In this document: positions 1 through 64,000 of the stretch, piece after piece
Layout: every line of letters begins with the position of its first letter
Numbering within the stretch: position 1 is the stretch's first letter
Assembly (NCBI GenBank): GCA_002428725.1
Contig: DIXQ01000021.1
Coordinates: forward strand, 27,097 to 91,096
From: Spirochaetaceae bacterium UBA6076
GTDB lineage: Bacteria; Spirochaetota; Spirochaetia; Treponematales; Rectinemataceae
DNA: 64,000 nt
Direction: 5' to 3'
Position numbers and translations under genes: made by a program
The notes under the pieces: model-generated
The model's database searches: none
What the model saw: the letters and a program-made list of their open reading frames with translations, nothing else
Told to the model about the DNA's origin: nothing

Positions 1-2
1 GC

Positions 3-137
3 ACCCCCTTTGGACGCTTCGGCAAGTTTGAGGAGCTTTGGGGCGCGGCTTTTTTCCTAGCCAGCGATCAGGCCTCTAGTTTCGTCACCGGTGTGTCTCT
101 TCCGGTGGACGGCGGATACCTTACGGATAATATTTAA
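3..137 (+). CDS. C-terminal fragment of a short-chain dehydrogenase/reductase (gene starts upstream of the window)
   Basis: My own frame-3 translation gives TPFGRFGKFEELWGAAFFLASDQASSFVTGVSLPVDGGYLTDNI*, with stop TAA at 135-137. This is the typical SDR C-terminus (FLASD..S..TG..L.VDGG). Its position beside uxaC would fit a KduD/gluconate-dehydrogenase-type enzyme, but that is inference. Confidence 0.6.
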   Translation, partial: TPFGRFGKFEELWGAAFFLASDQASSFVTGVSLPVDGGYLTDNI

Positions 138-262
138 TCCCTATCCGGCGGCGGGCATATCGCCGCCACCGGAAGGCTGCCGCGTTGAGCCGCCGCGGCG
201 CTTTAAGGGGTAGAGTTTTGCGGCAGGCGCCGCGCCGCGGCGGCCGCGGGAAAGGAAAAGCT

Positions 263-1741
263 ATGAAAGCATTTATGGACAAGGATTTTCTACTGGATAC
301 TCCAACGGCCAGGAGCTTGTTTCACGATAGGACCGACGGGTTGCCGATCTTCGATTACCACTGCCATCTCTCCCCTAGAGAGATAGCCGAAGACAAGCCT
401 TTCACCGATATTGCCCAGATATGGCTGGGTGGAGATCATTACAAATGGAGGATCATGCGCTCCAATGGTGCCGACGAGTCTCTCTGCTCTGGCAAGGCCG
501 ACTGGGCCGATAAATTCGTCGCCTACGCAGCGGCGCTGGAAAAATCCCCGGGCAATCCCCTCCTGCACTGGTCCCATTTGGAACTGCAGCGCAGTTACGG
601 CATCAACGATGTGCTTACATCCCGCAACGCCTTGGCCATACGGGAGCGGGCTAATGCCATAATCCGGGAGCGGGGCGACTCTCCCCGTTCCATGCTTAAA
701 GCATACAAGGTGGCTGTAGTCTGCACCACCGATGATCCCGCCGATTCCTTAAGCTGGCATGATGCCATCGCGGCCGATCCGGAGTTTGGCGCCGCCGCCG
801 CGGCTTCGGGGGCTCAATGTTCCCGGATTCTTCCGGCATTCAGGCCTGACAAGGCTATGAACGCTTCGGATGCTGCAGCCTGGCGGGGCTATGTGGCTCA
901 GCTGGGCGCTGCGGCGGGCTTGGAAATCCGTAGCTTTACCGATTTAGCCGAGGCCTTGTCCAGGCGTCACGCCTACTTCCACGAAAGGGGATGCAGACTT
1001 TCGGACCATGCGCTCGTAGTTCCCCCATTTGCCCTTGCGACTGAGGATGAGCTTGATACTATCGTTGCCCTGCTTCTCTCGGGCAGAACTGCCGAGGAGC
1101 ATGCGAGGGAAAAACTGGCAACCGCGGTGTTACTCCATGTCGCCAGACTCAACGCCAAGGCTGGATGGGTCATGCAGCTTCATATTGGCGCCCTGCGCAA
1201 CACTAACACCAGGCTTTTTAAGCTCTATGGCCCCGATGGAGGAGGGGACGCCATCTCCGACGCCGTGATAATCGCGCCGCTGGCTTCCTTCTTGGATCGG
1301 CTGGATGCCGAGGGCTTATTGCCCAAGACAATCGTCTACAGTCTGGATGACACCAAGAACGCCAGCCTGGCGACCTTGGCCCAGTGCTTCGCCGGTTCCT
1401 ACTCCGGCGAGAAAGGCGTGGCGGGCAAGCTCCAGTACGGCGCGGCTTGGTGGTTCAACGACCATTTGGACGGTATGATCCGGCACCTGGTGCAGACTGC
1501 CTCTGTCTCAGCCCTAGGTCCATGGGTAGGGATGCTTACCGATTCCAGATCCTTCCTCTCCTATCCAAGGCATGAGTATTTTAGGCGGATTTTGTGCAAG
1601 GTGGTGGGACGCTGGGTGGAAGACGGGGAGCTTCCCGCCGACGAGGCCTATGCAGCCAGCTTGGTACGCAACATAAGCTGGTTCAACGCCAGGGACTACT
1701 TCGGCGTCGAAGTTCCCGCCTGGGCTGCGAAGATCTTATAA
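263..1741 (+). CDS. uxaC: Glucuronate (uronate) isomerase
   Basis: N-terminus is MKAFMDKDFLLDTPTARSLFHD...PIFDYHCHLSPREIAEDKPF..IAQIWLGGDHYKWRIMRSNG, and the length is about 490 aa. I moved the start to ATG 263 (preceded by GGAAAGGAAAAG). The listed ORF start at 185 is a TTG that adds an Arg/Gly-rich extension. Confidence 0.9.
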   Translation: MKAFMDKDFLLDTPTARSLFHDRTDGLPIFDYHCHLSPREIAEDKPFTDIAQIWLGGDHYKWRIMRSNGADESLCSGKADWADKFVAYAAALEKSPGNPLLHWSHLELQRSYGINDVLTSRNALAIRERANAIIRERGDSPRSMLKAYKVAVVCTTDDPADSLSWHDAIAADPEFGAAAAASGAQCSRILPAFRPDKAMNASDAAAWRGYVAQLGAAAGLEIRSFTDLAEALSRRHAYFHERGCRLSDHALVVPPFALATEDELDTIVALLLSGRTAEEHAREKLATAVLLHVARLNAKAGWVMQLHIGALRNTNTRLFKLYGPDGGGDAISDAVIIAPLASFLDRLDAEGLLPKTIVYSLDDTKNASLATLAQCFAGSYSGEKGVAGKLQYGAAWWFNDHLDGMIRHLVQTASVSALGPWVGMLTDSRSFLSYPRHEYFRRILCKVVGRWVEDGELPADEAYAASLVRNISWFNARDYFGVEVPAWAAKIL

Positions 1742-1800
1742 TGGGGCGGACAAGATAACGATGATTTCCAGGATTTACTGGAAAAGAGTTTTTATACTTG

Positions 1801-1981
1801 AGCCAATTTTAAAAGTCTGTTAACTTTTGAAATTGGCTTTGTAGTTTCGTCTATTTTAATGCTAAAAGCATGAAAATAGACGAAACATACGCATCTTTAA
1901 GGTAGCTTTTTCAAAACTCGTCTGAGTTTTGAAAAAGCATCATTTAAGGGATAAGGTGAAAAATCTTTTTTCGAAGATTTC
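1801..1981. repeat. Cluster of four consecutive AT-rich perfect or near-perfect hairpins in the convergent uxaC/ugpE intergenic region (REP-like elements or bidirectional terminators)
   Basis: Stems read directly from the sequence. Hairpin 1 pairs 1801-1816 with 1823-1838 (16 bp, one G.U). Hairpin 2 pairs 1844-1857 with 1873-1886, plus an inner stem 1859-1863/1867-1871. Hairpin 3 pairs 1905-1919 with 1924-1938 (15 bp perfect). Hairpin 4 pairs 1961-1967 with 1974-1980. Confidence 0.7.
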
Positions 1982-2072
1982 TTAATCTTAAAAACTTCTT
2001 CTCCTGTCCATCCTGCCGACCCTGTTACCCTGTCATATCTCGCATCGTGTCGATCTCTCCCCCATCCTGCGA

Positions 2073-2918
2073 TCACTTCTCGGTGTCAGTCATGCCCGCG
2101 ATAAACTGCTTCTGCATTACTACCACCACGATGACCGGGGGAATAAGGGCTAAAAGGACGGTGGCCATTACAATCTGCCACTCTATTACCACATCGGCTC
2201 CAGAGAGCATACGGTTGATGCCGATGAGGAGGGTGTAGTATTCCTGCTTGGTGGTGATCAACAAAGGCCAGAGGTATTGGTTCCAGCCATAGATGAATTG
2301 GATGACGAACATGGCCGCGATGGGGGTGCGGGTCATGGGCACTAAAATAGACCGGAAAAACTGCATCGAAGAAGCCCCATCGATCTGGGAGGCCTCTGCT
2401 ATTTCCCGGGGCACCGCCATGAAAAATTGTCTGAAAAGGAATACCGCCGTGGCCGATACGATCATGGGAAGAATGAGACCTGTGTAGGAGTTAAGCATGC
2501 CTAAATCTGAAATAACCTTGTAGGTGGGCATGATGCGCACTTCCACGGGTAGCATGAGGGTGATAAAGATCGCCCAAAAACAGAATTTTCGCCCGGGGAA
2601 ATTAAAGAAAACTATGGCGAAAGCCGCTAAGAGGGAGATCGTAATTTTGCCCACCGCTATGCCCATGGCCATGATAAAGGAGTTTTTCATCATGGTCATG
2701 GCCGAGGCACCTAAATTCTTCGCTCCTTCCGACAGCGCGCGACCGTAGTTCTCGATCAGATGTGTGCCCGGATAAATAGGCATGGGCGCCGATAGAATTT
2801 CTGCGCTAGTCCTGGTTGAAGCTACGAAGACGAAGTAGATGGGAAAAAGAATTATCAAGATGGCGAGCCAGAGGATGATGTGCGGGAAGGCTCGGGCGGA
2901 TTTTCTCTGTTCTATCAT
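2073..2918 (-). CDS. ugpE: Carbohydrate/sn-glycerol-3-phosphate-type ABC transporter permease (CUT1 family, UgpE-like)
   Basis: 281-aa polytopic protein of the BPD-transport permease type, the last gene of the glpQ-ugpB-ugpA-ugpE array. The symbol is assigned by context and similarity in overall sequence character, not by a search. Confidence 0.75.
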   Translation of the reverse strand: MIEQRKSARAFPHIILWLAILIILFPIYFVFVASTRTSAEILSAPMPIYPGTHLIENYGRALSEGAKNLGASAMTMMKNSFIMAMGIAVGKITISLLAAFAIVFFNFPGRKFCFWAIFITLMLPVEVRIMPTYKVISDLGMLNSYTGLILPMIVSATAVFLFRQFFMAVPREIAEASQIDGASSMQFFRSILVPMTRTPIAAMFVIQFIYGWNQYLWPLLITTKQEYYTLLIGINRMLSGADVVIEWQIVMATVLLALIPPVIVVVVMQKQFIAGMTDTEK

Positions 2919-2930
2919 GAAAGCCTTCCT

Positions 2931-3815
2931 TTAGTAGGTGACCTTCCGCTCAATAAAGCGGAACTGGACCACGGTGAGACCGATTACCATGATCATGAGG
3001 ATGACCGACTGGGCCGAGGAGCCGCCCAGGTCGAGGTTGATGACCCCATCTCTCCATACCTTGTATACCAGGATCTGCGTTGCCTTGCCGGGTCCGCCAG
3101 CGGTGACCTGGTGAACGATGGGGAAGGTTTCAAAAAAGCCATAGACCAGGTTCATCACAAGGAGATAGAAGGTGGTGGGCGAAAGCATGGGGAAAATTAT
3201 CCTCCAGAACCGTTTTACCGGTCCGGCGCCATCCATGGCTGCCGCTTCAACCAAGGGCAGGGGGACGCCCTGCAGGCCCGCCAGGAAAAAGACAAAATTA
3301 TAGGCGATCTGTTTCCAGCTCGAGGCTATGGTCAACAGGAGGAAGGCCTGGTCGGCCTTCAATAAATGATTCCAGTCCACGCCCATCTTATATTTCAGAA
3401 GCCAGGCGATTATTCCCACGTTGGGGTTGAACATGAAGAGCCAGAGTACACCGGCCACCATGGTGGCTACCGCATAGGGCCATATCATCATTGTCTTGTA
3501 AAAGGAGTCGAATCGTATTTTTTTATTTGTCTGTATGGCGAGAAATAGGGAAATAGACATTGATGAGACTGTTATCGCAAGGGCGAAGAGCACCGAAACC
3601 CTAAAGGAAGCCCAATAATCGGGATCTCCGAATAGTTTTGTGTAGTTCTCGAAACCGACGAAGATAACCCTGCCGCCGAAGGGATCCTGGAGAAAAAAGG
3701 ATTGCCAGATCGCCTGGGCGGAGGGCCAGAAGAAAAACATGAACACAATAACCATCTGGGGCAGTACAAGAAGATAGGGAAGACCTTTGGATGGGAACTC
3801 GTATTGTTTAGCCAT
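2931..3815 (-). CDS. ugpA: ABC transporter permease (CUT1 family, UgpA-like)
   Basis: 294-aa membrane protein lying between the binding-protein gene and the UgpE-like gene. Confidence 0.75.
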   Translation of the reverse strand: MAKQYEFPSKGLPYLLVLPQMVIVFMFFFWPSAQAIWQSFFLQDPFGGRVIFVGFENYTKLFGDPDYWASFRVSVLFALAITVSSMSISLFLAIQTNKKIRFDSFYKTMMIWPYAVATMVAGVLWLFMFNPNVGIIAWLLKYKMGVDWNHLLKADQAFLLLTIASSWKQIAYNFVFFLAGLQGVPLPLVEAAAMDGAGPVKRFWRIIFPMLSPTTFYLLVMNLVYGFFETFPIVHQVTAGGPGKATQILVYKVWRDGVINLDLGGSSAQSVILMIMVIGLTVVQFRFIERKVTY

Positions 3816-3883
3816 GACGCATCCTAACGTGGGCGAATTGATCGGGGAAGCCTTGTATCGGCGCTTGGCCGAGTTTTTCCCTG

Positions 3884-3911
3884 AAAAAGGCCGCCTCTCG
3901 GCGGCCTTTTT
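3884..3911 (-). terminator. Intra-operon rho-independent hairpin downstream of ugpB (symmetric A5/T5 flanks)
   Basis: The sequence reads AAAAA GGCCGCC tctc GGCGGCC TTTTT. The stem pairs 3889-3895 with 3900-3906. It sits between the ugpB stop (3941) and the ugpA start (3815). Confidence 0.6.
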
Positions 3912-3940
3912 ATAATAGCATGAAAATGGCTTTCAGCGGA

Positions 3941-5242
3941 CTATTTATTCAGGCGCTCGAACTCGCGAAGAGTCTTGTTGCCGTCCAGAACCATCTTGTT
4001 GATGCCGTCTTTTACGCTGATTTTGCCAGCCAGGATATCTTCCCAGGTCTGGTCTTCGATTTCTCTGATGATGTTGAAATTGCCGAAGCGGATACCCATG
4101 GAATTGCCCGTGGGAGCGGCTCTTAGAAGCTGCTTGATGGCCACTTCAGGACCGGGGTTGGTTTTGTAGAAGCCCTGGGACTTGGTGAGGTCGTATGCCG
4201 CATTGGTAATGGGCAGATAGCCTGTGCTCTGGTGCCAGAAAGCCTGATTCTCCGGCAGGGAGATAAAGGCCATGAAATCGGCTACGCCCTTATAGTCTGC
4301 CTTGGGCTTGTTGTTGAACACCCAGAGGCTGGCGCCGCCGATGATGGAGTTCTGAGGAGCGCCCTTCACATCGGGATAATAGGGGAGGGTAGCCACGCCG
4401 AACTCGAACTTGCAGGTGTTCTTGAAGTTGGCATATCCGCCGATTGACTCGAAGTGCAGGCCGACTCTTCCGGAGGAGAAGAGGGGATTGGCTTTGTTCT
4501 CGCGTCCGCCATAGATGAATACGCCTGCTTTTGACAGATCGCTGATAGTCTGCAGGTGCTTGATGACGGTGTCGTTATTGAAGACAAGCTGGGTATCCAA
4601 GCCGTCAAAGCCGTTGTTTTTGGTGCCAAAGGGCAGGTTATGCCAGGCGGAGAAGTTCTCAAGCTGGATCCAGGAGATCCAGTTGGTGGTGAAGCCGCCT
4701 TCCATGCCTGATGCCTTCAGTTTCTTAGCCATTTCGAAGAACTCGGGCCATGTGACGGGGGGCTTCTCGGGATCGAGACCTGCCTTCTTGAAGGCATCCT
4801 TGTTGTAGTACATGACCGAGGTTGAAGAATTGAAGGGAAGGGATAGCATCTTGCCATCGGAGGTGGAATAGTAACCAGTGATGGTGGGGATGTAGACCTT
4901 GGGGTCGAACTTTTCGTTGTTTTCGGCCATGAGTTGGTATACCGGCTTTACGGCGCCCTTGGCGGCCATCATGGTGGCTGTGCCTACTTCGTAGACCTGG
5001 ATGATATGGGGCGCTTGGCCTGCGCGGAAGGCAGCGATACCGGCGTTCATCGTATCGCTGTAGGAGCCCTTGAACACTGGTACTACTTTGAAATCTTTTT
5101 GAGTTGCATTGAACCTATCCGCCAGAGCCTGTACCGTCTCGGCGTTCTTGCCGGTCATGGCGTGCCAGAACTCGATGTTCGTCTGGGCCCAGGCCCCTGC
5201 GATGGCGAGGAAGACCATTGCCACGAGTGCAATTTTCTTCAT
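3941..5242 (-). CDS. ugpB: Periplasmic sn-glycerol-3-phosphate/glycerophosphodiester-binding protein
   Basis: Signal peptide is MKKIALVAMVFLAIAGAWA/QT. This is followed by IEFWHAMTGKNAETVQALADRFNATQKDFKVVPVFKGSYSDTMNAGIAAFRAGQAPHIIQVYEVGTATMM, which is characteristic of UgpB. Confidence 0.85.
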   Translation of the reverse strand: MKKIALVAMVFLAIAGAWAQTNIEFWHAMTGKNAETVQALADRFNATQKDFKVVPVFKGSYSDTMNAGIAAFRAGQAPHIIQVYEVGTATMMAAKGAVKPVYQLMAENNEKFDPKVYIPTITGYYSTSDGKMLSLPFNSSTSVMYYNKDAFKKAGLDPEKPPVTWPEFFEMAKKLKASGMEGGFTTNWISWIQLENFSAWHNLPFGTKNNGFDGLDTQLVFNNDTVIKHLQTISDLSKAGVFIYGGRENKANPLFSSGRVGLHFESIGGYANFKNTCKFEFGVATLPYYPDVKGAPQNSIIGGASLWVFNNKPKADYKGVADFMAFISLPENQAFWHQSTGYLPITNAAYDLTKSQGFYKTNPGPEVAIKQLLRAAPTGNSMGIRFGNFNIIREIEDQTWEDILAGKISVKDGINKMVLDGNKTLREFERLNK

Positions 5243-5302
5243 TACGAATACCTCCTTGGTAGGTTGGAAACGGTACTGATAGTACCGCTTTGAGCGGCTA
5301 AC

Positions 5303-5331
5303 AGTATAAACCCATATGGTCAGGCTGACAA
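5303..5331 (-). promoter_or_regulatory. Candidate sigma70-type promoter for ugpBAE
   Basis: Minus strand reads TTGTCA (5331-5326), a 17-nt spacer, then TATACT (5308-5303). It lies about 60 nt upstream of the ugpB ATG. The predicted 5'UTR carries two overlapping palindromes, CGGTACTgatAGTACCG at 5271-5287 and CCGCTttgAGCGG at 5284-5296. Confidence 0.45.
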
Positions 5332-5374
5332 TTAAAAATTTGTTAAACTCGCCTTTATCAGGGAGATGATCGAC

Positions 5375-6307
5375 TTAATCGCCTTGGCGCTCTAGCAGCT
5401 TAAGTGCTCTGTCGGGGAAGTCCGTTATAAGTCCTGTGACGCCCCAATCCAGGAGTCTTTTCATGTCGTCTATCTCATTGGGTGTCCATACGAGAACGCC
5501 AAAACCGGCTTCGCGAAGCTTTTGCACTGTTTTTTTGTCCAAATGCTTATAATTAGGGTTGAGGGATACGGCTCCAAGGGACCGAAGGATAGCCACTGGA
5601 TCGTGTAGAGGTTTGTCGATGAGAGCGGCCACTGGGATCCGGGGCACTGCTTTTCTTATTCTTGCTAAATAGCTATGGTTAAAAGAGGAAACTAGAACCT
5701 GATCCACTAATCCCAGTTCAACAATGAGGGCGGCAGTTTTTTCCACAACCCAGGCGTCGCAGGGCCAGCCGGCCGCATCCTTTATTTCCACGTTGACCTT
5801 CCATGCTAACTCCTTGGTCAAAAGGAGGGCCTCCCGGAGGGTGGGGATTCGGAGTCCCTTAAACTGCTCCAATTCGGCCGGAAGGATGCGGCCGGCCTCA
5901 ATTTGCCTAAAAGGGTCCTCGCTGCCGTACCAGGAGCCCGCATCTAGTGATTTAAGTTCCGCTAGGCTGAAATCATAGACCGACCAGGGTTTTCTGTCGG
6001 GGAAGCGTTCTTCAGCGTCGGTAGTTCGCTTGAGGGTATCGTCGTGGATAACTACTAATTCGCCGTCCGACGAAGCGGCAACATCGAGTTCCCAATACTC
6101 TGCATCGCTCTCCCAACCTTTACGGGCAGCATAGAGCGTGTTCTCGGGCGCGATTCCTCTAAATCCACGGTGGGCTATCACGACAACTGCTGTTGAATTT
6201 TTCATGGGATCTTCCTTCGTAGCCGAGATCGACACTTCTTGCCGTGACATCGTGGTGCAACTGGCAAGCAAGAAAATCGGCAGTACTATTGCCATAGTGC
6301 GCATCAA
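5375..6307 (-). CDS. glpQ: Glycerophosphodiester phosphodiesterase, lipoprotein
   Basis: Lipobox LLASC near the N-terminus. GDPD motifs are present: VVIAHRGFRGIAPENTLYAARKG and WELDVAASSDGELVVIHDDTLKRTT. Confidence 0.85.
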   Translation of the reverse strand: MMRTMAIVLPIFLLASCTTMSRQEVSISATKEDPMKNSTAVVVIAHRGFRGIAPENTLYAARKGWESDAEYWELDVAASSDGELVVIHDDTLKRTTDAEERFPDRKPWSVYDFSLAELKSLDAGSWYGSEDPFRQIEAGRILPAELEQFKGLRIPTLREALLLTKELAWKVNVEIKDAAGWPCDAWVVEKTAALIVELGLVDQVLVSSFNHSYLARIRKAVPRIPVAALIDKPLHDPVAILRSLGAVSLNPNYKHLDKKTVQKLREAGFGVLVWTPNEIDDMKRLLDWGVTGLITDFPDRALKLLERQGD

Positions 6308-6395
6308 TATATCCTAAGGCGCGTTCAGCCACCGCACAAGGCAGGTCGGGTGGTCCGCAGTAACTGCATCGAAGATTGTGGTTAAAGGGATATGG

Positions 6396-9155
6396 CTATG
6401 GCGCTGGGGGAAGGGAATCAAGAACCCTTGCATGGGGGTAGCGTGTTTTGAGTATATCAATAAGCTCTCTCGCCTCATCCACTTGCCCATCGGCGATAAG
6501 GACGAGGCTTTTCAGCCTGTAGGCGTCAAAGACAAGTCGGTTGTCGTAACGGTCAAGGTTTTCTTTCGTTGCCCAGGGATCTATAAGCGCTAGGAGCTCC
6601 TGGCGCCGAAGCGGGTCGCCGGGATTGATCCGTCTTGCCTTGGCCAAGTTTCTAGCCAGCGCGGGATACCCTACCATAGTCTGGGCGGTCAGATATAAGG
6701 CGGTAGCGAAAAAAAGTACCAAACCAGCCACAAGGAGGGTTTTCCAACAGCAGCTCCTTTTGGGTTTCTTTTTGGCTATGATGAGCGCGAAGGGAATCGA
6801 AATCAAACTTAAGCCTATGCCGAGGATTTCCCATGCGGTCCTGCGGTAGTTCAGCTCGACTTGAGTGCCTTCAGGATAGATCAGCATAAAGCCGGGAGAA
6901 ATGGGGTAGATTTTCTCGTCCCCGGAAGATTGCCAGCCCGGGGCATAGGAGATTTTTATGTAATGGGGCTTTCCAGGTTCTGTTGTATTGAATCGAATGC
7001 TGAAGTTATCGACCTGCTCATCGGTGATTGCCGGGGGGGTTATACCCATCATGCTCCCATCTATTGCCTTGTCAGCATTAACCCTTGGACTTTCGGCAAG
7101 GTTTGGGGGACTAGCCAGGCGTGCGGCTCCCTGTTCTTCTAGGGCTTTCTTGGCCAAAGCGACGTTTCTGAATGCGTCATAGTCCGACCAGTGCCCGCCT
7201 GCATCGCTCAAGCGGGCTGTCAGGTCACGGTCCGCAAGGAGGGAGTTTACGAAGGGTGTGTCATAGAGTTCGTAATCCCTAAAAAATCGGTAATAATCGG
7301 TCCTGAATCCGCCTTTACCTCCATCGACCAGGGAGATCGCCTTTTCGGGCAGTACGCTGACATAGCTGTCAGCATACCCTCGATAGCTGAAAATCGAGAA
7401 CTTTCCCATGGAGGCATCGATCATGAAGTCGGGATGGGAAGCGAAGAGGCTCTGGATCGTTTCGGAGTGGGTTATGATGTATCGAGCGTTAAGTAGGTCG
7501 AATCGGGCAGACCAAGAGGCGGGGTCTATCTTCGAATAAATGCGTTCAGCCTCAGGATCTACCGGATTGGGCGAATAGGAACTCTGAAGATAGGTCGCAG
7601 CCCGGGCCATCATGCTTGAGCCATAGTGGATTCCCTCGGAGCTCGGATGCCCGGTAAAAAGGTAGAGGTTCTCGAATGCCCTTTCGGAGCCGAAATCCCT
7701 GTTGTCCCGCTGATCCTGTTTTTCCCAGAGAAATCGCCCATCGTCGGGGCTCCCTTTGTACCGCTGGGCAATGAAGCTGATAAACGGCCATTCTGCCTTG
7801 GCTTCGTAGCCGGAGTAATTCCACGAAAACCAACTTGGGGCGTTGCGGATCAAGGCCAAGCTGCCCGCGACGGATGCTCCTAGGCAGAGAAGGGTTATCA
7901 TGGAAGGAAGCCAGCCAATAAGCTTTTTAGCTTGGCGTGTCCTTTTCTGCCCCAAAGGCGGCAGTAAGCGCTTTGTAAGGCGCTCCGCCGCTGTATCCAG
8001 CAGTAGGGAAATGCCCAAGCCGCAGAAGAGCAGTGCGGGAGGAACAAAACGAATGTCGGGCATGCCCAGACCTGGAGCGATAAAGAACAAAAAAGCGCAG
8101 GCTCCCAAGGCGTAGAATAGAAATGCGGCAAGGCTTCTTTCCCTGGGCGAGTTTTTTCTCATCAAGGATAACAAAAAGAACAGGCATCCCGCCGGAGCCC
8201 AGATCAGAAGAAGGGTCTGGTTAGCGAAATCCTTGAAGGAACTGAACTGCCAGAGCATGCTTATGGGCTGAGCCCAGCCTCTGGTGGCTGCCATGGGCAA
8301 AAGCCAGAAGGCCATAAAAAGAAGAGCGCTGATGTAGGTGCTGAGTATTCGGGTGACGACAACGGCTTCCCGCCCCATGCCCGGTTTGGGGTGATTGTTT
8401 TGGGATTTTTTCTTCCAGAGCCGGGGAATCAGCGAAAAGGCGGGGAAGAGGGGCAGAAAAAAGGCGGCCATGAAAACGAAAAAATGACTTAGTCCGATGA
8501 GAGCAAGGATCAAGCCACTCAGTAGGCCTTTGCGCTTGGTTCGCCAATCCCTGACCAGGGAGGCGAAGAAAAGGGGAAGCAAGGCGATTGCCCAGGAGTA
8601 GCAAAACTCTCCGGCGAAGGTAGAAAGCCAGTTCCCTCCGAAAATCGAATAAGATTCGTTGAAGAGAAAGAGCAGGCTTGATGCGGCTGCTATTGCTCCA
8701 GCGCGCTTTCTGCCACTAATAGAAGAAGCGGCAAAAAACATGGTAAAGGGAAGGGCGAAACCTCCTGCAATTGTGACGATTTTCAGCGCCACGCTAAGCG
8801 GGACGATATAGCCTAACAGGGCTGCGGCCAGAAAGGGCAGGACAAAATAGTGCTGACCCTCAAGGTAGCCGAAAAAATTTCCCTGGCTGAAGCCGAACAG
8901 CCGCCCCCTGGGAAGGAATTCCTCTTTTAATGTCCGTAGTACCTGGTACCAGGATGCGCTGTCGCCTCCGGTCAGGATGTTGTCGGTCACTAAAAGCCGC
9001 AGGTCGAAACGGCTGAGCATGAATGCATAGACCAAGGCTAGGCAAATCCAGGACAAGAGATCCTCGATCTTGGTATTCGCTGGTGGTCTCAAGGTCGAGG
9101 GTCCTTGAACCAGCTTTTTGGTTTTTGTAAATGTCGGTTTACCAAGGGAAACCAT
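6396..9155 (-). CDS. Very large polytopic membrane protein, candidate GT-C-type (YfhO/ArnT-like) glycosyltransferase
   Basis: About 920 aa. The first ~470 aa contain at least 12 hydrophobic helices. These are followed by a ~330-aa soluble domain, one more TM helix, and a helical C-terminal tail. The gene lies directly downstream of the GT2 and small flippase-like genes. I took the start as Met14 (9155) to avoid overlapping the upstream stop at 9164; 9194 is also possible. The family assignment is inference. Confidence 0.5.
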   Translation of the reverse strand: MVSLGKPTFTKTKKLVQGPSTLRPPANTKIEDLLSWICLALVYAFMLSRFDLRLLVTDNILTGGDSASWYQVLRTLKEEFLPRGRLFGFSQGNFFGYLEGQHYFVLPFLAAALLGYIVPLSVALKIVTIAGGFALPFTMFFAASSISGRKRAGAIAAASSLLFLFNESYSIFGGNWLSTFAGEFCYSWAIALLPLFFASLVRDWRTKRKGLLSGLILALIGLSHFFVFMAAFFLPLFPAFSLIPRLWKKKSQNNHPKPGMGREAVVVTRILSTYISALLFMAFWLLPMAATRGWAQPISMLWQFSSFKDFANQTLLLIWAPAGCLFFLLSLMRKNSPRERSLAAFLFYALGACAFLFFIAPGLGMPDIRFVPPALLFCGLGISLLLDTAAERLTKRLLPPLGQKRTRQAKKLIGWLPSMITLLCLGASVAGSLALIRNAPSWFSWNYSGYEAKAEWPFISFIAQRYKGSPDDGRFLWEKQDQRDNRDFGSERAFENLYLFTGHPSSEGIHYGSSMMARAATYLQSSYSPNPVDPEAERIYSKIDPASWSARFDLLNARYIITHSETIQSLFASHPDFMIDASMGKFSIFSYRGYADSYVSVLPEKAISLVDGGKGGFRTDYYRFFRDYELYDTPFVNSLLADRDLTARLSDAGGHWSDYDAFRNVALAKKALEEQGAARLASPPNLAESPRVNADKAIDGSMMGITPPAITDEQVDNFSIRFNTTEPGKPHYIKISYAPGWQSSGDEKIYPISPGFMLIYPEGTQVELNYRRTAWEILGIGLSLISIPFALIIAKKKPKRSCCWKTLLVAGLVLFFATALYLTAQTMVGYPALARNLAKARRINPGDPLRRQELLALIDPWATKENLDRYDNRLVFDAYRLKSLVLIADGQVDEARELIDILKTRYPHARVLDSLPPAP

Positions 9156-9163
9156 CGAACTTC

Positions 9164-9487
9164 CTATCCCGCCAGAAGGGCAACGGCTGCGCAAGCCAGT
9201 AGTACGCCCGCTATACGCCTGAGGCTAAGGCTCTCCCCGAAGAACAAGACTCCTCCCAACACAACCAGGGCTATCACTGCGCTGCCCATGAGAGGGCTAA
9301 TTTTGCTTATATCCTGTTTTCTGAGGATCCATGCGTAGATGGCAAATGATGCGACGTAGAGGAGGGCTGAGAAGCCGGTCAGGGCAATCCATGTTGCGCT
9401 CCAGGGCTTGAGTCCGGCTCCCTGTTTAAGCAAAAGCTGGGCAGATACGGACAAAAGGATTCCGCAGATAAGGAGTAACCAGTTCAT
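9164..9487 (-). CDS. Small 4-TM EamA/SMR-like protein (ArnE/ArnF-type lipid-linked sugar flippase candidate)
   Basis: 107 aa with four hydrophobic segments. It overlaps the stop of the GT2 gene by 4 nt (9484-9487). Confidence 0.55.
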   Translation of the reverse strand: MNWLLLICGILLSVSAQLLLKQGAGLKPWSATWIALTGFSALLYVASFAIYAWILRKQDISKISPLMGSAVIALVVLGGVLFFGESLSLRRIAGVLLACAAVALLAG

Positions 9488-10449
9488 CGTTCTACTCCTT
9501 CTTTATCCTGCGATTCATCGGGGGAGCGTTCCTTAATAAGGTAATGGGGTCTATGCTTGGCCTCCATAAAGAGCTTGCCCAGGTACTCCCCGATGATTCC
9601 CATAAAAATGAGCTGGATTCCCCCAATTATGAGTACGCTGATTAAAAGGCTTGTCCAGCCCTCCACGGTCCTATCGGTGAATAGCCGAACGATGAGGGCG
9701 TAGAAGGCATATATAAAGCCGGCGGCCGATATGAGACAGCCAGCCATGGATGCAATCCTGAGCGGTTTAACGCTGAAGGATGTGATTCCGTCCACGGCGA
9801 AGGAGAGCATTTTTGAAAAGCTGTATTTGGATACACCGCTTTGGCGTTTACCCGGGCTGTATGTGAGTTCGGTGGAGGGAAACCCTATCCATGGCACGGC
9901 GCCCCGCAGGAAAAGGGTCCGTTCCGGCATGGAGAGAAGGGCATCCACCGCCTTTCTGGACAGAAGCCTGAAATCGGCCGAACCTGGTTCTATTTTGACA
10001 TCCCCTAATAATTTCATAAGAGAGTAGAAGAGCCTAGAACTTAGCTTTTTCCCAGGGGCGAGCCCCTTTCCAGCCCCTGGCGCCGTGTCGAGCCTCCGGG
10101 TTGTGACAATGTCAAAACCCTGGCGCTGTGCTTCGAGCATGGAAGGTATAAGCTCGGGCGGATGCTGGAAATCACCGTCCATGGTCACGACACAGTCGCC
10201 TTGGGCGGCTTCGAGGCCTGCCCGAAGCGCTGCCTGATGGCCAAAATTTCTGCTCAGGCTCAGGTACGCGATGCGCTTGTCGCTGGCCGACATTTTTTTA
10301 AGTTGATGCAGGCTATTATCTTCACTCCCGTCGTCGACGAAAAGAATCGTGAAGCGTTGCTGGTTTGCCAGAACCTCGATTATTGCCTGGGCGAGGGGGT
10401 GGAGGTTTTCTTCTTCGTTATAGACGGGAATAACGATTGTCAGGCTCAT
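9484..10449 (-). CDS. Family 2 glycosyltransferase of the polyprenyl-phosphate sugar synthase type (GtrB/ArnC/CsbB-like)
   Basis: Motifs read are MSLTIVIPVYNEEENL, FVDDGSEDNS and VTMDGDFQHPP (a DxD-type motif). The protein ends with two C-terminal TM helices. Confidence 0.8.
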   Translation of the reverse strand: MSLTIVIPVYNEEENLHPLAQAIIEVLANQQRFTILFVDDGSEDNSLHQLKKMSASDKRIAYLSLSRNFGHQAALRAGLEAAQGDCVVTMDGDFQHPPELIPSMLEAQRQGFDIVTTRRLDTAPGAGKGLAPGKKLSSRLFYSLMKLLGDVKIEPGSADFRLLSRKAVDALLSMPERTLFLRGAVPWIGFPSTELTYSPGKRQSGVSKYSFSKMLSFAVDGITSFSVKPLRIASMAGCLISAAGFIYAFYALIVRLFTDRTVEGWTSLLISVLIIGGIQLIFMGIIGEYLGKLFMEAKHRPHYLIKERSPDESQDKEGVER

Positions 10450-10625
10450 CAGCCTTTCCCCTGCATCATGGATTCATCCTAGCCCATCGATTCAGCGCAT
10501 GCAATATCGTGGCTGCTTGCTTGCCGCTAGGGTACTAAAGGCCGTTTTGCCTCAAAACAAAACCTCGTCCTGAGGCTTGTCGCTCTAAGCTGGCTTCGTT
10601 AGGATATTGTTGCAGGAGGCTTCCT

Positions 10626-11222
10626 ATGGTGGCAGGTGATGGCAGGGGCGGAGAACGATGGAACACGCTTTCCTCTAAAATGATTTACTCGGGTAATGTG
10701 TTCTCCGTGCATGAAAAAACCTGTCAGGCGCCGGATGGGCGCCAGGGGCTATTTTCACTTATTAAAGTCAGGGACTGGGCTGTGGTTGTTCCAATTTTAG
10801 GTAGAGGATCCCAGGCTCAATTTTTGATGGTTCGTCAGTACAGGCATGGATCTGACAACCCTAGCCTGGAGTTTCCCGGTGGCATTGTGGAAAATGACGA
10901 AGCGCCGGAAAAGGCCGCGGCTCGAGAAATGGCCGAGGAAACTGGCTACCTTCCCGGAACCCTGTTACACGCAGGCTCCGTCTATCCTAATCCGGCGATT
11001 CAGGGCAACCGCTACCATGTATACGTCGCCCTAGACCCGTACCCTGCGGTGGAGCGAAATTTAGACGAGCACGAGATTGTCGACGCTGACCTCTATCCTG
11101 CCCGGGAAATTCTAAATTCCATGGGCGAGGGGGAACTCAGCCACGCCCTCATGTGCACTGCCGTTTTCCTTACCGAAAAGTGTCTGGCTCGTAATGGTTT
11201 GCCTGCTTTACGCAGTCTTTAG
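10626..11222 (+). CDS. NUDIX hydrolase (ADP-ribose pyrophosphatase-like)
   Basis: Nudix box GGIVENDEAPEKAAAREMAEETGY is present. RBS AGGAGG lies 6 nt before ATG 10626. Confidence 0.85.
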   Translation: MVAGDGRGGERWNTLSSKMIYSGNVFSVHEKTCQAPDGRQGLFSLIKVRDWAVVVPILGRGSQAQFLMVRQYRHGSDNPSLEFPGGIVENDEAPEKAAAREMAEETGYLPGTLLHAGSVYPNPAIQGNRYHVYVALDPYPAVERNLDEHEIVDADLYPAREILNSMGEGELSHALMCTAVFLTEKCLARNGLPALRSL

Positions 11223-12400
11223 CGAACTTGGTTCAATACAGACCTTTTAGAAAAATACAACCCAAGACTCCCCATGGCGAATAGGCTGAAGGAAGCAAAG
11301 AGCCAGCGATAGCCTGCCCATTCCACAACGAGTCCACCCAGGGCACTCCCCACAAAAGCAGGCAAGCCCATGCCTATTCCTAGGAGAATAGCCATGCCAG
11401 TTGTTCGCTCCGATGGGGGAGTTTTTAGGTTGACAAAGGCAACTGTTGCGGGCTGAAAGAGACCATAGCAGAGCGAATGGAGAAGTTGCCCTACGATAAC
11501 GCCTGTCTTTGTCGGAACCAATGCGTAGATCAATAGTCTGAGAATGATCGCCGCTGAAGCCAGGGAGATCGCATGCATGGGGCTTTTTTTAGCCATGTAG
11601 CGCCAGGCGAGTATCATCATGGGAATTTCGACAACGGCGCCGAGGGCTGACATGGCTCCAATAGCCTGCCACTCTAGTGATTCCACGAGATAGAGCGAAA
11701 AAAAGGAATTCACCGGCGCCATAGCGATTCTCCCGAGAATAATCACCGCCAAGCCAAAAAGGAAAGTGTCATCGATCCAACCGAAGTTGGCCTTTAGCCT
11801 TGTTTTTTTTGCTGCCCTGTCTCCGCTCTCTGGAAGGCTTTTTAGCCCTAAAAGAAAAATGCAAGCTAACAGTGCCATAGTCCCGGCCATAACAATTGGG
11901 GGACTGGTTTCAAAACCAGGAATAAACTGCAAGGTAAGGGTAACGACGACAAAACCGAAGGATCCAATTCCACGTATGAGGCCGTAGCTCGGAGTTTTTT
12001 GTCCCTTTGCTTGATCCGAATCGATAGCCCGGAGCAAGGCAGTATCTAGCACTGGTACCGGAGTTTTTAGGCCTATAGAGGCAAGGCTAAGTCCGATTAT
12101 GGCTGCCATGATATGATTGATTGAAATCAGGAGCCCCATGCCCAGGATAATTCCTATACCCGATACGATTAAGAAAGGATTGAAACGTCCTAGAGCATCG
12201 GCCTTGCGTGCTAAAACTATGGGGCCGGCGATGCCCACGAGCTCGAAAATGCCTAGAAAAAGCCCAACAGCTGCGGGGCTATAGCCCAGCCTGCGCAGGA
12301 TAATCTGTAAGTAGGGCGATATCCCGTAGATAGCGAAAAATAGAAAATATATCAATCCGAATCTTTGACCTGTTCGATTCGGTGTTTCCATTGATTTCAT
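11219..12400 (-). CDS. MFS transporter
   Basis: 393 aa with about 12 hydrophobic helices. The substrate was not determined. Confidence 0.7.
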   Translation of the reverse strand: MKSMETPNRTGQRFGLIYFLFFAIYGISPYLQIILRRLGYSPAAVGLFLGIFELVGIAGPIVLARKADALGRFNPFLIVSGIGIILGMGLLISINHIMAAIIGLSLASIGLKTPVPVLDTALLRAIDSDQAKGQKTPSYGLIRGIGSFGFVVVTLTLQFIPGFETSPPIVMAGTMALLACIFLLGLKSLPESGDRAAKKTRLKANFGWIDDTFLFGLAVIILGRIAMAPVNSFFSLYLVESLEWQAIGAMSALGAVVEIPMMILAWRYMAKKSPMHAISLASAAIILRLLIYALVPTKTGVIVGQLLHSLCYGLFQPATVAFVNLKTPPSERTTGMAILLGIGMGLPAFVGSALGGLVVEWAGYRWLFASFSLFAMGSLGLYFSKRSVLNQVR

Positions 12401-12472
12401 AGGCGCTTAAGCATAAAAGCTACAGCTCGATGAGTCAATCAGAACGCCAGCAAGGATCTTTTCTATCTTGTA

Positions 12473-13660
12473 TTATTTCTTTTTCTTCTGCTGACTCGGC
12501 CGCCAAACAATTTTGGCAATAGAAATGGCTCCGACGGGGCAAACTTCGTGGCAGCAATAGCAGGTAATACAAGCCCTATCGTCTATACGTACCTGAAATT
12601 TTCCGTCTTTGAGCCGGCTTAACTCCAGCGCATCGGTCGGACAGATTCGAATGCAGGCCGAGCAACCTATACAGAGTTCCTTGTGGAAAATTGGCCTCTC
12701 GGCTAAAAAACGCAGGGCCAGGGGCTCCAGATAATGGGGAATCTCCGATAACGATGCGTTCGACTGCGCTGTATATGGAAGAAGTCTAAAACCCTTTGCC
12801 CTATTCTTTTCTATTGTATAGTCGCCTGTGTCAATTGACGGCGATTCCTTATCTAAACCATTACGCTGGATGGCGTCCACAAGGTAGGGAATTCTCCGGG
12901 GATCGTATCCTATAGTAGAGGCAGCTACCCAGTCCAAGGCTGCTGCGTTCTTAGAAGCGAAGACAAGCCCGAGAGGGAAGGGCTCTCCGTTACCAGGTCC
13001 CTCTCCCTGCATGGCCACAATAGCGTCTAAAAAATGAAAACAATTTTTAATAGACAGTCCGAGGTCAACCAGCATGGTTCCAAATTGGATCTTGTCGGAA
13101 AAACGAAGGTGCATCGAACTCTTGGCAAGTCCGGGGAGGAGGCCGAAGAGGTTTTTTATCGCTCCAGTATAGGTGGCTAGGCGGTGGGTTTTCAGCTTGG
13201 GCAAATTAACTACCAGGTCGCAGTCATCCAGAGCTGAGGCAAGCTTAAAGCTTTTAACCAATTTTGCTTCGGGAGCCGGTCGAGGGTTCCCCGGGCTAAA
13301 ATCCACCCAGGTAGCTTTCCCGTCCATGGCAGCCTGAAACACCCCCGATGCCTTACCTACCGCTTTGCCGTTCTGGTGTCCTGGCGAGTCGCCTATTTGA
13401 ATTGAAGCCGCTTTCTGTTTCCAGAGAAAGCGTAAGACGGCGGCCACAAACTTAGGATGGGTTGTTACCGCTTCGTCAGGAGCCGCAGCCTTTAATAGAT
13501 TGGGTTTTACGAGAATTCTCTTCCCGGTGATATCGGGAAAACCAGCGTCCCTGGCTGCCTGGGCAATACACCGATCCAAGAGCTTGGAATCGTAACTTTG
13601 ACAGGGTAAAACGCTAACCTTTATGTTTGCCTGAGCCCCGGCTTTCTCCCCCATTACCAC
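12473..13660 (-). CDS. DUF362 domain protein with C-terminal 2x[4Fe-4S] ferredoxin domain
   Basis: The body is DUF362-like (ILVKPNLLKAA...). The C-terminus carries CIGCSACIRICP and CITCYCCHEVCP cysteine clusters. Confidence 0.7.
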   Translation of the reverse strand: MVMGEKAGAQANIKVSVLPCQSYDSKLLDRCIAQAARDAGFPDITGKRILVKPNLLKAAAPDEAVTTHPKFVAAVLRFLWKQKAASIQIGDSPGHQNGKAVGKASGVFQAAMDGKATWVDFSPGNPRPAPEAKLVKSFKLASALDDCDLVVNLPKLKTHRLATYTGAIKNLFGLLPGLAKSSMHLRFSDKIQFGTMLVDLGLSIKNCFHFLDAIVAMQGEGPGNGEPFPLGLVFASKNAAALDWVAASTIGYDPRRIPYLVDAIQRNGLDKESPSIDTGDYTIEKNRAKGFRLLPYTAQSNASLSEIPHYLEPLALRFLAERPIFHKELCIGCSACIRICPTDALELSRLKDGKFQVRIDDRACITCYCCHEVCPVGAISIAKIVWRPSQQKKKK

Positions 13661-15201
13661 GCTACACCAAAGCCAAGGCTGGCGGCGGGTGAACTAAGCC
13701 CCGGGTTCAAGTCGCCGGAGATCCTTATCATAAATGATATGGGCGTTGAGTCTAGAAGAATTCTGGACTCCAGAGCTAGGCGCAAAGGATTGGTCGATGT
13801 CATTGGCAGGACTGTTCCTATGTCGCCCTGGGCCGACAACCCGGCGACAATGCTCTGATTTTCATACCAGAGCCCTAATCCAGCCCTTCCCTGGAAACTG
13901 GAAAGAGAAAAGTCATACACAACTCCTGGAGCTATGCCAAAGCGCAATCCTCCCAGAGCGTATGCCAGTGGAAGACTTATTTCAGCCTCGGAGGCAGCGC
14001 CGGGGTAAAGGGGAGCTGTGTCGCTATTCCAGGCAAATCGGCCGAGCAGGGCAAGGTCCATGCCTGCGGTAGAGCCTAGTCCCTGCATAAATGAAAGCGC
14101 GAAGCCCGCCGCGGGAGCTACATCGTAGGAACCCTCAAGGGCTATCATTGTGGATGAACCTAATTTGAATCCTAGAGCTAAGGACCCTCCTCTGGGATAG
14201 GTTCCCAGCAGTTCGGCGCTGCCTGGAAGAAGTTCAGAAATTTTTGGATCCGGGAAATACAGAAGCCCCGGCCTAGCCGCCTGGGCGCCGGAAGGTACTA
14301 TCAACGAGTTGGAGTCGATTCTAAGTTTTGTGGTGAACACAATCGAGGGTTCAAGCTCAATGGTTTCTTCTTCAGTTTCTGCTTCGATTTCTTCCTGGGC
14401 TAACGGCCAGAGGGACAACACCAAGAGATACTCGCCGTCAGGAAGGATTTTACCCGTGCTGTCCCTTCCATCCCACGAAAAGCTCTGAGACCAGGTGGTG
14501 AAGACAGGTAGTTCTTTTTCCAGGTAGAGCTTGCCGCTTGGATCGATCACCTTCATTTGTCCCCAGCCCGGGGCTGTAATAGTAAAGTTTAATACCGATC
14601 GTCCGTATAAGCCTTTATTAGAAGGATTGAAAACTTCCGGCTTAAGCTTCCACTCTCTTATCTCAAAAGCCGAAGGGCTGAGGGTGACCCTTAAAATAGA
14701 AGTTCGCTGCCACTGCACCACAAGACTGAGCTTTTGTTCCTCGTAGCCGAATTTGCGGATTGAAACAGTTCGTCGGCCAACAGGTATTTCTACCATGTAG
14801 CCCTGGACCTTCTGCCCATCCACATATACCGAAGCATCGATAGGGGATATCTCTAATACAAGATATCCTGTGTGGGGTTCGAGTTCTAAACTGATTGTGT
14901 ATTTTGTGTTTTCCACCACGGTGAGCGAAAACTGTGCCGGATAATAATCCTTAGCCCATGCAGAGATCACATGGGAGCCCGGAGCGAGTGTTCCCGACCA
15001 GTTGGACAAGGATGCGGTGCCACCATCTATGGCTATCCAAGCATCGGAAGGATCGGCTGTTATGCTGACAATAGCCTGACCTGGGCTTGTGGCAGTTTTT
15101 GTGCTCACAGACATGGATGCGGGCTCAATATCGAATGCTGATGCTGTGCCTGTAAGGATGACGAGGAGCGCTGCAATCAGTATAAATTTCTTTCCTATCA
15201 T
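13654..15201 (-). CDS. Secreted PEGA-repeat / FlgD-Ig-like protein with beta-barrel-like C-terminal domain
   Basis: Signal peptide is MIGKKFILIAALLVILTGTASA. PEGA-like motifs are ADPSDAWIAIDGG and ISPIDASVYVDGQ. An FlgD-Ig-like segment reads FSWDGRDSTGKILPDGEYLLVL. The C-terminal ~200 aa have alternating hydrophobicity and end in GFGVAW. I took the start as the Met preceding the signal peptide. Confidence 0.55.
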   Translation of the reverse strand: MIGKKFILIAALLVILTGTASAFDIEPASMSVSTKTATSPGQAIVSITADPSDAWIAIDGGTASLSNWSGTLAPGSHVISAWAKDYYPAQFSLTVVENTKYTISLELEPHTGYLVLEISPIDASVYVDGQKVQGYMVEIPVGRRTVSIRKFGYEEQKLSLVVQWQRTSILRVTLSPSAFEIREWKLKPEVFNPSNKGLYGRSVLNFTITAPGWGQMKVIDPSGKLYLEKELPVFTTWSQSFSWDGRDSTGKILPDGEYLLVLSLWPLAQEEIEAETEEETIELEPSIVFTTKLRIDSNSLIVPSGAQAARPGLLYFPDPKISELLPGSAELLGTYPRGGSLALGFKLGSSTMIALEGSYDVAPAAGFALSFMQGLGSTAGMDLALLGRFAWNSDTAPLYPGAASEAEISLPLAYALGGLRFGIAPGVVYDFSLSSFQGRAGLGLWYENQSIVAGLSAQGDIGTVLPMTSTNPLRLALESRILLDSTPISFMIRISGDLNPGLSSPAASLGFGVAW

Positions 15202-15333
15202 AGTAAGAAAACCATAATGCATTGTTATAGATGAAGCAAGGGTAATTGTAATTTTAACTCAGTGTGGCCAGCTTCACACAACTATATGATGGACCTTATT
15301 GTCTGTGCACATGGTGGGCGTTGAAAAAATCGA

Positions 15334-15362
15334 TTGCACCTCTAGCGGAGCTTTGTTATACT
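15334..15362 (+). promoter_or_regulatory. Candidate sigma70-type promoter for the LysM-M23 peptidase gene
   Basis: TTGCAC (15334-15339), a 17-nt spacer, then TATACT (15357-15362). It lies about 30 nt upstream of the GTG start at 15393. Confidence 0.45.
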
Positions 15363-15392
15363 CATGTAATCTTATAGTAACCGGAGCAAACG

Positions 15393-16325
15393 GTGAGGTC
15401 GCGATCAAGACCTTCGCATACAGATATCTTGTTGAGGATAACTAGCGTATCCTCTCTGCTTAAAACGCTTTCAGCCGTAATCTGTCTCATCGCCTTGGTC
15501 GGATCGAGCTTTCGGCCCATGCCTGGTCCTGATTATGCGGTAGGCACGGTAGATTTTAATACAATCGTACCCGATTCCGAGTCTCACGAAGAGGAAGAGG
15601 AGGGGTTGTTCTACTCGGTGTATCAGGTAAAAAGAGGTGATACGATATCTGACATAGCCGAGAGCTATGGTATTACCGTGGATACAATTTTTAGTATCAA
15701 CAATATCCAGGCTGCACGGTCAATCCAACCCGAGCAGTTTTTGAAAATTCCCAACATGTCAGGGATTCTTTACCAGGTAAAAGCTGAAGAAAGCGTCGAA
15801 TCCATAGCCGAAAAACACGGTATTTCTCCCGATCGGCTTATTGTTGCTAATGGGTTGATGAAAAACGAACTCGATGCCGGCAGAATGCTTTTTCTGCCTG
15901 ACGCTAAACTCCCCAGCGTAGTCTTAAGAGAAATCGCTGGCGATCTTTTCCTCTGGCCTGTACGCGGCTATATAACTTCATGGTATTCCTGGAGACGTGA
16001 TCCTTTTACGGGTAAAAACAGCTTCCACAACGGTATTGATATTGGAGTACCTTCGGGGACCCCTGTTGCGGCAGCTATGGAGGGCAGTGTCAGCGAGGCG
16101 AGTTACTCGCCTATTATGGGAAACTATGTCATGCTGCGACATTCTGGAGGCTGGCAAACGCTGTATGCGCATCTTTCTTCAATAACGGTAAAGAAGGGGC
16201 AGTATGTTGCCCGGGGAAACAGGGTTGGTCTTTCGGGGAACACGGGATACAGCACGGGGCCCCATCTTCATTTTACGGTGTATAAAAACGGTAAGTCGGT
16301 AAATCCAATAAACGTGCTTCAATAA
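15393..16325 (+). CDS. LysM-domain M23 family metallopeptidase (peptidoglycan endopeptidase)
   Basis: Two LysM repeats are present (YQVKRGDTISDIAESYGITVDTIFSINNI and YQVKAEESVESIAEKHGISPDRLIVANGL). M23 motifs are HNGIDIGVPSGTPV and GNTGYSTGPHLHFTVYKNG. Confidence 0.85.
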   Translation: MRSRSRPSHTDILLRITSVSSLLKTLSAVICLIALVGSSFRPMPGPDYAVGTVDFNTIVPDSESHEEEEEGLFYSVYQVKRGDTISDIAESYGITVDTIFSINNIQAARSIQPEQFLKIPNMSGILYQVKAEESVESIAEKHGISPDRLIVANGLMKNELDAGRMLFLPDAKLPSVVLREIAGDLFLWPVRGYITSWYSWRRDPFTGKNSFHNGIDIGVPSGTPVAAAMEGSVSEASYSPIMGNYVMLRHSGGWQTLYAHLSSITVKKGQYVARGNRVGLSGNTGYSTGPHLHFTVYKNGKSVNPINVLQ

Positions 16326-16362
16326 CTTTGACGATTAGGCTATTATCTGCTACAGTCATTTC

Positions 16363-18084
16363 ATGCGAGAAATCCGCGGCATAGCCGCTTCACCAGGCGC
16401 TGCCATTGCCTCTGCTTTTTTATACTCCGATGATTATAGCGGGACTATTCCTTCGTACTCGATACGATCCGAAGACGCTCAGACGGAATTTGAGCGTTTT
16501 CAAGAAGCAGTCACCAATGCAAAGGGAGAGGTAAAGGGCCTTCGCGAAAAAGCCTTCGCTGAGGCGGGTGAAAAGCAGGCGGCTATTTTCGATGCCCATC
16601 TGCTCATGTTGGATGATCCTGACGTGGTGGAGCAAGTCCAAGAAAGACTGCACAGCACACTCATGAACGTCGAAAGCATCGTCTTTACCCTCGAACAGGA
16701 AATGATCGATCAGCTCTCATCTTCCCAGGATCCCTACATACAGGAACGGGTTTCTGATGTCCATGACGTGATTCACAGGATTTTAGGCCACCTCCTGCAT
16801 CGGGAGCGGTTTAGCCTGGCTGATTTGGAAACCGATGTCATACTGGTAGCCAGAGACCTTTTACCCTCTGATATGGTAGGCATGGCGCGAACAAAAATCA
16901 GGGGAATTGCCTTGGAGGCTGGAGGACGAACGAGCCACGCGGCAATTTTAGCCAGGGCTTTCGGCATTCCTGCTGTACTTGGATTAGGTGCCTTTATGAC
17001 GGATGTCAAAGGCGGAAGCTCCATCATTGTAGATGGGGATAAGGGCTTGGTGATCATTGACCCTGACGATGCGGCACTGAAAAAAGAAAAAGCCGCCCGC
17101 ACTCGAAGAATCGCCAGGGAAAAGGAGTTTTCCGGCATAAGGGATTTTCCAGCCGCCACTAAGGATGGGCAGAGAATCCTTCTCAAGGCCAATATCGAAG
17201 TGCCCGAAGAGCTTGATGCAGTCTTGGAACAGCGGGCTGACGGTATAGGCTTGTTCCGCTCGGAATTTCTCTTCCTGGGTGGCCACATCCCCGGAGAGGA
17301 GGCCCAGTTCAAGGCCTATAAAAAAGTTGTTGAGGGCATGCAGGGCAAGCCTGTCACAATCCGAACCCTGGATATCGGCGGGGATAAGGTTCTGCCCGAA
17401 CTTGGAGCCCAAGATGAAAAAAATCCTCTCCTGGGCTGGAGAGCGATCCGATTTTGTCTTTCAAAAACCGATATATTCCGTACCCAGCTCCGGGCACTGC
17501 TTCGGGCGGCAGCCTTTGGTGATCTGCGCATCATGTTTCCCATGATCAGCACAATGGAAGAGCTGGTCCGCGCCCGGGGGATTCTGGAGGAAGCGCAGTG
17601 GGAATGCCGCATGCGTGGATTTGATGTGCCTGACCAGGTAAAGGCGGGCATTATGATAGAAGTTCCCTCGGCGGCCCTCTGCTCGGACATTTTAGCTCGA
17701 AGCGCCGATTTCTTTTCCATTGGTACCAATGACCTGATCCAATACACAATGGCCGTGGATAGGGGAAACGAAAAGGTGGCGTACCTCCACGATCCATTCA
17801 ATCCAGCCGTGCTACGCCTCATACGAACGACGATACAAGCGGCCAAGAAAGCACAGATCGAGGTTAGTCTATGCGGCGAAATGGGGGCCGATCCCCTAGC
17901 TGCCCTTCTCTTGGTCGGCATGGGACTGCGGGAACTATCCATGTCTGCAATTTCCATCCCCTTTGTAAAAAGCTTTCTCTTTACTCAGAAACTGGAAGAT
18001 GCGGAAAATCTAGCCGAGGCGGTTATGCAAATGACCAGTTCGACTCAAGTGACGACCTATATCGCCAATCGCTTCAAGGCCTAG
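16363..18084 (+). CDS. ptsI: Phosphoenolpyruvate-protein phosphotransferase (PTS enzyme I)
   Basis: Active-site region GGRTSHAAILARAFGIPAV. PEP-utilising TIM-barrel motifs are IGTNDLIQY and LCGEMG. Confidence 0.9.
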   Translation: MREIRGIAASPGAAIASAFLYSDDYSGTIPSYSIRSEDAQTEFERFQEAVTNAKGEVKGLREKAFAEAGEKQAAIFDAHLLMLDDPDVVEQVQERLHSTLMNVESIVFTLEQEMIDQLSSSQDPYIQERVSDVHDVIHRILGHLLHRERFSLADLETDVILVARDLLPSDMVGMARTKIRGIALEAGGRTSHAAILARAFGIPAVLGLGAFMTDVKGGSSIIVDGDKGLVIIDPDDAALKKEKAARTRRIAREKEFSGIRDFPAATKDGQRILLKANIEVPEELDAVLEQRADGIGLFRSEFLFLGGHIPGEEAQFKAYKKVVEGMQGKPVTIRTLDIGGDKVLPELGAQDEKNPLLGWRAIRFCLSKTDIFRTQLRALLRAAAFGDLRIMFPMISTMEELVRARGILEEAQWECRMRGFDVPDQVKAGIMIEVPSAALCSDILARSADFFSIGTNDLIQYTMAVDRGNEKVAYLHDPFNPAVLRLIRTTIQAAKKAQIEVSLCGEMGADPLAALLLVGMGLRELSMSAISIPFVKSFLFTQKLEDAENLAEAVMQMTSSTQVTTYIANRFKA

Positions 18085-18096
18085 GCAGGTAGCACC

Positions 18097-19716
18097 ATGG
18101 GAAAAAAAGAAAAAATTTCGAGCGCAACCTCGGGGAAATTATTAAAGCCGAGAAGGGCGGCTACCTCCGAAAAATCAAAAATGCTTGGAAAATCGCCAAC
18201 ACCTAAACCATCTGGGGCCTTGGGCAAAGCAGCGAAATTGCGCAAAGCTACAAATCCGGACAAATCCTCAGTATCCCAACCAAGAGCGAAGACCCAAATA
18301 GCAGTGGCGACTCGAACATCAGAGGAGCAAGAAAGTTCAGTGGAGCTTGAACAGAACCTCTTGCGCTATGAAAATCTTCCTCTGGTAGCACTGGTGGGCA
18401 GACCGAATGTGGGAAAATCGACGCTCTTCAACAGGCTGCTGCATAAACGAAGGGCAATCACCGACCCGCGACCGGGTGTTACCCGGGATCCCATCGAAGC
18501 CGAGTTCTTGTTGCCCGATGGGAAATCCCGTTGCAGGCTGGTGGATACGGGAGGATTTAAATTGGAGCGAGAAGGCTTGGACGACCTCGTGGTTGCCCGC
18601 AGCCTTTCGATACTGTCCAAGGCTGACCTCCTATTATTTATAGTCGACGCTATGGACATATCCCCCGAGGACGAGGAATTTGCCGCCCTGCTCCGCCCGA
18701 TGAGTCAGCGCCTAGTGCTGGTGGTGAATAAGGCCGATTCACCGGACCGAGACAATCTGGCATGGTCCCATATTCGCTGGGGCTACGATAATATGGTTTT
18801 CATTTCCGCCGAGCACAATCGAAATATCGACCAATTAATTGAAAAAATAGGCAAACAGCTTGATTTTTCCAAAGTCAGGGCCGTAGACGTTGAACGGGCT
18901 GATATTCGCATCGCGATCATGGGAAAACCCAATACAGGAAAATCGAGTCTTCTTAATATCCTTTTAGGTGAAGAGCGAAGTATCGTGAGCGATATTCCCG
19001 GCACGACACGAGACGTGGTTGAGGGGCGATTTACCTGGAAGGGCAGGGGGATTGTCATTCTGGACACCGCTGGCATACGGCGTAAAAAGAAGGTGCAGGA
19101 TGATGTGGAGTATTACTCAGTCACCCGTTCTATCGCCGTGGTAAGCCAGGCGGACATAGTGATTCTCATGGTCGACGCTCAGGAAGGATTAACCGAACAG
19201 GATAAAAAGATTGCAGCCTTTGCCGTGGACGAAGGCAGGGGTGTAATTTTTGCCTTGAGCAAGTGGGATCTCATGCCCGAGATTAAAAATACCTTTGAAG
19301 CTTCCAGGGACAAGCTTAGATTCTTTTTCGGTCAAATGTCCTACGCCCCGGTGGTGGCCGTATCGGCCAAGGAGGGCAGTGGCTTGGACAAGCTCATGAA
19401 CACGGTGATTTCAATCCATGCCATGCTTAACCGAAAAATCGAAACATCCCGACTTAATAAAGCTATCTCCTTATGGGTAGAGACCAATCCACCCCCGGTC
19501 GGTCCAAGTACAAGATTTAAGCTGCGATACGCGGTGCAAACCTCGGTCAATCCTCAAAAATTCACAGTGTTCGTCACCAAGCCCGAAGTCGTTCCCGACT
19601 CCTACATTTCATTTTTAAAAAATAAGATGCGCAAAGAATTCGGCTTGGATGGGATACCACTGAGCCTGGAGCTCAGGGCATCTCGGAAAGACTGGAACTC
19701 CAGGAAGAAACCATGA
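18097..19716 (+). CDS. der: Ribosome-associated GTPase Der/EngA with a ~95-aa basic N-terminal extension
   Basis: Two G domains are present (GRPNVGKSTLFNRL...DTGG...NKAD and GKPNTGKSSLLN...DTAG...SKWD), followed by a KH-like C-terminus. Whether the extension is real depends on the start codon, and no closer ATG/GTG with an RBS was seen. Confidence 0.85.
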   Translation: MGKKEKISSATSGKLLKPRRAATSEKSKMLGKSPTPKPSGALGKAAKLRKATNPDKSSVSQPRAKTQIAVATRTSEEQESSVELEQNLLRYENLPLVALVGRPNVGKSTLFNRLLHKRRAITDPRPGVTRDPIEAEFLLPDGKSRCRLVDTGGFKLEREGLDDLVVARSLSILSKADLLLFIVDAMDISPEDEEFAALLRPMSQRLVLVVNKADSPDRDNLAWSHIRWGYDNMVFISAEHNRNIDQLIEKIGKQLDFSKVRAVDVERADIRIAIMGKPNTGKSSLLNILLGEERSIVSDIPGTTRDVVEGRFTWKGRGIVILDTAGIRRKKKVQDDVEYYSVTRSIAVVSQADIVILMVDAQEGLTEQDKKIAAFAVDEGRGVIFALSKWDLMPEIKNTFEASRDKLRFFFGQMSYAPVVAVSAKEGSGLDKLMNTVISIHAMLNRKIETSRLNKAISLWVETNPPPVGPSTRFKLRYAVQTSVNPQKFTVFVTKPEVVPDSYISFLKNKMRKEFGLDGIPLSLELRASRKDWNSRKKP

Positions 19717-20033
19717 AATCCTACAGTACCGGCGAAGTCGAAACCCTGCTGGGCCTTCCAGCCTCGACGCTGAGGTTCTGGGAAAAGGAAGTGCCGTTTT
19801 TAGCGCCCCGAAAAGACCTTTTCGGCAGACGAGCTTATTCACCCTTGGATCTCTGTGTGCTAGCCAGGTTGAAACGACTAGCCTTGGCACGTGGTTTGGG
19901 GCTTTCTGCTGCCTGCCGGGCTATGGAGGAAGAAATCACCAAGGGGGATCCATCGCTCAAGGCCGAGATAATGGAATTGCGAACCATGATTTTTTCTCTT
20001 TTCAACGACCTGAGAGAATTGCAAAAACAGTAA
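19713..20033 (+). CDS. MerR-family HTH transcriptional regulator
   Basis: The sequence YSTGEVETLLGLPASTLRFWEKEVPFLAPRKDLFGRRAYSPLDL is MerR-like. There is an ATGA start/stop overlap with der (19713-19716). Confidence 0.7.
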   Translation: MKSYSTGEVETLLGLPASTLRFWEKEVPFLAPRKDLFGRRAYSPLDLCVLARLKRLALARGLGLSAACRAMEEEITKGDPSLKAEIMELRTMIFSLFNDLRELQKQ

Positions 20034-20082
20034 ACCTTTAGTAGTGAATGCAGGGAAGAGAAACCAGAAGGAATCCGTTGCC

Positions 20083-21405
20083 ATGAGCGACCAGATCAAG
20101 AATTTATGTGAGTTTATCGATGCCTCCCCGACACCCTATCATGCTGTGGAGAACCTAGCGGCATTTTTTACTGCCAGGGGGGCGCAGGAGCTAAAAGAGG
20201 AGGACCTCTGGGCGCTAGAGCCAGGAGCGACCTACTTCGTAAGTAGGGGCGGAACAGCATTAGCCGCTTTTCGTCCCGGATTCCATCCGCCCAGCCGTTC
20301 CGGTTTTCTTTTAGCTGGAGCCCATACCGACAGCCCTTGCCTCAAACTCAGACCGGGTGCCGAGCTTGTGGATCGTTCAATGTTGAGACTTGCTGTCGAA
20401 GTCTATGGCTCGGCGATCTTGTCGGGATGGTTAGACCGGCCTCTTGGCTTGGCTGGTCAGCTCATCGTTAAAGACGAGCATACATGCAAGGCTTATCTAT
20501 ATACCGCAAGTGAGGTTATGGGCGTCATCCCCGGTTTGGCTATTCACTTGGATAGGGAACTCAATAAGGGCATGGAGCTTAAAGCCAATCTGCACTTGCC
20601 GGTCTTTGTCGATATTCTGGGTACAGAGGGTTCTTCTTCGGAACCAGATCGCTGGCTAGCTTCAAAACTCGCGAAAGAATTGGGCTTGCGGGAAGACAGT
20701 ATTCTAAGCATGGACCTATGCTTTTATGACCCTCAAAAAGCCGTCCTCTTTGGCAAAGCTGGGGATAGTGCTTTGGTCAATGCACCACGACTCGACAATC
20801 TCGCTGGATGCAATGCGGTTAGTCAAGCGTTTTACGAAGCTAAACCAGGGCTTGCCACGCAGATTGCTTGCTTTATGGATGCTGAGGAAATTGGATCGAG
20901 AAGCCCACAAGGCGCCGATTCCAACTTTCTTAGGGATCTGCTAGTCCGGATCAATCTAGGTCTCAAGGGATCTTCAGAGGATTTTTATAGAGCTGGCAAC
21001 CACTCGCTCTGCGTGTCGGTGGATGCGGCGCAGGCGTGGAATCCAGCCTACGCGGACAAATACGACTCCCGATTCTCACCTAAGTTAGGATTCGGTCCTG
21101 CGCTAAAACTCAATGCTTCACGGCGCTATGCCACCGATAGCGTTACCGAGGCTCTCTTCAATCGTCTTTGCGATGAGGCCAAGATCCCCTGGCAAAAATA
21201 CATGGCCAGGGCAGATAGCCAGCCGGGCAGTACCATTGGACCGATTACAGCGGCCAGACTCGGATTCCGCTGCATGGATATCGGTCACCCCATGCTATCG
21301 ATGCATGCTGCGAGAGAAACCATCCATGGCGCGGATCATCGGGCGATTTGCTCGGTTTTAAGAAATTTTTATGAACTGGCTACTGAAAATATGAAGCTTT
21401 CCTAA
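20083..21405 (+). CDS. M18 family (aspartyl) aminopeptidase
   Basis: The sequence FIDASPTPYHAV...AGAHTDSPCLKLRP is typical of M18. I moved the start from GTG 20044 to ATG 20083 (MSDQIKNL). Confidence 0.8.
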   Translation: MSDQIKNLCEFIDASPTPYHAVENLAAFFTARGAQELKEEDLWALEPGATYFVSRGGTALAAFRPGFHPPSRSGFLLAGAHTDSPCLKLRPGAELVDRSMLRLAVEVYGSAILSGWLDRPLGLAGQLIVKDEHTCKAYLYTASEVMGVIPGLAIHLDRELNKGMELKANLHLPVFVDILGTEGSSSEPDRWLASKLAKELGLREDSILSMDLCFYDPQKAVLFGKAGDSALVNAPRLDNLAGCNAVSQAFYEAKPGLATQIACFMDAEEIGSRSPQGADSNFLRDLLVRINLGLKGSSEDFYRAGNHSLCVSVDAAQAWNPAYADKYDSRFSPKLGFGPALKLNASRRYATDSVTEALFNRLCDEAKIPWQKYMARADSQPGSTIGPITAARLGFRCMDIGHPMLSMHAARETIHGADHRAICSVLRNFYELATENMKLS

Positions 21406-21454
21406 TCCTTTTTGTTTTAAATGGCCATGCTGAACAGCTACAACGAATAAAAAA

Positions 21455-21480
21455 GGCCTGCCGCATTAAAGCGGCAGGCC
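21455..21480 (-). terminator. Rho-independent terminator shared by convergent genes (better on the minus strand)
   Basis: GGCCTGCCGC attaaa GCGGCAGGCC forms a 10-bp perfect stem. On the minus strand it is followed by TTTTTTATT. Confidence 0.65.
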
Positions 21481-21523
21481 TTCTAGCAACCGGAGGCTCA
21501 AGACCTTTCCGGGCTAGGGTTAC

Positions 21524-24500
21524 TTACTTTTTTGGAAGCGGGTTGTACGTCTTCTTGGGATCCCATGTGCCGGAGCGGGTTTCGCCCATTACGGCGGGGA
21601 CGTTTAAGACCTGATCGGGGAAGATCAAATCGGGGTTAGAGGGGTCCCTGAAGGTTTTCTTGTTTGCTTCGTACAGAACCGGCCACTTGAGCGGGTTGTT
21701 GTAGATAAAGGGATACTCGGCGATTCTCCACAGACAATCCCTTCGTTCGGGGATCAAGCGCACGATATAGACCGCGGGCAGGTCAGCGAAAGCTTTGATG
21801 CTGGAGAGGGACTTCATGGCTTCCTTGGCCAATGCCGAGGCGTCGATAAATTTACCTTCGCCGTAAGCCTGCTTGGCCTTGGTCAGATCGGCCCCACCCT
21901 TGGCAAAGAGCTCGGGATAGTTGTTCTCGGCATTGTTGTCCCTGGCCCAATCATAACGGGACTGAGCGTTATCTATCTCGAGATAGGCGCTATCCTTCGC
22001 GGCATCGTTGGCATCTTCGACCTTCTTGGCATCTTCGACCTTTTTTGCTTCCTCTTTGGCCGCTTCGATGGCCTCGGGGGTTCTGCTGGTAAGCACCTTA
22101 TTCATGAACTCATCGGAGAGTATGGAGGATACTTCCTTGGCCAGTGTCGTGGCGGGGGCGTAGCGCTCGTTGGCATAAGCCAGCTCGGCGCCTTCCATGG
22201 CTGCGGAAGCTTCGTTGTACTCGGTGGGATAATCCTTGGAGATCTCGTTGTTCTCGGCCCAGGCTATTCTGGTCATGGCGTCGCCCATGGCGACATCGGC
22301 CTCGGCCTTGGCAACCTCAGCCGCAGCCGCTGCCTCGCGTTCGGCCAATACACTGGCCATAAACTCGTCCGAGAGTATGGTTGACACTTCCTTGGCCAGT
22401 GTCGTGGCGGGGGCGTAGCGCTCGTTGGCATAGGCCAGCTCGGCGCCCTCCATGGCTGCGGAAGCCTCGTTATACTCGGTGGGATACTCTTCGGCGATTG
22501 CGTTGTTCTCGGCCCAGGCCATTCTGGTCTTAGCATTGTCCATGGCGACATCGGCCTCGGCTTTGGCTGCTGCTGCCGCGGCGGCGGCCTCGCGGTCGCT
22601 CGCAACCTGTGCCATGAAGTCATCGGAAAGTATGGAAGAGACTTCTTCGGCCTTGGTGGTAGCCATGGGATACTCTGCATTACCAAAGGCGTTGAAAGAG
22701 GCGACCATGGCGGTGGAAGCGGCGCCGTACTCCTCGGGGTACTCATCCTTAACGCCGTTTTCGTTAGCCCAGCCCATCCTATTCTGGGCATCAGCCATCG
22801 CGGCTTCGGCTTCGGCTTTTTCAGCAGCTAATTTTTCAGCTTCTCCACGATCGGCCAGCACCTTCTGCATAAACTCGTCCGAGAGCACAGAAGAGACTTC
22901 ATTTGCAAGCTCGGTGGCGGGCAGGTAGCGCTCATTGGCATAGGCCAGCTCGGCGCCCTCCATGGCTGCGGCGGCTTCGTTATACTGGCTGGGATACTCC
23001 TCGGCAATCTCGTTGTTCTCGGCCCAAGCCATTCTGGTCTTGGCATCACCGATGGCGCTTTCAGCGCCTTCTTTTTCCGCGGCTAAACGTGCCGCTTCTT
23101 CGCGTTCTGCCAGCACATGGGCTTGGAAGTCATCGGAGAGCACTGAAGATACTTCAGCGGCAAGCTCGGCGGCGGGGAGGTAGCGCTCGTTGGCATAGGC
23201 CAACTCGGCGCCCTCCATGGCGGCGGCGGCTTCGTTATACTGGCTGGGATACTCCTTGGCGATCTCGTTGTTCTCGGCCCAAGCCATTCTGGTCTGGGCG
23301 TCGCCAATGGCGGCATCAGCTTTTGCCTTTTCGGCAGCGATGGCTTCCTGCTTGGAGATCTCGCCGTCTAGGAATCGTTCGGACATGCCGGCGTAGTTTT
23401 TCGCCTCGTTAGCATTGAAGGTGGAATCGGCGAAAACAGCGTTTTCACTCTGAATTTCCGCCCTGGCAAGGTAATACTCTGCTTCGGGCAGGTAGACGCT
23501 GTCCTCGACGCCCGCGGCGAGTTCTTTTTTCTGGGCTGCTGCTACGGCTTCCCTGGCAGATGCCAAGGCTGCCTCGTTTTCGGTCTTCATGTCAGCCGAG
23601 GCTTCAGCGGCGTCGTTGTATGCGGCTTCGGCATCGGCAAACCAAAGGTATGCACTTTCGAAGTTGCCGGCTTCATGATTGGCTAGCGCTTCGTTCATGA
23701 TGTCTGTGGCGGAAGAGTACTGATCTGGTACATTTCTGTCGGCTCCCAGCTCCAGAGCGGCTTCCTGGGCTGCTAGGGCTGATTCCTTGGCTTCCAGAGC
23801 TTTTCCCTCGGCACCGGAGGAGACAACGTACCCATAGTAGGCGTTGGCATCCCTGAGCGTATTCGCCCCAGCCTTGAGGTCGGCCAGTGCGCCGGCGGCC
23901 CAGAGCTCTTCTTCGGCGTAGTATTTCTGTTCACCTGCCACAAAGAAATTCTCTGCGTACTTGGCATAGTCCTTGTCGGAAATAGCGGACCTCAGTTCGT
24001 TAGCCTTGGCCTTTTCTGCGGCCACGTCGAATGCCGCCGCAGCCTGCTGATAGGCGGGAATGGCCATAGTGTAGGAACCCTTTTCATCCAAGGCGTCCGC
24101 ATCGGCTAGGAGGGACTCGGCGCCTTCATAGCGATCAGCGGCTAGCTCACGAGCCCCAGCCGAGACCGCCGCCAGCTTAAGCCCCGCAGCTTTTTCGCTT
24201 TCCTCGTCAGCCCGCATGGGCAGACCCTCGGCGAGCAGTTTCTCCCAGGAAGCGACGGAATTTTCCAGCTTTTCTTTGAGCGGGAAGGCTTTGACGCCAT
24301 CGTAGCCTACCTGGTCCATAATTCCATCATACTCGGCCTTTACGGCGATAAAATCGGAATTGACCTTGGCGTAATCGTCGGGAAGGACCTTGTCGACTCC
24401 GTACGCGACCGCTTCATTCTTTAGCGCGTTGGCCTGTCCGAAGAGGTTGCGCAGTTCTATTTCCGAAACCGAGGGTTGTTCGACAACCACAGGTTTTTCA

Positions 24501-24676
24501 CCCGTCTCGGAACCCGGGGGAGTTACCGGCTCAGGAACCGGAGCAGGCACTGTTGTAGTCGTTGTCGGTTCGGGAGGCGGTTCGTTTGTTGGTATCTCTT
24601 TCTTCGTCGCACATGAGGCGAATGTCATCACGAGCATCGCCATGAGAGCGACGAAAAGTTTGGAGCCTTTATGCAT
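21524..24676 (-). CDS. Large repetitive lipoprotein with C-terminal LysM peptidoglycan-binding domain
   Basis: Lipobox in MAMLVMTFASC, followed by a Pro/Thr-rich linker. The body is Ala/Glu-rich and helical, with five near-identical 85-aa units (..TRMAWAENNEIA.EYP..YNEA.AAMEGAELAYANERY.PA..LA.EVS..LSD.F). The C-terminus YIVRLIPERRDCLWRIAEYPFIYNNPLKWPVLYEANKKTFRDPSNPDLIFPDQVLNVP is LysM-like. Confidence 0.7.
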   Translation of the reverse strand: MHKGSKLFVALMAMLVMTFASCATKKEIPTNEPPPEPTTTTTVPAPVPEPVTPPGSETGEKPVVVEQPSVSEIELRNLFGQANALKNEAVAYGVDKVLPDDYAKVNSDFIAVKAEYDGIMDQVGYDGVKAFPLKEKLENSVASWEKLLAEGLPMRADEESEKAAGLKLAAVSAGARELAADRYEGAESLLADADALDEKGSYTMAIPAYQQAAAAFDVAAEKAKANELRSAISDKDYAKYAENFFVAGEQKYYAEEELWAAGALADLKAGANTLRDANAYYGYVVSSGAEGKALEAKESALAAQEAALELGADRNVPDQYSSATDIMNEALANHEAGNFESAYLWFADAEAAYNDAAEASADMKTENEAALASAREAVAAAQKKELAAGVEDSVYLPEAEYYLARAEIQSENAVFADSTFNANEAKNYAGMSERFLDGEISKQEAIAAEKAKADAAIGDAQTRMAWAENNEIAKEYPSQYNEAAAAMEGAELAYANERYLPAAELAAEVSSVLSDDFQAHVLAEREEAARLAAEKEGAESAIGDAKTRMAWAENNEIAEEYPSQYNEAAAAMEGAELAYANERYLPATELANEVSSVLSDEFMQKVLADRGEAEKLAAEKAEAEAAMADAQNRMGWANENGVKDEYPEEYGAASTAMVASFNAFGNAEYPMATTKAEEVSSILSDDFMAQVASDREAAAAAAAAKAEADVAMDNAKTRMAWAENNAIAEEYPTEYNEASAAMEGAELAYANERYAPATTLAKEVSTILSDEFMASVLAEREAAAAAEVAKAEADVAMGDAMTRIAWAENNEISKDYPTEYNEASAAMEGAELAYANERYAPATTLAKEVSSILSDEFMNKVLTSRTPEAIEAAKEEAKKVEDAKKVEDANDAAKDSAYLEIDNAQSRYDWARDNNAENNYPELFAKGGADLTKAKQAYGEGKFIDASALAKEAMKSLSSIKAFADLPAVYIVRLIPERRDCLWRIAEYPFIYNNPLKWPVLYEANKKTFRDPSNPDLIFPDQVLNVPAVMGETRSGTWDPKKTYNPLPKK
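22037..23311 (-). repeat. Five in-frame tandem repeats of 255 bp (85 aa) inside the lipoprotein gene, flanked by degenerate copies
   Basis: The period was read from recurring blocks. For example, CCAGTGTCGTGGCGGGGGCGTAGCGCTCGTTGGCATA occurs at 22141 and 22396. GGTAGCGCTC(A/G)TTGGCATAGGCCA(G/A)CTCGGCGCCCTCCATGGC occurs near 22924 and 23179. Confidence 0.85.
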
Positions 24677-25018
24677 ACAAATCCTCCTGCGAAATTGAGT
24701 TTAATAATCCAACGCAGTACTTTTTCCTATGATAAACTGTAAAAGTTGCCTAGTCCACCTATTTTTTGCGAAAATTTCCATAAAACCACGTTGTAACCAT
24801 TAACTTCTCGGCCTTTGTCCATAGCTCAAAGCAACATGATCAACGCTGGTTTTAGGTTTTTTCGCAAAGCCTTCAGAAAAATATATCGCGTGTTATTGAT
24901 ATCAACAGCGCCGGAAAGAGCAATCTTAATGTTTTTCCATAGTTTTCGACAAAATTAATGCTCGCTATTGCTTATGCTTGGTTGCTATTAAGGGCGATAT
25001 TCCTATCCTAAATAAAAT

Positions 25019-25051
25019 GCCGCGGTCTGAACCCATTGGGAAGACCGCGGC
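25019..25051 (-). terminator. Hairpin terminator downstream of ileS
   Basis: GCCGCGGTCT...AGACCGCGGC forms a 10-bp stem. On the minus strand it is followed by ATTTTATTT. Confidence 0.5.
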
Positions 25052-25084
25052 TTCTACAATAAAAAGCAGTTTCAGCCTGCTAGA

Positions 25085-28000
25085 TTACGCTTTTTGCAGC
25101 GACGCAAGCCAGGTTTTCTCCCCGGCTTCGATGTTTGTGGCTGCTTCCATGAGAGCGAAGGTCCATTCGATCTTGGATGCCAGGGTCTCGCCAGCGATGA
25201 GCTCGCCGAACTCTTCGTATGCCGCCTTAAGGTCAGCGTCACCGCCCAGTACAAGGCTGATGCGATCGGTCACTTCCAGACCCGACTCCTTACGCAGATT
25301 CTGCACGCCTCGAATAAGGTCCCGTACATACCCTTCCCGTAAAAGCTCGGGGCTGACAATCGTATCCAGGGCTAGGGTGAGGGTTCCCTCGTTGAGAACC
25401 TTTAAGCCCGGCTTTTCGGTGCGCCGCACTTCCACCTTGTCCTTGTCCAGCACCAGGCTGCGGCCGGCTACTTCTACTGTGACGCTTCCGCCATCCACCA
25501 TTCTGGCAATCTGATGAGGCTCGAGGGCTTCAATGGCTGCTGCGGCGGTTTTCATATCCTTGCCCAGTTCCTTGCCCAGGACACGGAAATTGGCTTTGGC
25601 CGAGTACTCCACCAGATCTTCCTCGTTTTCTCTGAAGAGGACGGATTTTACGTTGAGCTCTTCCCTGAGAATATCCTCCATGGCCGAAAGCACAGCCCGT
25701 TCCTCGGCGACCTTAGTAACCAGCATCACCGAGCCCAGGGGCTGACGGGTTTTGAGATCGTTGGCTACCCGCAGAGCCCTGCCCATGGACACCGCATGAC
25801 GCACCGAGTCCATGTCCCGTTCCAGCTCAAGATTGCGGAATCGGGCATCGTATACAGGCCAGTCGCAGAGATGGACCGACTCGGGCTCGCCCTCCTGCTT
25901 AAGATTCTGGTAGATATTCTCTGTGATAAAGGGAATAAAAGGCGCCGCGATCAGGATGAGCTTGCGAAGTACCCGGTGCAGACAATCGTAGGCCTGGGCC
26001 TTGTCCTGGTCGTTTTCCGACTTCCAGAAGCGCCGCCTGGAGCGTCGTATGTACCAGTTGTTCAGGCTGTCGATGAAGTCCACGATGGGTTCGATGCCGC
26101 TCTGCATCTCGTATGCGTCTAGGCCGGCGGTCACCTTCTCGATCATGCGCTCGCATACCGAGAGAATCCACTTGTCCAATGGATTCGAAATGGATGCGGG
26201 GTCTGGCTCGCCGGGCTGCACCCCATCGATGTTGGCGTAGGTGACGAAGAATCCGTAGGCGTTCCAGAGGGGAATGATGATGCTTTTAAGCACATCTTTT
26301 ACCCCCTCGTCGGAGTAACGAAGGTCCTCGCCCCGGGAGACGGCGGAGTTCATCAAAAAAAGCCTCAGGGCATCAGCCCCGAAGTTGTTCACCACTGCTA
26401 CCGGGTCGGTGTAGTTGCGCAGGGACTTGGACATTTTCTTGCCATCTTCGGCCAGGACAAGTCCTGAGCAGATGCATGCGTCGTAGGCCTGGCTTTCGAA
26501 GAGGGCGGCGGCCAGGACGGTAAGGGAATAAAACCATCCCCTGGTCTGATCCAAGCCTTCGTTGATAAAGTCGGCGGGGAAATGATCGCTGAAGTCTTCC
26601 TTGTGCTCGAAAGGATAATGAATCTGTGCGTAGGGCATGGCGCCGGACTCGAACCAGCAGTCTAAAACCTCGGGGATCCGATTCATGGTGCCCCCGCATT
26701 CGCAGGGGAAGCTCACCTTGTCCACGAAGTGCTTGTGCAAGTCTTTGACATCTACCCCCGAACGCTCCCTGAGCTCGGCCCGGGAACCGATGCAGACTGT
26801 CTTACCGCAGGATTCGCATCGCCAAATGGGCAGGGGATTACCCCAGTAGCGGTTGCGGCTTATGGCCCAGTCCCTGGCTCCCTCCAGCCATTTGCCGAAG
26901 CGACCGTCCCTGATATGGGCGGGTACCCAGAGGACTTTCTTATTGCAGTTTACCATGTGGGGCTTTATGGGATCAATTTTGACAAACCAGGAGCTTACAG
27001 CCCGGTAGATAAGGGGGCTGGAGCAACGCCAGCAATGGGGATAGGCATGGAAGACCTGCTCGCGCTTGACCAGCTTGCCCTCTGCCTTAAGACGCTCCAT
27101 GATTGCCTTGTCGCTGTCCTTGACGAATTGGCCCTTATAATCGCTCACTTCTTCGGTAAATTTGCATTCCGCATCCACCGGGCATACGGTGGGAATACCG
27201 GTGCCCTTGAGCACCTGATAGTCGTCCTCGCCAAAACCCGGAGCTGTATGCACGATGCCCGTACCGTCTTCGGTGGAAACATAGTCACCCAAGACCGTGA
27301 CGAAGGCTCCCTGGTCGTGGAGGGACGCAAAATAGGGAAAAAGGGGTTCGTAGCGTACACCTGCCAGTTCTTTGCCCTTCTTTTTCCAGGCGATGGAGAG
27401 AGTTTCCGGATTCTTGTAATACGCCGAAAGCCTGGACTCTGCCAGGATATAGCGCTCGTTGCCGTCCACCACGCAGACGTAGTCGATTTCGGGGCCTAAT
27501 GCCAGTGCTAGGTTGGAGGGCAGGGTCCAGGGGGTGGTGGTCCAGGCGATAAGGTAGCTGGAGCCGTCCGCCAGATCGCCAAGAGCATTGGGCGCTTCGG
27601 TGATCTTGAAGCGGATTGTAATTGCCGGGTCGTGGACATCCTTGTAACCGCCCAGGGAGAGCTCGTGGGTTGAGAGGACTGTGGAGCAGCGGGGGCAGTA
27701 GGGAAGGATATAATGACCCTCGTAGATCAGGCCCTTGTTCCAGAGCTCCTTCATGATCCACCAAATGGATTCCATGTAGTCCGGTTCCATGGTCTTGTAA
27801 TCGTTGTCGAAATCTACCCAGCGGCCCAGGCGGGTGACAATGGTCCGCCATTCGTTGACATAGCGGAGCACCGAAGCCCTGCAGGCCTCGTTGAATTCGG
27901 CGACGCCGAATTTCTCTATATCGGTCTTGGAGTTGAGGCCAAGCTTTTTCTCGATGAGGTTTTCCACAGGAAGGCCATGGCAGTCCCAGCCGAAGCGACG

Positions 28001-28240
28001 GTCTACCTGAAAGCCCTTCATGGTTTTATAGCGGGGAATAATGTCTTTTATGGTGCCGGGCACGAAATGTCCGAAGTGGGGAAGCCCGGTGGCGAATGGT
28101 GGGCCGTCGTAGAACACGAATTTCGGGCTGCCCTCCCGCTGGGATATTGATTTTTTGAAAATATCGTTCTTCGCCCAAAAGCCTACGGTTTCTTCCTCTT
28201 GCTGTGGGAAATTGGCCTTCGGGTCGACATTCTTGTACAC
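25085..28240 (-). CDS. ileS: Isoleucine--tRNA ligase, type 2
   Basis: The HIGH region reads PPFATGLPHFGHF and the KMSKS region reads GKKMSKSLRN. At 1051 aa, and with no C-terminal Zn-finger tail that I could see, it fits the type-2 (eukaryote-like) form. Confidence 0.95.
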   Translation of the reverse strand: MYKNVDPKANFPQQEEETVGFWAKNDIFKKSISQREGSPKFVFYDGPPFATGLPHFGHFVPGTIKDIIPRYKTMKGFQVDRRFGWDCHGLPVENLIEKKLGLNSKTDIEKFGVAEFNEACRASVLRYVNEWRTIVTRLGRWVDFDNDYKTMEPDYMESIWWIMKELWNKGLIYEGHYILPYCPRCSTVLSTHELSLGGYKDVHDPAITIRFKITEAPNALGDLADGSSYLIAWTTTPWTLPSNLALALGPEIDYVCVVDGNERYILAESRLSAYYKNPETLSIAWKKKGKELAGVRYEPLFPYFASLHDQGAFVTVLGDYVSTEDGTGIVHTAPGFGEDDYQVLKGTGIPTVCPVDAECKFTEEVSDYKGQFVKDSDKAIMERLKAEGKLVKREQVFHAYPHCWRCSSPLIYRAVSSWFVKIDPIKPHMVNCNKKVLWVPAHIRDGRFGKWLEGARDWAISRNRYWGNPLPIWRCESCGKTVCIGSRAELRERSGVDVKDLHKHFVDKVSFPCECGGTMNRIPEVLDCWFESGAMPYAQIHYPFEHKEDFSDHFPADFINEGLDQTRGWFYSLTVLAAALFESQAYDACICSGLVLAEDGKKMSKSLRNYTDPVAVVNNFGADALRLFLMNSAVSRGEDLRYSDEGVKDVLKSIIIPLWNAYGFFVTYANIDGVQPGEPDPASISNPLDKWILSVCERMIEKVTAGLDAYEMQSGIEPIVDFIDSLNNWYIRRSRRRFWKSENDQDKAQAYDCLHRVLRKLILIAAPFIPFITENIYQNLKQEGEPESVHLCDWPVYDARFRNLELERDMDSVRHAVSMGRALRVANDLKTRQPLGSVMLVTKVAEERAVLSAMEDILREELNVKSVLFRENEEDLVEYSAKANFRVLGKELGKDMKTAAAAIEALEPHQIARMVDGGSVTVEVAGRSLVLDKDKVEVRRTEKPGLKVLNEGTLTLALDTIVSPELLREGYVRDLIRGVQNLRKESGLEVTDRISLVLGGDADLKAAYEEFGELIAGETLASKIEWTFALMEAATNIEAGEKTWLASLQKA

Positions 28241-28312
28241 GGTTGCCCTCCTGGAGATCGAGTGAGTATGCCATAGAGGGCGTTCAATTTCCAGACCGTC
28301 GCCCGAATAGAT

Positions 28313-29407
28313 TTACAGCGACAATCCGGCTTGCAAGGTAAATCCCATAAACCAATCGCCGATTGCGTTTTTTCCCCAGGAAAGATCGGCGAGATACTCC
28401 ATGGCGCCAAAACCCGAAGCCGAGAGGGCAGCACCGAAGCTCAAACTTTCGGGGCTGGGTGTGTAATAAAGGGGAAGGGCTAAGGAGAGCCATTCGTCGA
28501 TCTTCCAGGCTGCGGCCGTGTAAATGCTATGAGCTGGGGAGCCCCCCAGGTCGAAAAGATATTCCCCCATCAGGCTTACATCGGCGATTCGCGTTTCGGC
28601 GCCGCCCATTATTGAGTAATCCAGTTTCCAGCTATTTTTCGGGTCTAGGTTTATGGCTGTTTCTCCATAGAACGAGATGTAGGGCAGGTCGATGTTAATC
28701 TCTGCCCCGCCCAGGAGAAGCCACGTTGAGGATCCGGTATCTTCCCGCAGCCCCGCCGATACGGCAAAAGTAGCTGTATCGAATAGTGTGGTATACCCAC
28801 GCAGGGCAAAGGCCTTGCCGAGCCTGAAGTAGGGGGCCATTACCAGTTCCAGGCTGGAGACCGGACTAGGGTACCAGGTCGCCTTGGCCAGGATGATAGA
28901 GCGGTGGGAGGGTTGTCCTGAGGAATAATCGATGTCGGTGAAGTGATCCGCTGGGCTGAAAGCCTTGCCAGTGCCCCAGTTAGCGTGACTTAAGCCGGCT
29001 TCGAAGGAGAGAGTACCGCTATGGCCACGCAGTGCAAGTTCTTCCAGGGCGAGGGCAAGGATAGCTGAAGGCGCAGTCGAAGTCGCGTCGAATGCTGGCG
29101 CGGTGAGAAGATAATCGTCGCCGCTTCCACCCAAACCGAGAGCGAGCCACAGATCGGTGGCTTCCTTGCCCTGGAGAAGGGAAAGGCGAGCTCGAGCCCT
29201 CAACGAAGCCTGCTCTCTCGAGCCTTTTAAAAGGACACCGAGCCCTGTGCTACTCCCCAAGGAGATCGAAAAGGGAGTGGCGATTTTCGAGTACAGTGAG
29301 GCGGCAGTCTTAACCTGGGTGGAAAGGCTCAAATCCCCTTCAGCTCCTACTCCCAGCAGAGTTGCAAGGAGGAAGAAGACGATGGCGAAGGCTGATAATC
29401 GTTTCAT
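28313..29407 (-). CDS. Secreted hypothetical protein, predicted outer-membrane beta-barrel
   Basis: Signal peptide is MKRLSAFAIVFFLLATLLGVGA. The sequence shows pervasive alternating hydrophobic/polar dyads (SFGAALSAS, YLADLSW, FTLQAGLSL) and is rich in Gly, Ser and aromatics. There is a 4-nt overlap with the upstream LolA-like gene. The fold is inferred only. Confidence 0.45.
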   Translation of the reverse strand: MKRLSAFAIVFFLLATLLGVGAEGDLSLSTQVKTAASLYSKIATPFSISLGSSTGLGVLLKGSREQASLRARARLSLLQGKEATDLWLALGLGGSGDDYLLTAPAFDATSTAPSAILALALEELALRGHSGTLSFEAGLSHANWGTGKAFSPADHFTDIDYSSGQPSHRSIILAKATWYPSPVSSLELVMAPYFRLGKAFALRGYTTLFDTATFAVSAGLREDTGSSTWLLLGGAEINIDLPYISFYGETAINLDPKNSWKLDYSIMGGAETRIADVSLMGEYLFDLGGSPAHSIYTAAAWKIDEWLSLALPLYYTPSPESLSFGAALSASGFGAMEYLADLSWGKNAIGDWFMGFTLQAGLSL

Positions 29408-30165
29408 CGCGTAAAGGCCTGGAGGCTGAATCGCCCAGGATCGATAGAAGGATTGATTACAATGGAGTCCATGGTGAGTACCGTCCTGGAATTTTTCTTG
29501 AGCTGGTCGGAGTATTCAATAACCGAGGGAAACCGGCGCCCCTGCAATGATACGGTGCCGAGCACCTTTAGCACCTTGAGGAGGGTCCCGCTCTTCGCGT
29601 AGAGCTCGCCTCTAAGAATGGTGAAATGCTCTTTGTCCACCCAGAGTCTGCGTCGGGGGTAGTGCACACCGCTCTTATCGGATTTCAGCTCCAGGACATG
29701 GCAGTCCCTTCCCTCCAGGGTTTCCGAACCCGCGACGCTGGCGGCATAGAGGGTAGAAAGCTCCTCGGAGTTCATCGCGTCTTGGTAAGAAAAGTCTGAG
29801 CCCATGATACCCTGGCGGAGCATGGCGCCGGATATCTTCACCGTATCCTGTTCCGAGGGAAAGTACATCCAGAGATTGTCCTCAAGCTTGAGCATTTTTG
29901 TACCCCTATCCTCGGGATTGGTAAATTCGATAAAAGCCTTGTCCTCGCCTTCCGCCCAGGCTTTCATGGTCTTGACCTTGGACCTAGCACCCGAAACAAT
30001 CTCCATTCTGCCCTCGTAGTAGATGGTGGAATACACTTGATTGGCGTCAACCCGGGAGAGTATATCCTCGGCGCTGGGTGCCTGAGCCGATACCGACATA
30101 GTTCCGAATCCAATATATAAAAGCGCAGTCGCCAATGCGACAGTAGTGCGTTGCGCTATTTTCAT
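29404..30165 (-). CDS. LolA-like outer membrane lipoprotein-sorting protein family member
   Basis: I set the start at MKIAQRTTVALATALLYIGFGTMSVSAQA (AAGGAG lies 6 nt upstream). The motifs AWAEGEDKAFIEFTNPEDRGTKML, LWMYFPSEQDTVKISG, GSDFSYQDA, LEGRDCHVLEL and LWVDKEHF match the LolA-like family pattern. Confidence 0.7.
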   Translation of the reverse strand: MKIAQRTTVALATALLYIGFGTMSVSAQAPSAEDILSRVDANQVYSTIYYEGRMEIVSGARSKVKTMKAWAEGEDKAFIEFTNPEDRGTKMLKLEDNLWMYFPSEQDTVKISGAMLRQGIMGSDFSYQDAMNSEELSTLYAASVAGSETLEGRDCHVLELKSDKSGVHYPRRRLWVDKEHFTILRGELYAKSGTLLKVLKVLGTVSLQGRRFPSVIEYSDQLKKNSRTVLTMDSIVINPSIDPGRFSLQAFTR

Positions 30166-30188
30166 TACTTCTCCTTTTAAGCCCCGAC

Positions 30189-31445
30189 TTATAGAGCTTT
30201 TATAGCGGCTACGGGCGACATCTTCGAGGCCCTTCTCGAAGGAAGATAGGCAATCAGGGCGGAGACCGCACTTCCGATGCATATACCCAATGCGATAGCC
30301 CAGCCGGAAATGTACGGGGAAATCCTGTTATCCATAGGCCAGGAGAAGCCCGCCATGGCGCTGGTTAGATCAAAGCCCTTGATCCCGACCAGGTATACCA
30401 GCAATGTTCCCACAAGGGTTCCCGCTATGGATCCTGCCAAGCCAAGCATTGTTCCTTCGGCTAAGAAAAGTCGTAGCACCTGTTTCCTCGGCATACCCAT
30501 GGCCATAAGGAGGCCTATCTCCCGTTTACGCTCCAAAATTACCATGGTCATCACGTTGGCGATGATAAAGGCGCCCAGGAAGGCCACGAAAACGAAGACC
30601 CAGTAATACATGATGTTCATTAGTTTAATCATGGAAGGATAGCTTCCTATATCAGTCCAAGGCAGGACCGAAAGCCCCAGGGCGGGATTCGACCCCCTGT
30701 ATTCCTTAACCTGGTCTTCGATGCGGGCTAGGGCTTTTTTCATCAGTCTCTGGGACGAGAGCATCACGGCGATCTGCTGGCTGCCGTCTTCGATGCCGAG
30801 CAGGGCTTGGGCATCATCCAGACCAAGCTGGAGCAGAAACCCGTCCAGGGCGTTAACTCCGGTTTTAAAAATGCCCGATATCGCAAGTTTCTTGAAGCCC
30901 AATCCTCCATCGGCTTTCTGAGTGAGGAGCTTGAGGGTATCCCCCTCCTTAAGCCCCAGATCATTGGCTAGGCCTTCGCCGATAATTACCGTTCCCGGTG
31001 AATCCAGGTACCTGCCTCCCGGAAGAATCTTGGTGTCCAACATAAGCGACTTGCGTTCAAGCTCAGGATCTCCCGCAATGGCCAAAGCTTCCTTGGTCCC
31101 CGCCTCGGAGGATAGCATGAGGCCGAAGCGTATGCGCTGGGCGACCACTGCCTGGGGATCTATGTCCGTCAGGGCACCCTCGATATCTTTCGCCAATTCG
31201 CCGGATGATTCTATGTACTCGTCCACGGGCATGAACTTGGCTCTTTCCCTGTAGCCCTGGGTCGCTATGTTTATATGACCGGTCTCATTCTTGATGTAGT
31301 TCTTGACCATCGAATCCATGAAACCTTGAAGAAATCCCGCCATGAACATCATCAGGAGAATGGAGAGAAAGACCGAAGCGGCTGCCAGGATGCTCCGCCT
31401 TTTATTCCTTAGGAGGTTTCTGTACGCAAAGGGTAGCAATTTCAT
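30189..31445 (-). CDS. MacB/LolC/E-type ABC transporter permease (FtsX domain)
   Basis: 418 aa. The layout is an N-terminal TM helix, a ~220-aa periplasmic domain, then three C-terminal TM helices. Confidence 0.8.
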   Translation of the reverse strand: MKLLPFAYRNLLRNKRRSILAAASVFLSILLMMFMAGFLQGFMDSMVKNYIKNETGHINIATQGYRERAKFMPVDEYIESSGELAKDIEGALTDIDPQAVVAQRIRFGLMLSSEAGTKEALAIAGDPELERKSLMLDTKILPGGRYLDSPGTVIIGEGLANDLGLKEGDTLKLLTQKADGGLGFKKLAISGIFKTGVNALDGFLLQLGLDDAQALLGIEDGSQQIAVMLSSQRLMKKALARIEDQVKEYRGSNPALGLSVLPWTDIGSYPSMIKLMNIMYYWVFVFVAFLGAFIIANVMTMVILERKREIGLLMAMGMPRKQVLRLFLAEGTMLGLAGSIAGTLVGTLLVYLVGIKGFDLTSAMAGFSWPMDNRISPYISGWAIALGICIGSAVSALIAYLPSRRASKMSPVAAIKAL

Positions 31446-31457
31446 TATAAGCCTCCT

Positions 31458-32720
31458 TTAAACGAAGCGCAGGGCTTCGGTGACTTCCAGCTTGCCTGCC
31501 TTGGCAGCCGGAATGCGGGCCGATATCCAGGACGCTGCTACGCCGAATAAAAAGCCGAATGCCATGATGCCGGGATGCCATTCGCCGCGAAGACCGTCGC
31601 CTATGGGTATGACTCCCATGTCGAGACTTCCAAAATAATCGCCTATGGGTATGCCCCAACGTACCGACCACCACACCAAGAGACTACCTAGTACGAGAGC
31701 AGCTGAGCTGCCTATCAGACCTATGAGCAAGCCCTCAATGGAAAAAAGCCTGCGTATGTGAGTCGGTGTCATGCCATAGGCTCGCAAGACCCCAATTTCT
31801 TTTATACGCGAGTAGACGCTCATCAATATGGTGTTCACAATACCAACCCCCGCTATGAGAAGAACTATAAAAATGATGAGCATGGAATACTTTGATTTCA
31901 TGTCGCGCATCGCGAGATAGTCGTTAGCTGCTTCCGCTATAGATACCGCTTTGATATTTTTATATTCTTTTTCGATGATTGCAGAGGCTTCTATGGAATC
32001 GCTCAACTCTTTACTTAAATTGGCCGGTCGCGGCAGCGATACCCCAATTGTCGTCACGGGCAAATCTTCTCCAAGAAGTTTTTTTGCCTCGGTAAAGCTC
32101 ATAAAGATTCCACTTTCATTAAGGGACATGTCGGGGATATCCAAGATGCCTGTGATTATGTATTCATCGGCGTTAAGGCTATCGTCAGTCATCCGGGCTG
32201 AGATAAAAAGCCAGTCGCCTTGGGTCAAACCAAGATCCCGGGCCAAGAGCTTGCCGATAAGAACCTCGCCGCCTTCAGGGTTTTCTGAGAACCATGATCC
32301 TGAATCGAGCTGATCCCGTAACGTGAATACACTGGAATCGGTGACCAGATCTATGGCGTAGCCCAAGGCAGGAAGACTGTCTATCCTGTTGGATGCAAAG
32401 GCCATGAAGGGTGTCCTAGGGGTGGCAGAAGATCCAGGAAATACCAATTCTATTTCGGTAGCCAGTTCCACGGCTTGCGAAAGTCCATGGGTAAGGGGCA
32501 TTGTTCTTTTATTGTCGTAATACTCTTTTGTCATTACTTTAAGCGAAGCGTCGTTGAATTGCACCATGGAGTCTATAGTCATTCTGTCCATGCCAGCCAA
32601 GACCGAATCGAAAAAGATAAACATGCCGATTCCTACGGTGAGAACAATGGCCGATATAAGACTGCGTTTCCAATGGCGCACAACGTTTCGCAGTGCAATG
32701 GAAATCAGCGTTTTTGTCAT
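31458..32720 (-). CDS. MacB/LolC/E-type ABC transporter permease (FtsX domain), paralogue of the previous gene
   Basis: 420 aa with the same topology as the previous gene. There is a 4-nt overlap with the ATPase gene. Confidence 0.8.
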   Translation of the reverse strand: MTKTLISIALRNVVRHWKRSLISAIVLTVGIGMFIFFDSVLAGMDRMTIDSMVQFNDASLKVMTKEYYDNKRTMPLTHGLSQAVELATEIELVFPGSSATPRTPFMAFASNRIDSLPALGYAIDLVTDSSVFTLRDQLDSGSWFSENPEGGEVLIGKLLARDLGLTQGDWLFISARMTDDSLNADEYIITGILDIPDMSLNESGIFMSFTEAKKLLGEDLPVTTIGVSLPRPANLSKELSDSIEASAIIEKEYKNIKAVSIAEAANDYLAMRDMKSKYSMLIIFIVLLIAGVGIVNTILMSVYSRIKEIGVLRAYGMTPTHIRRLFSIEGLLIGLIGSSAALVLGSLLVWWSVRWGIPIGDYFGSLDMGVIPIGDGLRGEWHPGIMAFGFLFGVAASWISARIPAAKAGKLEVTEALRFV

Positions 32721-33415
32721 TTTTGCTTCCTCTCGTCTTTGACGATCAGACCATCGTGCAGATGAAAGACTCGCAACGCTTCTTCCATAATCATTTTGTC
32801 ATGGGTAGAAAAAATAAAAGTCGTATTAGACTTCTGGTTCATTAATTTCATGAGCCTGATAATTTCCTCAGCGTTGTGCGAATCCAGATTTGCAGTAGGC
32901 TCGTCGGCGAGCACCACCGAAGGTTCCTTAATCAGAGCTCTGGCTATGGCGACCCGCTGTTCCTGACCACCTGATAGCTCCCTGGGGTATCGGTCGGCCT
33001 TGTCAGCGATACCCACCGCATCCAGTATTTCCAAGGCTTTCTTTCGCATTGCGGCCTTAGAAAAAGAACCGTCTATTGAAAGGGGTAGCTCGACATTCTC
33101 CACAACGGTGAGCACGGGGATAAGATTGAAGGACTGAAAGATGAAGGAAACATGTTCTCTGCGGTAAGCCGAAAGTTCCTTCTCGCCCATTACTTTTAGT
33201 TCTCTTCCCTGATAGCTAATGATTCCTGATGTGGGTTTGTCCAGGCACCCGATGATGTTGAGCAGGGTAGTCTTGCCCGAGCCCGAGGGACCCACGATCG
33301 CGCAGAACTCCCCTTTTTCCAGCTCCATGTCCACGCCTGCCAGGGCTTTTACCTCAATGTCGCCCTTACGATAGTTCTTGGTAATTTGGGATAGAGACAG
33401 AATTGCCATGATCAC
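32717..33415 (-). CDS. ABC transporter ATP-binding protein (LolD/MacB-NBD type)
   Basis: Walker A is GPSGSGKTT, the signature motif is LSGGQEQRVAIARAL, and Walker B is VVLADEPT. Confidence 0.9.
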   Translation of the reverse strand: MIMAILSLSQITKNYRKGDIEVKALAGVDMELEKGEFCAIVGPSGSGKTTLLNIIGCLDKPTSGIISYQGRELKVMGEKELSAYRREHVSFIFQSFNLIPVLTVVENVELPLSIDGSFSKAAMRKKALEILDAVGIADKADRYPRELSGGQEQRVAIARALIKEPSVVLADEPTANLDSHNAEEIIRLMKLMNQKSNTTFIFSTHDKMIMEEALRVFHLHDGLIVKDERKQK

Positions 33416-33747
33416 TCCTTCGAATCTTCGGGATTCTTCTTACGCACCGCATTAAGCATAGATTCTATTTCATCTAAATATCGATTGAGTTCAGCTTCTC
33501 CTAGGGGATTGAGTCGAATTCCCGTATAGGGTTTTCTTTCCTTGAAGCTTTTAGAAATACCAATATAGCCAGCTTTCTCCAGCGTCTTGAGCTGAATGGA
33601 CAGATTGCCGGCGCTCATGTCTAAATCGTATTTCAGGGTGGGGAAGCCCACCTCGGCCTCGGGGTTAGAGGCCAGGTACACAAGAATCCTGAGCCTGGCC
33701 CGCTCGTGGATTATTTTTTCCGGATCCGGGGGAACTTTATTGCCCAT
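33412..33747 (-). CDS. Winged-helix DNA-binding transcriptional regulator
   Basis: The sequence IHERARLRILVYLASNPEAEVGFPTLKYDLDMSAGNLSIQLKTLEKAGYI is a wHTH pattern. There is a 4-nt overlap with the ATPase gene. Confidence 0.65.
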   Translation of the reverse strand: MGNKVPPDPEKIIHERARLRILVYLASNPEAEVGFPTLKYDLDMSAGNLSIQLKTLEKAGYIGISKSFKERKPYTGIRLNPLGEAELNRYLDEIESMLNAVRKKNPEDSKE

Positions 33748-33749
33748 TA

Positions 33750-33947
33750 TCAGACCTTAAAACCCGATTCCGCAACATTCTTAGCCCTAAGCAGCCCAAG
33801 CGCCAGGGCTAGGGCAGGATAGAGCCTGGAGGATGCCACGGCCTTGAGCACGGGATTGTTGGCTTTGACCGATTCTCTCAGATCGGAAAGCGTTTGGGCG
33901 AGGTTCTCGAGATGCACCTCTGTATTTTTGCTGGTCTTTTCCTTCAT
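33750..33947 (-). CDS. Small hypothetical protein (65 aa), first ORF of the ABC/LolA-like operon
   Basis: Support is ORF position only. The stop lies 2 nt before the regulator start. No motif was recognised. Confidence 0.3.
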   Translation of the reverse strand: MKEKTSKNTEVHLENLAQTLSDLRESVKANNPVLKAVASSRLYPALALALGLLRAKNVAESGFKV

Positions 33948-34106
33948 CCTTCTTCATGCTCCATAAACAAGTTTATGATACAAACTGATATTTAGTGTTC
34001 TCTATCACGCTTGTCAAGGCTTGAAACCATAAAAGCTAGGCAAAAATCCGAGCCTGTGGTATTATCCTCATGATTATCGCGCTGTGCAGTGCGCCAAGGA
34101 GTAAAT

Positions 34107-34982
34107 ATGAGGAGTGAAGGCGCAGACCTTGAGATCCGTTATTGCAAAGAGGACATAGAATCCCAGGCTGCAGAACGTCTAGTAGTGCGCATGCCCGAAG
34201 GAACGATCACTTTAAGCCCTTCTCTCGATGACAAAATCCATGTTGAATACGAACTGCACGGCAACGCTTCGCTCTTGCCCTCCTGGAAGGCTTCGGTGCG
34301 ACGGCATGACCGGATTCTCATAATCTCCAATGACAGACCGCAGGATATCTACACCGCAAGTGTAGCCATCGCGGTACCCACCTGCATCAAAGATCTCGAG
34401 GTTCATAGCATGAAGGGTGAGATCGATGTCAGGGATTGCGAGTCCGACATACTGGCTATCTCGGAGTTCGGCGCCGTCCATATTCACGGGGGAAAAAGCG
34501 TCGAAGCCTCCAGCGTCCAGGGTTCGGTAACCCTTTTGAACTGCGCATCGGCAACGGTGAACACCATAGACGGCTCAGTTAAATGTTCAAAAATCAACGG
34601 CTCACTCCACATAGAAACCCAGGGAGGGGATATCCAGACTTCCCGTATCAAGGGCAACGTGATCGCCCTGACCAAGGATGGTGATATTTCGGTGTTCAAG
34701 CCCGAAGGGAGAATACGCCTCATTTCCCACGACGGAGATATCGAACTGGAGCTATCGGGCAATTTCGGCGGTGGCGAGGCTACAACCTATTCCGGCGACA
34801 TCAATCTTATGCTCGAGCAGGCTAACGTGGAATTTAGGGCCGAGACGCTTTCGGGGCAGATCAGTTCTCCGGGTACCACCATCGCCTCTGGCACAGGTCC
34901 GCGGCGATGCGCCTACCGAATCGGCGAGGGCACCAAGCGCCTGCATGTCAAGAGCGTACTCGGCGATATAGAGGTAGAATGA
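34107..34982 (+). CDS. DUF4097-type beta-strand repeat protein (putative adhesin fold)
   Basis: Repeated G(D/S)I.V / GDI.L segments run across the C-terminal two thirds. I set the start at ATG 34107 (AAGGAG upstream) rather than GTG 34089. Confidence 0.6.
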   Translation: MRSEGADLEIRYCKEDIESQAAERLVVRMPEGTITLSPSLDDKIHVEYELHGNASLLPSWKASVRRHDRILIISNDRPQDIYTASVAIAVPTCIKDLEVHSMKGEIDVRDCESDILAISEFGAVHIHGGKSVEASSVQGSVTLLNCASATVNTIDGSVKCSKINGSLHIETQGGDIQTSRIKGNVIALTKDGDISVFKPEGRIRLISHDGDIELELSGNFGGGEATTYSGDINLMLEQANVEFRAETLSGQISSPGTTIASGTGPRRCAYRIGEGTKRLHVKSVLGDIEVE

Positions 34983-34996
34983 TTTACTAGCTACTC

Positions 34997-35036
34997 GAGG
35001 CTTTTTCAAAAGTTAACAGACTTTTAAAATTAGCTC
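34997..35036. repeat. Second copy of the palindromic intergenic element seen at 1801-1838
   Basis: 35005-35031 is the exact reverse complement of 1805-1831, checked base by base (27/27). It also lies in a convergent intergenic gap, between the DUF4097 gene and the acyl-CoA ligase gene. Confidence 0.7.
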
Positions 35037-35075
35037 ACTCCAAAAGACCGAAGCCTCTGGAGTGGCTTTACATAC

Positions 35076-36989
35076 CTATTCTTTTGAGAAAAGCGCCCTG
35101 ATTTGCTTCTTATACAATTCGTTAATAGCGTGCCGCTTTATTTCCTGCTTTGCCGACAATTCTCTGTCGGGCTGGAAGGCCCCTGGCAGGATTGCGAAGC
35201 GGAAAATCCTTTCAAAGGGTTTAAAGCCATTCTTGGGACTAACGAGCGTGGATATTTCCGAATCGATAAGTTCCTTCACCACTGGCTGCTGCAGAAGCAT
35301 CTCATAATCGTTATAGGGGATGCTGTTTTCCTGCGCCCAGGCTAAAAGGTTCTCTTGCTTAGGGACGATGAGGGCTGCCAAGAATTTTTCGTCCTGTCCA
35401 AGAACTACAGCCTGCTGAATATAAACACTTTCGCCAAGCCGCTGCTCGATGGGCAAAGGCTCGATGTTCTCACCGCCCCTCAGCACGATAGTGTCCTTGG
35501 CTCGCCCTGTGATTTTTATCTCACCGTTGTAGCTCAGCATTCCTAAGTCGCCCGTATCCAGCCAGCCGTCCTTGTCCAGTATCCGTGCGGTGAGATCTGG
35601 GCGTTTGTAGTATCCCAGCATAACCTGAGGACCTCTGACAAAGATGATACCCTTTTGGCCGGGACCTAGAATTTCGCCCTTTTTGCCCACTATTTTTATT
35701 TCTGTTCCCCTGTGCACCGGTCCAACGGTGCCAATGACGGGATGGGTTTTCAGCCTAATGCCAAGAACTGGAGCCGTTTCAGTGAGTCCGTAACCTTCCA
35801 GAATGAGCACGCCTATGGCGTCAAAAAAGCGGTCCACTGCGGATGGCAAGGCACCTCCGCCGGATACTCCGGCGATAAAGTTTTTGCCCAGCTTGGTTTT
35901 AACTTTTTTATATACCAGGATATTGCCCAGAGCCCAGAGCGGGGCAAAGAGGAGGAACGGCACGATCGCCGCGGCGATTTCGAGAATCCGGCTTCCGGGA
36001 CTAAAGCGGGGGTATCGTCCTAAAAGATGGTTACGGAAATAGGCAAAACTTTCTCCAACGCCGACAAAAAAGCCGAAGAGAACCTGTTTAACCTTGCTCG
36101 ACTGCTTAATGCTCTTATAGATTCCGTCTTTGACAGATTCCCAGATTCTGGGTACAGAAGGGAACCAATGTGGCTGGACCGCTTGCATATCCGCCAGAAG
36201 AATAGAACCAATGGGCTTGGAATAGGCTATCGTCGCCCCGGACGTAAGGATTATGTATTGTAGTATTCGCTCAAAAGAATGCCAAACCGGAAGCACCGAA
36301 AGGAATATCTCGCCGGGGTTAACGCCGATGAGCTCGGGCAGGTAATCTGTTTGATGCAAAAAATTGCCGTGGCTGAGCATGACGCCCCTGGGTTCTCCGG
36401 TTGTGCCTGAGGTGTATATGAGCGTCGCCAGGTCGCTTCTGACTCCCTTGGCAGCCTCCTCCTGGTAAAAGCCAGGATGATCGGTTAGGTAAGCTTTTCC
36501 GCTTTCGAGAATTGCTTGGTAAGCATGGACTGTTATACCCTGAGCCTTGGCCTCTCCCAGCGCCGATTCCTCGGCAGGGTCGAAAAGAATGAGGGTGTCA
36601 AGCTTGGGTATAGAGGATCGGGTTTCCAGGATTTTTTTAAGTTGTTTTTCGTTTTCTAGAATCGCGAACTTGCACTCGCTCCAGGAAAGGATATAGGTGA
36701 TTTCTTGAACCGTGGCGTCGCAGCCCCGGGGTACGTCGGCTGCTCCCAGACCGAGGATGGCCAGATCTGCGATCAGCCATTCCCTGCGGTTATCCGCGAT
36801 CAGCCCCACCTTGTCACCCCTTGAAACACCCAGGAGCTTCAAGCCCGCGGAGAATGAAGCGGTCGTATCCTTCAATTCTTTATAACTAGTCGGCCTGAAG
36901 ACTCCTCCCCCATTCTTGGAGAGCTGGGCAACCGTATCGGGTTGTCTGGCCGCTACTTCTAAAAACATCTGAGCAAGGGTCTGTGCCAT
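35076..36989 (-). CDS. Long-chain fatty acid--CoA ligase (AMP-forming)
   Basis: AMP-binding motifs are LIYTSGTTGEPRGVMLSHGN, GYGLTE and DGWLDTGDLG. Confidence 0.85.
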   Translation of the reverse strand: MAQTLAQMFLEVAARQPDTVAQLSKNGGGVFRPTSYKELKDTTASFSAGLKLLGVSRGDKVGLIADNRREWLIADLAILGLGAADVPRGCDATVQEITYILSWSECKFAILENEKQLKKILETRSSIPKLDTLILFDPAEESALGEAKAQGITVHAYQAILESGKAYLTDHPGFYQEEAAKGVRSDLATLIYTSGTTGEPRGVMLSHGNFLHQTDYLPELIGVNPGEIFLSVLPVWHSFERILQYIILTSGATIAYSKPIGSILLADMQAVQPHWFPSVPRIWESVKDGIYKSIKQSSKVKQVLFGFFVGVGESFAYFRNHLLGRYPRFSPGSRILEIAAAIVPFLLFAPLWALGNILVYKKVKTKLGKNFIAGVSGGGALPSAVDRFFDAIGVLILEGYGLTETAPVLGIRLKTHPVIGTVGPVHRGTEIKIVGKKGEILGPGQKGIIFVRGPQVMLGYYKRPDLTARILDKDGWLDTGDLGMLSYNGEIKITGRAKDTIVLRGGENIEPLPIEQRLGESVYIQQAVVLGQDEKFLAALIVPKQENLLAWAQENSIPYNDYEMLLQQPVVKELIDSEISTLVSPKNGFKPFERIFRFAILPGAFQPDRELSAKQEIKRHAINELYKKQIRALFSKE

Positions 36990-37047
36990 GGTCGCTCCTC
37001 GAGATCAAAGTTTACAATAAAACTATAATTGTAAAACTGTTAATACG

Positions 37048-38133
37048 TCAATGATCGAGCGAACAATAGCGATCTTCCGGTACATTGCCGAAGTAGGCGG
37101 TAAAGGTCTCGGCCATGGCGCTGAGACTAGGACTGTTCATCGTTTTGAATTTTATATGATGGGCGAAGGAAAACTGCTCGCAGTAGTAAGAAAAAAAACG
37201 TCTTGCGCTCTCAAGCTGCCAGGCTTCGGGCAAATAGAGTTCGGCCAGGGCAAGAAAGCGTAGCCCGACTGTCAGCCTGTCGATAGACTGGGCCGGCGTA
37301 GGAATAGCTGACTTCGCTGATCCCAAGGCGTGGAGCTGAGAAAATATCCAGGGCTTTCGCACGGCTTCCCGACCAATCATAACAGCATAGGCGCCCGGCG
37401 CGTCGGCGCCGGCTGTGTGCGTGCTGGCTCCGGCTTCCCCTTTGGCTGCCCCAGCCCTCTGTCTGCCGGTCAGCATCGAAATCTGGGCAGCCTCGGTGAT
37501 GTCGCCATTGGCCACCAGGGGGCAGGAAAGGTCTCGGGCTAACCTGAGGCTGTATTCGTGCCTAGCCTTGCCCTTGAATTTCTGATCGTCCCTCCGGGGA
37601 TGAAGACAGAGAAAATCCAGGCCTTCTGCCGCAATGCGCCGACAAAAGCCCAACAGTCTGTCATAGTCTTCATCGGGTCCCATCCGAATCTTGGCCGATA
37701 GGATCCCTGGCCAGGCTGCCCTGGCCGCCGATACTAGCTCAGCGGCCAAATCTGGATCCGAACTCCACGCCGAACCCCCTCCCTTGCTCCTGATGTGTGG
37801 AGCCGAGCAACCGAAATTGATATCCACGCCGGCGGGAAGCTCCTGGAATGGATTATTCCTTAGCTTGGAGCAGGCAGCCGCGAGGCTCGCTGCGCTCCGG
37901 GAGTAAAACTGGACAGATGTCCGATCAGGTTTAGGATTAGAATCGGTGTAGTCCGACTCGTACGGAGCGTTGGCGATATAGGCTTCGGCGCTGGCCATTT
38001 CGGTGAAAGCATAATCCGGGCTGCCAAGTTCTTCTAAAAGTGTTCTGAATGCGCGGTTGGTTATTCCCACCATGGGAGCCAAAAGTATTGAGCCGCTGGA
38101 AAAGGGAAGCATTGGGCCGATAGTATACGCCAA
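37048..38133 (-). CDS. tRNA-dihydrouridine synthase family protein
   Basis: The N-terminal sequence ILLAPMVGITNRAFR and an overall TIM-barrel Dus pattern support the call. An Ala/Gly-rich insertion sits near residue 230. Confidence 0.75.
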   Translation of the reverse strand: MAYTIGPMLPFSSGSILLAPMVGITNRAFRTLLEELGSPDYAFTEMASAEAYIANAPYESDYTDSNPKPDRTSVQFYSRSAASLAAACSKLRNNPFQELPAGVDINFGCSAPHIRSKGGGSAWSSDPDLAAELVSAARAAWPGILSAKIRMGPDEDYDRLLGFCRRIAAEGLDFLCLHPRRDDQKFKGKARHEYSLRLARDLSCPLVANGDITEAAQISMLTGRQRAGAAKGEAGASTHTAGADAPGAYAVMIGREAVRKPWIFSQLHALGSAKSAIPTPAQSIDRLTVGLRFLALAELYLPEAWQLESARRFFSYYCEQFSFAHHIKFKTMNSPSLSAMAETFTAYFGNVPEDRYCSLDH

Positions 38134-38176
38134 ATGCTATCGCTGCAAGAAGCCAAGCCCTTTCCCTGAGCATGAG

Positions 38177-38206
38177 TTGACTTAATGGGGGTTCTTCGGG
38201 TATAAA
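38177..38206 (+). promoter_or_regulatory. Candidate sigma70-type promoter of the rpsP operon
   Basis: TTGACT (38177-38182), an 18-nt spacer, then TATAAA (38201-38206). It lies about 95 nt upstream of rpsP. Confidence 0.5.
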
Positions 38207-38300
38207 ACTCAGGCGCTATTCCCCGATTCGGATCCTAAATCCGGGGGTATGTGAATCTATAAATAGGATCCAAGTTCCCTTTACCGTTCAGGAGGAATCT

Positions 38301-38552
38301 GTGAGCGTCAAGATTAGGCTCAAGAAATTCGGTGCCAAAGCCCGTCCCTACTACCGCATCGTTGTTATGGACAGCCGCTCGCCCCGCGACAGCAGGACTA
38401 TCGATGAGATCGGCCTGTATCACCCCATCGAAACTGAGGATAAACAGCTCAGAATCGACGAGGCGAAGGCAAAGCTCTGGCTTTCCAAGGGCGCCCTGCC
38501 CAGCGACACCGTCCGTTCGCTTCTCAACAAGAAGAATATCCAGGTCAAGTAA
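38301..38552 (+). CDS. rpsP: 30S ribosomal protein S16
   Basis: The sequence (M)SVKIRLKKFGAKARPYYRIVVMDSRSPRDSRTIDEIGLYHP supports the call. The start is GTG, preceded by AGGAGG. Confidence 0.9.
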   Translation: MSVKIRLKKFGAKARPYYRIVVMDSRSPRDSRTIDEIGLYHPIETEDKQLRIDEAKAKLWLSKGALPSDTVRSLLNKKNIQVK

Positions 38553-38630
38553 ACCACGGCTCTGCCGTTGTCCATCCGCCGGATAGCGTTTGCTTCGGCG
38601 GCCTGTTCGTTTCTTTTTAAGGAGAATCAT

Positions 38631-38864
38631 GTGGAACGCGACTTAGTCGAGTATATTGTCAAATCACTGGTCGACGAGCCCGAGGCTGTCGATATCAAGG
38701 TTATTGAAGGCGAAAAGTCCACCATCCTCGAACTCAAGGTAGCCGAGGCTGATATCGGCAAGGTGATCGGCAAAAACGGCCGTATCGCCAAAGCGATCAG
38801 GACTATTCTTTCCGCCAGCGCCAACGCACAGTCCAAACGGGTAATCCTGGAGATTTTGGACTGA
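38631..38864 (+). CDS. KH-domain RNA-binding protein (YlqC/UPF0109 family)
   Basis: The sequence GKVIGKNGRIAKAIRTIL is a KH GxxG motif. I moved the start to GTG 38631, with AAGGAG 6 nt upstream. Confidence 0.8.
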   Translation: MERDLVEYIVKSLVDEPEAVDIKVIEGEKSTILELKVAEADIGKVIGKNGRIAKAIRTILSASANAQSKRVILEILD

Positions 38865-38871
38865 GCTTTTT

Positions 38872-39405
38872 TTGATGAACGACAGACCTGAAAATGAATT
38901 ACTGGCGGTCGCCAAGCTCGGCGCCCCCCGGGGACTAAAGGGGCTTGTCAAGGTTCATAGTTATTCCGGAGACTTTTCCCACATCGAATCATTAAAGCAG
39001 GTTCTCGTGGCTCCCGAAGGGGAGCCAGGGAAAGGTAAAACTCTACAGGTAAGCTTTGTTGAGAGGGGTGGGCATGGTCTCGACATGGCATTTTCCGGCT
39101 ACGAGTCGCCGGAGAAAGCCCGAGGACTCACCGGGTTGCTGCTCTACCTTCCCAGGGAACTGGCGAGTCCCTTGAGGGAGAACGAATACTACATCCACGA
39201 CCTCGTGGGCATGCGGGTTTTAAGCCAGGGCTTGGAGGCAGGCATTGTCGAAGCCGTGTTGGAGGGGGGAGCCGATCCTCTTCTGGAACTGCGCAGGACT
39301 GGCACGGGAGCGATGTCGCTTGTTCCCTTCCGCAAAGAATTCGTCGGGGAAGTGGATTTGAAGGCAAAAAGCCTGGAACTTTTGGCGGGATGGCTTTTAG
39401 AATGA
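38872..39405 (+). CDS. rimM: 16S rRNA processing protein RimM
   Basis: The sequence LAVAKLGAPRGLKGLVKV and the conserved operon position support the call. Confidence 0.85.
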   Translation: MMNDRPENELLAVAKLGAPRGLKGLVKVHSYSGDFSHIESLKQVLVAPEGEPGKGKTLQVSFVERGGHGLDMAFSGYESPEKARGLTGLLLYLPRELASPLRENEYYIHDLVGMRVLSQGLEAGIVEAVLEGGADPLLELRRTGTGAMSLVPFRKEFVGEVDLKAKSLELLAGWLLE

Positions 39406-40172
39406 AACTGACCATACTCAGCCTGTTTCCGGAGATCCTCAGGGCTTATTTTGAAGCTTCTATAATGAAGCGCGCCGTGGCTGCAGGCCTTGTGGAGTAC
39501 TCCCTTGTCAACATTCGGGATTACGCCACCGACAAGCACCACAAGTGCGATGATGAAGTTTTCGGCGGCGGAGCCGGTATGCTCATGAAGCCAGAGCCCT
39601 TGGACAAGGCATTAGAAGCCGCTGGCTCGCCGGGGGTTAGAACTGTCTTCGTAAGCCCTTCGGGGAGGCTTTTCAGCCAATCATACGCCCAAGAACTGGC
39701 TTTGGAGAAGGAACTCGTTATTCTCTGCGGCCGTTACGAGGGTGTGGATCAGCGGATAATAAACAGCAGGGTTACCGACGAGATTTCGATTGGTGATTAT
39801 GTGCTGTCCAGCGGCGAAGTGGCGGCCATGGTACTGGTGGACGCGATTTACCGGCTTAAGCCCGGGGTTATATCGGGAGAATCCTTGGAGGAGGAGAGTT
39901 TCTCCAAGGGACTCCTCGAGTATCCCCAGTATACACGACCGGCAATTTATGATAACATACGGGCTCCCGATGTTGTTCTGTCGGGCAACCATGCACAAAT
40001 CGCACGGTGGAGGCTCAAGGCAAGCATCCTCAAGACGCTAGCCTACCGCCCCGAGCTTCTTACGAGAGACAATCTGGCGGAAGATGTCGCCCGGTTGTTG
40101 CGCGAGGCAATCGATGAAGGGGGATGGCATGAACCTGGTACAGTCCATTCAAGCCGAACAGATGAAGAGTGA
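39402..40172 (+). CDS. trmD: tRNA (guanine37-N1)-methyltransferase
   Basis: The sequences MKLTILSLFPEI, GGGAGMLMKPEP, ILCGRYEGVDQR and LSGNHAQIARWR support the call. There is an ATGA overlap with rimM. Confidence 0.9.
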   Translation: MKLTILSLFPEILRAYFEASIMKRAVAAGLVEYSLVNIRDYATDKHHKCDDEVFGGGAGMLMKPEPLDKALEAAGSPGVRTVFVSPSGRLFSQSYAQELALEKELVILCGRYEGVDQRIINSRVTDEISIGDYVLSSGEVAAMVLVDAIYRLKPGVISGESLEEESFSKGLLEYPQYTRPAIYDNIRAPDVVLSGNHAQIARWRLKASILKTLAYRPELLTRDNLAEDVARLLREAIDEGGWHEPGTVHSSRTDEE

Positions 40173-40527
40173 GCTCCCGGCGTTTCAGGTGGGCGACACC
40201 GTACGCGTGAGTTTCAAGATCGTTGAGGGAAAAACCGAACGCGTCCAGGCCTATGAAGGATTAGTCATAGCGGTCAAGAACGCGGGCATTGGGAAAACCT
40301 TTACTGTACGAAAGAATTCCTATGGAGTTGGGGTCGAACGCGTATTCCCCCTCAACTCGCCCAGGGTCGAGAAAGTAGAAGTGCTGCGCAGAGGCAAGGT
40401 GCGCAGATCCAAGCTCTACTACATCCGGATCAAGGTGGGCAAGAAGTCCAAGGTTAAGGAGCTGATAGTCTCTGGCAAAAAGGACGAGTCTGTTACCGAA
40501 ACCGCTGCTCCCGCCGACAAAGCATAG
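40129..40527 (+). CDS. rplS: 50S ribosomal protein L19
   Basis: MNLVQSIQAEQMKSELPAFQVGDTVRV aligns with the E. coli L19 N-terminus. The start overlaps the trmD 3' end by 44 nt. Confidence 0.9.
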   Translation: MNLVQSIQAEQMKSELPAFQVGDTVRVSFKIVEGKTERVQAYEGLVIAVKNAGIGKTFTVRKNSYGVGVERVFPLNSPRVEKVEVLRRGKVRRSKLYYIRIKVGKKSKVKELIVSGKKDESVTETAAPADKA

Positions 40528-40548
40528 ACGAATTTCTTCGATTTCAAT

Positions 40549-40576
40549 GGGCTGCCTTTTGGAGGCAGCCTTTTTT
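40549..40576 (+). terminator. Rho-independent terminator of the rpsP-rplS operon
   Basis: The sequence reads GGGCTGCC ttttgga GGCAGCC TTTTTT. Confidence 0.7.
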
Positions 40577-40625
40577 ATGTGCGGTATTTTGAAGCGGCGA
40601 AGGAAACCTGCCACGTTATCGTGGT

Positions 40626-40994
40626 ATGGAAGAGATGTTTTCCTCAACTAGTTTTGGACGGGCGGGGGAAGAGCGAATCGCCTCGCTGCTGGTAACAGAA
40701 GGCTGGAGTATTCTGGAGCGTAATTATCGAGCCGGCAGGGGCGAGATAGACATTATCGCGGAGCGGGACGGACTAATTGCCTTTATTGAGGTTAAACATT
40801 GGAGAGCCTTGGACTGTTCGGCGCTTGAAAAAGCCTTAAACGCCGATAAAACTCGCCGGATCATCGAAACTTCTAAGATTTATCTGTCGATGTATCGAAA
40901 ATATAAGAACCGTAGAATTCGATACGATGTCATTTTCCTTTTCCGCGACGGAATTCCGATGCGATTCGAAGGAGCGTTTGACGAGACAGTATGA
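40626..40994 (+). CDS. yraN: YraN-family endonuclease-like protein (UPF0102)
   Basis: The sequence GRAGEERIASLLVTEGWSILERNYRAGRGEIDIIAERDGLIAFIEVKHW supports the call. Confidence 0.8.
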   Translation: MEEMFSSTSFGRAGEERIASLLVTEGWSILERNYRAGRGEIDIIAERDGLIAFIEVKHWRALDCSALEKALNADKTRRIIETSKIYLSMYRKYKNRRIRYDVIFLFRDGIPMRFEGAFDETV

Positions 40995-41218
40995 ATAAAA
41001 AAGAAACAGCCCGCAGGAATTCCTTGGATTGGGCAGGAAGCAGTCCGGTCGAGGGTGCAGTCACTGGTCCTCCCGGAGACACTACTCATCCGGATGTATA
41101 CAAGGTCATTACAATGCGTCATAAATTAAACGATGACAGGTATGTGGATGGAGCCGTGACGAGAATTGCCAGTTTTTTGACTAACCGATTGGATAAGAAG
41201 GAAAAGGATGGAAAATAA
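40991..41218 (+). CDS. Small hypothetical protein (75 aa)
   Basis: There is an ATGA overlap with yraN. No motif was recognised. Confidence 0.3.
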   Translation: MNKKETARRNSLDWAGSSPVEGAVTGPPGDTTHPDVYKVITMRHKLNDDRYVDGAVTRIASFLTNRLDKKEKDGK

Positions 41219-41675
41219 CGGGAAAAAGGCCCCGGGCCGCCAGGGCGCTGGGAACAGGCGGCATAATCCCCGTCAGGCACAGGGCAAGCACGGGCGTCCG
41301 ATTCAAGGGCAGGGGGTCAAGGTTCCCCGGGATAGTTCAACGTTAGGCGTCCGCAAAGAAGAAAAAAAACCGAGTCAGGCGCCCAAAGAGTGCGCCATAT
41401 GCGGCAAGCCGATATTCGATCTCGCTGGAGCCCTGGCGGATAAGGAAAGCGGCAATCCTGTGCATTTTGACTGTGCCCTGGAAAGGGTCATGGCCGCCGA
41501 AAAGCTTGAGGCGGGTGAAAAGATCGTATACCTGGGGGCTGGCTGTTTCGGGGTTGTGGAATACAAGAAAGGAAACGATGGCAGTTTTGTGGTAAAGCGC
41601 AGGATCCGCTGGGAGAAGGAAGGTGAAAAGCAAGTTTGGCGTAAGGATCTCTCTTCCTACATAACCAGGATATGA
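41208..41675 (+). CDS. Hypothetical protein with a basic N-terminal tail and a CxxC...HxxC motif
   Basis: The N-terminus is Lys/Arg/Gly-rich. It is followed by ECAICGKPIFD...NPVHFDCALERV and a compact C-terminal domain. Confidence 0.4.
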   Translation: MENNGKKAPGRQGAGNRRHNPRQAQGKHGRPIQGQGVKVPRDSSTLGVRKEEKKPSQAPKECAICGKPIFDLAGALADKESGNPVHFDCALERVMAAEKLEAGEKIVYLGAGCFGVVEYKKGNDGSFVVKRRIRWEKEGEKQVWRKDLSSYITRI

Positions 41676-41718
41676 TTGCTTCTATAGCGCCGTTTAGAAT
41701 AATGGAGGCTGGCCTGTA

Positions 41719-42255
41719 ATGAGCAGGGCCTTTGTCGACGAGGACTCTGGCTCGGATGAAACCGATGACATGCACGAGATTCCCCTTCCGCTTGCCCCGG
41801 GGGTGAAAAATTACATGACCCCCGGAGGTGCGCTTCGAATGATGGAAGAGTTGCGTACCTTGATCGATGTCGAACGGCCCAGGGCGGCCGCGGCGCTGGC
41901 CGCTGCAGATGCCCAAGCCAAAGCAAGCCCGCTTAGAGAAATTTCCCGCATCGATAGACGAATATCTTACCTTAGCCGCATGAAGGCTTTTATGGAGGTA
42001 GTCCAGCCGCCTTCGAGCCTAGAGCGCATGGTCTTTGGCCTTGTTGCCCGGGTCGATGAAGGAAGCGATCAGGAAGTTTACTACCGCATCGTCGGTGTGG
42101 ACGAAAGCGATCCCGAGCGGGGCTGGGTAAGCTGGGCGAGCCCGGTGGCCAAGGCTTTGATCGGCAAATCGGTGGGCGATCTGGCGGTGGTTAAGCTTCC
42201 TCTTGGCGAGAGAAGAATGAAAATTATCGGTATCGAATACGCGAAGGAAGAATGA
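41719..42255 (+). CDS. GreA/GreB-family transcription elongation factor homologue
   Basis: The C-terminal sequence YYRIVGVDESDPERGWVSWASPVAKALIGKSVGDLAVVKLPLGERRMKIIGIEY matches the GreA/B C-terminal domain pattern. Confidence 0.7.
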   Translation: MSRAFVDEDSGSDETDDMHEIPLPLAPGVKNYMTPGGALRMMEELRTLIDVERPRAAAALAAADAQAKASPLREISRIDRRISYLSRMKAFMEVVQPPSSLERMVFGLVARVDEGSDQEVYYRIVGVDESDPERGWVSWASPVAKALIGKSVGDLAVVKLPLGERRMKIIGIEYAKEE

Positions 42256-43090
42256 AAGGAGCTCCAATTTCGACTGGGCCTCGAGGTATTCAAAGCGGTG
42301 GTAGTCCTTATGACGAACACCCAGATCCTTCCTGGGCTAGGCGGTCCTGGATTTCTCTGGATGGGGCTTGGACTTTTTCAAAATTAGGCGGGGCGAATAA
42401 GAACCGTGGGCTTACACAGCAAATACAAGTTCCTTTTCCGATTGGGAGCGAGCTGTCGGGAGTACGATCGAAGGATAAAGGATGCTGGACGTATTGCAGA
42501 AGATTCACTCTCCCCGATAAACCGAAAAGCCGCTGGATCCTCCACGTTGGAGCCTGCGATTACGATTTACCTGCCTTCGCGCAAAGCCTTTGAAGACTAT
42601 GAAGCCGAATTGCGTTCCCTCATCGCTAGGGACATGGCTCATCCCTCCTGCGTGATGAGGATTTTATTCAACGAAACCTGGGGTATCTGGGGCTTGTATG
42701 GCCAGGGCTTTCTATGAGGCTGTTAAGCGTAAGGATCCTGACGTCCTTCATAATTTTTCCGTTCTTAAGGTTCTGGCCTTCAACCTTTTTTATCAGGTGG
42801 CGACTAAAACCCGCAGTCTCTTCGTGAATCGCGATGCCAAGATCGATGGTACGCCACTCTTTTTAAGCGAATACGGGGGCTTTGGCTGGTACAAGGCTGA
42901 AGGGAATGCCGAAACCACCGAGCTTATCAAAGAATATACGAAGGATATTCTGGATTCAGGTCTTTTTTGCGGCTACTGCTACACCCAGCTCTACGACGTG
43001 GGTTCCGAGACCAACGGACTCTTGACCGCGGACCGCAGACCTAAGGTGGATACGGACGCGATGAGGAAAATCAACGATTATCGAGCATGA
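42252..43090 (+). pseudogene. Decayed family-2 glycoside hydrolase (beta-galactosidase/glucuronidase-like) gene
   Basis: GH2-like pieces sit in three different frames. Frame 0 carries ISLDGAWTF...QIQVPFP...ILHVGACDY (N-terminal sugar-binding domain). Frame 1 carries RDMAHPSCVMRILFNETWG (acid/base region). Frame 2 carries PLFLSEYGGFGW...NGLLTADRRPK (nucleophile region and C-terminus). Together they total about 280 codons, whereas GH2 enzymes are normally 600 aa or more. Confidence 0.6.
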
Positions 43091-43143
43091 CTTAATTACT
43101 GAGTTTAGACATTCTTTTCAGCGACATAGGACTAAAGAATTAT

Positions 43144-43476
43144 CTATGCTGTAGGTTCTGATAATCCCTTAGTTCCAATAAGACGCAAATTAATATTTCT
43201 CCATCCCGGCACGTGCATGCTCATGAGTGCTTTGAAGAGCCGGCCATGAGCCGGAATGCGCAAATGAAGAAGCTCATGAACAATGACGTAGTTCTGGAAG
43301 GATTCATCTTGATCAATGAGATCTTCCGCTAGTGTAATTGTGCCACCGGTGGAGCAAGAGCCCCACTTATTTTTCATTTTCTGAATTCGGATGGCGTGCG
43401 GATTTACATGAAGCGTGACCGACCACTGCAGCACTCGGCGCTTAAGCTCTTGGGTGGGGTAGGATGCTCTGCTCAT
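43144..43476 (-). CDS. Short DUF45/YgjP-like (M48-type) zinc metallopeptidase
   Basis: The sequences [18 protein letters not shown] and [19 protein letters not shown] (HExxH) support the call. The start ATG 43476 forms an ATGA overlap with the hsdR stop. The longer listed ORF start lies inside hsdR. Confidence 0.7.
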
Positions 43477-46412
43477 TCCTGAATGTTCCCGAAAAGCGAC
43501 TCTATAGTCTTTTCCACGATGCGGGTGCGATCCTCGAGCCCAAGGTTGAGCAGGGGTCGGTATAAAGCCGATCGAAGGCGGCGGCCTTCCTCCTGGTTTT
43601 TCGCGGCGTTCGGATAGCGCGCTAAAAGATGTTCGGCGTCCCGCGCGAATTCCATGGGGGAGATGCCAGCTGAATACAGGACTGGATCCTCGTGTAGCGT
43701 CCAATACGCTGAAAAAGCACGTTCGCACAACCCGCTTTCGGATGCCGATTTGAGCGCGGCTTCCCGTTCATTCGAGAGTCCGACCAAGCCGTCGAGAGCC
43801 TGGAGGGCGTCGATCTGCTTGTCGGAGAGATCTTTAACGATACGTTCGGCCCTCTCCTTGAGAGGAAGGAGGACGCTCGCCATGCCTGGATTATCTTCGA
43901 GTTCCTTTTGAAGTCCCCTTACAAGATTGAACACCTTGCTCTCGTCGGATCCTTTTTCTTTTCTGAGCGCTTCGATGGTTTTCGCATCAAAGGTGACAGC
44001 CCGCGTCAGGCGCGAAAGACCCGATTGCAGCGCACTCGATTCGATGAGTCGCTGTGTTTTATGGGCCAGGTCGGCGATGTAGCCTGTTTTATCGGAATAC
44101 GCGTTGCGCGTTACGCTATAGAGAGCGGTCAGGATTTTATAGTCCTCGACGTAGTCCCGAAGCTGGGGATCGGGGGAGAGAATTTCCCAGAGATTTTCGA
44201 TCTCCTTGTATGCTTCGTAGAAAGCTTTTCGCGTTTCGCTCTCAAGAAACCTGCCAAAGACGATACGCTCCAATGACTCATCGGGATTGTCTTTATCTAT
44301 CTCGGCATGATCCAGCCAGGAATCCCTCGCCATGGCCATTTTCTTGCCAAAATCCTCCCTGAGCAGATCGATGTCTTCGATGGCTCCTCCGACATCTTCG
44401 GAGTCAAAGCTGAGGGCTTTCTTGAGTTCGCGCAGGACGCCGACGAAATCCACGATGAGGCCGACCTTCTTCTCGACATCGTCGGCGTCGACATAGGGGC
44501 GATTTGCGCGGGCGAGGGCCTGAAGCAGGACATGATCGCGCATCGGCTTATCCAGATAGAGACAGTAGAGGAGGGGAGCGTCAAAACCTGTGAGGAGCTT
44601 GTCGGTGACGATGAGTATTTTCGGATCTTCCTTCGGCTTCTTGAAGAGAGCCTTCACGGTCGCCTCGCGTTCGCTATCCAGTTGGAGGCTTGCCACGAGA
44701 GGCCTGTCGATCGCGTCGCTCGCGTTTTCAGAATAGACTGCCTCAGACCAGGCCGGCGGCAAGTACCTATCCAAAGCAATTTTGTATTTGGCGCATGCCT
44801 CGCGGTTTACCGCGATGAGAAAAGCCTTGTATCCCAGAGGGAGTACGTTTTCCCTGAAGTGATTCGAGACGAAGGCGGCCACTTTCTCGATCCGATCATC
44901 CGCCGACAGGAAGGTACGCAAACCGACAGCCCGGTCGAGGACTCGGTTGAGTTCGTCGATATCCGTGATGCCTTCTGATCCCGCGAGTTCGAAAAATTCC
45001 TTGTCTAGTCGATCGGAGGGGACCGTCATGTCGCTAGGCGCGAGAACGTGCTTAATGGGAAGGGTCGTGCCGTCGGCGATCGATTCGACGATCGGGTACT
45101 TGTCGAGGTAGCCGTGCTCGTCCTGGGTGCCGAAAATCTTGAACGTGCCTTCTCCCTGGCTGTTGTTGGCGATAGGCGTTCCCGTAAAACCAATGATCGT
45201 GGAATGAGGCAAAGCCGCCATCAGGTATGTTCCAAGGTCCTTCGCGACCGATCGGTGGGCTTCATCGATGAAGACGAACACGTTATCGCGCCCGCAAGCC
45301 GCCCCAGGTATGCCGTCGAATTTCTGGATCGTCGAGATGACAAGCCCGCGGAAATCAGCGTCGATCAATGCTTGAAGGTCAGCCTTGCTGCTCGCTCGCC
45401 TCGTCGCAATATCCTGATTTTGTAGCTCTCCAAGAAGGCGCTCCACCCAGCGCGACAACTGCCCTTCCAAATCGATTCGATCGACAATCGTGATGACGGT
45501 GGCGCTCGAGAATCGTTGTTTGTCCTCGAGGATGATCCTAGCGGCGGTCAGGAGTGTAAAGGTCTTACCTGAACCCTGGGTATGCCAAATCAGTCCTCTT
45601 GTCCGCCCTGGATCGGCGCAGCGTTCGACGATAGCGTCTATTGCGCGTCGCTGGTGCTGGCGAAGAATGGACTTTTTCGTTTCCCCATCCTGGACGTAGA
45701 AGAGAATCCAACGTTCGAGGCTGCGGAGAAAATCGGTAGGCTCAAAGAAAGATTGGACCGCGAAGCGATAGCTCTCGTCGGGCGCTTGCTTCCATCTCGC
45801 CATGTCCCGCCGCGTGACGTTCCAGGTGACGCCATACCAGTAGTCGAGCATGTGGGTCACGTTAAAGAGCTGGGTTGTGCCGAGAAGCTCTGGCGTCTCG
45901 ATTTCGTAACGGCGAAGCTGTTTGACGCCCCTCTCGAGCGCATCCCCGGTTTTTGGGTTCTTGTGCTCGACGATGCAGACCGGAATGCCGTTCACGATAA
46001 AGATGAGGTCCGCGCGATTGGCCTTCCGCGCGGGCGGCTTTATCTGCCACTCCCAGCTGCACTGGAGAATGTTATTGGCCGCCGTGCCGAAGTCGATGAG
46101 TCTGACAGTCCGCTTGCAGTTCTCGGTTTCATCGTACCACTGCCGCTCGCCACGAAGCCATGCCAAGGCCTCGCGGTTGCCCTCGATGCTCGCGGGCAGG
46201 GCTTCCAGCGTCTCGACGATGGATCGGATGGAATCTTCGGAAAGCCAGGGATTGAACTCCGCCAGCTTGGACGCCAATTCGCCCCTGAAGAGCATTCCCG
46301 TCGTACCGCCGCGTTTGGCCTTCGCCGATTCAGGATCAATCGGTGCCCATCCCACTTCGGCGGCGTGGCGGATCATGGGAAATTGGGCGATTGCCTTTTC
46401 GTCTATTTTCAT
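43473..46412 (-). CDS. hsdR: Type I restriction enzyme R subunit
   Basis: The N-terminal nuclease motif is [18 protein letters not shown]. The helicase motif I is [10 protein letters not shown] and the DEAH box is FIDEAHRS. Length is 979 aa. Confidence 0.9.
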
Positions 46413-46963
46413 TTTTTACCGGCTTCAAAATCTTTGCCATATGGTGGGATCGATTCGCAGACTTCCAGAGTCGCCCTGTTCTGAATCGCGAGGCGGGCGA
46501 GGGCTCGATCGATTTTCGCCTTCTGTCTTTCGCTCAGCTTACTCTTGTTTGAGCTATAGAGGCGAAGAAAGTTTTCGGGAATTGAGACAAGTTTCAGAAG
46601 ACTATTGTGCGCGCCCGAAGGGATGACGCCTTGCTCATAGGAGTTGATGGTGAGGTCGCCGATGTCTAGGAGCTTCGCGAAGCTCTTCTGGCTAACGTCA
46701 TAGCGGGCGCGCATGGCTACGAGTTCCGCCGGGCCGATGATCCCATGGCGGGCGCGGTATACGGCTCGTGCCGATTCTATCTCGGCATCCATCTGCTCGC
46801 CGGACGCGAAGTCTTTCCCACAGGTTTCGCAGACCGAGAACACCGAGTCGAACTCCACGTCCTCGCCCCGGATCTTCATGGTCTCCCGCTCGCAGACGAT
46901 CCTGATATTCCGCATGGCCTCGCAGTGGGGACATGCGTCGCGAATCACTTCAAGCACACTCAT
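46409..46963 (-). CDS. MqsA-family antitoxin-like protein (YgiT-type zinc ribbon plus XRE HTH) with a ~50-aa C-terminal extension
   Basis: The pairs CPHC...CETC form a zinc ribbon. They are followed by [56 protein letters not shown]. This parallels E. coli MqsA (CPVC..CVHC; LSLTQKEAAEIFGGGVNAFSRYEKGNAQPHPSTIKLLRVLDKHPELL). Confidence 0.7.
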
Positions 46964-46972
46964 GTATCCACC

Positions 46973-47299
46973 TCAATCATGATAGGAGAGCACTTTAAGC
47001 CAGTCGGAGCCGCCCATCTGGAAAAGCTTGAGCTTGATGTAGAAGCGCGTTCCGAACTCGTCGTAGAAGAAAAACCACAGGCTCCCTTCAGACCCATCGT
47101 CATCACGTTCTGGTCCTTTCCAATAATGCTCGGAGCCAAGTTTAGCCAGCCGTTTGCAGATACCTTCGAATGAAAGACCATAGTGTTCCATCGCGTCCCG
47201 GTTCTTATCTCGATCGACGAGGAGGACCAGCCGATGATTCTTGAGCACCTCCCGCTTCCGCATCAGGAATACCTGGAGTCCCAAACCGGCGTCTGGCAC
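46973..47299 (-). CDS. MqsR-like mRNA interferase toxin candidate
   Basis: About 109 aa. DAMEHYGLSFEGICKRLAKLGSEHYWKG and YIKLKLF...LKVLSYH parallel E. coli MqsR ADELGLDFDGMCNVIIGLSESDFYKSM and YLKITVI..LIVSFKEK. The gene lies 9 nt upstream of the MqsA-like gene. I chose the start at the GTG 7 nt after AGGAGG (47307-47312); 47302 and 47335 are alternatives. Confidence 0.55.
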   Translation of the reverse strand: MPDAGLGLQVFLMRKREVLKNHRLVLLVDRDKNRDAMEHYGLSFEGICKRLAKLGSEHYWKGPERDDDGSEGSLWFFFYDEFGTRFYIKLKLFQMGGSDWLKVLSYHD

Positions 47300-47363
47300 C
47301 ACTATACCTCCTATTTTGGTATCAATCAATACCAAAACACAGTCACTTTTTAGGACTGCCCAC

Positions 47364-48545
47364 CTAATCCGCGGCTTTCCCGATAGCCGGTAAATCCAAG
47401 TCCGCGATCCGGATCTCCCCTGTCATCAGTTTATGAAGGAGGCTCTTGAAGAGTTCCTCGAGGAGGGTCTTCTTTTTCTTGTGCAGCTCGATCTTGCGGT
47501 CTATGGTGTCGAGGATCTCGACGGTTTCAAGCTGTTCGGGGAGGGAAGGTATAGCGACTAACCAAGGCGTTAAAAACTGAATATTTATATTTTTCTGTGT
47601 TCCCTTAGGAGCACGTCTATCCATTTCTGATTGCTGTGTTTGTAGGAAGTATTCAAGATATCTCGCATCTATCTCGGTTTGTGGGGTAATTGCAATTATA
47701 CTATCAGGGCAAGCACTATCGAATCCCAGAATTCCTGTGTAGCCGATATTGGCTGCAATGGTTATCAAGATGGTTCCTTTGGGGAATACGCGACTGATAG
47801 CCACACCTTCTTCGTTAAGGCTTTGAGTATAAGTATTTATCTTGCCCCCGGATTTAACAACATCACCGGTCTGGACAAATGGGATCTTTCCACCATAGAA
47901 GCGAGGTTCATTTCGCGGTCTATGAAGAAAACGACCTCGTTCAAGCAATGCTATACTTCCAAGAGGTAACACCTTCCAATTCTCCGGCACTAGCCCAATT
48001 TCTGTCTCCTTCTGAGCCTTGTTGTGGAGGCCTCGCGTGAAGAGTTCGCGCATCGCGGCGCGCTTGAGGGCAGTCGTGAGATCACAAGTCCGTTGTTCAC
48101 CATCTATATGCGACTCAATTATTGCTAGGATTTTTCCAATCAATTCCTGTTCCTCTTTCGGGGGGATTGGAATTTCTCGTTCCTTAAGAATGGATAAGTG
48201 GCGGTTGTAGCCTCGGCTTTCAATATCAAGGGCTTTACAGGCGAAGTAGAAGAAATGTGGATCAAAACGATCATCAGGGTAGAGTATTTGGGTACCATCT
48301 GCGCCGCGCACAAATGGGAAATCGATGTATTTTAAAATCCGAGTGTGGTCACCAAAGATAATTAACGGTAAAGGTGAATCAATAAGGCCGTTACGATTAT
48401 CTGTCCATCCTGCTATGAGATCTCGACCTTGGTCAATAATCGGAAAAGCACCACTAATTTTATAGTCTTTTGTCTGTAATTTGTTTGTCGGTAGTTGTAG
48501 AGGTTTAAGGCAAGAAGCGACTGAGACGGTCTCCCATTTGATCAT
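47364..48545 (-). CDS. hsdS: Type I restriction enzyme S (specificity) subunit
   Basis: Two target-recognition halves are separated by the conserved helix ALKRAAMRELFTRGL. The protein ends with LLEELFKSLLHKLMTGEIRI. The start lies 2 nt after the hsdM stop. Confidence 0.85.
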   Translation of the reverse strand: MIKWETVSVASCLKPLQLPTNKLQTKDYKISGAFPIIDQGRDLIAGWTDNRNGLIDSPLPLIIFGDHTRILKYIDFPFVRGADGTQILYPDDRFDPHFFYFACKALDIESRGYNRHLSILKEREIPIPPKEEQELIGKILAIIESHIDGEQRTCDLTTALKRAAMRELFTRGLHNKAQKETEIGLVPENWKVLPLGSIALLERGRFLHRPRNEPRFYGGKIPFVQTGDVVKSGGKINTYTQSLNEEGVAISRVFPKGTILITIAANIGYTGILGFDSACPDSIIAITPQTEIDARYLEYFLQTQQSEMDRRAPKGTQKNINIQFLTPWLVAIPSLPEQLETVEILDTIDRKIELHKKKKTLLEELFKSLLHKLMTGEIRIADLDLPAIGKAAD

Positions 48546-48547
48546 TT

Positions 48548-50392
<1,845 letters not shown>

Positions 50393-50398
50393 ATTTGC

Positions 50399-50427
50399 AA
50401 TATATGTTATAATAATATCTATGTCAA
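50399..50427 (-). promoter_or_regulatory. Near-consensus sigma70-type promoter abutting the hsdM start codon (leaderless configuration)
   Basis: Minus strand reads TTGACA (50427-50422), a 17-nt spacer, TATATT (50404-50399), GCAAAT, then ATG (50392). There is no Shine-Dalgarno sequence. Confidence 0.5.
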
Positions 50428-50442
50428 TCGTATTTTAAGCTA

Positions 50443-51018
50443 TCAGTTTTGGTTTTCGAAGTAGAGATTGTATTTTTTCCAGAAATACTTGGGATTAGGA
50501 ACATCGTCTCGGCCTTCGATGACAGCGACGGCGTCGCGGATCTCCTGTAGGTTTGCCCGACCCTCGTCGTACATGAGCTTGAGAAGATCGATGGTGCTTG
50601 TGACGGGAATGTCGAATTCAGCCGCCAACGATGTCATCGGTCCATCGTCTGTGACCACCACCGCCCCAAAGGCGAGGGCATAAACTAGACAGAAATTATC
50701 CACGGGCGAGGTGCTGAGCAGGAAATCTTGAGCCGTTTCTCTAATATATTCGAGGTTTGTCTCTATTTCCCTGCGCTTTTCCTGGCAAACGCGGAGATAG
50801 TGGCTGCGATCTTGCGAATAGGTTTCTGAACTCGCCCAATGGAATTTGCTCGATAGTCGGGAATTGCGCCTGAGTTCATGATCAAGATCAGGAACGACAC
50901 GGAGCCTGCAAGGTGGAGATCCGAAAACAGTCGCGATTATCGGGTGAAAGGAGTCCGCCACCCTGAGATAGGTGTTGGTATCGAGCAGAAACAGGCGCTC
51001 ATCGCCGGACGAGGGCAT
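50443..51018 (-). CDS. PIN-domain nuclease candidate
   Basis: Four spaced acidic positions fit the PIN pattern: LFLLDTNTY, DLDHELRR, SPVDNFCL and VVVTDDGPM. I took the start as Met12; it overlaps the upstream gene by about 20 nt. Confidence 0.6.
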   Translation of the reverse strand: MPSSGDERLFLLDTNTYLRVADSFHPIIATVFGSPPCRLRVVPDLDHELRRNSRLSSKFHWASSETYSQDRSHYLRVCQEKRREIETNLEYIRETAQDFLLSTSPVDNFCLVYALAFGAVVVTDDGPMTSLAAEFDIPVTSTIDLLKLMYDEGRANLQEIRDAVAVIEGRDDVPNPKYFWKKYNLYFENQN

Positions 51019-52129
51019 CGAGGATCGCCTTCGCGTCGGCGGGGCCGACACCGAGACTGGCCGCGACTATACCTTCCGATTCCCCATGCTCCGCTACGTA
51101 GGAGCGAAGGGCTGAATAGAATGGGCTCTTGAAGATTTCTTCCGATATGCGGATCAGATCGATTGCGTTCGGAGTATCCGAAAAAAAGATGCCTGAACTT
51201 ACTAGGCCATATTCTTTATTAAAATTAGTGTTGGCACCAAAAATCGCCTTGCCTAAGAGTTCTTCGCCTCCTCGCGAATGAGCGATATAATCTATTCGCT
51301 TCGCAATAGTAACGGGCGATACGATAAGTTCCCGCGCGACAGCGAGGACACGAAGTATTCGCGCGCCCATATCGGGGATCTCTGAAAGTCTATCAAATTC
51401 CTCGATAGCAATATTCTCGGGAACGAGTATAGCGGAGGCAAACGCGTCAGAGAACTTTTCCGCGTCTGTGCTATTGAGTAGCCCAGATGTCTTCGAATGA
51501 CCGAGCTCGTGGAGCATCCAGAACTTGAAATCGAACAGCTTGGTGTCCAGATTTAGATAGACGAGCGTAGTCTGAGAGTCCGGCAGATAGACGTGGAGAG
51601 CGTTGTCGAGGCTGTCTTTTTCGCCCCAGAGTACGGGGACCAGAACCGTCTTGAGCTCGCCGAAAAGACCAATGATGTCCTCGAAATGTACCTGTTTTCC
51701 GACGCAGCCCATGGCAGCCCGGGTTTCCAGGGCGGCTTCTTCTACGTAGGCCGCTTCGACGCGCGGCGATATAAGGCGAGCTGGCGCGCTAAGACGACCG
51801 AAGGGGAGGTATGGAACTAGAAGGTTAGCGGCCTTTCCCATACCCTTGGCACGTTTCTCGTCCTCAGCCTTCACCTTCGCGTTTCCGTGTTTTCTGTAAG
51901 CTACGATAGGCTCCGCGATTCCACTACTTGAAACGAGCTCCGAATAGCTAAGGGTGAGGAGCTTGCCAAGGCGTAGCAACAGAGCAGGGCGGGGGAATTT
52001 CTTACCCTTGAGCCATTCTGAAACAATGGTTTTCGATACGCCTAGCGAAGCGGCAATAGCGGCTGCATTCAGCCCCAATTCCTGCATAGCCTGCTCTATT
52101 CGATCAAGGGAAAGTCGTTTGTCTGCCAC
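50999..52129 (-). CDS. XRE-family HTH fused to an ImmA/IrrE (COG2856-type) zinc metallopeptidase domain
   Basis: The N-terminal HTH is LGLNAAAIAASLGVSKTIVSEWLKGKKFP. The HExxH motif is in FWMLHELGHS, near residue 215. The start is GTG at 52129. Confidence 0.7.
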   Translation of the reverse strand: MADKRLSLDRIEQAMQELGLNAAAIAASLGVSKTIVSEWLKGKKFPRPALLLRLGKLLTLSYSELVSSSGIAEPIVAYRKHGNAKVKAEDEKRAKGMGKAANLLVPYLPFGRLSAPARLISPRVEAAYVEEAALETRAAMGCVGKQVHFEDIIGLFGELKTVLVPVLWGEKDSLDNALHVYLPDSQTTLVYLNLDTKLFDFKFWMLHELGHSKTSGLLNSTDAEKFSDAFASAILVPENIAIEEFDRLSEIPDMGARILRVLAVARELIVSPVTIAKRIDYIAHSRGGEELLGKAIFGANTNFNKEYGLVSSGIFFSDTPNAIDLIRISEEIFKSPFYSALRSYVAEHGESEGIVAASLGVGPADAKAILDALVRR

Positions 52130-52135
52130 GCATAA

Positions 52136-52164
52136 AATGTATCAGGGGAGTAAACTTTCGTCAA
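52136..52164 (-). promoter_or_regulatory. Candidate sigma70-type promoter abutting the start of the HTH-ImmA/IrrE gene
   Basis: Minus strand reads TTGACG (52164-52159), a 17-nt spacer, TACATT (52141-52136), TTATGC, then GTG (52129). This is the same geometry as the hsdM promoter. Confidence 0.4.
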
Positions 52165-52230
52165 CTTTAAAATTATTCTTGTCCTGTTTGCTTAATAACT
52201 TGCAGAATTGCTCAGGTTAAAATGGTAGAC

Positions 52231-52436
52231 GCCCAGTGGGGGTAGCGGAGAAGACCGGAGGGCGGGCCGCTGGGCAAACAGCAGCGCTACAAGGCTATCT
52301 GCAGTATGCTAAAAGTGGGTGCCCGGCGGCCCGCCCGAGGACTTTGGAGCGAGGGGGAGCAGCGTAGGTACCAGCGGGCGTTTGTCAGTTACCGCGGCTG
52401 GTAGGCCGGCTTGATACAAAGCCTCGCTCCCCCTCT
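52231..52436. other. Unassigned GC-rich, highly structured intergenic element (candidate small RNA or structured 3'UTR of serS)
   Basis: Stems verified by hand. A 17-bp stem pairs 52260-52276 with 52320-52336 (16 Watson-Crick pairs plus one G.U on the plus strand). A 10-bp perfect stem pairs 52351-52360 with 52426-52435. That stem encloses 52369-52375/52397-52403 and 52408-52412/52419-52423. No coding potential is apparent. Confidence 0.3.
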
Positions 52437-52446
52437 TGATGAGGCT

Positions 52447-53718
52447 CTATCGCCGTATTTCCGAAAATCCGCAGTAGGGCACCAGGGCGGGGGGCATGGC
52501 CACCGAGCCGTCGGCTCGCTGAAAGTTCTCCAGGACGGCGATGATAGCCCGCGAACAGGCCACCGCCGTGCCATTGAGCATGTGGACGTGTTTGTTCTTG
52601 CCATCATCGTCCTTGTACTTGATATTGAGTCGCCTGGCCTGATAGTCGGTGCAGTTGGAGGTGGAGGTCACTTCGCCCCATTCTCCTCCGTTGCGGCCGG
52701 GCATCCAGGCTTCCAGGTCCCATTTGCGGTAGGCCGGGGCGCCCAGGTCGCCGGTGCAGGTGTCCACTACCCTGAAGGGTATGCCCAGGCCGGAGAATAT
52801 TTCCTCTTCCACGCTCCGCAGGTACTCGTGCATGGCTCCCGATTCATCCGGCGTGGTGTAGGCGAACATCTCCACCTTGGTGAACTGATGCACCCGGTAG
52901 AGGCCCTTGGAGAACTGGCCCGCGGCTCCCGCTTCGCGCCTGAAGCAGTGGGAAACCCCGGCGAGCTTCAGGGGGAGGCTGGCCTTGTCGAGGATGGAGC
53001 CTGAATAGTAGCCGCCCAGGGTGATTTCGGCGGTGCCGATAAGGCAGGTGCCTTCGCCCTCAACGGTGTAGATGTTGGACTCAGGCCCCCGGGGGTTGAA
53101 GCCGATGCCCTCCAGGATCTCTGTCTTGGCGATGTCGGGGGTTTGGAAAAGGGTGAAGCCCTTTTTCATGAGGATGTCTAGGGTGTAGCGCACTAAGGCC
53201 ATCTCCAGGATAACGGCCTGGTTTTTCAGGTAATAGAATTTAGTGCCCGACACCCTGGTGGCGGTATCGAAGTCGATGAGGTCGAGGTCGGCACCCAGCT
53301 GCACGTGGTCCTTAGGCTCGAAGTCGAATTTTGTGGGTTCGCCCACGCGTTTTACTTCGAGGTTGTCCTTGTCTTCCTTGCCCCTGGGCGCCTCAGGGTG
53401 GGCCATATTGGGAATCTTGGCTCCCTCAACGGCCAGGCGCTGCTCTAGATCGGCCAGGCGGACTTCTGCCTCTGCTATTTTATCCTTAAGAAGTTTGCCT
53501 TCCTCTATCCTGATCGCTCGGATTCCGGGATCGAGCTTTCCTTTCATGGCCAGGGCATTGTCGTTCCGCTTTTTTCGCAGCTCCTCCACATCTCGCTGAA
53601 GGCTGACTTTCTCGTCATAAAGGGAAACCACAAGATCCGCGTTAGCATCCATGTATCGCTCGACGATATTCTTTTTTACTTCGTCGAGATTGTCTTTAAT
53701 AAACCTATAATCCAACAT
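52447..53718 (-). CDS. serS: Serine--tRNA ligase
   Basis: There is an N-terminal coiled-coil arm. Class II motifs include CFRREAGAAG and GTAVACSRAIIAVLEN. Length is 423 aa. Confidence 0.95.
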   Translation of the reverse strand: MLDYRFIKDNLDEVKKNIVERYMDANADLVVSLYDEKVSLQRDVEELRKKRNDNALAMKGKLDPGIRAIRIEEGKLLKDKIAEAEVRLADLEQRLAVEGAKIPNMAHPEAPRGKEDKDNLEVKRVGEPTKFDFEPKDHVQLGADLDLIDFDTATRVSGTKFYYLKNQAVILEMALVRYTLDILMKKGFTLFQTPDIAKTEILEGIGFNPRGPESNIYTVEGEGTCLIGTAEITLGGYYSGSILDKASLPLKLAGVSHCFRREAGAAGQFSKGLYRVHQFTKVEMFAYTTPDESGAMHEYLRSVEEEIFSGLGIPFRVVDTCTGDLGAPAYRKWDLEAWMPGRNGGEWGEVTSTSNCTDYQARRLNIKYKDDDGKNKHVHMLNGTAVACSRAIIAVLENFQRADGSVAMPPALVPYCGFSEIRR

Positions 53719-53863
53719 AGCTCGATATGATACTTGGAGTGGCTTGGACCGACAAGACCGGGGCGATCAGTCTGAGGGCCGAAACGGAGGATTTTTCTTT
53801 ATTGACAATAATAGCTATATTGAACATGAAAGATACACGTCCATGATTGGACGGAGGTGCGAT

Positions 53864-54127
53864 ATGAAAGATAAATCTTTGATCGTCAAGCATTTGGTTA
53901 AATCTAATCCCGCTTCTTCCTTTCCCGGTTGCATCGACGAGGATGACGTGCTTGCCTTTGACCTTGATACGTCGCGAAGGCTGCTGGTGGATAACGGACT
54001 GCTTTGGGTGACCATTCAAAACGATACCCATGACTATCTTGTGAGAGATCGTGAGGAATTGGACGTCCCCAGTGGCAGGAAGATTGTTGTAGAAGCGGTG
54101 GAGCCCAGCTGTTTTGAACTGGTTTGA
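53864..54127 (+). CDS. Small DUF2917-like protein
   Basis: The sequence LLVDNGLLWVTIQNDTHDYLVRDREELDVPSGRKIVVEAVEPSCFEL resembles the DUF2917 pattern. I set the start at ATG 53864 (GGAGG lies 6 nt upstream) instead of 53744. Confidence 0.5.
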   Translation: MKDKSLIVKHLVKSNPASSFPGCIDEDDVLAFDLDTSRRLLVDNGLLWVTIQNDTHDYLVRDREELDVPSGRKIVVEAVEPSCFELV

Positions 54128-54169
54128 GCTGCTATGTAAAGGCTCTTTCACCGTGGCTTCTTGAAGTGA

Positions 54170-55264
54170 TTGCCTCTGCCGGAGTACCATTGGAGGGTGA
54201 CAAACAGAATAGAGGCTATACGCAACCGCCTGCACCAACTCGACGAACAGGTGGCGGACCCGCAGATTTTTCGCGATCAATCCGCATATAGGGAGATCAT
54301 GCGCGAACGGGCTCGATTGAGCGAAATCGACGAAGCCCAGAAACGCTTCGATGAGCTTTTATCCCAGATCGCCGATGCCCAGTCCATGCTCGCCGCTGAA
54401 TCCGATCCCGAGATTCTCGCCTTAGCCCAGGATGAGCTGGACCTCCTGGAGGCAAAAAAAGATGGGCTTGAAAGCACTCTGCAGGAATTGCTGGCACCTA
54501 GGGATCCTCTGGCCGACAAGCCGGTGATCATGGAAATCCGTGCCGGCACCGGGGGCGAGGAAGCAGCCCTCTTTGCGGCGGATCTCTTTAGGATGTACTC
54601 TCGCTATGCCGATTCCCTGGGCTGGCGCACCGAGGTAATGAGCGAAAACGCCACGGAGTTGGGCGGTTTAAAGGAAATTGTTTTTTCTGTAAATGGAAAC
54701 GCGGTCTACGAGCGGCTACGCTGGGAATCGGGAGTCCACAGGGTTCAGCGCGTGCCCAGCACCGAGGGTTCCGGTAGGATCCACACCTCCGCTGTTACCG
54801 TCGCCGTGCTTCCCGAAATGGAAGAAACAGAAATCGAGATCAGGCCTGAAGACCTCAGGGTGGATGTCATGCGCTCCGGTGGCCCCGGCGGGCAGAGCGT
54901 CAACACCACCGACTCTGCGGTACGTCTTACCCATCTTCCCACAGGGCTTGTTGTCCATTGTCAGGATGAAAAGAGTCAGATTAAGAATAGGGCTAAGGCG
55001 TTGCGAATCCTGCGGGCAAGGCTTTTCGAGATGGAAGAAGCCAAGCTCCAAGCCGAGCGATCGGCGGAGCGCAAAAGTCAGGTTGGTACGGGAGAACGTT
55101 CCGAGCGGATCAGAACCTATAATTTCCCCCAAAACAGGCTTACGGATCATAGGATCGACCTTACCCTCTACAAGCTCGACCTCATAATGGAAGGCGATAT
55201 CGCCGAGCTTGTGGACGCCCTGGTCTTGGACGCTCGGCAAAGGGCTCTCGACGAGGGACTCTGA
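54170..55264 (+). CDS. prfA: Peptide chain release factor 1
   Basis: The GGQ motif is [23 protein letters not shown]. The PxT-type tripeptide is in [17 protein letters not shown]. The start codon is uncertain (TTG 54170 or GTG 54197). Confidence 0.9.
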
Positions 55265-56238
55265 TGCCCCTTCCACCCTCGCACGAGCTTCGGAGCTCCT
55301 CCACACCAGCCATTGCCTCTGGCGTCGAGCTTTCATCCTCGCGGGAGCTTTGGAGCGTCGGCGAATTCCTAGCCGCCCGGGCTGCGGAAAATAAAAAAAG
55401 CAGCACCCCTTTTTTAGATGCCTGTCTCATAGTGGCTTTCAGCATGGGAATCAGCAAGGACAGGCTTTTGGCTTCCCTAAGCGACTCAGCTGATTCCATT
55501 CCTGGGGATTTCAACCTTGCCTGGGAGCGTCGGCTAGCGGGCGAGAGCGTGGCATCGATTATCGGCGAAAAAGAATTCTACGGGCGAAAATTTTTTGTGG
55601 ACCAGCGAGTCTTGATTCCACGGCCAGATACAGAGATTCTCGTGTCCACGGCGCTGGAACTGGGCGACAGCCGCGCTGCCTTTGTCCGGAGCGAAACGGG
55701 GTCTTCGGAAGTATCGGTAGTCGATGTCTGCACAGGCTCGGGCGCTATAGCCATAAGCCTCGCCGCCGAGCGACCTGAATGGAGCCTCTGGGCTACCGAC
55801 ATTTCCCAGAAAGCCCTGGAGGTAGCTCGACTCAATAGCAGGCGAATCCTTGGCAGAGAACTGCCAATGATCCAAGCCGACCTTTTAGAAGGCATTGAAA
55901 AAAACCCCGGCTCCGCAGCAATTCTGGGGTCCGGCTGGGACATGATCGTTTCCAATCCGCCCTATCTTTTAAGTTCAGAGACCGAGCAACTGATAGCTGA
56001 CGGCTGGACTGAACCCCCTCTTGCCCTGGACGGCGGCCCCGACGGGCTGGTGATCGTTCGCCGCCTTATTGCCCAGGCATCTGCCTGGCTCAAGCCCGGC
56101 GGGTTTCTTTTAATAGAAACTGATGCTTTGCAGATTGAGAAAGTTCGTGTTATGTTCGAAACAGAGGGATTCAGTGAGATTCGCGTCTGGAAGGATCTTG
56201 CCGGACTGCCCAGGGTCAGCTCCGGAAAAGCGCCCTAA
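55264..56238 (+). CDS. prmC: Release factor glutamine N5-methyltransferase (HemK/PrmC)
   Basis: The SAM motif is VVDVCTGSGAIAI and the catalytic motif is IVSNPPYL. It lies immediately after prfA, with a TGATG junction. Confidence 0.85.
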   Translation: MPLPPSHELRSSSTPAIASGVELSSSRELWSVGEFLAARAAENKKSSTPFLDACLIVAFSMGISKDRLLASLSDSADSIPGDFNLAWERRLAGESVASIIGEKEFYGRKFFVDQRVLIPRPDTEILVSTALELGDSRAAFVRSETGSSEVSVVDVCTGSGAIAISLAAERPEWSLWATDISQKALEVARLNSRRILGRELPMIQADLLEGIEKNPGSAAILGSGWDMIVSNPPYLLSSETEQLIADGWTEPPLALDGGPDGLVIVRRLIAQASAWLKPGGFLLIETDALQIEKVRVMFETEGFSEIRVWKDLAGLPRVSSGKAP

Positions 56239-56249
56239 AAGAGGGGAAG

Positions 56250-58508
56250 ATGGACGAGTCAAGCCTTCAATTTTTAGCTAAATCAAGCCAGACCTTCGGC
56301 ACCGAAGGGGCTTCCATACTGGAAAAAGCCCTGGATTGGGCTAAGCATAAGCATGGTATTTCCCTAAGGGCTTCCGGCGAGGCTGCATGGGCTCATGATC
56401 TCAGGGTGGCTTCCACGCTTTTGGATATGGGGCTGGATTTAGATTCTATCGTTGCCGCGTTGATTCACGACTGTACGGAAAACCGTAGCTCAGGCTTTAG
56501 GCACCAGCAAGGAACTGAGGAACGAGTCCCACGAGCTGATGGGGTCGCGTCGATTCAAAACGGCGAGGGTACAGCAGAAACCGCCCTTCAATCTAAAACT
56601 CAAAGCAGAAAACTGGCAAAGCAGGAAAAGAAGGGCGAGGAAAAAAAGCGGGAAACCCGGCTAAAGGCGCTGGTTGCGTCTTTGGACGAAGAAATCGTCG
56701 AAACCTTTGGTTCCGATGCGGCGAAGATTGTGGCTGGCGTGGCTAGGCTTTCAACGGTCAGGGCCAAGAACAAAACTGTCCAGGCCGCAGAAACCATGCG
56801 GAAGATGCTCTTTGCGATGACCGGGGATATCAGGGTCATCATCGTCAAGCTGGCGGATAAATTGGACAGCATGCGCACCCTCAGGTATCTGCCCGAGGAA
56901 CGACAGAAAACCATAGCCGCCGAAACCCTGGATATTTTCGCCCCTCTGGCGGACAGGCTGGGTATTTCCTGGCTGAAGGACGAGCTGGAGGATCTTGCCC
57001 TGAAGGTGCTGAACCGAGAGGTCTTCGATCAAATCCGGGAAATCGTATCCAAGAAGAAGGCTACCAGGGAAAAATTCCTAGCCCGGGTGAGCGAGGATAT
57101 CCGCAGGGCTTCGCTCAAGGAAGGCATTGCAGTCGAGATAAGCTCGAGGGCGAAGCATTTTTATTCCATATATCAAAAAATGCGCAAAAAGGGCAGACCA
57201 GCCGAGGAACTCTACGACTTGATGGGTTTGCGGCTGATTTGCGATACCGATAACGAATGCTACTCGCTCTTAGGTCTGGTGCACCGGCTTTGGAAGCCCA
57301 TAGAAGGCCGTTTCAAGGATTACATTGCCATGCCCAAGGCCAATGGGTATCGAAGCCTCCATACCACGGTCATGTGCTACGACGGCCAGCTATTGGAAGT
57401 GCAGATACGCACTAAGCTCATGCATTCCATAGCTGAGTTCGGCGTGGCCTCTCACTGGCTCTATAAAAAGGGTACGGGAGCTGAGAGGCCTAGCCTGGAG
57501 CAGCTGCCTATTGTCAACAGGCTTAAGCAATGGAACGAGTTTCTCGCCCAGAGCGCCGAATACCTGGATGAGATAAAAAGGGAACTGCTCAAGGATTCCA
57601 TATTTGTCTTTACTCCCCAGGGCGATGTTATAGAGCTGCCCGCCGGGGCTACTGCTATCGATTTCGCCTTCGCTATCCATTCGGATATCGGCGCTCACTG
57701 CGTCGGCGCCAAGGCTGACGGGGCGATCATCTCCCTGGATGCGGAGCTTAAAAACACCCAGTTGGTGGAAATACTCACATCGCCGCTGGCAAAGCCCAAT
57801 ATTAACTGGCTCAAGCTAGCCCACACCTCCAAGGCTAGGTCCAAGATCCGTGCGATTTTGGTCCAAAGCGGCCAGGTTTTAGCTATCGACAAGAGCATTA
57901 TCGTTGGCAAGAAGCAGGAAAAGGAAAAAGCCGAGGATAAGCTGAAGGAACAAGAAGCGCAGGAAGAAGCGAGGCTTCAGGCTGAAAAGGCAGCAGCCGG
58001 CGTCGGCGTGGAGCACGGCCGCACGGAAATGGAGTTCCGCAGCATCAAGCCGCAGAACGCGCTCTCAAGCGACCGAGCGGGGCTTTCGGTCGATGGGGCC
58101 CATAATATGCTGATCCGCATCGCCGGCTGCTGCCGACCTGTAACGGGAGATCCTATTGTAGGCTATATTTCCCGGGGTCGGGGGGTAATTATCCATCGAG
58201 CCGACTGCAAGACTATCGCGGCGGTGGCCGATTTCGAGCAGAGGAAAATTGAAGTCCGCTGGGAAGATGCCTCGCAATGCACTGCCCGCTACAGGGTTTC
58301 CACAAAAATGGTGCCCGATATTTTCTCAGAAATAGAATCCGCAGTGCGCAAGTTTTCTGGCCGCTTGCGGGAAGGCAAGCTGGGTGAACGGGGTGACGGG
58401 AATCTCTCTGGGTTCTTTATTCTTGAAGCCGATTCCAGGGAAGATCTTAAAAAAATCAGCAAGTCGCTTCGCGGGCTGCCAAGCATACTTTCGTTGGAAG
58501 AGGATTGA
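56250..58508 (+). CDS. rel: RelA/SpoT-homologue (p)ppGpp synthetase/hydrolase with TGS and ACT domains
   Basis: The HD region is SGEAAWAHDLRVA...ALIHDCTEN. Synthetase motifs are RAKHFYSIYQKM, DLMGLRLIC, YRSLHTTV and LEVQIRT. A TGS domain (VFTPQGDVIELPAGATAIDFA) and a C-terminal ACT-like domain are present. Confidence 0.9.
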   Translation: MDESSLQFLAKSSQTFGTEGASILEKALDWAKHKHGISLRASGEAAWAHDLRVASTLLDMGLDLDSIVAALIHDCTENRSSGFRHQQGTEERVPRADGVASIQNGEGTAETALQSKTQSRKLAKQEKKGEEKKRETRLKALVASLDEEIVETFGSDAAKIVAGVARLSTVRAKNKTVQAAETMRKMLFAMTGDIRVIIVKLADKLDSMRTLRYLPEERQKTIAAETLDIFAPLADRLGISWLKDELEDLALKVLNREVFDQIREIVSKKKATREKFLARVSEDIRRASLKEGIAVEISSRAKHFYSIYQKMRKKGRPAEELYDLMGLRLICDTDNECYSLLGLVHRLWKPIEGRFKDYIAMPKANGYRSLHTTVMCYDGQLLEVQIRTKLMHSIAEFGVASHWLYKKGTGAERPSLEQLPIVNRLKQWNEFLAQSAEYLDEIKRELLKDSIFVFTPQGDVIELPAGATAIDFAFAIHSDIGAHCVGAKADGAIISLDAELKNTQLVEILTSPLAKPNINWLKLAHTSKARSKIRAILVQSGQVLAIDKSIIVGKKQEKEKAEDKLKEQEAQEEARLQAEKAAAGVGVEHGRTEMEFRSIKPQNALSSDRAGLSVDGAHNMLIRIAGCCRPVTGDPIVGYISRGRGVIIHRADCKTIAAVADFEQRKIEVRWEDASQCTARYRVSTKMVPDIFSEIESAVRKFSGRLREGKLGERGDGNLSGFFILEADSREDLKKISKSLRGLPSILSLEED

Positions 58509-58538
58509 ATTTTAGCAGTCCGTGCCAACCTAGCCGAG

Positions 58539-59993
58539 CTATTTCCACCAGAATGCGTTTTGAGCGCTGATCAATTCGAAGCCATAGTTGTCGAAATACT
58601 TCTTCTTTGCCGCATAATCTTCGGGATTAATGCGTATCGAGACAATCTCCAGATTCTTCATGAGATACTCGTCTGCGAAGCTGGTTATGTCTTTCGAGCT
58701 TAAGGCCTGGATCGATTTATTCTCTGTCTGAAAGCCCTTGATTCCCTCCAATAGCCAAGAGTCCATTAAATACAAAACAGCAGGCTGGGAATTTTCTTGC
58801 TGCGGGAGCGCGGAGAGCGATGCTTTTGCGTTCTTATACTCAATGTCTGAAAAATAGCCGGAATTCGTTTTCATAGCGTACATTTCGGTCCCACGCACGA
58901 TTTCCTTAAAAGCCAGGACCGTATCCGCGGGATTCGTCAAATCTTTGATCACGATCGTCGTGGAAAGGGAGAACCAGGAGCTGCTTCGCCTAGCCTGGTA
59001 ACGGACTTCAGGTGTGGTTGATGCTGAATTCTTGGGCATGCCCTTAGACAGAGCCTTTGCCAGTCTTGAATCGGGCTGGGAGAGCATCTGAGCCCAAAGT
59101 CGGACAGCCGGGGAACGCAAGGTGCCCACATCTGGTCCCCGATACCGCATTTCCAAGACTGCATAGCCTTTGCGCTGAGTAGGATCGGGATAGACCATCA
59201 GCGTAGGCCTGGTCACTCCAGGTTTTGGCATGGCTGTCAAGGCTGTTTTCCAAGGATCATCGGCTTTTTTCCACGAAGCGAATGCCGAAGCAATTAGCGG
59301 TTTTGCCGCTTCAGGATCGATGTCCCCGGCTACCAGCAGGGCAGCATTGTTAGGTATGAGCCATCGAGAGGAAAGGGATTTGAGCAGCGTACTGCTCGCC
59401 TCCTTGAGCGTTTTTTCTGACCCTATGGTATCGAGCCGCCAGGGGGCTGTAGAAAATAGTTTTTTTGCCAACGCGTATTCATATATCTCGGCTGGAGTGG
59501 ATCTAGCCACTTCCTGCATTGCGAGGGCAGCGTTTTTTGCTTCCACCAAGGCCGCTGTATCCGAAAGGGCTGTCTCCAGCCTAAGACCCGAGAAGAGATA
59601 GGAGAGGGTATTCAAACCCTGATCGAGAAGGTCCGGAGAAAGGCTGAAGGCAAAGGCAAAGCGGTCAGTCTGGGTTCCTCCGTCGAAGGCTGAAGCCTCC
59701 AGGGCTTCAAGGGCTCCGGCAGGTTCTGGCTCGCCGGGCTCGGAGGCCTTTCCCCTGAAGAGCAGCTGTTCCAGTAGTCCGAAATATCCTGCGTTCGCGC
59801 TTGTCTGCACCTCGGCGCCGCCTTTGAATACAATCCCCATGGAAAGTTCGCCGGAGCCAGGAAGTGGCAGCAGAACCACATCCAGGCCGTTGTCGAGGGT
59901 ATAGGCTGTCAAAGGGGTTTCTGCCCCGAGTTCTAATAAGGCAATCAGGGTAAAAATAATATAAAGGATTGGGTGACGATGTTTGCTCTTCAT
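58539..59993 (-). CDS. Secreted M16 (pitrilysin)-family homologue lacking the HxxEH zinc motif
   Basis: There is a signal/TM segment. The sequence YTLDNGLDVVLLP...GYFGLLEQLLFRG sits where active M16 enzymes have H.LEH.LF.G. Confidence 0.65.
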   Translation of the reverse strand: MKSKHRHPILYIIFTLIALLELGAETPLTAYTLDNGLDVVLLPLPGSGELSMGIVFKGGAEVQTSANAGYFGLLEQLLFRGKASEPGEPEPAGALEALEASAFDGGTQTDRFAFAFSLSPDLLDQGLNTLSYLFSGLRLETALSDTAALVEAKNAALAMQEVARSTPAEIYEYALAKKLFSTAPWRLDTIGSEKTLKEASSTLLKSLSSRWLIPNNAALLVAGDIDPEAAKPLIASAFASWKKADDPWKTALTAMPKPGVTRPTLMVYPDPTQRKGYAVLEMRYRGPDVGTLRSPAVRLWAQMLSQPDSRLAKALSKGMPKNSASTTPEVRYQARRSSSWFSLSTTIVIKDLTNPADTVLAFKEIVRGTEMYAMKTNSGYFSDIEYKNAKASLSALPQQENSQPAVLYLMDSWLLEGIKGFQTENKSIQALSSKDITSFADEYLMKNLEIVSIRINPEDYAAKKKYFDNYGFELISAQNAFWWK

Positions 59994-60168
59994 CGTTGAA
60001 TACTAGAAAAGCAAGCTGTCTCTGTCAACCTGAACTTAGTTCCTCAAAGCTTGTTGTAAACGAAAAAGCCCTTTAGTTTTGGTGGAAGGATGGTACAGGT
60101 TGTTCCTTGCGCCTGGATTATTCCAAGATTACTATGAAGACGACCAAAAAAAACAGGAGATTTTAGAA

Positions 60169-61548
60169 ATGGCCAAAGCATTGGGCAGCCGGCTCGTTGC
60201 AGAACAAAAAACGTGGACTATGGCATCATACGGGGTTGGGAAGTTCCTTGCCGAGTTCCTTACCGGAGCTTTCGCCTCCCTGGTGTTCAAATTCTACGAA
60301 ACAGAGATGGGGCTTTCGGCTGGGTTGGTCGCCTTGGCGGTAATCCTTTACTCGATATGGAATGCCGTCAATGATCCTCTTATCGGTTACCTGAGTTCCA
60401 GGCCTACGCCACTTGCCAAAAAATACGGCCGCCGCTTTCCCTGGATTGTTATCGGCACCCTTAGTTGCTCCCTGGCCTTTGTTTTCGTGTTCGCCGCTCC
60501 CAAAAGCTCTCCAGGCCTAATTTTTCTCTGGCTTTTGGTCTCAATTTGCATCTACGATTTGCTCTATTCGACCTGGGAGGTCAACTATCAATCCTTGTTT
60601 CCCGACAGGTTCAGATCCGAAGGCTCCAGAGCTAAGGCTGCGGGCATCGGAACTCTGATCGGTGTATTCGGCGTGGCCGGAGGAGCGGTGCTGCCTACCC
60701 TCATTGTGCGCTATGGTGAACCGGCCAGTTACTTGGTCAACGCTCTTGTCTTTGCCGGTATGGCGCTGGGGGCTTCTTTTTTAATGTTCCCTGGCACCAG
60801 GGAGACTGAGGAGATGATTGGGCGCTATCTGCGCCAGGAGGCCGAGAGAAAACAAAAACCTTCGTTTTTTCCCCAGCTTAAGGAAGCACTGGGCTCCCGC
60901 AATTTCTTGGCTTTCATCATTCTATATTTTTTCTATCAATCCGCGACCATATCTATGACCGCGTCGATACACTATGTGGGCGATTATATCCTGGGTGGAA
61001 GAAGCACTACCTTTATTTTTGCGGGGATGCTTTTAGGTGCCCTGACTGGTATACCACTATGGCTGGGTTTGCGTAAGAAAATCTCCTCTAATCAGGCACT
61101 CCTCGCTTCGGCAGCGGGCAGCCTCGCTCTATTTTGCCTTCCACTGATGTTTGTCCGAAGTTATTCGGGCTTTGTCATAGCTATGTTCGTCTGGGGCTTG
61201 GGTTTCGGAGGTTTTTGGATGCTCATGACTCCTGCCTTGGCAGACGTGATCGACGAGATTGTGGTCAAGACCGGCAAGCGCGACGATGGTGTCTATATAG
61301 GGTTTAGGGCGCTCGCGGGCAGACTGGCCTACGCTGTGCAGGCGCTTTCATTTTGGATTGTCCACAGTCTCACAAGATTCGCCCAGGAACCACGATCGGA
61401 TTTATCCCAGATGGGCATTCGTCTCCACACTGCCCTGATTCCCGCTTGCCTGTTGGTAGTGGGGCTCTTGGTATTTCTATCCCTAAACAAATTAAATCCC
61501 GAAACACTTGGGAAATACCGGGAAAGTCTAAAGAAAAGGGGTTTATAG
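60169..61548 (+). CDS. GPH/MFS-type (glycoside-pentoside-hexuronide-like) cation symporter
   Basis: About 12 TM helices. The N-terminal pattern YGVGKF...FYETEMGLSAGLVALAVILYSIWNAVNDPLIGYLSSR is typical of GPH carriers. I set the start at ATG 60169, after AGGAG. Confidence 0.7.
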   Translation: MAKALGSRLVAEQKTWTMASYGVGKFLAEFLTGAFASLVFKFYETEMGLSAGLVALAVILYSIWNAVNDPLIGYLSSRPTPLAKKYGRRFPWIVIGTLSCSLAFVFVFAAPKSSPGLIFLWLLVSICIYDLLYSTWEVNYQSLFPDRFRSEGSRAKAAGIGTLIGVFGVAGGAVLPTLIVRYGEPASYLVNALVFAGMALGASFLMFPGTRETEEMIGRYLRQEAERKQKPSFFPQLKEALGSRNFLAFIILYFFYQSATISMTASIHYVGDYILGGRSTTFIFAGMLLGALTGIPLWLGLRKKISSNQALLASAAGSLALFCLPLMFVRSYSGFVIAMFVWGLGFGGFWMLMTPALADVIDEIVVKTGKRDDGVYIGFRALAGRLAYAVQALSFWIVHSLTRFAQEPRSDLSQMGIRLHTALIPACLLVVGLLVFLSLNKLNPETLGKYRESLKKRGL

Positions 61549-61571
61549 TAAGGCAGCTTCGCTATAGGCCG

Positions 61572-61901
61572 CTATAAGCCGCTGAAAAACTCGCTCTTTG
61601 CCCTTTCCCAGAGCATGGAAAGTTCTTCCTTTGTATAGCCTCTTTGATTGATCTGAGGATCTTGAAGGAGTTTCCAAGGTTCGGTATCCAGCGCCTTGCT
61701 CAATTTTTCCAAAGAGGTAGGGGAGACCCAGCTTTTTCCCCGTTCGAGGTTGGCGATAAACCCCGAACTCAAGCCAGCACGATCGGCTAAGCCTTCCTGG
61801 GACAAATGAAGAAAGGTTCTTCGCATAATAAGATTGCGGGCAAGACATTCTCGGATATAGTCCATTGACAATACCATACCCGATGCTCGTTTTTTCACCA
61901 T
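61572..61901 (-). CDS. XRE-family HTH transcriptional regulator
   Basis: The sequence RRTFLHLSQEGLADRAGLSSGFIANLERGKSWVSPTSLEKLSKAL supports the call. Confidence 0.7.
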   Translation of the reverse strand: MVKKRASGMVLSMDYIRECLARNLIMRRTFLHLSQEGLADRAGLSSGFIANLERGKSWVSPTSLEKLSKALDTEPWKLLQDPQINQRGYTKEELSMLWERAKSEFFSGL

Positions 61902-62107
61902 TTACCACGCGAGAGTTTTTTGCCTTCTAATAGAAAGGATAATCTGCCTAAATGCTTAAAGTGGACGGGTTTTAAGACCTGGCGCCAATGAAGGGCAGTT
62001 CTTCTTCATGTTTTGGGCATCCACTGTTTTGAAGATTAGGCTTGCTTTTGCTCCGCTTTAATTCAACCTTCGTTGACCAGCTGTTCATGGGCGCATAGTA
62101 TTGATCT

Positions 62108-63526
62108 ATGTTTGAAGCCATTGTCTACAGCGAGCGCCGAGCTCGGCTTTGCGCTCTTTTACGGGAAAAAGGGACGAAAGGGCTTATCCTTCTGGCCGCT
62201 CATTCACAAAGCCCGATCAATTATCCATCAAATTCCTATCCGTTCAGGCAGGATTCTAACTGGCTCTACTACATCGGCTTAAACGAACCCGATATGGCTG
62301 CTCTTATCGATATCGATGATGGCCAGGCAAGGCTTTTTACCGACGAGCTGTCCATGGACGACATGATATGGACCGGTCCCCGTCCTTCCCTTGCCGAACA
62401 ATCCCTAGCTGTCGGGATTGCTGAGGTTCTTCCCCTGGATTCCCTGCGCCAGACTGTGGAAACAAGGCTTGGGTATCTCGATGATTCTCATATTCAGAAG
62501 GATTTGCTCGTTCCTCCCCTATGCCGTCTTGAGACCAAGGCATGGCTTGAGGTCCGTCTGGGGCTTCCAAGAGGCGCCATGGAGCGTGGGGAGTGCAAAG
62601 CCTTGATCTTTTCGATCATCGCCATGAGGGAAATTAAGGAGGAAAGGGAGATTATCGAAATCGAAAAGGCTGTGGGGGTCAGTGTGGAGATGCACCGCAG
62701 CCTGATCGCGGCACTGCGGCCTGGCTGGACCGAGTACGAAGCCGCCGCCCTGGTTCGGTACACCGCCGAACAAAGAGGTTGCAGCCTTAGTTTTGCCACC
62801 ATTGCAACCCAGAGCGGGGAGGTCCTTCACAATCATGTGAGCCAAGCTCTCTGCCGTGAGGGCGCGGTCTTTCTTCTGGATGCTGGGGCAGAGGTCCCTT
62901 CGGGTTACGCGGGGGATCTTACCAGCAGTTTTCCTGTCGGAAAGGTTTTCAGCCCGAGACAGGCCAACCTCTATACGCTTCTCTACAAGGTATTAAGGGG
63001 CACGACCGCGGCGTTGGGGAAAGGCAAGAATTTCGGCGAAGTTCATACAACATCGGCACTTCTTATCGCCGCAGGACTCAAGGAATTGGGAATTATGAAG
63101 GGCGATCCTGCCGAGGCGGTGGAAGCGGGAGCCCATGCCCTCTTTTACCCCCATGGCATAGGTCACATGATAGGTTTAGACGTCCACGACATGGAGGGCT
63201 TAGGTGAGGATAGGGTGGGGTACGCCGACAAACCCAGGAGTACTCAATTCGGCCTGAGATCCCTGCGTCTGGCAAAGCCGCTCAAGCCGGGCATGGTGCA
63301 CTCCGTAGAACCGGGCATTTACTTTATTCCAGGACTCATCGATAAATGGCAAGCCGAGGGGCTGCATGATTCTTTCATCGATTATCAGAGGCTAAAAGCA
63401 TGGCGGGGATGCGGTGGCATGCGTATTGAGGAGGACTGGCTTATGACTGAAAAAGGTCCTCGAAGGTTGGGGCCCGCATTCGACAAGGGGCTCGAGGCTG
63501 TTGAAAGCGCCAGGAGGGACATATGA
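62108..63526 (+). CDS. pepP: Xaa-Pro aminopeptidase (M24B)
   Basis: The AMP_N-type N-domain reads YPFRQDSNWLYYIGLNEPD. Metal-ligand motifs are HGIGHMIGLDVHD, VEPGIY and GGMRIEEDW. Confidence 0.85.
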   Translation: MFEAIVYSERRARLCALLREKGTKGLILLAAHSQSPINYPSNSYPFRQDSNWLYYIGLNEPDMAALIDIDDGQARLFTDELSMDDMIWTGPRPSLAEQSLAVGIAEVLPLDSLRQTVETRLGYLDDSHIQKDLLVPPLCRLETKAWLEVRLGLPRGAMERGECKALIFSIIAMREIKEEREIIEIEKAVGVSVEMHRSLIAALRPGWTEYEAAALVRYTAEQRGCSLSFATIATQSGEVLHNHVSQALCREGAVFLLDAGAEVPSGYAGDLTSSFPVGKVFSPRQANLYTLLYKVLRGTTAALGKGKNFGEVHTTSALLIAAGLKELGIMKGDPAEAVEAGAHALFYPHGIGHMIGLDVHDMEGLGEDRVGYADKPRSTQFGLRSLRLAKPLKPGMVHSVEPGIYFIPGLIDKWQAEGLHDSFIDYQRLKAWRGCGGMRIEEDWLMTEKGPRRLGPAFDKGLEAVESARRDI

Positions 63527-63750
63527 AAACTGTTTTTACGTCGACCTTTCAAGATGAGGCGATGGTAGTGTTGAGCATCCTGCGTTCTGGCGGCGTCGAG
63601 GGCGAACTTATGGCTAATTCAATGTTCAATGTTAACCCACTCTTCGTCACGGATATCCGGGGTGTCAGCGTTGTCGTGTCAGATGAGCAAGAGGCCGATG
63701 CCCTGGCTTTGGTAAGAACCTATAAGAGCAAAAATACCCAGAGCGGGTAA
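63523..63750 (+). CDS. Small hypothetical protein (DUF2007-like?)
   Basis: 75 aa, with a 4-nt overlap with pepP. The N-terminal sequence FTSTFQDEAMVVLSILRSGGVEGEL resembles DUF2007, but this is weak. Confidence 0.4.
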   Translation: MKTVFTSTFQDEAMVVLSILRSGGVEGELMANSMFNVNPLFVTDIRGVSVVVSDEQEADALALVRTYKSKNTQSG

Positions 63751-63770
63751 TCAAAAATCCGCTTAGGGAA

Positions 63771-64000
63771 TTAGCGGTTAATGGCTGCCGAATATCTTGT
63801 TCGCTTTCTTCCATCCCTCTCCCTGAATGGGTTTTTCTCGAATTTCTGAAAAGCCCGGTATGCGGCGCAGGCAGTGTAATAGACATCAGGTCCCTTGAAC
63901 GACGAGAATTCGTCACAACGGAAAAGCTCCAACAACATGGGAAAACGCCGATCGAAGACTACATTTTGCACCGACGCTATGGGGATGCGGGGAAGCGCTG
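63771..64000 (-). CDS. 3' part of an unidentified CDS that runs off the window end
   Basis: The reading frame stays open upstream of the listed GTG 63971 all the way to position 64000 (my own translation: ..ALPRIPIAS-VQNVVFDRRF..). No motif was recognised. Confidence 0.3.
   Translation of the reverse strand, partial: ALPRIPIASVQNVVFDRRFPMLLELFRCDEFSSFKGPDVYYTACAAYRAFQKFEKNPFRERDGRKRTRYSAAINR

Follow-up and report, generated by a model that had tools for sequence, protein, structure and literature searches.

Type I restriction-modification (R-M) loci often carry embedded genes (rlo genes), a pattern termed "guilt by embedding" (bioRxiv 10.1101/2024.01.29.577857). In the RRDM island of EPEC (RptR - type I R-M - DarTG2 - M48), which is active against phage, the gene order is hsdM-hsdS-DarTG-hsdR-M48 (Zhang et al., NAR 2025, PMC12255303). 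Matelska et al. 2017 (PMC5499597) described "HTH-DUF955-PIN" three-component toxin-antitoxin systems, in which HTH-DUF955 (ImmA) genes go with PIN toxins of the DUF4411 type, and linked PIN toxins to type I R-M. RosmerTA (RmrT/RmrA) is defined by ImmA-type antitoxins, and RmrA/ImmA antitoxins form pairs with PIN-like toxins (PMC10440598). For an MqsA~Panacea antitoxin, the zinc-binding domain and HTH are enough to neutralise MqsR (PMC10440598).

The stretch of DNA analysed here (the window, 64 kb) is from a Treponemataceae/Rectinemataceae-type spirochaete and holds, just downstream of serS, a block of eight minus-strand ORFs (Table 1), all present in the ORF list where the earlier note had placed them. 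With a probability of roughly 70%, we read this block as a horizontally acquired mosaic defence island at a hotspot that has been used repeatedly downstream of serS; its two modules are independent of each other, and each is of a known kind. All the parts, and their arrangement too, match described kinds, which makes the island clear but ordinary. It is also a genuine insertion. L001, whose serS is 93% identical at the amino acid level, is the nearest relative that was found, and there the site is empty; the boundaries of the block were observed directly: DNA homology stops on the serS side at about 52230-52216 and restarts at about 43080-43077, good to a few nucleotides. The synteny comparison around serS bore out the proposed island status, in that none of 80 related-spirochaete serS loci, L001 among them, showed an island gene at this place, and serS adjoins the p155 gene in many of them; relatives with the same genes and core-gene conservation at this locus were looked for among these loci and not found. 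The GH2 gene beside the block is indeed decayed, judged against the intact 607-aa gene of L001. As the earlier note had reported, neither an integrase or transposase nor direct repeats flanking the block were found, and the 64-kb window contains no tRNA; the eight genes leave no space for a mobility gene, and no Rfam family was matched.

Table 1. Features of the inserted block and its two modules.
Feature	Position	Strand	Remark
Whole inserted block	43078..52215	-	9.1 kb, defined against the empty site of L001
Module A (ImmA-PIN pair)	~52215-50434	-	own promoter-like site
Promoter-like site of ImmA-PIN unit	52136..52164	-	TTGACG-17-TACATT; ends 7 nt before GTG start
HTH + M78 (ImmA/IrrE) zinc peptidase	50999..52129	-	376 aa; RmrA-like antitoxin/regulator
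Putative RNase toxin, PIN fold (DUF4411-like)	50443..51018	-	191 aa
Module B (type I R-M cassette)	~50430-43078	-	embedded MqsR/MqsA
R-M cassette promoter	50399..50427	-	TTGACA-17-TATATT; ends 6 nt before hsdM ATG; left cassette edge
HsdM methyltransferase	48548..50392	-	614 aa; fused N-terminal XRE-type HTH
HsdS specificity subunit	47364..48545	-	393 aa; two target-recognition domains
Inverted repeat	47314..47337	-	TTTTGGTAT-TGATTG-ATACCAAAA; perfect 9-nt arms, 6-nt spacer; upstream of mqsR-like ribosome-binding site
Putative RNase toxin, MqsR fold (RelE superfamily)	46973..47299	-	108 aa
MqsA-family antitoxin	46409..46963	-	184 aa; zinc-binding CxxC...CxxC + HTH; without Panacea
HsdR restriction/translocase subunit	43473..46412	-	979 aa
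Short YgjP-like (DUF45/M48) zinc peptidase	43144..43476	-	110 aa

Module A resembles RosmerTA and the HTH-DUF955-PIN type. The ImmA-like protein matches the HTH_3 (4e-6) and Peptidase_M78 (3e-4) profiles as well as the PADLOC model RmrA (5.3e-12, residues 9-249), and its translation contains a HELGH motif. As in RosmerTA and HTH-DUF955-PIN pairs, the HTH + M78 (HExxH) gene lies immediately upstream of a small toxin gene and overlaps it, here by 20 nt (50999-51018). In 78 of 82 related loci the PIN gene is immediately preceded by an ImmA-like homologue; the remaining four have 125-305 nt upstream of the PIN ORF, where the gene could not fit. The PIN protein itself has no match in the profile library at E<=0.01; DUF4411 comes up at 0.035, below the Pfam gathering score, and DUF4411 is matched weakly by 14 of the 31 family members. 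Structure prediction settled this weakly called identity: the AlphaFold2 model (pLDDT 92.5) has as its top fold matches PIN domains throughout, for example VapC, FitB and HARP. Invariant residues across the 31 sequences are D13, E48, D107 and T123-D124-D125; the predicted PIN fold, four conserved acidic residues and weak likeness to DUF4411 are all shared with the published type. No PADLOC toxin model matches the PIN protein, and an automatic caller may therefore miss RosmerTA here; on this ground, and because of the DUF4411 score below the Pfam cutoff, the toxin is assigned to a divergent subfamily. Unlike the pairs in the published descriptions, this one has a type I R-M operon as its direct neighbour.

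The domain calls for the R-M genes of module B stand. HsdM matches N6_Mtase (3.9e-73), HsdM_N (2.1e-21), HTH_3 (8.6e-8) and PADLOC MTase_I (3e-140); HsdS matches Methylase_S across two stretches (5.2e-29) and PADLOC Specificity_I (3e-68); and HsdR scores 418.7 bits against TIGR00348 (cutoff 284.55), with HSDR_N, SWI2_SNF2 and T1R_D3-like domains and DEAH in the translation. The M48 protein covers positions 114-204 of PF01863 (YgjP-like; 91.8 bits, cutoff 26) and carries a HELLH motif. A short M48 form (111-119 aa) also follows hsdR in L177 and L179-L181, and L175 has a homologous ORF there of which the gene call covers just 78 aa. More than 8000 HsdM homologues exist; the best 120 nearly all have the HTH-HsdM architecture, at 71-94% identity (73-76% for those from other phyla in named genomes), and 115 of these 120 contain the NPMW motif. 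The cassette family is very widespread and often transferred.

The proposal of two transcription units fits two predicted sigma-70-like sites, one before hsdM with 11 of 12 consensus matches and one before the ImmA-like gene with 9 of 12 plus a TG extension in a consensus scan. The hsdM promoter is kept across serS-linked and gammaproteobacterial cassettes: the stretch TTGAC...TATAACATATATTGCAA-ATG occurs in L175, L177 and the gammaproteobacterial L179, and further upstream there is no alignment. This left edge of the cassette faces position 50434, where homology with the module of L081 stops. The junctions given in the earlier note stand, namely the gaps of 2 nt between hsdM and hsdS (48546-48547) and 9 nt between mqsR and mqsA (46964-46972) and the ATGA overlaps of mqsA with hsdR (46409-46412) and of hsdR with the M48 gene (43473-43476). 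The hsdS-mqsR gap is 64 nt, because mqsR starts at GTG 47299 rather than TTG 47335; an AGGAGG motif lies ahead of this start, and GTG 47302 reads GTA in three homologous loci. Of the translational coupling proposed for all six genes, what stands in the strict sense is that of mqsA to hsdR and of hsdR to the M48 gene. The 64 nt ahead of mqsR contain the conserved palindrome (the inverted repeat of Table 1). Coupling of the M48 gene to hsdR hints at a control of HsdR.

The embedded toxin scores 22.6-23 bits against PF15723, under the 26.2 cutoff, and 63 of 101 members of the wider family match PF15723 and nothing else. Here too structure prediction settled the weak call: among the fold matches of the AlphaFold2 model (pLDDT 90.2), E. 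coli MqsR 3HI2 ranks first (TM 0.75, rmsd 2.7), and the family profile aligns full-length with 3hi2_B. A conserved lysine-glycine-proline stretch and an invariant tyrosine in the profile fall opposite FYK and VYLK of E. coli MqsR, which contain the proposed catalytic K56 and Y81; the window's protein is just 16-17% identical to E. coli MqsR. Its partner scores 77.6 bits against TIGR03830 (cutoff 61.8), and L170 has an MqsA-Panacea fusion of 337 aa whose first 183 aa are 75% identical to this partner. Toxin-first order, the MqsR fold and a CxxC...CxxC + HTH antitoxin are shared with E. coli MqsR/MqsA and Bacillus fungorum MqsR:PanA (PMC10440598); as in the latter, relatives of the window's antitoxin bear a C-terminal Panacea domain, whereas the window's copy does not. 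Unlike these two systems, the pair lies within a type I R-M operon and is probably co-transcribed with it. The arms of the 24-nt palindrome are invariant in 7 of 7 homologous loci, where the intergenic flanks vary and the toxins are just 60-65% identical, and the repeat can fold as an RNA hairpin (z = -3.4). The palindrome may be a regulatory site, with an operator of the MqsA-like protein and an RNA hairpin as the candidates. The candidate operator core, GGTAT-N6-ATACC, differs from the E. coli MqsA palindrome.

The earlier note saw in the combined genes one undescribed wiring, a view that does not hold: the modules are separable, the HTH-DUF955-DUF4411 PIN type and its R-M link were published in 2017 (PMC5499597), and module B has the RRDM layout. 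Both have the order hsdM, hsdS, embedded two-gene toxin-antitoxin pair, hsdR, M48 peptidase; in both an HTH regulator is encoded at the 5′ end and one strong promoter precedes hsdM, and their sizes are similar (9.8 kb for RRDM, 7.3 kb for module B alone). They differ in the embedded pair (an MqsR/MqsA RNase here, a DarT/DarG DNA ADP-ribosyltransferase in RRDM) and in the HTH, which is of XRE type and fused to HsdM here and a separate 9-kDa RptR there. Module B further differs from RRDM in that its promoter showed no TAGCTA repeats, no IS elements flank it, and an additional ImmA-PIN pair lies upstream.

Separability and the recurrent arrangement were observed directly in relatives. L081/L082 have serS, the ImmA-PIN pair by itself, then greA. 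L175/L176 read serS, Xre-RES, then HTH-hsdM-hsdS-...-mqsR-mqsA~Panacea-hsdR-ygjP, and L177/L178 have a ParE pair between serS and the same cassette. Because relatives hold cassette B with Xre-RES or ParE in place of module A, the site downstream of serS is a defence hotspot with swappable cargo. In Gammaproteobacteria the core cassette, without the embedded pair, stands beside an integrase in at least three flanking contexts (L179; L180; L181/L182, the last two with a common upstream flank). The origin that the earlier note left open is narrowed by the hotspot; no integrase, direct repeat or compositional signal was found that accounts for the arrival of the modules.

From the gene content, folds and intact catalytic motifs, which are direct observations, biochemical activities and a defence phenotype can be proposed. 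In module A, the HTH-ImmA/IrrE peptidase would act as antitoxin and autorepressor of the DUF4411-like PIN RNase; a phage cue would lead to self-cleavage or inactivation of the HTH-peptidase, the RNase would be freed or de-repressed, and infection aborted. In module B, the R-M enzyme would methylate host DNA and cut unmodified incoming DNA, and the HTH fused to HsdM may autoregulate the operon from its conserved, nearly leaderless promoter. The MqsR/MqsA pair occupies the known hsdS-hsdR cargo slot; the MqsA-like protein would use its zinc-binding domain to restrain MqsR and would probably bind the conserved palindrome, and upon transcription or translation shut-off its decay, as the labile partner, would let the MqsR RNase arrest the cell.

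The toxin-antitoxin modules could instead be functionally wired to the R-M enzyme, by RNase release or by HTH-peptidase control of R-M expression, which we consider unlikely. In the manner of PrrC/EcoprrI, an intact R-M complex would keep the MqsR-like RNase, the PIN RNase or both inactive until a phage anti-restriction protein disables the complex. Like PrrC, which is found almost only in type I R-M loci (bioRxiv 10.1101/2024.01.29.577857), the MqsR-like toxin is an RNase effector between hsdS and hsdR, and its lineage (10 clusters) was seen only in that gap, behind the palindrome. PrrC, however, is a single protein, an anticodon nuclease that carries an ABC-ATPase domain and that the R-M complex itself restrains, whereas MqsR has its own protein antitoxin and so needs no R-M dependence; moreover, the MqsR contexts count as about one event, because all may descend from one cassette lineage. 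Of the 39 ImmA-PIN loci whose flanks reach 4 kb or more, 16 have hsd-like genes within the available flank, compared with none of the 80 serS loci (1.2 Mb) that served as controls; these were not matched by defence-island context, and the PIN loci include several near-duplicates. The association extends over about a dozen arrangements and different type I families, and this enrichment could mean that the modules are not fully independent. Yet 23 of the 39 loci, including L081 at the same serS locus, have no nearby hsd-like gene, unrelated toxin-antitoxin pairs fill the slot upstream of hsdM in relatives, and the orientation and distance of ImmA-PIN to R-M vary (convergent, divergent, several kb off), which fits clustering within defence islands.

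There is a smaller chance that both pairs are mainly addiction modules, stabilising the island at a recombination hotspot and giving little or no direct protection against phage. The serS-hsdM slot is always filled by a toxin-antitoxin pair (ImmA-PIN, Xre-RES or ParE), the island persists without mobility genes, and type II pairs and R-M are selfish in the classical view, as a passage of PMC5499597 puts it citing Mruk and Kobayashi (PMC3874152). Against this, anti-phage activity has been measured for RosmerTA-type ImmA pairs and several RNase pairs (PMC10440598), RRDM, which also has an embedded pair, confers phage protection (PMC12255303), and the locus is unstable over evolution, with L001 empty and L081 without the R-M cassette.

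It is highly improbable that the block, instead of being a recent insertion, is ancestral to these spirochaetes and has since disappeared from relatives: the ImmA-PIN module of L081 has diverged from the window's at the DNA level as serS has (80.6% and 80.7% identity) and the cassette follows serS even where serS is just 77% identical, but the eight genes are missing from most serS loci, the closest included, many of them serS-p155, gammaproteobacterial members of the same R-M family, at 73% identity, lie on integrase-bearing islands, and in L083 and L091 a second copy of the serS 3′ end is retained next to the ImmA-PIN pair, an integration-type scar.

Within the mosaic island, two associations are mildly new. 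One is the confinement of the MqsR lineage to the hsdS-hsdR gap behind a conserved palindrome, and the other is the occurrence of the ImmA-PIN family adjoining or inside type I R-M loci. In L110 the pair is embedded between hsdS and an EcoEI-type hsdR, and it immediately precedes hsdM, in the same direction, in the window, in the P0010-bearing contig and in an E. coli block that occurs in 54 of 5426 genomes.

The block downstream of serS, a mosaic defence island, is instructive but ordinary. Its eight genes run consecutively on the minus strand from a broken GH2 gene to serS, as the earlier note described them, and a direct reading of the junctions together with the ORF list bears out its two ATGA overlaps, 9-nt gap and 2-nt gap. 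From the junction sequence, the ImmA-like gene and the PIN gene share 20 nt. The start of the mqsR-like gene is placed at GTG 47299, because three homologous loci have GTA in place of the preceding GTG, and because AGGAGG is conserved upstream. This start leaves a gap of 64 nt after hsdS, in agreement with the roughly 60 nt first proposed.

Genes of the defence block between the broken GH2 gene and serS
Feature	Position (nt)	Strand	Source
YgjP-like M48 peptidase gene	43144-43476	minus	ORF list
hsdR	43473-46412	minus	ORF list
mqsA-like	46409-46963	minus	ORF list
mqsR-like	46973-47299	minus	ORF list, start set by homologous loci
hsdS	47364-48545	minus	ORF list
HTH-hsdM	48548-50392	minus	ORF list
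PIN gene	50443-51018	minus	ORF list
HTH-ImmA/IrrE gene	50999-52129	minus	ORF list

The strongest sigma-70-like site of the region (TTGACA-17-TATATT) ends 6 nt 5′ of the hsdM ATG. A second such site precedes the ImmA-like gene, consistent with the proposal that the upstream two-gene unit has its own promoter, and no minus-strand terminator-like sites were found inside the block. A promoter-like match at 47329-47301 is unlikely to be an internal promoter, since its -10 element lies directly against the conserved start codon; it is also disfavoured because the N-terminal helix of the toxin belongs to the predicted fold.

Library scans gave a secure assignment for six of the eight proteins, and together with structure predictions they upheld the gene labels first given to the block. 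HsdM matches PF02384 (N6_Mtase, 3.9e-73), PF12161 (HsdM_N, 2.1e-21) and the PADLOC model MTase_I (3.2e-140), and the Pfam scan places a fused XRE-type HTH at its N-terminus. HsdS is matched over two stretches by PF01420 (Methylase_S, 5.2e-29) and by PADLOC Specificity_I (3e-68), indicating two target-recognition domains. HsdR scores 418.7 bits against TIGR00348 (cutoff 284.55) and contains HSDR_N (3.5e-21) and SWI2_SNF2 (9.4e-50) domains. By these domains the three proteins would form a type I restriction-modification (R-M) enzyme, for which methylation and ATP-dependent cleavage are predicted. Motif IV of HsdM reads NPMW, as it does in 115 of the 120 best-listed close homologues, and as the family norm it was rejected as a possible defect. 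The M48 peptidase matches PF01863 (91.8 bits) and carries an HELLH motif.

Because library matches for the two small effectors were weak or absent, both were tested by structure prediction. The 108-aa MqsR-like protein reaches 22.6-23 bits against PF15723 (MqsR_toxin), below the cutoff of 26.2. Its AlphaFold2 model (pLDDT 90.2) has chains of 3HI2 (E. coli MqsR) as Foldseek ranks 1 and 2, with probability 1.00, TM 0.71-0.75 and rmsd 2.7-3.0 Å, and the next match below them has a TM of 0.19. The model thus points to an MqsR (RelE-like) fold. A library-wide profile search for the wider MqsR-like family gave 613 clusters at E<=0.001, and among 101 sequences scanned (the window protein and 100 of its best matches) PF15723 was matched by 63 at E<=1e-3 and other families by none. 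The profile of these 101 sequences, the sole profile to reach MqsR, gives a weak, full-length alignment to 3hi2_B (E = 0.044), in which the conserved K-G-P stretch of the family is paired with 'FYK' of MqsR and the invariant Y-I-K of the family with 'VYLK'. Searched against solved structures, the sequence itself returned a chance match alone (Lyn kinase, E = 1.2) and a profile of close toxin homologues returned no match, and comparison of profiles with an E. coli MqsR sequence gave an uninformative probability of 1.7%. An odd multi-repeat architecture was seen in P0055, a 2021-aa protein of the representative library with seven separate MqsR-like profile matches.

The MqsA-like antitoxin scores 77.6 bits against TIGR03830 (cutoff 61.8) and has the zinc-binding motifs CPHC and CETC and a C-terminal HTH. 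With the mqsR-like gene 9 nt upstream of the mqsA-like gene, the pair has the toxin-first order and tight linkage of MqsR/MqsA, and mRNA cleavage by the one protein and neutralisation by the other are predicted. The close family of the toxin is small (10 clusters), and in every context recovered it follows closely on hsdS and precedes an MqsA-like gene and hsdR. The antitoxin occurs in a short form of 184 aa (the window and loci L168 and L171-L173) and in a long form of 335-347 aa with a C-terminal Panacea domain (loci L170, L175, L177 and L178). The region common to the window and L170 is 75% identical, and the window antitoxin matches the N-terminal half of the MqsA-Panacea fusion at L170:2932-3945. 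L170 had been considered a case in which MqsA was swapped for Panacea; direct comparison shows that L170 encodes the same MqsA-like protein extended by a Panacea domain, and this reading was withdrawn. The MqsR:PanA pair of B. fungorum, which has been validated, has the MqsA-Panacea architecture; its zinc-binding domain, alone or with the HTH, is enough to neutralise, and Panacea is proposed to be the sensor (PMC10440598). This proposed sensor domain was either lost in the window or gained in the relatives.

A perfect 24-nt palindrome, TTTTGGTAT-N6-ATACCAAAA (47337-47314), lies 8 nt 5′ of the ribosome-binding site of the mqsR-like gene. No variation in its arms was seen among the seven loci compared, while the neighbouring intergenic sequence has diverged and the toxins are 60-65% identical. 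Folding of the palindrome as RNA gives z = -3.4, and it could be an operator for the MqsA-like protein or an RNA hairpin.

The HTH-ImmA/IrrE protein contains HTH_3 and Peptidase_M78 domains (Pfam) and an HELGH motif, and is matched by eleven PADLOC RmrA models (best 5.3e-12, over residues 9-249). By sequence it would be an antitoxin of the RmrA kind, that is, an HTH joined to an ImmA/IrrE zinc peptidase. The 191-aa PIN protein found nothing in the library scans at E<=0.01, including PADLOC and hence any catalogued RmrT model, so the pair is predicted to be RosmerTA-like in its working and to lie outside the catalogued members of that toxin-antitoxin type. All leading fold matches of the PIN AlphaFold2 model (pLDDT 92.5) are PIN domains, among them VapC, FitB and HARP / protein-only RNase P, with probability about 1.0. 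Thirty-nine homologues were collected, and in an alignment of 31 sequences (the window protein and 30 homologues) D13, E48, D107 and T123-D124-D125 are invariant; together with the model this gives a PIN fold with four conserved acidic residues (D13, E48, D107 and D124/D125). The protein scores 14.3 bits against PF14367 (DUF4411), below the gathering score of 23.5, and weak matches to DUF4411 (best 4.8e-5) and PIN were obtained for 14 and 8, respectively, of the 31 family members. From these scores we place the family as a divergent sister group of DUF4411 rather than a scored member. Sequence searches with the PIN protein against solved structures and against phages gave no match.

A scan for SerS, with one genome per species, gave 80 loci, nearly all labelled as spirochaetes and mostly of Treponemataceae/Rectinemataceae type. 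Near serS, all of them lack the eight genes, so the claim that the block is an island withstands the synteny comparison. The closest relative, L001 (SerS 93% identical), has an empty site, with the order prmC-prfA-serS / GH2 / greA-like / p155 / yraN / rplS / trmD. DNA homology between the window and L001 ends at about 52216-52230 and restarts at about 43077-43080, which sets the insert at about 43078-52215 (9.1 kb). GC content inside the block ranges from 0.44 to 0.63, with a mean near that of the flanks (about 0.53). The GH2 gene, called decayed at first reading, is indeed so: it is intact in L001 (607 aa), and the window copy is missing about 860 nt internally. The breakpoint in this copy (42252-43090) lies at about 42563-42568, and at the island junction its last codons read NDYRA-stop in place of the NE-stop of L001. 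Downstream of serS and outside the island, a GC-rich inverted repeat with 17-nt arms and a 43-nt loop (window 52260-52336) is conserved with L001 and could act as the terminator of serS or be a repeat element.

Mobility genes, tRNA genes and convincing flanking direct repeats were not found within the 64-kb window, as originally reported; the Rfam scan matched no family, and a search of plasmids and phages with the DNA of the entire island gave no match. Copies of the R-M genes in Gammaproteobacteria and the copies in E. coli adjoin integrases. In a more distant relative, L083, ImmA-PIN is bracketed by direct repeats of the serS 3′ end (L083:5004-5123 and L083:7000-7119), which span 120 nt, are 90% identical and end at the stop codon, and in L091, also more distant, a similar serS 3′-end fragment follows PIN (L091:635-832). 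The duplicated serS 3′ end in these two loci looks like an att-type integration scar. Att-like repeats of the serS 3′ end were not found in the window, L081, L175 or L177.

Other relatives carry parts of the block at the same site. In L081 and L082, which encode a PIN homologue 84% identical to that of the window (P0003), the order is serS / immA-PIN / greA-like ... trmD, and R-M genes are absent. L081 and the window are homologous at DNA level over exactly 52223-50434, at 80.6% identity, equal to the divergence of serS (80.7%). Close HsdM homologues (83-84% identical) occur in L175-L178. In L175 and L176, serS is followed by an Xre-RES pair, HTH-hsdM, hsdS, several small genes, mqsR, mqsA fused to Panacea, hsdR and ygjP; L177 and L178 have a ParE pair on the opposite strand and then HTH-hsdM, hsdS, mqsR, mqsA fused to Panacea, hsdR and ygjP (111 aa). 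The small genes in the hsdS-mqsR gap (L175:12717-14500) include PDDEXK_3 and an opposite-strand BrnA antitoxin gene, and the cargo slot is therefore itself nested. The region downstream of serS is a hotspot, for its occupancy takes at least five forms: empty, ImmA-PIN only, ImmA-PIN with R-M, Xre-RES with R-M, and ParE with R-M. The block is modular, ImmA-PIN and the R-M cassette being separable.

The left edge of the R-M cassette can be placed at about 50430, since the hsdM promoter stretch TTGAC...TATAACATATATTGCAA-ATG is kept in all four lineages and sequence further upstream is unalignable. The ImmA-PIN module ends a few nucleotides from this edge. HTH-HsdM proteins are very widespread, with more than 8000 matches at E<1e-50, and named HsdM homologues from other phyla are 73-76% identical. 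The same R-M family is found in Gammaproteobacteria (HsdM 73%, HsdR 68.5% and YgjP 61% identical), where the cassette lacks the embedded pair and occurs in at least three different flanking contexts. The order there is integrase, YhcG, RadC, HTH-hsdM, hsdS, hsdR, ygjP (119 aa), HamA and helicase. The last two, which are Hachiman-like, directly follow the R-M family on an integrase-bearing island (L179-L182:16383-19390).

The earlier note did not recognise the combined wiring as a described system; this part of its interpretation fell, and its observations and the island itself stood. Each arrangement in the window has a published precedent. The RRDM island of EPEC has the order hsdM-hsdS-[toxin-antitoxin]-hsdR-M48 and is protective against phage; a small HTH protein represses it, and the authors of that study consider the hsdS-hsdR gap a likely hotspot (PMC12255303). 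The window also has a toxin-antitoxin pair in this gap and an M48 gene after hsdR. However, its cargo is MqsR/MqsA rather than DarTG2, and its HTH is fused to HsdM, with no separate small regulator gene corresponding to the RptR repressor of RRDM; the TAGCTA operator repeats of RRDM are absent from window 50393-50445. Embedding of genes is common in type I R-M loci, and PrrC occurs almost exclusively there (bioRxiv 10.1101/2024.01.29.577857). HTH-DUF955 and DUF4411/PIN 'three-component' systems were described by Matelska et al. 2017, in a study with a section linking PIN toxins to type I R-M (PMC5499597), and in the window, too, the PIN gene is directly downstream of a fused HTH-DUF955 gene. 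Finally, RosmerTA is defined by antitoxins of the ImmA type, which have PIN-like toxins as partners (PMC10440598). What is new is the MqsR/MqsA cargo in the hsdS-hsdR slot, the host phylum, the serS hotspot with its swappable toxin-antitoxin pairs, and the measured closeness of the PIN family to type I R-M. The block is a clean, well-bounded example, from the little-studied phylum Spirochaetota, of two general rules of defence islands: that the hsdS-hsdR gap of type I R-M operons is a cargo slot, and that a fixed chromosomal hotspot, here downstream of serS, gathers interchangeable toxin-antitoxin modules.

We consider it probable (about 0.7) that the block works as two independent units, ImmA-PIN and the R-M cassette with its embedded MqsR/MqsA pair. 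Going by what is known of the respective families, for all activities of the block, the R-M enzyme would work classically as a first defence line, and each RNase toxin would be restrained by the protein of the neighbouring gene. A toxin would be freed by a shutdown of host gene expression during infection or by triggering of the ImmA-type peptidase. Its release would abort the infection and, as a side effect, stabilise the island. The HTH fused to HsdM and the HTH of the MqsA-like protein probably serve in autoregulation, and the M48 peptidase gene is translationally coupled to hsdR.

The main rival explanation is a functional coupling of the toxin-antitoxin pairs to the R-M enzyme, similar to that of PrrC, and the distribution of ImmA-PIN in other genomes is compatible with it. 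A metagenome scan for PIN gave 80 further loci. An ImmA-like gene is directly upstream of PIN wherever the upstream sequence suffices (78 of 82 loci), the remaining four having 125-305 nt upstream of the PIN ORF, too short for such a gene. Iterated profile searches with the window HsdM, HsdS and HsdR detected hsd-like genes near PIN in 23 of the 82 loci. Among the 39 loci with flanks of 4 kb or more, 16 had such genes, versus none of 80 serS loci (1.2 Mb); this enrichment is real, measured with control loci that are not matched for defence islands and PIN loci several of which are near-duplicates. Many PIN loci, however, have no R-M genes, the upstream pairs are interchangeable, and orientations are variable. 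ImmA-PIN is embedded between hsdS and an EcoEI-type hsdR in L110, and probably likewise in L106; it is directly upstream of and co-directional with hsdM in the window and the P0010 contig, convergent with fused M-S genes and hsdR in L085, L122, L151 and others, divergent from the R-M genes in L159, and in some loci several kb away from them. We therefore regard a PrrC-like coupling as unlikely. It is similarly doubtful that HTH-ImmA/PIN, perhaps together with MqsR/MqsA, is a dedicated companion of type I R-M, which would form a second layer that releases RNase once it senses that the restriction complex has failed or is inhibited, or would govern R-M expression. If true, this would generalise the single example of PrrC/EcoprrI to protein toxin-antitoxin modules from spirochaetes to E. 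coli. Current understanding is unchanged unless functional coupling holds, and the closeness of ImmA-PIN to type I R-M, far above control loci, is a testable lead.

A mobile block with the overall wiring of the window is found on an E. coli IncF plasmid (L174, NZ_OX030731.1, 26715-44124). It consists of three tyrosine recombinases, a hypothetical gene, an ImmA-like gene (40% identical), PIN (36%), HTH_17, hsdM, hsdS, RecQ, DprA and hsdR, with RecQ and DprA embedded. Its R-M proteins are only 27-28% identical to those of the window, so ImmA-PIN has become linked with unrelated type I systems. The segment comprising the ImmA-like gene, PIN, HTH_17 and the start of hsdM is present at >=99% identity in 54 of 5426 complete E. 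coli genomes (1%), a host in which experiments on a block similar to that of the window would be easy.

Follow-up and report, generated by a model that had tools for sequence, protein, structure and literature searches.

A probable toxin–antitoxin module of the MqsR/MqsA-PanA lineage in the hsdS–hsdR slot of a spirochaete Type I restriction–modification operon

Introduction

What is a pair of small genes doing in the hsdS–hsdR interval of a Type I restriction–modification (R-M) operon from a spirochaete? In the prr locus, this slot between hsdS and hsdR is the place of prrC. PrrC is an ABC-ATPase-type anticodon nuclease without an antitoxin, which the R-M complex keeps latent and T4 Stp activates (PMC12707154). 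Embedded genes are frequent in Type I R-M systems (bioRxiv 10.1101/2024.01.29.577857), and in EPEC the DarTG2 toxin–antitoxin pair lies between hsdS and hsdR, at a site called a likely defence-system hotspot (PMC12255303). Here we analyse such a pair in a 64-kb stretch of DNA (the window). We consider it likely that the pair is a self-contained type II toxin–antitoxin module that belongs to the MqsR/MqsA-PanA lineage and sits as embedded cargo in the Type I slot. Toxin–antitoxin pairs in this slot and MqsR:PanA are both already published; the window pair joins a known kind and opens no new mechanism class.

Results and Discussion

The operon belongs to a serS-adjacent defence island of a spirochaete and reads, on the minus strand, HTH-hsdM, hsdS, a 108-aa ORF, a 184-aa ORF, hsdR and a short YgjP-like peptidase gene (Table 1). 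The two small ORFs that the initial annotation had placed between hsdS and hsdR are indeed there, on the minus strand, the toxin gene preceding the antitoxin gene with a gap of 9 nt. HsdR has HSDR_N, SWI2_SNF2/ResIII and T1R_D3-like domains. HsdM carries an N-terminal XRE-type HTH at about residues 8-57, a fusion also found in relatives; the idea that it is a copy of the antitoxin HTH was dropped, as BLASTP found no similarity between the two, although both match generic XRE models. The operon is probably transcribed from the strongest promoter-like site in the region, a TTGACA-17-TATATT consensus match whose end lies 6 nt ahead of the hsdM ATG. Rfam models had no match anywhere in the 64-kb window.

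Table 1. Features of the operon and its embedded pair, in window coordinates
Feature	Position	Strand	Details
Promoter-like site TTGACA-17-TATATT	50399..50427	-	consensus match only; strongest in region
hsdM	48548..50392	-	614 aa; N6_Mtase 3.9e-73, HsdM_N, HTH_3 8.6e-8
hsdS	47364..48545	-	393 aa; Methylase_S, two stretches, E 5e-29
Variable cassette	46700..48677	-	hsdS, operator, toxin and zinc-binding half of antitoxin
Palindrome TTTTGGTAT-N6-ATACCAAAA	47314..47337	.	putative operator of antitoxin HTH dimer
Toxin gene	46973..47299	-	108 aa; remote MqsR-family (RelE/YoeB-fold) endoribonuclease candidate
Antitoxin gene	46409..46963	-	184 aa; MqsA-family zinc-ribbon/HTH
Antitoxin zinc-binding domain (ZBD)	res 1-54, 46963-46802	-	C11, C14, C45, C48, two CxxC pairs
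Antitoxin helix and XRE-HTH	res 55-128, 46801-46580	-	
Antitoxin two extra helices	res 129-160, 46579-46484	-	helices modelled at 129-142, 145-157
Antitoxin disordered tail	res 161-184, 46483-46412	-	residues 163-184 pLDDT about 40, all below 50
ATGA overlap	46409..46412	-	antitoxin TGA (46411-46409), hsdR ATG (46412-46410)
hsdR	43473..46412	-	979 aa, intact; TIGR00348 418.7 bits
Short YgjP-like metallopeptidase	43144..43476	-	110 aa; HExxH half only

The toxin gene starts with a GTG at 47299, 7 nt downstream of a GGAGG Shine–Dalgarno (SD) sequence (47311-47307). We prefer this start over ATG 47263 or TTG 47335 because the N-terminal motif VPDAxLGLQvFL is kept at the protein level in nine of ten aligned homologues (P0010 is without it) and because separate gene calling of this contig arrived at the same 108 aa. 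The coordinates first proposed for this ORF stand, while its length, put at about 109 aa, computes to 108 aa.

The ORF had been described as MqsR-like, and it does appear to encode a remote MqsR relative. The direct profile match of 46973-47299 falls short of the curated threshold: PF15723 is hit at 22.6-23.1 bits (E 1e-4), under its gathering score of 26.2. The same model matches 81 of 125 toxin-family representatives at E<=1e-3 (best 1.6e-9), and the alignment of a profile built from the 125-member family to E. coli MqsR has a probability of 91.4% (hhalign, E 9e-7). MqsR was missed when profile HMMs of the toxin family were run against PDB sequences, and the link needed hhalign together with fold comparison. 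The AF2 model (pLDDT about 90) has 3HI2_D and 3HI2_B, both MqsR, as its two best PDB matches in Foldseek (TMq 0.65, TMt 0.75/0.71, prob 1.00, rmsd 2.7-3.1 A), and the protein is predicted to have the RelE/YoeB-like alpha/beta fold of MqsR.

Toxicity residues of E. coli MqsR are K56, Q68, Y81 and K96 (PMC2791442). Toxin K61, Y87 and H107 align to K56, Y81 and K96, and Q68 falls in an alignment gap; across the 125 relatives K89 and H107 are invariant and Y87 nearly so, K61 being conserved in the close clade only. With no residue aligned to Q68 and a His in place of K96, RNase activity and its specificity are putative. Comparison of the toxin with relatives gives pN 0.17-0.21 and pS 0.70-0.86, a dN/dS of about 0.1; the antitoxin overall likewise has dN/dS about 0.1, and purifying selection on the toxin is seen in five of the six embedded lineages. 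The pair is probably a real, intact toxin–antitoxin module, and both of its genes are under purifying selection. In L002-L004 the toxin is frameshifted and the antitoxin and hsdR are intact, so that in this lineage at any rate the toxin can be dispensed with. A tblastn search of plasmids with the toxin gave no match.

The 184-aa protein fits its earlier description as an MqsA-like zinc-ribbon/HTH antitoxin. It passes the TIGR03830 'MqsA family' model (77.6 bits; cut-off 61.8) and stays below the cut-off of PF15731 (26.1 bits; cut-off 30), a model that relatives L018-L020, L022, L024, L027, L030 and L032 match at >30 bits and L021 does not reach (29.2). Its profile finds E. coli MqsA 3GN5 in the PDB at E 0.0024, as well as 2KZ8 and HigA2, and its AF2 model (overall pLDDT 87.5; beta strands 2-45, HTH helices 78-126) has 3GN5 as top Foldseek match (E 4e-5).

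The TIGR03830 match stops at residue 128 of 184, and the C-terminal extension that sets the protein apart from MqsA is genuine. It had been suggested that this extension could be an interaction surface, but one specific to R-M is not supported: residues 129-157 are confidently modelled and are conserved in aligned relatives, including Panacea- or MNT-fused ones, and the tail aligns, in protein alignment, to the linker that precedes Panacea in relatives. In this tail dN/dS rises to about 0.45-0.5, indicating relaxed constraint. A Pfam search gave no match to PF13274 (SocA/Panacea) in the window antitoxin; the domain is present in the same-slot orthologue L013 (66 bits) and in relatives L018-L022 and L030 (58-77 bits). 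Six free-standing or otherwise embedded relatives (43-55% or lower identity), together with embedded L013, carry SocA_Panacea after the same linker, which in one lineage leads to an MNT domain instead, and the same-slot orthologues L013-L015 have the full ZBD-HTH-Panacea architecture. Thus, the window antitoxin appears to be a Panacea-less derivative of the ZBD-HTH-Panacea lineage; the deletion junction was compared with L013 by protein alignment, the DNA being too diverged. The ancestral antitoxin would have been ZBD-HTH-Panacea (PanA), and loss of Panacea in the window lineage would have left the two conserved helices and a disordered linker, with the stop codon abutting hsdR.

Between hsdS and the toxin gene lies a palindrome whose 9-nt arms are 100% complementary, which ends 2 nt upstream of the toxin ribosome-binding site (RBS) and is unique within the window. 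It is invariant across six embedded loci in which the surrounding intergenic DNA has diverged, and also inside a cassette of only 50-70% identity between conspecific strains. Its core, GGTAT-N6-ATACC, lies upstream of the toxin in free-standing relatives (L018-L021, L024, L025, L027, L028), and the palindrome is found with the module whether this is embedded, decayed or free-standing. Because the arms are invariant and the loop varies, recognition by a protein is favoured over a plain RNA hairpin. The -10-like box abutting the palindrome is TATATT in most free-standing loci. Six embedded lineages were compared, and all those with hsdS directly upstream, five in number, have TGTTTT instead, with loss of a conserved A. 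As a toxin–antitoxin promoter, 47329-47301 (TTGATT-17-TATAGT, 9/12) was rejected because its -10 ends 2 nt before the GTG, and the transcript would lack conserved N-terminal codons.

The initial annotation had noted that the antitoxin stop overlaps the hsdR start, and this ATGA can be read directly from the sequence. The same 4-nt overlap occurs in L001, L002 and L016; in L009 hsdR overlaps HepT by 4 nt, and in L013 an 11-nt gap separates the Panacea-bearing antitoxin from hsdR. Five of the six observed versions of the slot have hsdR overlapping its upstream neighbour, whatever that is, and the overlap appears to reflect operon compaction, with nothing peculiar to the window antitoxin. HsdR translation probably depends on ribosomes completing the upstream gene; to this extent the proposed coupling of HsdR synthesis to antitoxin translation holds, but L009 and L013 argue against a coupling specific to the antitoxin.

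Operator and overlap together could suggest that the antitoxin is chiefly a C-protein-like regulator of hsdR. Its binding to the palindrome that separates hsdS from the toxin-antitoxin-hsdR block, combined with stop-start coupling, would then determine the ratio of HsdR to HsdMS, and the toxin would be secondary or decaying. This would suit a palindrome that is invariant even where the adjoining -10-like box looks degenerate, an hsdR that has no obvious SD upstream of its start and overlaps the antitoxin stop, an antitoxin that survives intact beside the frameshifted toxin of L002-L004 and the broken one of L005-L008, and the presence of the XRE-type controller protein C.Kpn2I (4YBA) among the weaker fold matches of the antitoxin (prob 0.97-0.98). 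However, orphan antitoxins commonly outlast toxins, purifying selection acts on the toxin in five of six embedded lineages, L013 and L009 are without the antitoxin stop-hsdR coupling, and free-standing modules with no downstream hsdR conserve the palindrome just as well. We regard such a regulator as quite unlikely.

Relatives were collected by a genome scan with the antitoxin alignment; searching metagenomes with the close toxin alignment yielded no more than three further loci. The relatives that share the palindrome core carry the module, with antitoxin and operator, either free-standing or in unrelated defence operons, and L030 has the same pair in a non-Type-I operon. Relatives of the module adjoin Wadjet and Eco57I-type methylases and also lie between a DUF1156 methylase and a DUF499 ATPase, and the module recurs beside unrelated defence systems across Spirochaetota. 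Alternative cargo in the hsdS-hsdR slot of relatives comprises PDC-S21/DUF4917 with a 172-aa ORF, and an MNT-fused antitoxin with HepT. The R-M genes are lost in L005-L008 and L012, where the module decays alongside; in L005-L008 the toxin is broken and the antitoxin intact.

The window and L001 are close in SerS (99%), HsdR (98%) and HsdM (94%) but differ in the toxin (67%) and above all in HsdS (37%). Beyond the limits of the variable cassette of Table 1 the DNA is 96-100% identical, and within them 50-75%, which indicates that an hsdS-operator-toxin-ZBD cassette is exchanged between near-identical strains. The embedded arrangement itself persists in several lineages with saturated synonymous sites.

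Joint exchange and long persistence are also what might be expected if the pair monitored the Type I enzyme, as PrrC does, so that a phage anti-restriction protein (Ocr, ArdA or Stp-like) would unleash the RNase through the antitoxin tail or through translational coupling. The pair sits in the slot of prrC (prr locus; PMC12707154), is co-oriented with hsdR with a 4-nt overlap, and has precedents in PrrC and Ronin, which sense R-M inhibition (bioRxiv 10.1101/2023.04.06.535777). Against this, the toxin has its own antitoxin and operator, and the same module is also found away from Type I R-M; the tail is a leftover Panacea linker, disordered and under weak constraint; the hsdR overlap is generic to any upstream gene; and L002-L004 combine a frameshifted toxin with intact R-M genes. 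PrrC-type ABC-ATPase or anticodon nuclease domains were found in neither ORF by Pfam, NCBIfam or PADLOC. A PrrC-like guard is thus very unlikely, and the analogy originally drawn is one of position only.

It is also conceivable that the pair has no part in phage defence, arrived by recombination at a hotspot and simply protects itself and, as a side effect, the hsd operon against loss. The slot, a recombination hotspot, houses varied cargo (PMC12255303), the module decays where R-M genes are lost, and the toxin frameshift in L002-L004 points the same way. Sequence by itself cannot tell addiction from abortive infection, but the recurrence of the module next to unrelated defence systems, its long-term persistence at a dN/dS of about 0.1 and the discussion of related PanAT and MqsR systems as defence-linked (PMC10440598) make pure addiction or hitch-hiking unlikely.

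For the self-contained module that we favour, family knowledge suggests how it may work. The 108-aa protein would be a RelE/MqsR-fold endoribonuclease, neutralised by the N-terminal four-cysteine zinc domain of the antitoxin, and an antitoxin dimer would bind GGTAT-N6-ATACC before the toxin RBS through its XRE-HTH, making the module autoregulated. Depletion of the antitoxin, for example when a phage shuts off host expression, would free the toxin, and the resulting growth arrest or abortive infection could back up restriction as a second line. This defence role we infer from genomic context only.

Among known systems, the closest parallel is MqsR:PanA, with examples in Bacillus fungorum and Levilactobacillus rossiae (Ernits et al. 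2023, PMC10440598; Kurata et al. 2022, PMC8832971). Among the known toxin partners of PanA, MqsR-like domains occur most often (PMC8832971), and the ZBD-HTH-Panacea system is experimentally validated, the ZBD alone neutralising and Panacea being dispensable for neutralisation (PMC10440598). Shared features are the toxin gene in first place, the MqsR fold, a four-Cys zinc domain plus XRE-HTH antitoxin and, in the same-slot loci and relatives that retain Panacea (L013-L015, L018-L022, L030), the exact architecture. In contrast, the window antitoxin ends in a 22-residue disordered linker without Panacea, the module lies inside a Type I R-M operon and its toxin branch is divergent, under the Pfam threshold. 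The E. coli MqsR/MqsA pair (3HI2, 3GN5) agrees in both folds, gene order, zinc ligands, HTH-XRE, a palindrome upstream of the toxin gene and the equivalents of K56 and Y81 (PMC2791442), and MqsA binds palindromes in its own promoter through an HTH dimer (PMC2791442). However, identity in structural alignments is only 16-18%, Q68 has no counterpart, K96 is His and the window antitoxin adds two C-terminal helices and the tail.

The EPEC DarTG2 locus resembles the window in having a complete toxin–antitoxin pair in the same Type I slot, a defence island and a small HTH regulator function, but its toxin is a DNA ADP-ribosyltransferase where ours is a putative RNase, and it has a separate upstream repressor, RptR, where the window has HTHs fused to HsdM and within the antitoxin. 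With PrrC/EcoprrI the pair shares the hsdS-hsdR position and an RNA-targeting effector (putative here), whereas nothing homologous to PrrC is present. The window pair adds an MqsR-type RNase toxin–antitoxin to the known cargo of the slot. It also belongs to a natural series at one orthologous locus, in which the antitoxin core comes with Panacea, with a HepT-pairing MNT domain or with neither, and which offers a way to ask what Panacea contributes. The invariant operator and the hsdS-toxin-ZBD exchange are testable handles on the regulation and shuffling of embedded defence modules.

A closer integration, in which the palindrome-bound antitoxin and stop-start coupling would gate HsdR synthesis and so wire the module into restriction, seems improbable. 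Were it true, antitoxin loss upon phage takeover or anti-restriction would release the RNase and alter the supply of the restriction subunit together, co-exchange of hsdS, toxin and zinc domain would signify selection on linkage, and loss of the proposed Panacea sensor would mean that sensing had passed to the R-M context.

Downstream of hsdR, the YgjP-like ORF matches PF01863 (2.2e-25) over the C-terminal half of the model. Its start ATG and the hsdR stop share a further ATGA overlap, and the ORF is kept in L001, L002 and L009.

Identity of the toxin and antitoxin

The reading best supported by our data is that the two genes between hsdS and hsdR form a self-contained type II toxin–antitoxin module of MqsR:PanA ancestry that has lost its Panacea domain and occupies a slot in a Type I restriction–modification (R-M) operon. 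Profile matches, structural models, aligned toxicity residues and purifying selection (dN/dS ~0.1 for both the toxin and the antitoxin) argue for a genuine, intact MqsR/MqsA-type pair on a divergent branch. In such a module, depletion of the antitoxin would release the toxin, a predicted RNase. The data bear directly on what the two proteins are, how they are built, their conservation, their genomic context and the cis-element; RNase activity, the mode of neutralisation, DNA binding, the trigger and the biological role are predictions.

The 184-aa antitoxin, described in the initial annotation as an MqsA-like zinc-ribbon/HTH protein, proved to be just that: it scores 77.6 bits on the NCBIfam MqsA-family model TIGR03830, above the cut-off of 61.8, and its AF2 model (pLDDT 87.5) has MqsA 3GN5 as its best structural match. 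It carries two CxxC pairs (C11/C14 and C45/C48), and a profile built from it and its homologues matches E. coli MqsA (3GN5, 2KZ8) and HigA2 in a PDB search.

The toxin is more remotely related to its known family than the antitoxin. It matches PF15723 (MqsR_toxin) at E 1e-4 and 22.6-23.1 bits, under the gathering score of 26.2, and its sequence profiles found no PDB entry. An exhaustive profile search recovered 599 cluster representatives at E<=1e-3, and 81 of the 125 aligned family members drawn from these match PF15723 at E<=1e-3; the family profile aligns with E. coli MqsR at 91.4% probability (hhalign, E 9e-7). The two best PDB matches of the toxin AF2 model (pLDDT 90) are MqsR chains 3HI2_D and 3HI2_B (TM 0.65/0.75, prob 1.00 against 3HI2). 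The proposed MqsR-type toxin falls short at the Pfam threshold but is upheld by the family profile and the fold. Mutation of any of MqsR K56, Q68, Y81 and K96 abolishes toxicity (PMC2791442); in the hhalign alignment, toxin K61, Y87 and H107 align with K56, Y81 and K96, and Q68 faces a gap.

Organization of the gene block

The region from hsdM to the peptidase gene is a single co-directional block on the minus strand, with a 64-nt gap between hsdS and the toxin ORF; within the block, the coding strand showed no terminator-like site. Three observations support GTG 47299 as the toxin start: a GGAGG 7 nt ahead of it, protein-level conservation of the initial 12 residues in 9 of 10 aligned homologues, and independently made gene calls for this contig that begin at the same codon.

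Features of the restriction–modification island and its flanks in the window
Feature	Position	Strand	Remarks
RmrA-like protein, 376 aa	52129..50999	-	HTH_3 and Peptidase_M78 (ImmA/IrrE)
Overlapping partner ORF, 202 aa	51051..50443	-	no Pfam, NCBIfam or PADLOC match
Promoter-like site	50427-50399		TTGACA-17-TATATT, directly ahead of hsdM
hsdM	50392..48548	-	N6_Mtase, HsdM_N and N-terminal XRE-type HTH
HsdM N-terminal XRE-type HTH	50392..50183	-	PF01381, 8.6e-8
Interval divergent from L001	~48677..46700		hsdS, toxin and zinc-binding half of antitoxin
hsdS	48545..47364	-	begins 2 nt past hsdM
Palindrome	47314-47337		TTTTGGTAT-N6-ATACCAAAA
Toxin ORF, 108 aa	47299..46973	-	9-nt gap before antitoxin ORF
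Antitoxin ORF, 184 aa	46963..46409	-	
hsdR, 979 aa	46412..43473	-	TIGR00348, 418.7 bits
YgjP-like metallopeptidase fragment, 110 aa	43476..43144	-	only C-terminal HExxH half of Pfam model
Three short overlapping ORFs	42252..43090	+	probable fragmented pseudogene

The overlap of antitoxin stop and hsdR start as ATGA at 46409-46412, to which the initial annotation drew attention, is present in the sequence. Such an overlap of hsdR with the preceding gene is generic. The hsdR stop and peptidase start also overlap as ATGA; in related loci, hsdR overlaps a HepT gene by 4 nt (L009) or follows a Panacea-bearing antitoxin gene after 11 nt (L013).

Of the region's promoter-like sites, the strongest stops just 6 nt short of the hsdM ATG, and no Shine–Dalgarno sequence is present. 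This, together with the HTH of HsdM, suggests that the hsdMS transcript is leaderless and possibly self-regulated. The same HTH occurs in L002, L009-L011, L013 and L014, the relatives with hsdM Pfam domains on record. At the other end of the block, the YgjP-like gene is kept 3' of hsdR in relatives and persists as a remnant in L005-L008, where the R-M genes are gone.

C-terminal architecture of the antitoxin

The C-terminal extension of the antitoxin, earlier proposed as an interaction surface, consists instead of conserved helices shared with relatives bearing Panacea or MNT domains, followed by a disordered, relaxed tail. Residues 129-157 form two helices that are confident in the AF2 model and whose motif, NF.RLY..NK..LS.RQ.AKI, is conserved among aligned relatives. 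Residues 163-184 are modelled as disordered (pLDDT ~40), align with the segment ahead of the C-terminal domain in relatives and show relaxed constraint (dN/dS ~0.45-0.5). As the helices are kept in relatives and the tail corresponds to a relaxed pre-Panacea segment, the extension is probably architecture inherited with the module, together with what remains of a linker, and not an R-M-specific surface.

A SocA/Panacea domain (66 bits) ends the 344-aa embedded orthologue in L013-L015. Panacea also occurs in L012/P0022, and six relatives at greater distance (L018-L022, L030; 332-359 aa) carry it as well. Because every outgroup carries Panacea, the 184-aa antitoxin is most simply interpreted as a derivative without it. 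Published MqsR:PanA systems need only the zinc domain to neutralise the toxin; Panacea, a proposed sensor, is dispensable for this step (PMC10440598). The zinc domain would likewise neutralise the toxin here.

In L009-L011, an MNT nucleotidyltransferase domain takes the Panacea position and the next gene, which overlaps, encodes a HepT-like toxin. The fusion of zinc-binding domain, HTH, two helices and MNT (L009:8001-9282, also L010 and L011; P0021, 270 aa) would counter two different toxins, MqsR-like and HepT, as one polypeptide. In the most distant relatives, L024, L027 and L032, the antitoxin is 233-239 aa without Panacea and is directly followed, in conserved position, by a 143-155-aa ORF that matches no family significantly (L024:7702-8133, L027:7717-8148, L032:5702-6169), which may represent a three-gene variant.

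A putative operator ahead of the toxin gene

A perfect palindrome, found once in the window, ends 2 nt 5' of the toxin ribosome-binding site. Every embedded locus examined has it unchanged, despite divergence of the neighbouring intergenic DNA, and the decayed loci L005-L008/L017 keep it; the core of the palindrome, GGTAT-N6-ATACC, also precedes the toxin gene in free-standing relatives. The arms are constant and the loop is variable, a pattern that favours recognition by a dimeric HTH protein over a simple RNA hairpin. The E. coli MqsA HTH dimer binds palindromes of its own promoter (PMC2791442), and we suggest that the HTH at this palindrome would autoregulate the module. The view that the antitoxin acts as a controller-like regulator of hsdR is a live minority alternative to our preferred reading of a self-contained module.

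Directly beside the palindrome, the majority of free-standing loci have a -10-like box (TATATT, TAATAT or TATTTT); copies directly after hsdS have TGTTTT, TTTTTT or GTTTTG at that position. This difference hints that the embedded module may have come to depend on the hsd promoter for its transcription, by read-through.

Distribution and relation to known systems

We found few close homologues, 10 for the toxin and 16 for the antitoxin, and all 13 recovered genome loci belong to Spirochaetota. Where antitoxin identity is at least ~57%, the module lies between hsdS and hsdR of the same Type I locus beside serS (L001-L004, L009-L011, L013-L016, and L012 in decayed form). In L009-L011 the slot also carries DUF4917 (PADLOC candidate PDC-S21, E 2e-118) and a 172-aa ORF. 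L005-L008/L017 have lost the R-M genes; their toxin gene is broken, and the antitoxin ORF is fused to its 3' end. L002-L004, three independent assemblies, share a 1-nt deletion in an A-run of the toxin gene, with antitoxin and hsdR intact. The missing A lies in a GAAAAAAAT run (L002:7660-7995, also L003 and L004), and the frameshift could reflect genuine inactivation, phase variation at the homopolymer or a sequencing artefact common to the assemblies.

None of the more distant relatives (32-55% identity) lies in a Type I R-M operon. Their modules occur with an SbcCD-like pair on one side and Wadjet JetA/JetC on the other (L018, 1371-12815), after a PLD-SNF2 helicase and an Eco57I-type methylase (L027), near an Eco57I-type methylase and a HATPase protein (L024), between a DUF1156 methyltransferase and a HEPN_Swt1-DUF499 ATPase with AAA_21 and RloB upstream (L030, 114-9779), and near a large terminase gene on a viral contig (L032). 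These varied neighbours indicate that the lineage habitually resides in several kinds of defence island and operon. A purely selfish module with an addiction role is a minority possibility.

The initial annotation likened the pair to PrrC, a latent RNase that the R-M complex holds in check. The hsdS-hsdR position stands and favours that comparison; specific support ends with position, and several of our observations weigh against it. Type I R-M systems often hold embedded genes, PrrC being an example found almost exclusively embedded (bioRxiv 10.1101/2024.01.29.577857). As in the window, a toxin–antitoxin pair, DarTG2, has been described between hsdS and hsdR, a site likened to a defence-system recombination hotspot (PMC12255303), and MqsR:PanA systems have been validated by experiment (PMC10440598, PMC8832971). 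Thus, the self-contained pair favoured here belongs to an already known kind. Our full-text literature search, judged by titles and abstracts, returned no MqsR-type pair in this slot. What our analysis adds is modest: a natural Panacea / MNT / none series, a conserved putative operator, and exchange of an hsdS-toxin-zinc-domain cassette.

Cassette exchange and variable neighbours

Comparison with L001, a near-identical locus (SerS 99%, HsdR 98% and HsdM 94% identical), revealed HsdS only 37% and toxin 67% identical. At the DNA level, identity is 96-100% on both flanks and 50-75% across the divergent interval. As this interval spans hsdS, the toxin gene and the zinc-binding half of the antitoxin gene, the toxin, its predicted neutralising domain and the specificity subunit are swapped together, and this allelic exchange ties R-M specificity to the toxin:zinc-domain pair. 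One breakpoint falls within the conserved HTH-coding region, and the palindrome is unchanged inside the swapped segment.

Between serS and hsdM lies a further pair, whose 376-aa member matches PADLOC RmrA, the RosmerTA antitoxin (E 5e-12). The pair is present in L001 and absent from L002, and a ParE pair takes its place in L009; the interval looks like a second variable defence slot of the island. On the other side, the three short overlapping ORFs correspond to one 266-aa gene in L001 with a faint glycoside-hydrolase-2 C-terminal match, and are probably a fragmented pseudogene beside the island.

Follow-up and report, generated by a model that had tools for sequence, protein, structure and literature searches.

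Two overlapping genes in the window (the whole stretch of 64,000 nucleotides that was analysed) are an unannotated new instance of a pairing between an HTH-peptidase protein and a PIN protein that has already been predicted and characterised. By analogy with the characterised pair, VapBC52 of M. tuberculosis, the locus is probably a two-gene toxin–antitoxin (TA) or abortive-infection module of the VapBC52 type (RosmerTA-like). The features of the locus are listed in Table 1. Both open reading frames were found on the minus strand where the initial annotation had placed them, with the 3′ end of the gene for the 376-aa protein running 20 nt into the smaller frame of about 190 aa, and the toxin–antitoxin-like reading given there is a reasonable one.

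Concerning the gene starts, the open reading frame listing gives a longer, GTG-initiated form of the PIN-like gene (50443–51051, 202 aa). The ATG at 51018 is preceded by a Shine–Dalgarno-like stretch (GAAGG) and comes 20 nt before the final base of the stop codon of the peptidase gene (50999–51001). In related loci the two genes as a rule overlap or abut, and the 20-nt overlap read from the sequence suggests translational coupling of the two genes. For the peptidase gene, a start at the ATG at 52087, corresponding to the 362-aa form found in the annotation of some relatives, was rejected: residues 1–14 align across distant homologues, they form helix 1 of the HTH in the predicted structure, and the aligned DNA at this place changes mostly synonymously.

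The pair has its own independent, conserved promoter. The region of about 52100–52180 is almost fully identical in four relatives from the Rectinemataceae/Treponemataceae, and the DNA farther upstream diverges. Since the −10 element ends only 7 nt before the GTG start, the mRNA of the pair would be almost or entirely leaderless. A candidate operator of the pair is a direct repeat of 9 nt (GTAAACTTT / GTCAACTTT, 10-nt spacing), situated over the −35 element and in the spacer that separates the two promoter hexamers. Across the whole window no Rfam family reaches the gathering score and no tRNA is found, so there is no candidate for an RNA antitoxin and no tRNA-linked island border.

Table 1. 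Features of the gene pair, of its two products and of the neighbouring operon (positions are those of the window unless residues are given)
Feature	Position	Strand	Basis or role
PIN-like nuclease gene, 191 aa, ATG start	50443–51018	minus	predicted toxin
XRE-HTH/IrrE-type (M78) zinc peptidase gene, 376 aa, GTG start	50999–52129	minus	predicted self-cleaving antitoxin and repressor
Overlap of the peptidase and PIN-like genes, 20 nt	50999–51018	minus	read from sequence
Sigma-70-like promoter of the pair: TTGACG, 17-nt spacer, TACATT, upstream TG	52136..52164	minus	promoter scan
[F/Y]-R motif, codons 74–82 (PIVAYRKHG), HTH–peptidase junction	51884..51910	minus	alignment
Peptidase zinc site: H207-E208-x-x-H211 and E224 as third ligand	51458..51511	minus	alignment
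376-aa protein: XRE HTH, N-terminal	about residues 1–66		predicted layout
376-aa protein: linker with P-[VI]-[VI]-A-[FY]-R-[KR] motif	residues 74–80		predicted layout
376-aa protein: peptidase core	about residues 120–235		predicted layout
376-aa protein: helical (HTH-like) subdomain	about residues 254–305		predicted layout
376-aa protein: C-terminal helical bundle	about residues 320–376		predicted layout
Catalytic acidic residue D13	50980–50982	minus	invariant
Catalytic acidic residue E48	50875–50877	minus	invariant
Catalytic acidic residue D107	50698–50700	minus	invariant
Catalytic acidic residue D125	50644–50646	minus	invariant
Neighbouring type I R-M operon, not part of the module	43473..50392	minus	Pfam and NCBIfam matches
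Promoter of the R-M operon: TTGACA, 17-nt spacer, TATATT	50399–50427	minus	promoter scan

The XRE HTH and the HExxH peptidase domain of the COG2856 type, which had been recognised from the sequence of the 376-aa protein, are both confirmed by domain and fold comparisons. In Pfam, HTH_3 matches residues 11–65 (E 4e-6), and Peptidase_M78 matches with an E-value of 3e-4 and 21.0 bits, just below its gathering cut-off of 22 bits; the HExxH residues lie within FWMLHELGHS (residues 203–212). Eleven RmrA models of PADLOC match at E ≤ 0.005, the best being PDLC03949 (5e-12, residues 9–249). The profile of the protein also matches the HTH domains of phage repressors (P22 C2 and 434 repressors, 2e-6), and its strongest match in PHROGs is to transcriptional regulators (phrog_2439, 2e-15). 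The AlphaFold model (pLDDT 89.1) has IrrE (3dti/3dte) as its best fold match in the PDB, with a Foldseek probability of 1.0, and XRE proteins are matched too; four C-terminal helices are placed at residues 322–331, 337–348, 352–359 and 363–375. Against a set of PDB sequences that includes 9vzy, the full peptidase profile matches HTH domains only, and the profile of the linker, peptidase and C-terminal region has no match even at E ≤ 10, so that sequence homology of the peptidase region to IrrE, CapP and VapB52 could not be demonstrated.

The residues of the zinc site (H207, E208, H211 and E224) are kept in all 83 family members. In the linker motif, position 78 is F or Y in 82/83 members, and R79 and P74 are each found in 81/83. 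By analogy with F75–R76 of VapB52, Y78–R79 is the predicted site of self-cleavage.

The 191-aa protein carries LLDTN, HELRR, VDNF and VTDD, in which the four acidic residues of a PIN fold had initially been noticed; D13, E48, D107 and D124/D125 are invariant across 33 homologues, with identity down to 26%. Their spacing of 35, 59 and 18 residues resembles that of the catalytic residues of FitB (D5, E42, D104 and D122). The protein is confidently predicted to adopt the PIN fold, which the initial annotation had proposed to verify by structure prediction: the AlphaFold model has a mean pLDDT of 93.4 and a pTM of 0.89, and PIN proteins (VapC, FitB and HARP, Foldseek probability 1.0) account for all of its best matches in the PDB. 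The TM-scores of these matches over the query are low (0.43–0.50) because of the extra helices of the 191-aa protein, the three that follow the PIN core at the C-terminus (about residues 142–188).

Concerning sequence profiles, the best match of the 191-aa protein is HARP (E 0.004); with the profile of the subgroup HARP stays best at the same E-value and VapC52 (9vzy) is still not significant. The protein falls below the gathering threshold of every Pfam PIN-clan model (DUF4411 PF14367, PIN PF01850 and DUF3368 PF11848 were considered), the best being DUF4411 with 14.1 vs 23.5 bits. Profile searches for PIN and ImmA/IrrE domains, which had also been proposed, place the peptidase just under its cut-off and the PIN protein under the thresholds of the PIN-clan models. 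Among the 33 relatives, four match DUF4411 (best E 4.8e-5) and three match PIN; one is named DUF4411 by NCBI and another has a DUF3368 match. The 191-aa protein has no match in NCBIfam, in PADLOC at E ≤ 0.1 or in PHROGs. None of 32 relatives matches the RmrT models of PADLOC at E ≤ 0.01, and the PADLOC scan of the 33 relatives gives just two stray weak matches. The PIN subfamily to which the protein belongs forms about 570 clusters at 50% identity and goes unrecognised by Pfam, NCBIfam and PADLOC alike.

VapBC52 (Rv2515c/Rv2514c; PDB 9vzy and 9vzz) was described by Singh et al., NAR 2026 (PMC13273310). In this system single-stranded DNA triggers self-cleavage of VapB52 at an ‘FR’ motif, with F75–R76 as the probable cleavage site, and frees VapC52, a tRNA-cleaving and phage-protective PIN toxin; roles in virulence and growth are also reported. 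The C-terminal four-helix domain of VapB52, which ends at V415, covers the active site of the toxin in a 1:2 complex. VapB52 and CapP both respond to single-stranded DNA and are both auto-inhibited by a cysteine switch, a loop which occludes the zinc site (C229 in VapB52) (PMC13273310).

The window pair and VapBC52 have the same gene order (large antitoxin, then PIN toxin). The two larger proteins share an XRE-like DNA-binding domain at the N-terminus, an [F/Y]-R motif some 75–79 residues into the chain, an HExxH peptidase of the IrrE type whose third ligand is a glutamate, and a helical HTH-like subdomain with a C-terminal helical bundle (predicted in the window protein). Both toxins are DUF4411-like PIN proteins with four conserved acidic residues, and both pairs are plausible phage-defence systems. 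There are also differences: the window antitoxin is shorter (376 vs 415 aa), the toxin appears longer (191 aa vs the 162-residue deposited chain of 9vzy, with three extra C-terminal helices), and the host is a spirochaete (Rectinemataceae). The cysteine switch (C229) is missing from the window family, as no cysteine is found between H211 and E224 in any of the 83 members; its regulation and trigger may differ from those of VapB52 and CapP. Since the profile of the 191-aa protein has no significant match to VapC52 (9vzy, E = 2), the analogy with VapBC52 rests on fold, architecture and one short motif.

On this analogy, we infer a toxic PIN nuclease which would be neutralised by the larger protein until the latter cleaves itself, with protection against phage as a probable outcome. 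The 376-aa protein would act as a repressor, probably binding the promoter of the pair through its N-terminal XRE HTH, and also as the antitoxin, its terminal domains keeping the PIN nuclease encoded by the overlapping downstream gene bound and inactive. The IrrE-type peptidase would become active upon stress or infection, the most likely signal being a nucleic acid such as single-stranded DNA (as for VapB52 and CapP), and would then cut its own chain at [F/Y]78–R79, between the HTH and the peptidase. The antitoxin–toxin complex would then disassemble, and the freed, Mg-dependent PIN nuclease would cleave RNA, probably tRNA, so that growth or phage replication would stop.

Pairings of this kind have a longer history. 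Makarova et al. 2009 counted 60 COG2856–PIN gene pairs and proposed a three-component TA system (PMC2701414). Matelska et al. 2017 reported DUF4411, COG2405, PIN_14, PIN_20 and PIN_26 genes co-transcribed with HTH–DUF955 fusions, proposed self-cleavage of the HTH by the protease, and linked PIN toxins with R-M systems (PMC5499597). The ImmA/Rosmer node of Ernits et al. 2023 also has PIN-like partners (PMC10440598). The initial annotation knew of no described PIN partner and considered a new peptidase-gated toxin module; neither view can be kept in the light of these three studies and of VapBC52, which is already solved and functionally tested. The HTH–DUF955(COG2856)/PIN systems (DUF4411.1, COG2405/DUF3368, PIN_14, PIN_20 and PIN_26) have the same architecture as the window pair and the same proposed logic, in which the protease cuts its own fused HTH and the PIN nuclease is released or induced. 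Some members of the window family weakly match DUF4411, DUF3368 or PIN; for the cluster of the 191-aa protein in the scheme of Matelska et al., our guess is PIN_14.

The likeness to RosmerTA, which had been put forward initially, is a real one. RosmerTA, whose definition by Millman et al. 2022 cites Matelska 2017, is an anti-phage TA system with a variable toxin partner; it is likewise a two-gene module with an antitoxin containing an HTH and a Zn-peptidase, and the RmrA models match the window protein. However, the RmrA matches stop at residues 9 to about 250, and no catalogued RmrT model of PADLOC matches the window PIN family, which is the one respect in which the initial view of the PIN partner still holds; the proposed PADLOC scan thus recovers the 376-aa protein and nothing for its partner. 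Also, the sole RmrT with a described mode of action that we found, that of Gordonia phage Kita, depolarises membranes rather than acting as a nuclease (Ernits et al. 2023, PMC10440598).

CapH/CapP (CBASS regulation), DdrO/IrrE (Deinococcus) and ImmR/ImmA (ICEBs1) share an IrrE/M78 zinc peptidase with the window protein; in these systems the peptidase cleaves an XRE-type HTH upon DNA damage or in response to single-stranded DNA. Their substrate is a separate repressor and their output is transcription, whereas the window pair has HTH and peptidase in one protein and, as its proposed output, a co-encoded nuclease; the window protein also contains neither a GAF domain nor a cysteine switch. Concerning the toxin, HARP (PIN_5 protein-only RNase P), VapC and FitB are the closest solved PIN structures or sequences, have the same acidic active site and act on tRNA or RNA. 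In contrast to VapC and FitB, the antitoxin type in the window is not RHH, AbrB or Phd, and in contrast to HARP there is no sign of an RNase P-like function for the 191-aa protein.

The PIN-like gene is found directly after an HTH–M78 homologue in all related loci having upstream DNA (85/85), and it is the sole invariant partner of the HTH-peptidase across them. These loci span Spirochaetota, Gamma- and Betaproteobacteria, Desulfobacterota, Ignavibacteriales and an E. coli plasmid (NZ_OX030731.1), on which the pair (homologues WP_001172094.1 and WP_001136617.1) adjoins two integrase genes. In E. coli the pair is accessory (54/5426 genomes), and in these 54 complete genomes it is labelled only ‘helix-turn-helix domain-containing protein’ and ‘hypothetical protein’.

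In the window, the pair is directly followed by hsdM (48548–50392), the first part of a type I R-M operon, and the defence context noted in the initial annotation is real. The operon contains hsdM with a fused N-terminal HTH, hsdS, an embedded MqsR/MqsA-like TA pair and hsdR. The possibility that the pair is part of this operon was rejected, as the R-M genes have a separate promoter and as the syntenic locus L001 of the closest relative lacks them; there the pair is present and abuts greA. Among the loci with at least 8 kb on both sides (n = 43), 13 (about 30%) have type I R-M-like genes within 10 kb, and these genes are mostly less than 800 bp from the pair. The enrichment of the pair beside R-M systems fits a defence role.

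This context also bears on the reading of the locus as an ordinary chromosomal type II TA system, which would act in stress response, persistence or locus stabilisation with no anti-phage role, the peptidase only tuning antitoxin turnover. We regard this reading as unlikely. It agrees with the closest relatives, in which the pair is flanked by two housekeeping genes, serS and greA, and is accompanied by no further defence gene, with the search of phage genomes and viral contigs, where no relatives were found, and with the roles of VapBC52 in virulence and growth. However, the position beside R-M genes in about 30% of the well-flanked loci is a pattern typical of defence genes, as is the location of the E. 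coli copy on an integrase-bearing island where PsyrTA-like genes are also present, and both RosmerTA and VapBC52 are phage-protective.

A functional coupling to the neighbouring R-M system appears improbable. The module would then be either a second layer, which senses DNA fragments or single-stranded DNA from restriction or failed restriction, or an addiction module which stabilises the R-M genes. R-M-like immediate neighbours of varied types and orientations, found in several phyla and on the E. coli plasmid, are consistent with such a coupling, as are the response of VapB52 and CapP to single-stranded DNA and the links between PIN toxins and R-M systems in Matelska 2017. Against it, no hsd-like gene was detected within 10 kb in about 70% of the well-flanked loci, L001 has the pair and no R-M, the pair may run in the same direction as the R-M genes, converge with them or diverge from them, and the R-M operon of the window has its own promoter; co-location in defence islands is a simpler account of all observations. 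A more specific and quite speculative proposal, to which we give little credence, is that the subfamily lacking the cysteine switch responds to another signal than VapB52 and CapP do and is functionally tied to R-M: for example, type I restriction engaging or failing on phage DNA would yield fragments or single-stranded DNA which activate the peptidase, with the PIN nuclease as an abortive-infection back-up. If true, this would explain why, across phyla, between about a quarter and a third of the loci have R-M genes directly beside the pair.

A transcriptional switch of the ImmR/ImmA, DdrO/IrrE or CapH/CapP type, in which the HTH-peptidase would de-repress other genes (for example those of a mobile element, of the R-M operon or of a damage regulon) and the PIN protein would serve as an accessory RNase rather than as a toxin, was raised as a possibility by Makarova 2009 and agrees with IrrE as the best structural match and with transcriptional regulators as the strongest phage-family match (phrog_2439, 2e-15), but it is very improbable given that no separate small XRE repressor gene lies beside the pair (the HTH being fused to the peptidase), that no integrase or phage genes are near the pair in the window, that the PIN gene is the only invariant partner over 85 loci, in overlapping frames, and that the PIN catalytic residues are invariant.

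The VapBC52-type module remains the preferred reading. As its architecture has been predicted since 2009 and VapBC52 provides a solved and tested prototype, the locus adds no new principle; the practical value of the pair lies in annotation and as an experimental lead. Adding the PIN subfamily to the catalogues of defence and TA systems would recover many systems which are at present uncalled, and the E. coli copy is a convenient system for testing antitoxin control. The family has no cysteine switch yet keeps a conserved [F/Y]-R motif, and would thus be a useful contrast for studying how self-cleaving antitoxins are switched on and off.

The 376-aa and 191-aa ORFs overlap by 20 nt, and about 50 nt separate the latter from the type I restriction-modification (R-M) operon downstream; the features of the locus are listed in the table. 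All the sequence features claimed in the initial annotation are found in the two ORFs: FWMLHELGHS, with the HExxH peptidase motif, occupies residues 203-212 of the 376-aa protein, and the PIN motifs LLDTN, HELRR, VDNF and VTDD are all present in the 191-aa protein.

Features of the locus in window positions
Feature	Position	Strand	Details
serS	52447-53718	minus	first of minus-strand gene series
Spacer, serS to 376-aa ORF	52130-52446	minus	317 nt
Promoter of the pair	52164-52136	minus	TTGACG, 17-nt spacer, TACATT
376-aa ORF	50999-52129	minus	predicted XRE-HTH / IrrE-type peptidase; GTG start
191-aa ORF	50443-51018	minus	predicted PIN-like nuclease; ATG start
hsdM	48548-50392	minus	type I R-M operon
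hsdS	47364-48545	minus	type I R-M operon
MqsR/MqsA-like pair	46409-47335	minus	inside type I R-M operon
MqsR-like toxin gene	46973-47335	minus	Pfam MqsR_toxin, E 1.4e-4
MqsA-family antitoxin gene	46409-46963	minus	TIGR03830, E 7e-22
hsdR	43473-46412	minus	type I R-M operon
Metallopeptidase-domain ORF	43144-43728	minus	YgjP-like/SprT-like, PF01863, E 2e-25
Two small ORFs	42252-42593, 42698-43090		no Pfam match, E <= 0.01

Concerning the 376-aa protein, Pfam returns HTH_3 (E 4e-6) and, slightly under threshold, Peptidase_M78 (E 3e-4); 11 PADLOC models of RmrA, the HTH/Zn-peptidase antitoxin of the anti-phage system RosmerTA, match at E <= 0.005 (top match 5e-12). There are more than 885 homologues, many of them 375-377 aa in length with about 40% identity along the whole protein, and H207, E208, H211 and E224 occur in 83/83 members of the HTH-peptidase family. 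The model (pLDDT 89.1) has IrrE as its best PDB match (3dti, 3dte; probability 1.0), and its N-terminus matches XRE repressors. By profile and model, the protein is an XRE-HTH/IrrE-type peptidase; the Pfam, PADLOC RmrA and model matches bear out the earlier domain calls for it (XRE HTH and IrrE-type HExxH peptidase).

The 191-aa protein has no PADLOC or NCBIfam match, and its best Pfam match, DUF4411, reaches 14.1 bits against a cut-off of 23.5 bits. A word-indexed search finds 39 relatives, and an exhaustive profile search finds 570 clusters (50% identity) at E <= 1e-3 and 368 at E <= 1e-10. Pfam assigns DUF4411 to 4/33 relatives and PIN to 3/33; one carries the NCBI name DUF4411. D13, N15, E48, D107, T123, D124 and D125 are invariant in an alignment down to 26% identity. 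AlphaFold models the protein with confidence (pLDDT 93.4, pTM 0.89), and every PDB neighbour of the model is a PIN protein (VapC, FitB, HARP, Nmd4 and SMG6; probability ~1.0), with moderate TM-scores because three extra C-terminal helices are unmatched. In sequence-profile searches, the HARP protein-only RNase P enzymes come closest among solved proteins (E 0.004). Homologues, model and profile therefore speak against a product other than a PIN-like nuclease, and the claimed PIN fold stands; nuclease activity is predicted.

The two genes form one module. In 86 loci gathered from metagenomes and named genomes (Rectinemataceae, Treponemataceae, Gamma- and Betaproteobacteria, Desulfobacterota, Ignavibacteriales and others), an HTH-M78 homologue lies directly upstream of the PIN-like gene on the same strand wherever upstream DNA is available (85/85), the frames overlapping or abutting. 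Alignment by hhalign confirms that distant partners are homologous to the PIN protein of the window (E 1e-35 and 7e-40). The promoter of the pair is near-perfectly kept in four relatives, while the DNA farther upstream is not. With 7 nt between the end of its -10 element and the GTG start of the peptidase gene, the transcript would have little or no leader. A 9-nt direct repeat, placed over the -35 and between the two hexamers, may serve as an operator. The window comes from a spirochaete of the Rectinemataceae/Treponemataceae group; at three related loci (L007 to L009) the PIN protein is 81-82% identical to that of the window. The spacer between serS and the pair contains G/C-rich blocks, GGGGGAGCGAGG ... 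CCCCCTCGCTCC, common to L007 and partly to L009, with no hairpin and no Rfam family match. A contig labelled Ca. Planktophila lacus (L074, 4274-8414) carries two tandem pairs, one highly divergent; a Propionivibrio contig (L077, 9995-10594) has a PIN gene broken into two ORFs, probably a pseudogene, beside an intact peptidase gene.

The initial reading of the domains and of a RosmerTA-like logic holds; its suggestion that a PIN partner was undescribed is contradicted by the literature. Makarova et al. 2009 (PMC2701414) listed 60 COG2856-PIN gene pairs and suggested that the COG2856-Xre fusion acts as a protease by which a PIN or RelE toxin is controlled. Matelska et al. 2017 (PMC5499597) found that genes of the DUF4411.1, COG2405, PIN_14, PIN_20 and PIN_26 groups follow HTH-DUF955 fusions, suggested that the HTH is degraded by the protease fused to it, and linked PIN toxins with R-M systems. 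[quoted passage not shown] 2023 (PMC10440598) placed PIN-like partners at the ImmA/Rosmer node. Singh et al. 2026 (PMC13273310) characterised M. tuberculosis Rv2515c/Rv2514c as VapBC52 (PDB 9vzy, 9vzz). [quoted passage not shown] In response to single-stranded DNA, VapB52 cleaves itself in the linker between the N-terminal and middle domains, most likely at the conserved F75-R76 motif, and so loses the N-terminal domain, which binds the toxin. VapC52, a DUF4411-like PIN protein, cleaves tRNAs and protects against a mycobacteriophage (PMC13273310).

The 376-aa protein shares the domain order of VapB52, and four C-terminal helices are predicted. Its residues 74-80 form a near-invariant P-[VI]-[VI]-A-[FY]-R-[KR] (aromatic in 82/83 family members, arginine in 81/83), in which [F/Y]-R lies about as far from the N-terminus as F75-R76 does in VapB52. 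By sequence, no similarity of the peptidase to VapB52, IrrE or CapP was detected, and that of the PIN protein to VapC52 is not significant (E = 2). There are also differences: the 'cysteine switch' cysteine of VapB52 is missing in 83/83 members of the window family, and the window toxin has a longer C-terminal extension than VapC52. We consider a VapBC52-like mechanism, taken as a whole, reasonably probable. The large protein would repress its own promoter and neutralise the PIN nuclease via direct binding; a nucleic-acid or stress signal would switch the peptidase on; it would cut at [F/Y]78-R79; and the freed nuclease would cleave RNA, probably tRNA, halting growth or phage replication. For the pair itself, the analysis shows the folds, the catalytic residues, the motif, the coupling of the genes and their context; toxicity, neutralisation, cleavage, trigger and substrate are proposed by analogy with VapBC52, CapP and RosmerTA.

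A TA module without a defence role, on whose side is the finding of no phage-borne copies in the viral contigs and phage genomes searched, is unlikely. The patchy, island-associated spread of the pair is typical of defence genes. On the E. coli IncF plasmid NZ_OX030731.1, a PIN homologue 36% identical, with its HTH partner, adjoins two integrases, an MTase/S pair, and a helicase-PRTase and DprA pair resembling PsyrTA. This pair occurs at >= 99% identity in 54/5426 complete E. coli genomes, labelled only 'HTH domain-containing protein' and 'hypothetical protein'. The island (L087, plasmid positions 26159-40665) has tyrosine recombinases as integrases and a RecQ-like helicase-PRTase fusion which, with DprA, resembles the PsyrTA/RqlHI defence TA.

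Functional coupling of the pair to R-M is less likely still. The adjacency noted initially is real and recurs: hsd-like genes occur within 10 kb of the pair at 13 of the 43 loci flanked by 8 kb or more on each side, and nine have two or more kinds. Mostly these genes are <800 bp away, in every orientation, and the adjacency probably reflects defence-island clustering. In L001, a related Rectinemataceae contig, the pair lies between serS and greA with R-M absent, where the window has an additional ~8.2 kb with the R-M operon and small ORFs. The R-M block also has a separate strong promoter, so R-M adjoins the module without being part of it. The block (~42250-50430) is missing at L001 8585-8730, in syntenic order serS-pair-greA, and its site marks an insertion or deletion hotspot adjoining the pair. 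Within the block, G+C falls to 0.44 over hsdS, and the MqsR/MqsA-like genes, between hsdS and hsdR, are a second TA-type module of the same island. An XRE HTH is fused to the N-terminus of HsdM (residues 9-57, HTH_3 E 9e-8) and may be a built-in, C-protein-like controller domain; in L087 a separate 74-aa HTH_17/Xis-like gene (7650-7874) takes the equivalent place ahead of the methylase. The metallopeptidase-domain ORF overlaps the hsdR 3' end; it probably belongs to the operon as a downstream gene whose true start lies later. Very improbable, finally, is a purely regulatory ImmA-like switch, against which the invariant catalytic residues of the PIN partner speak.

For the VapBC52-like mechanism, the missing cysteine switch is the single mechanistic difference worth following, and the window locus adds a member to a sizeable PIN subfamily missed by Pfam, NCBIfam and PADLOC.
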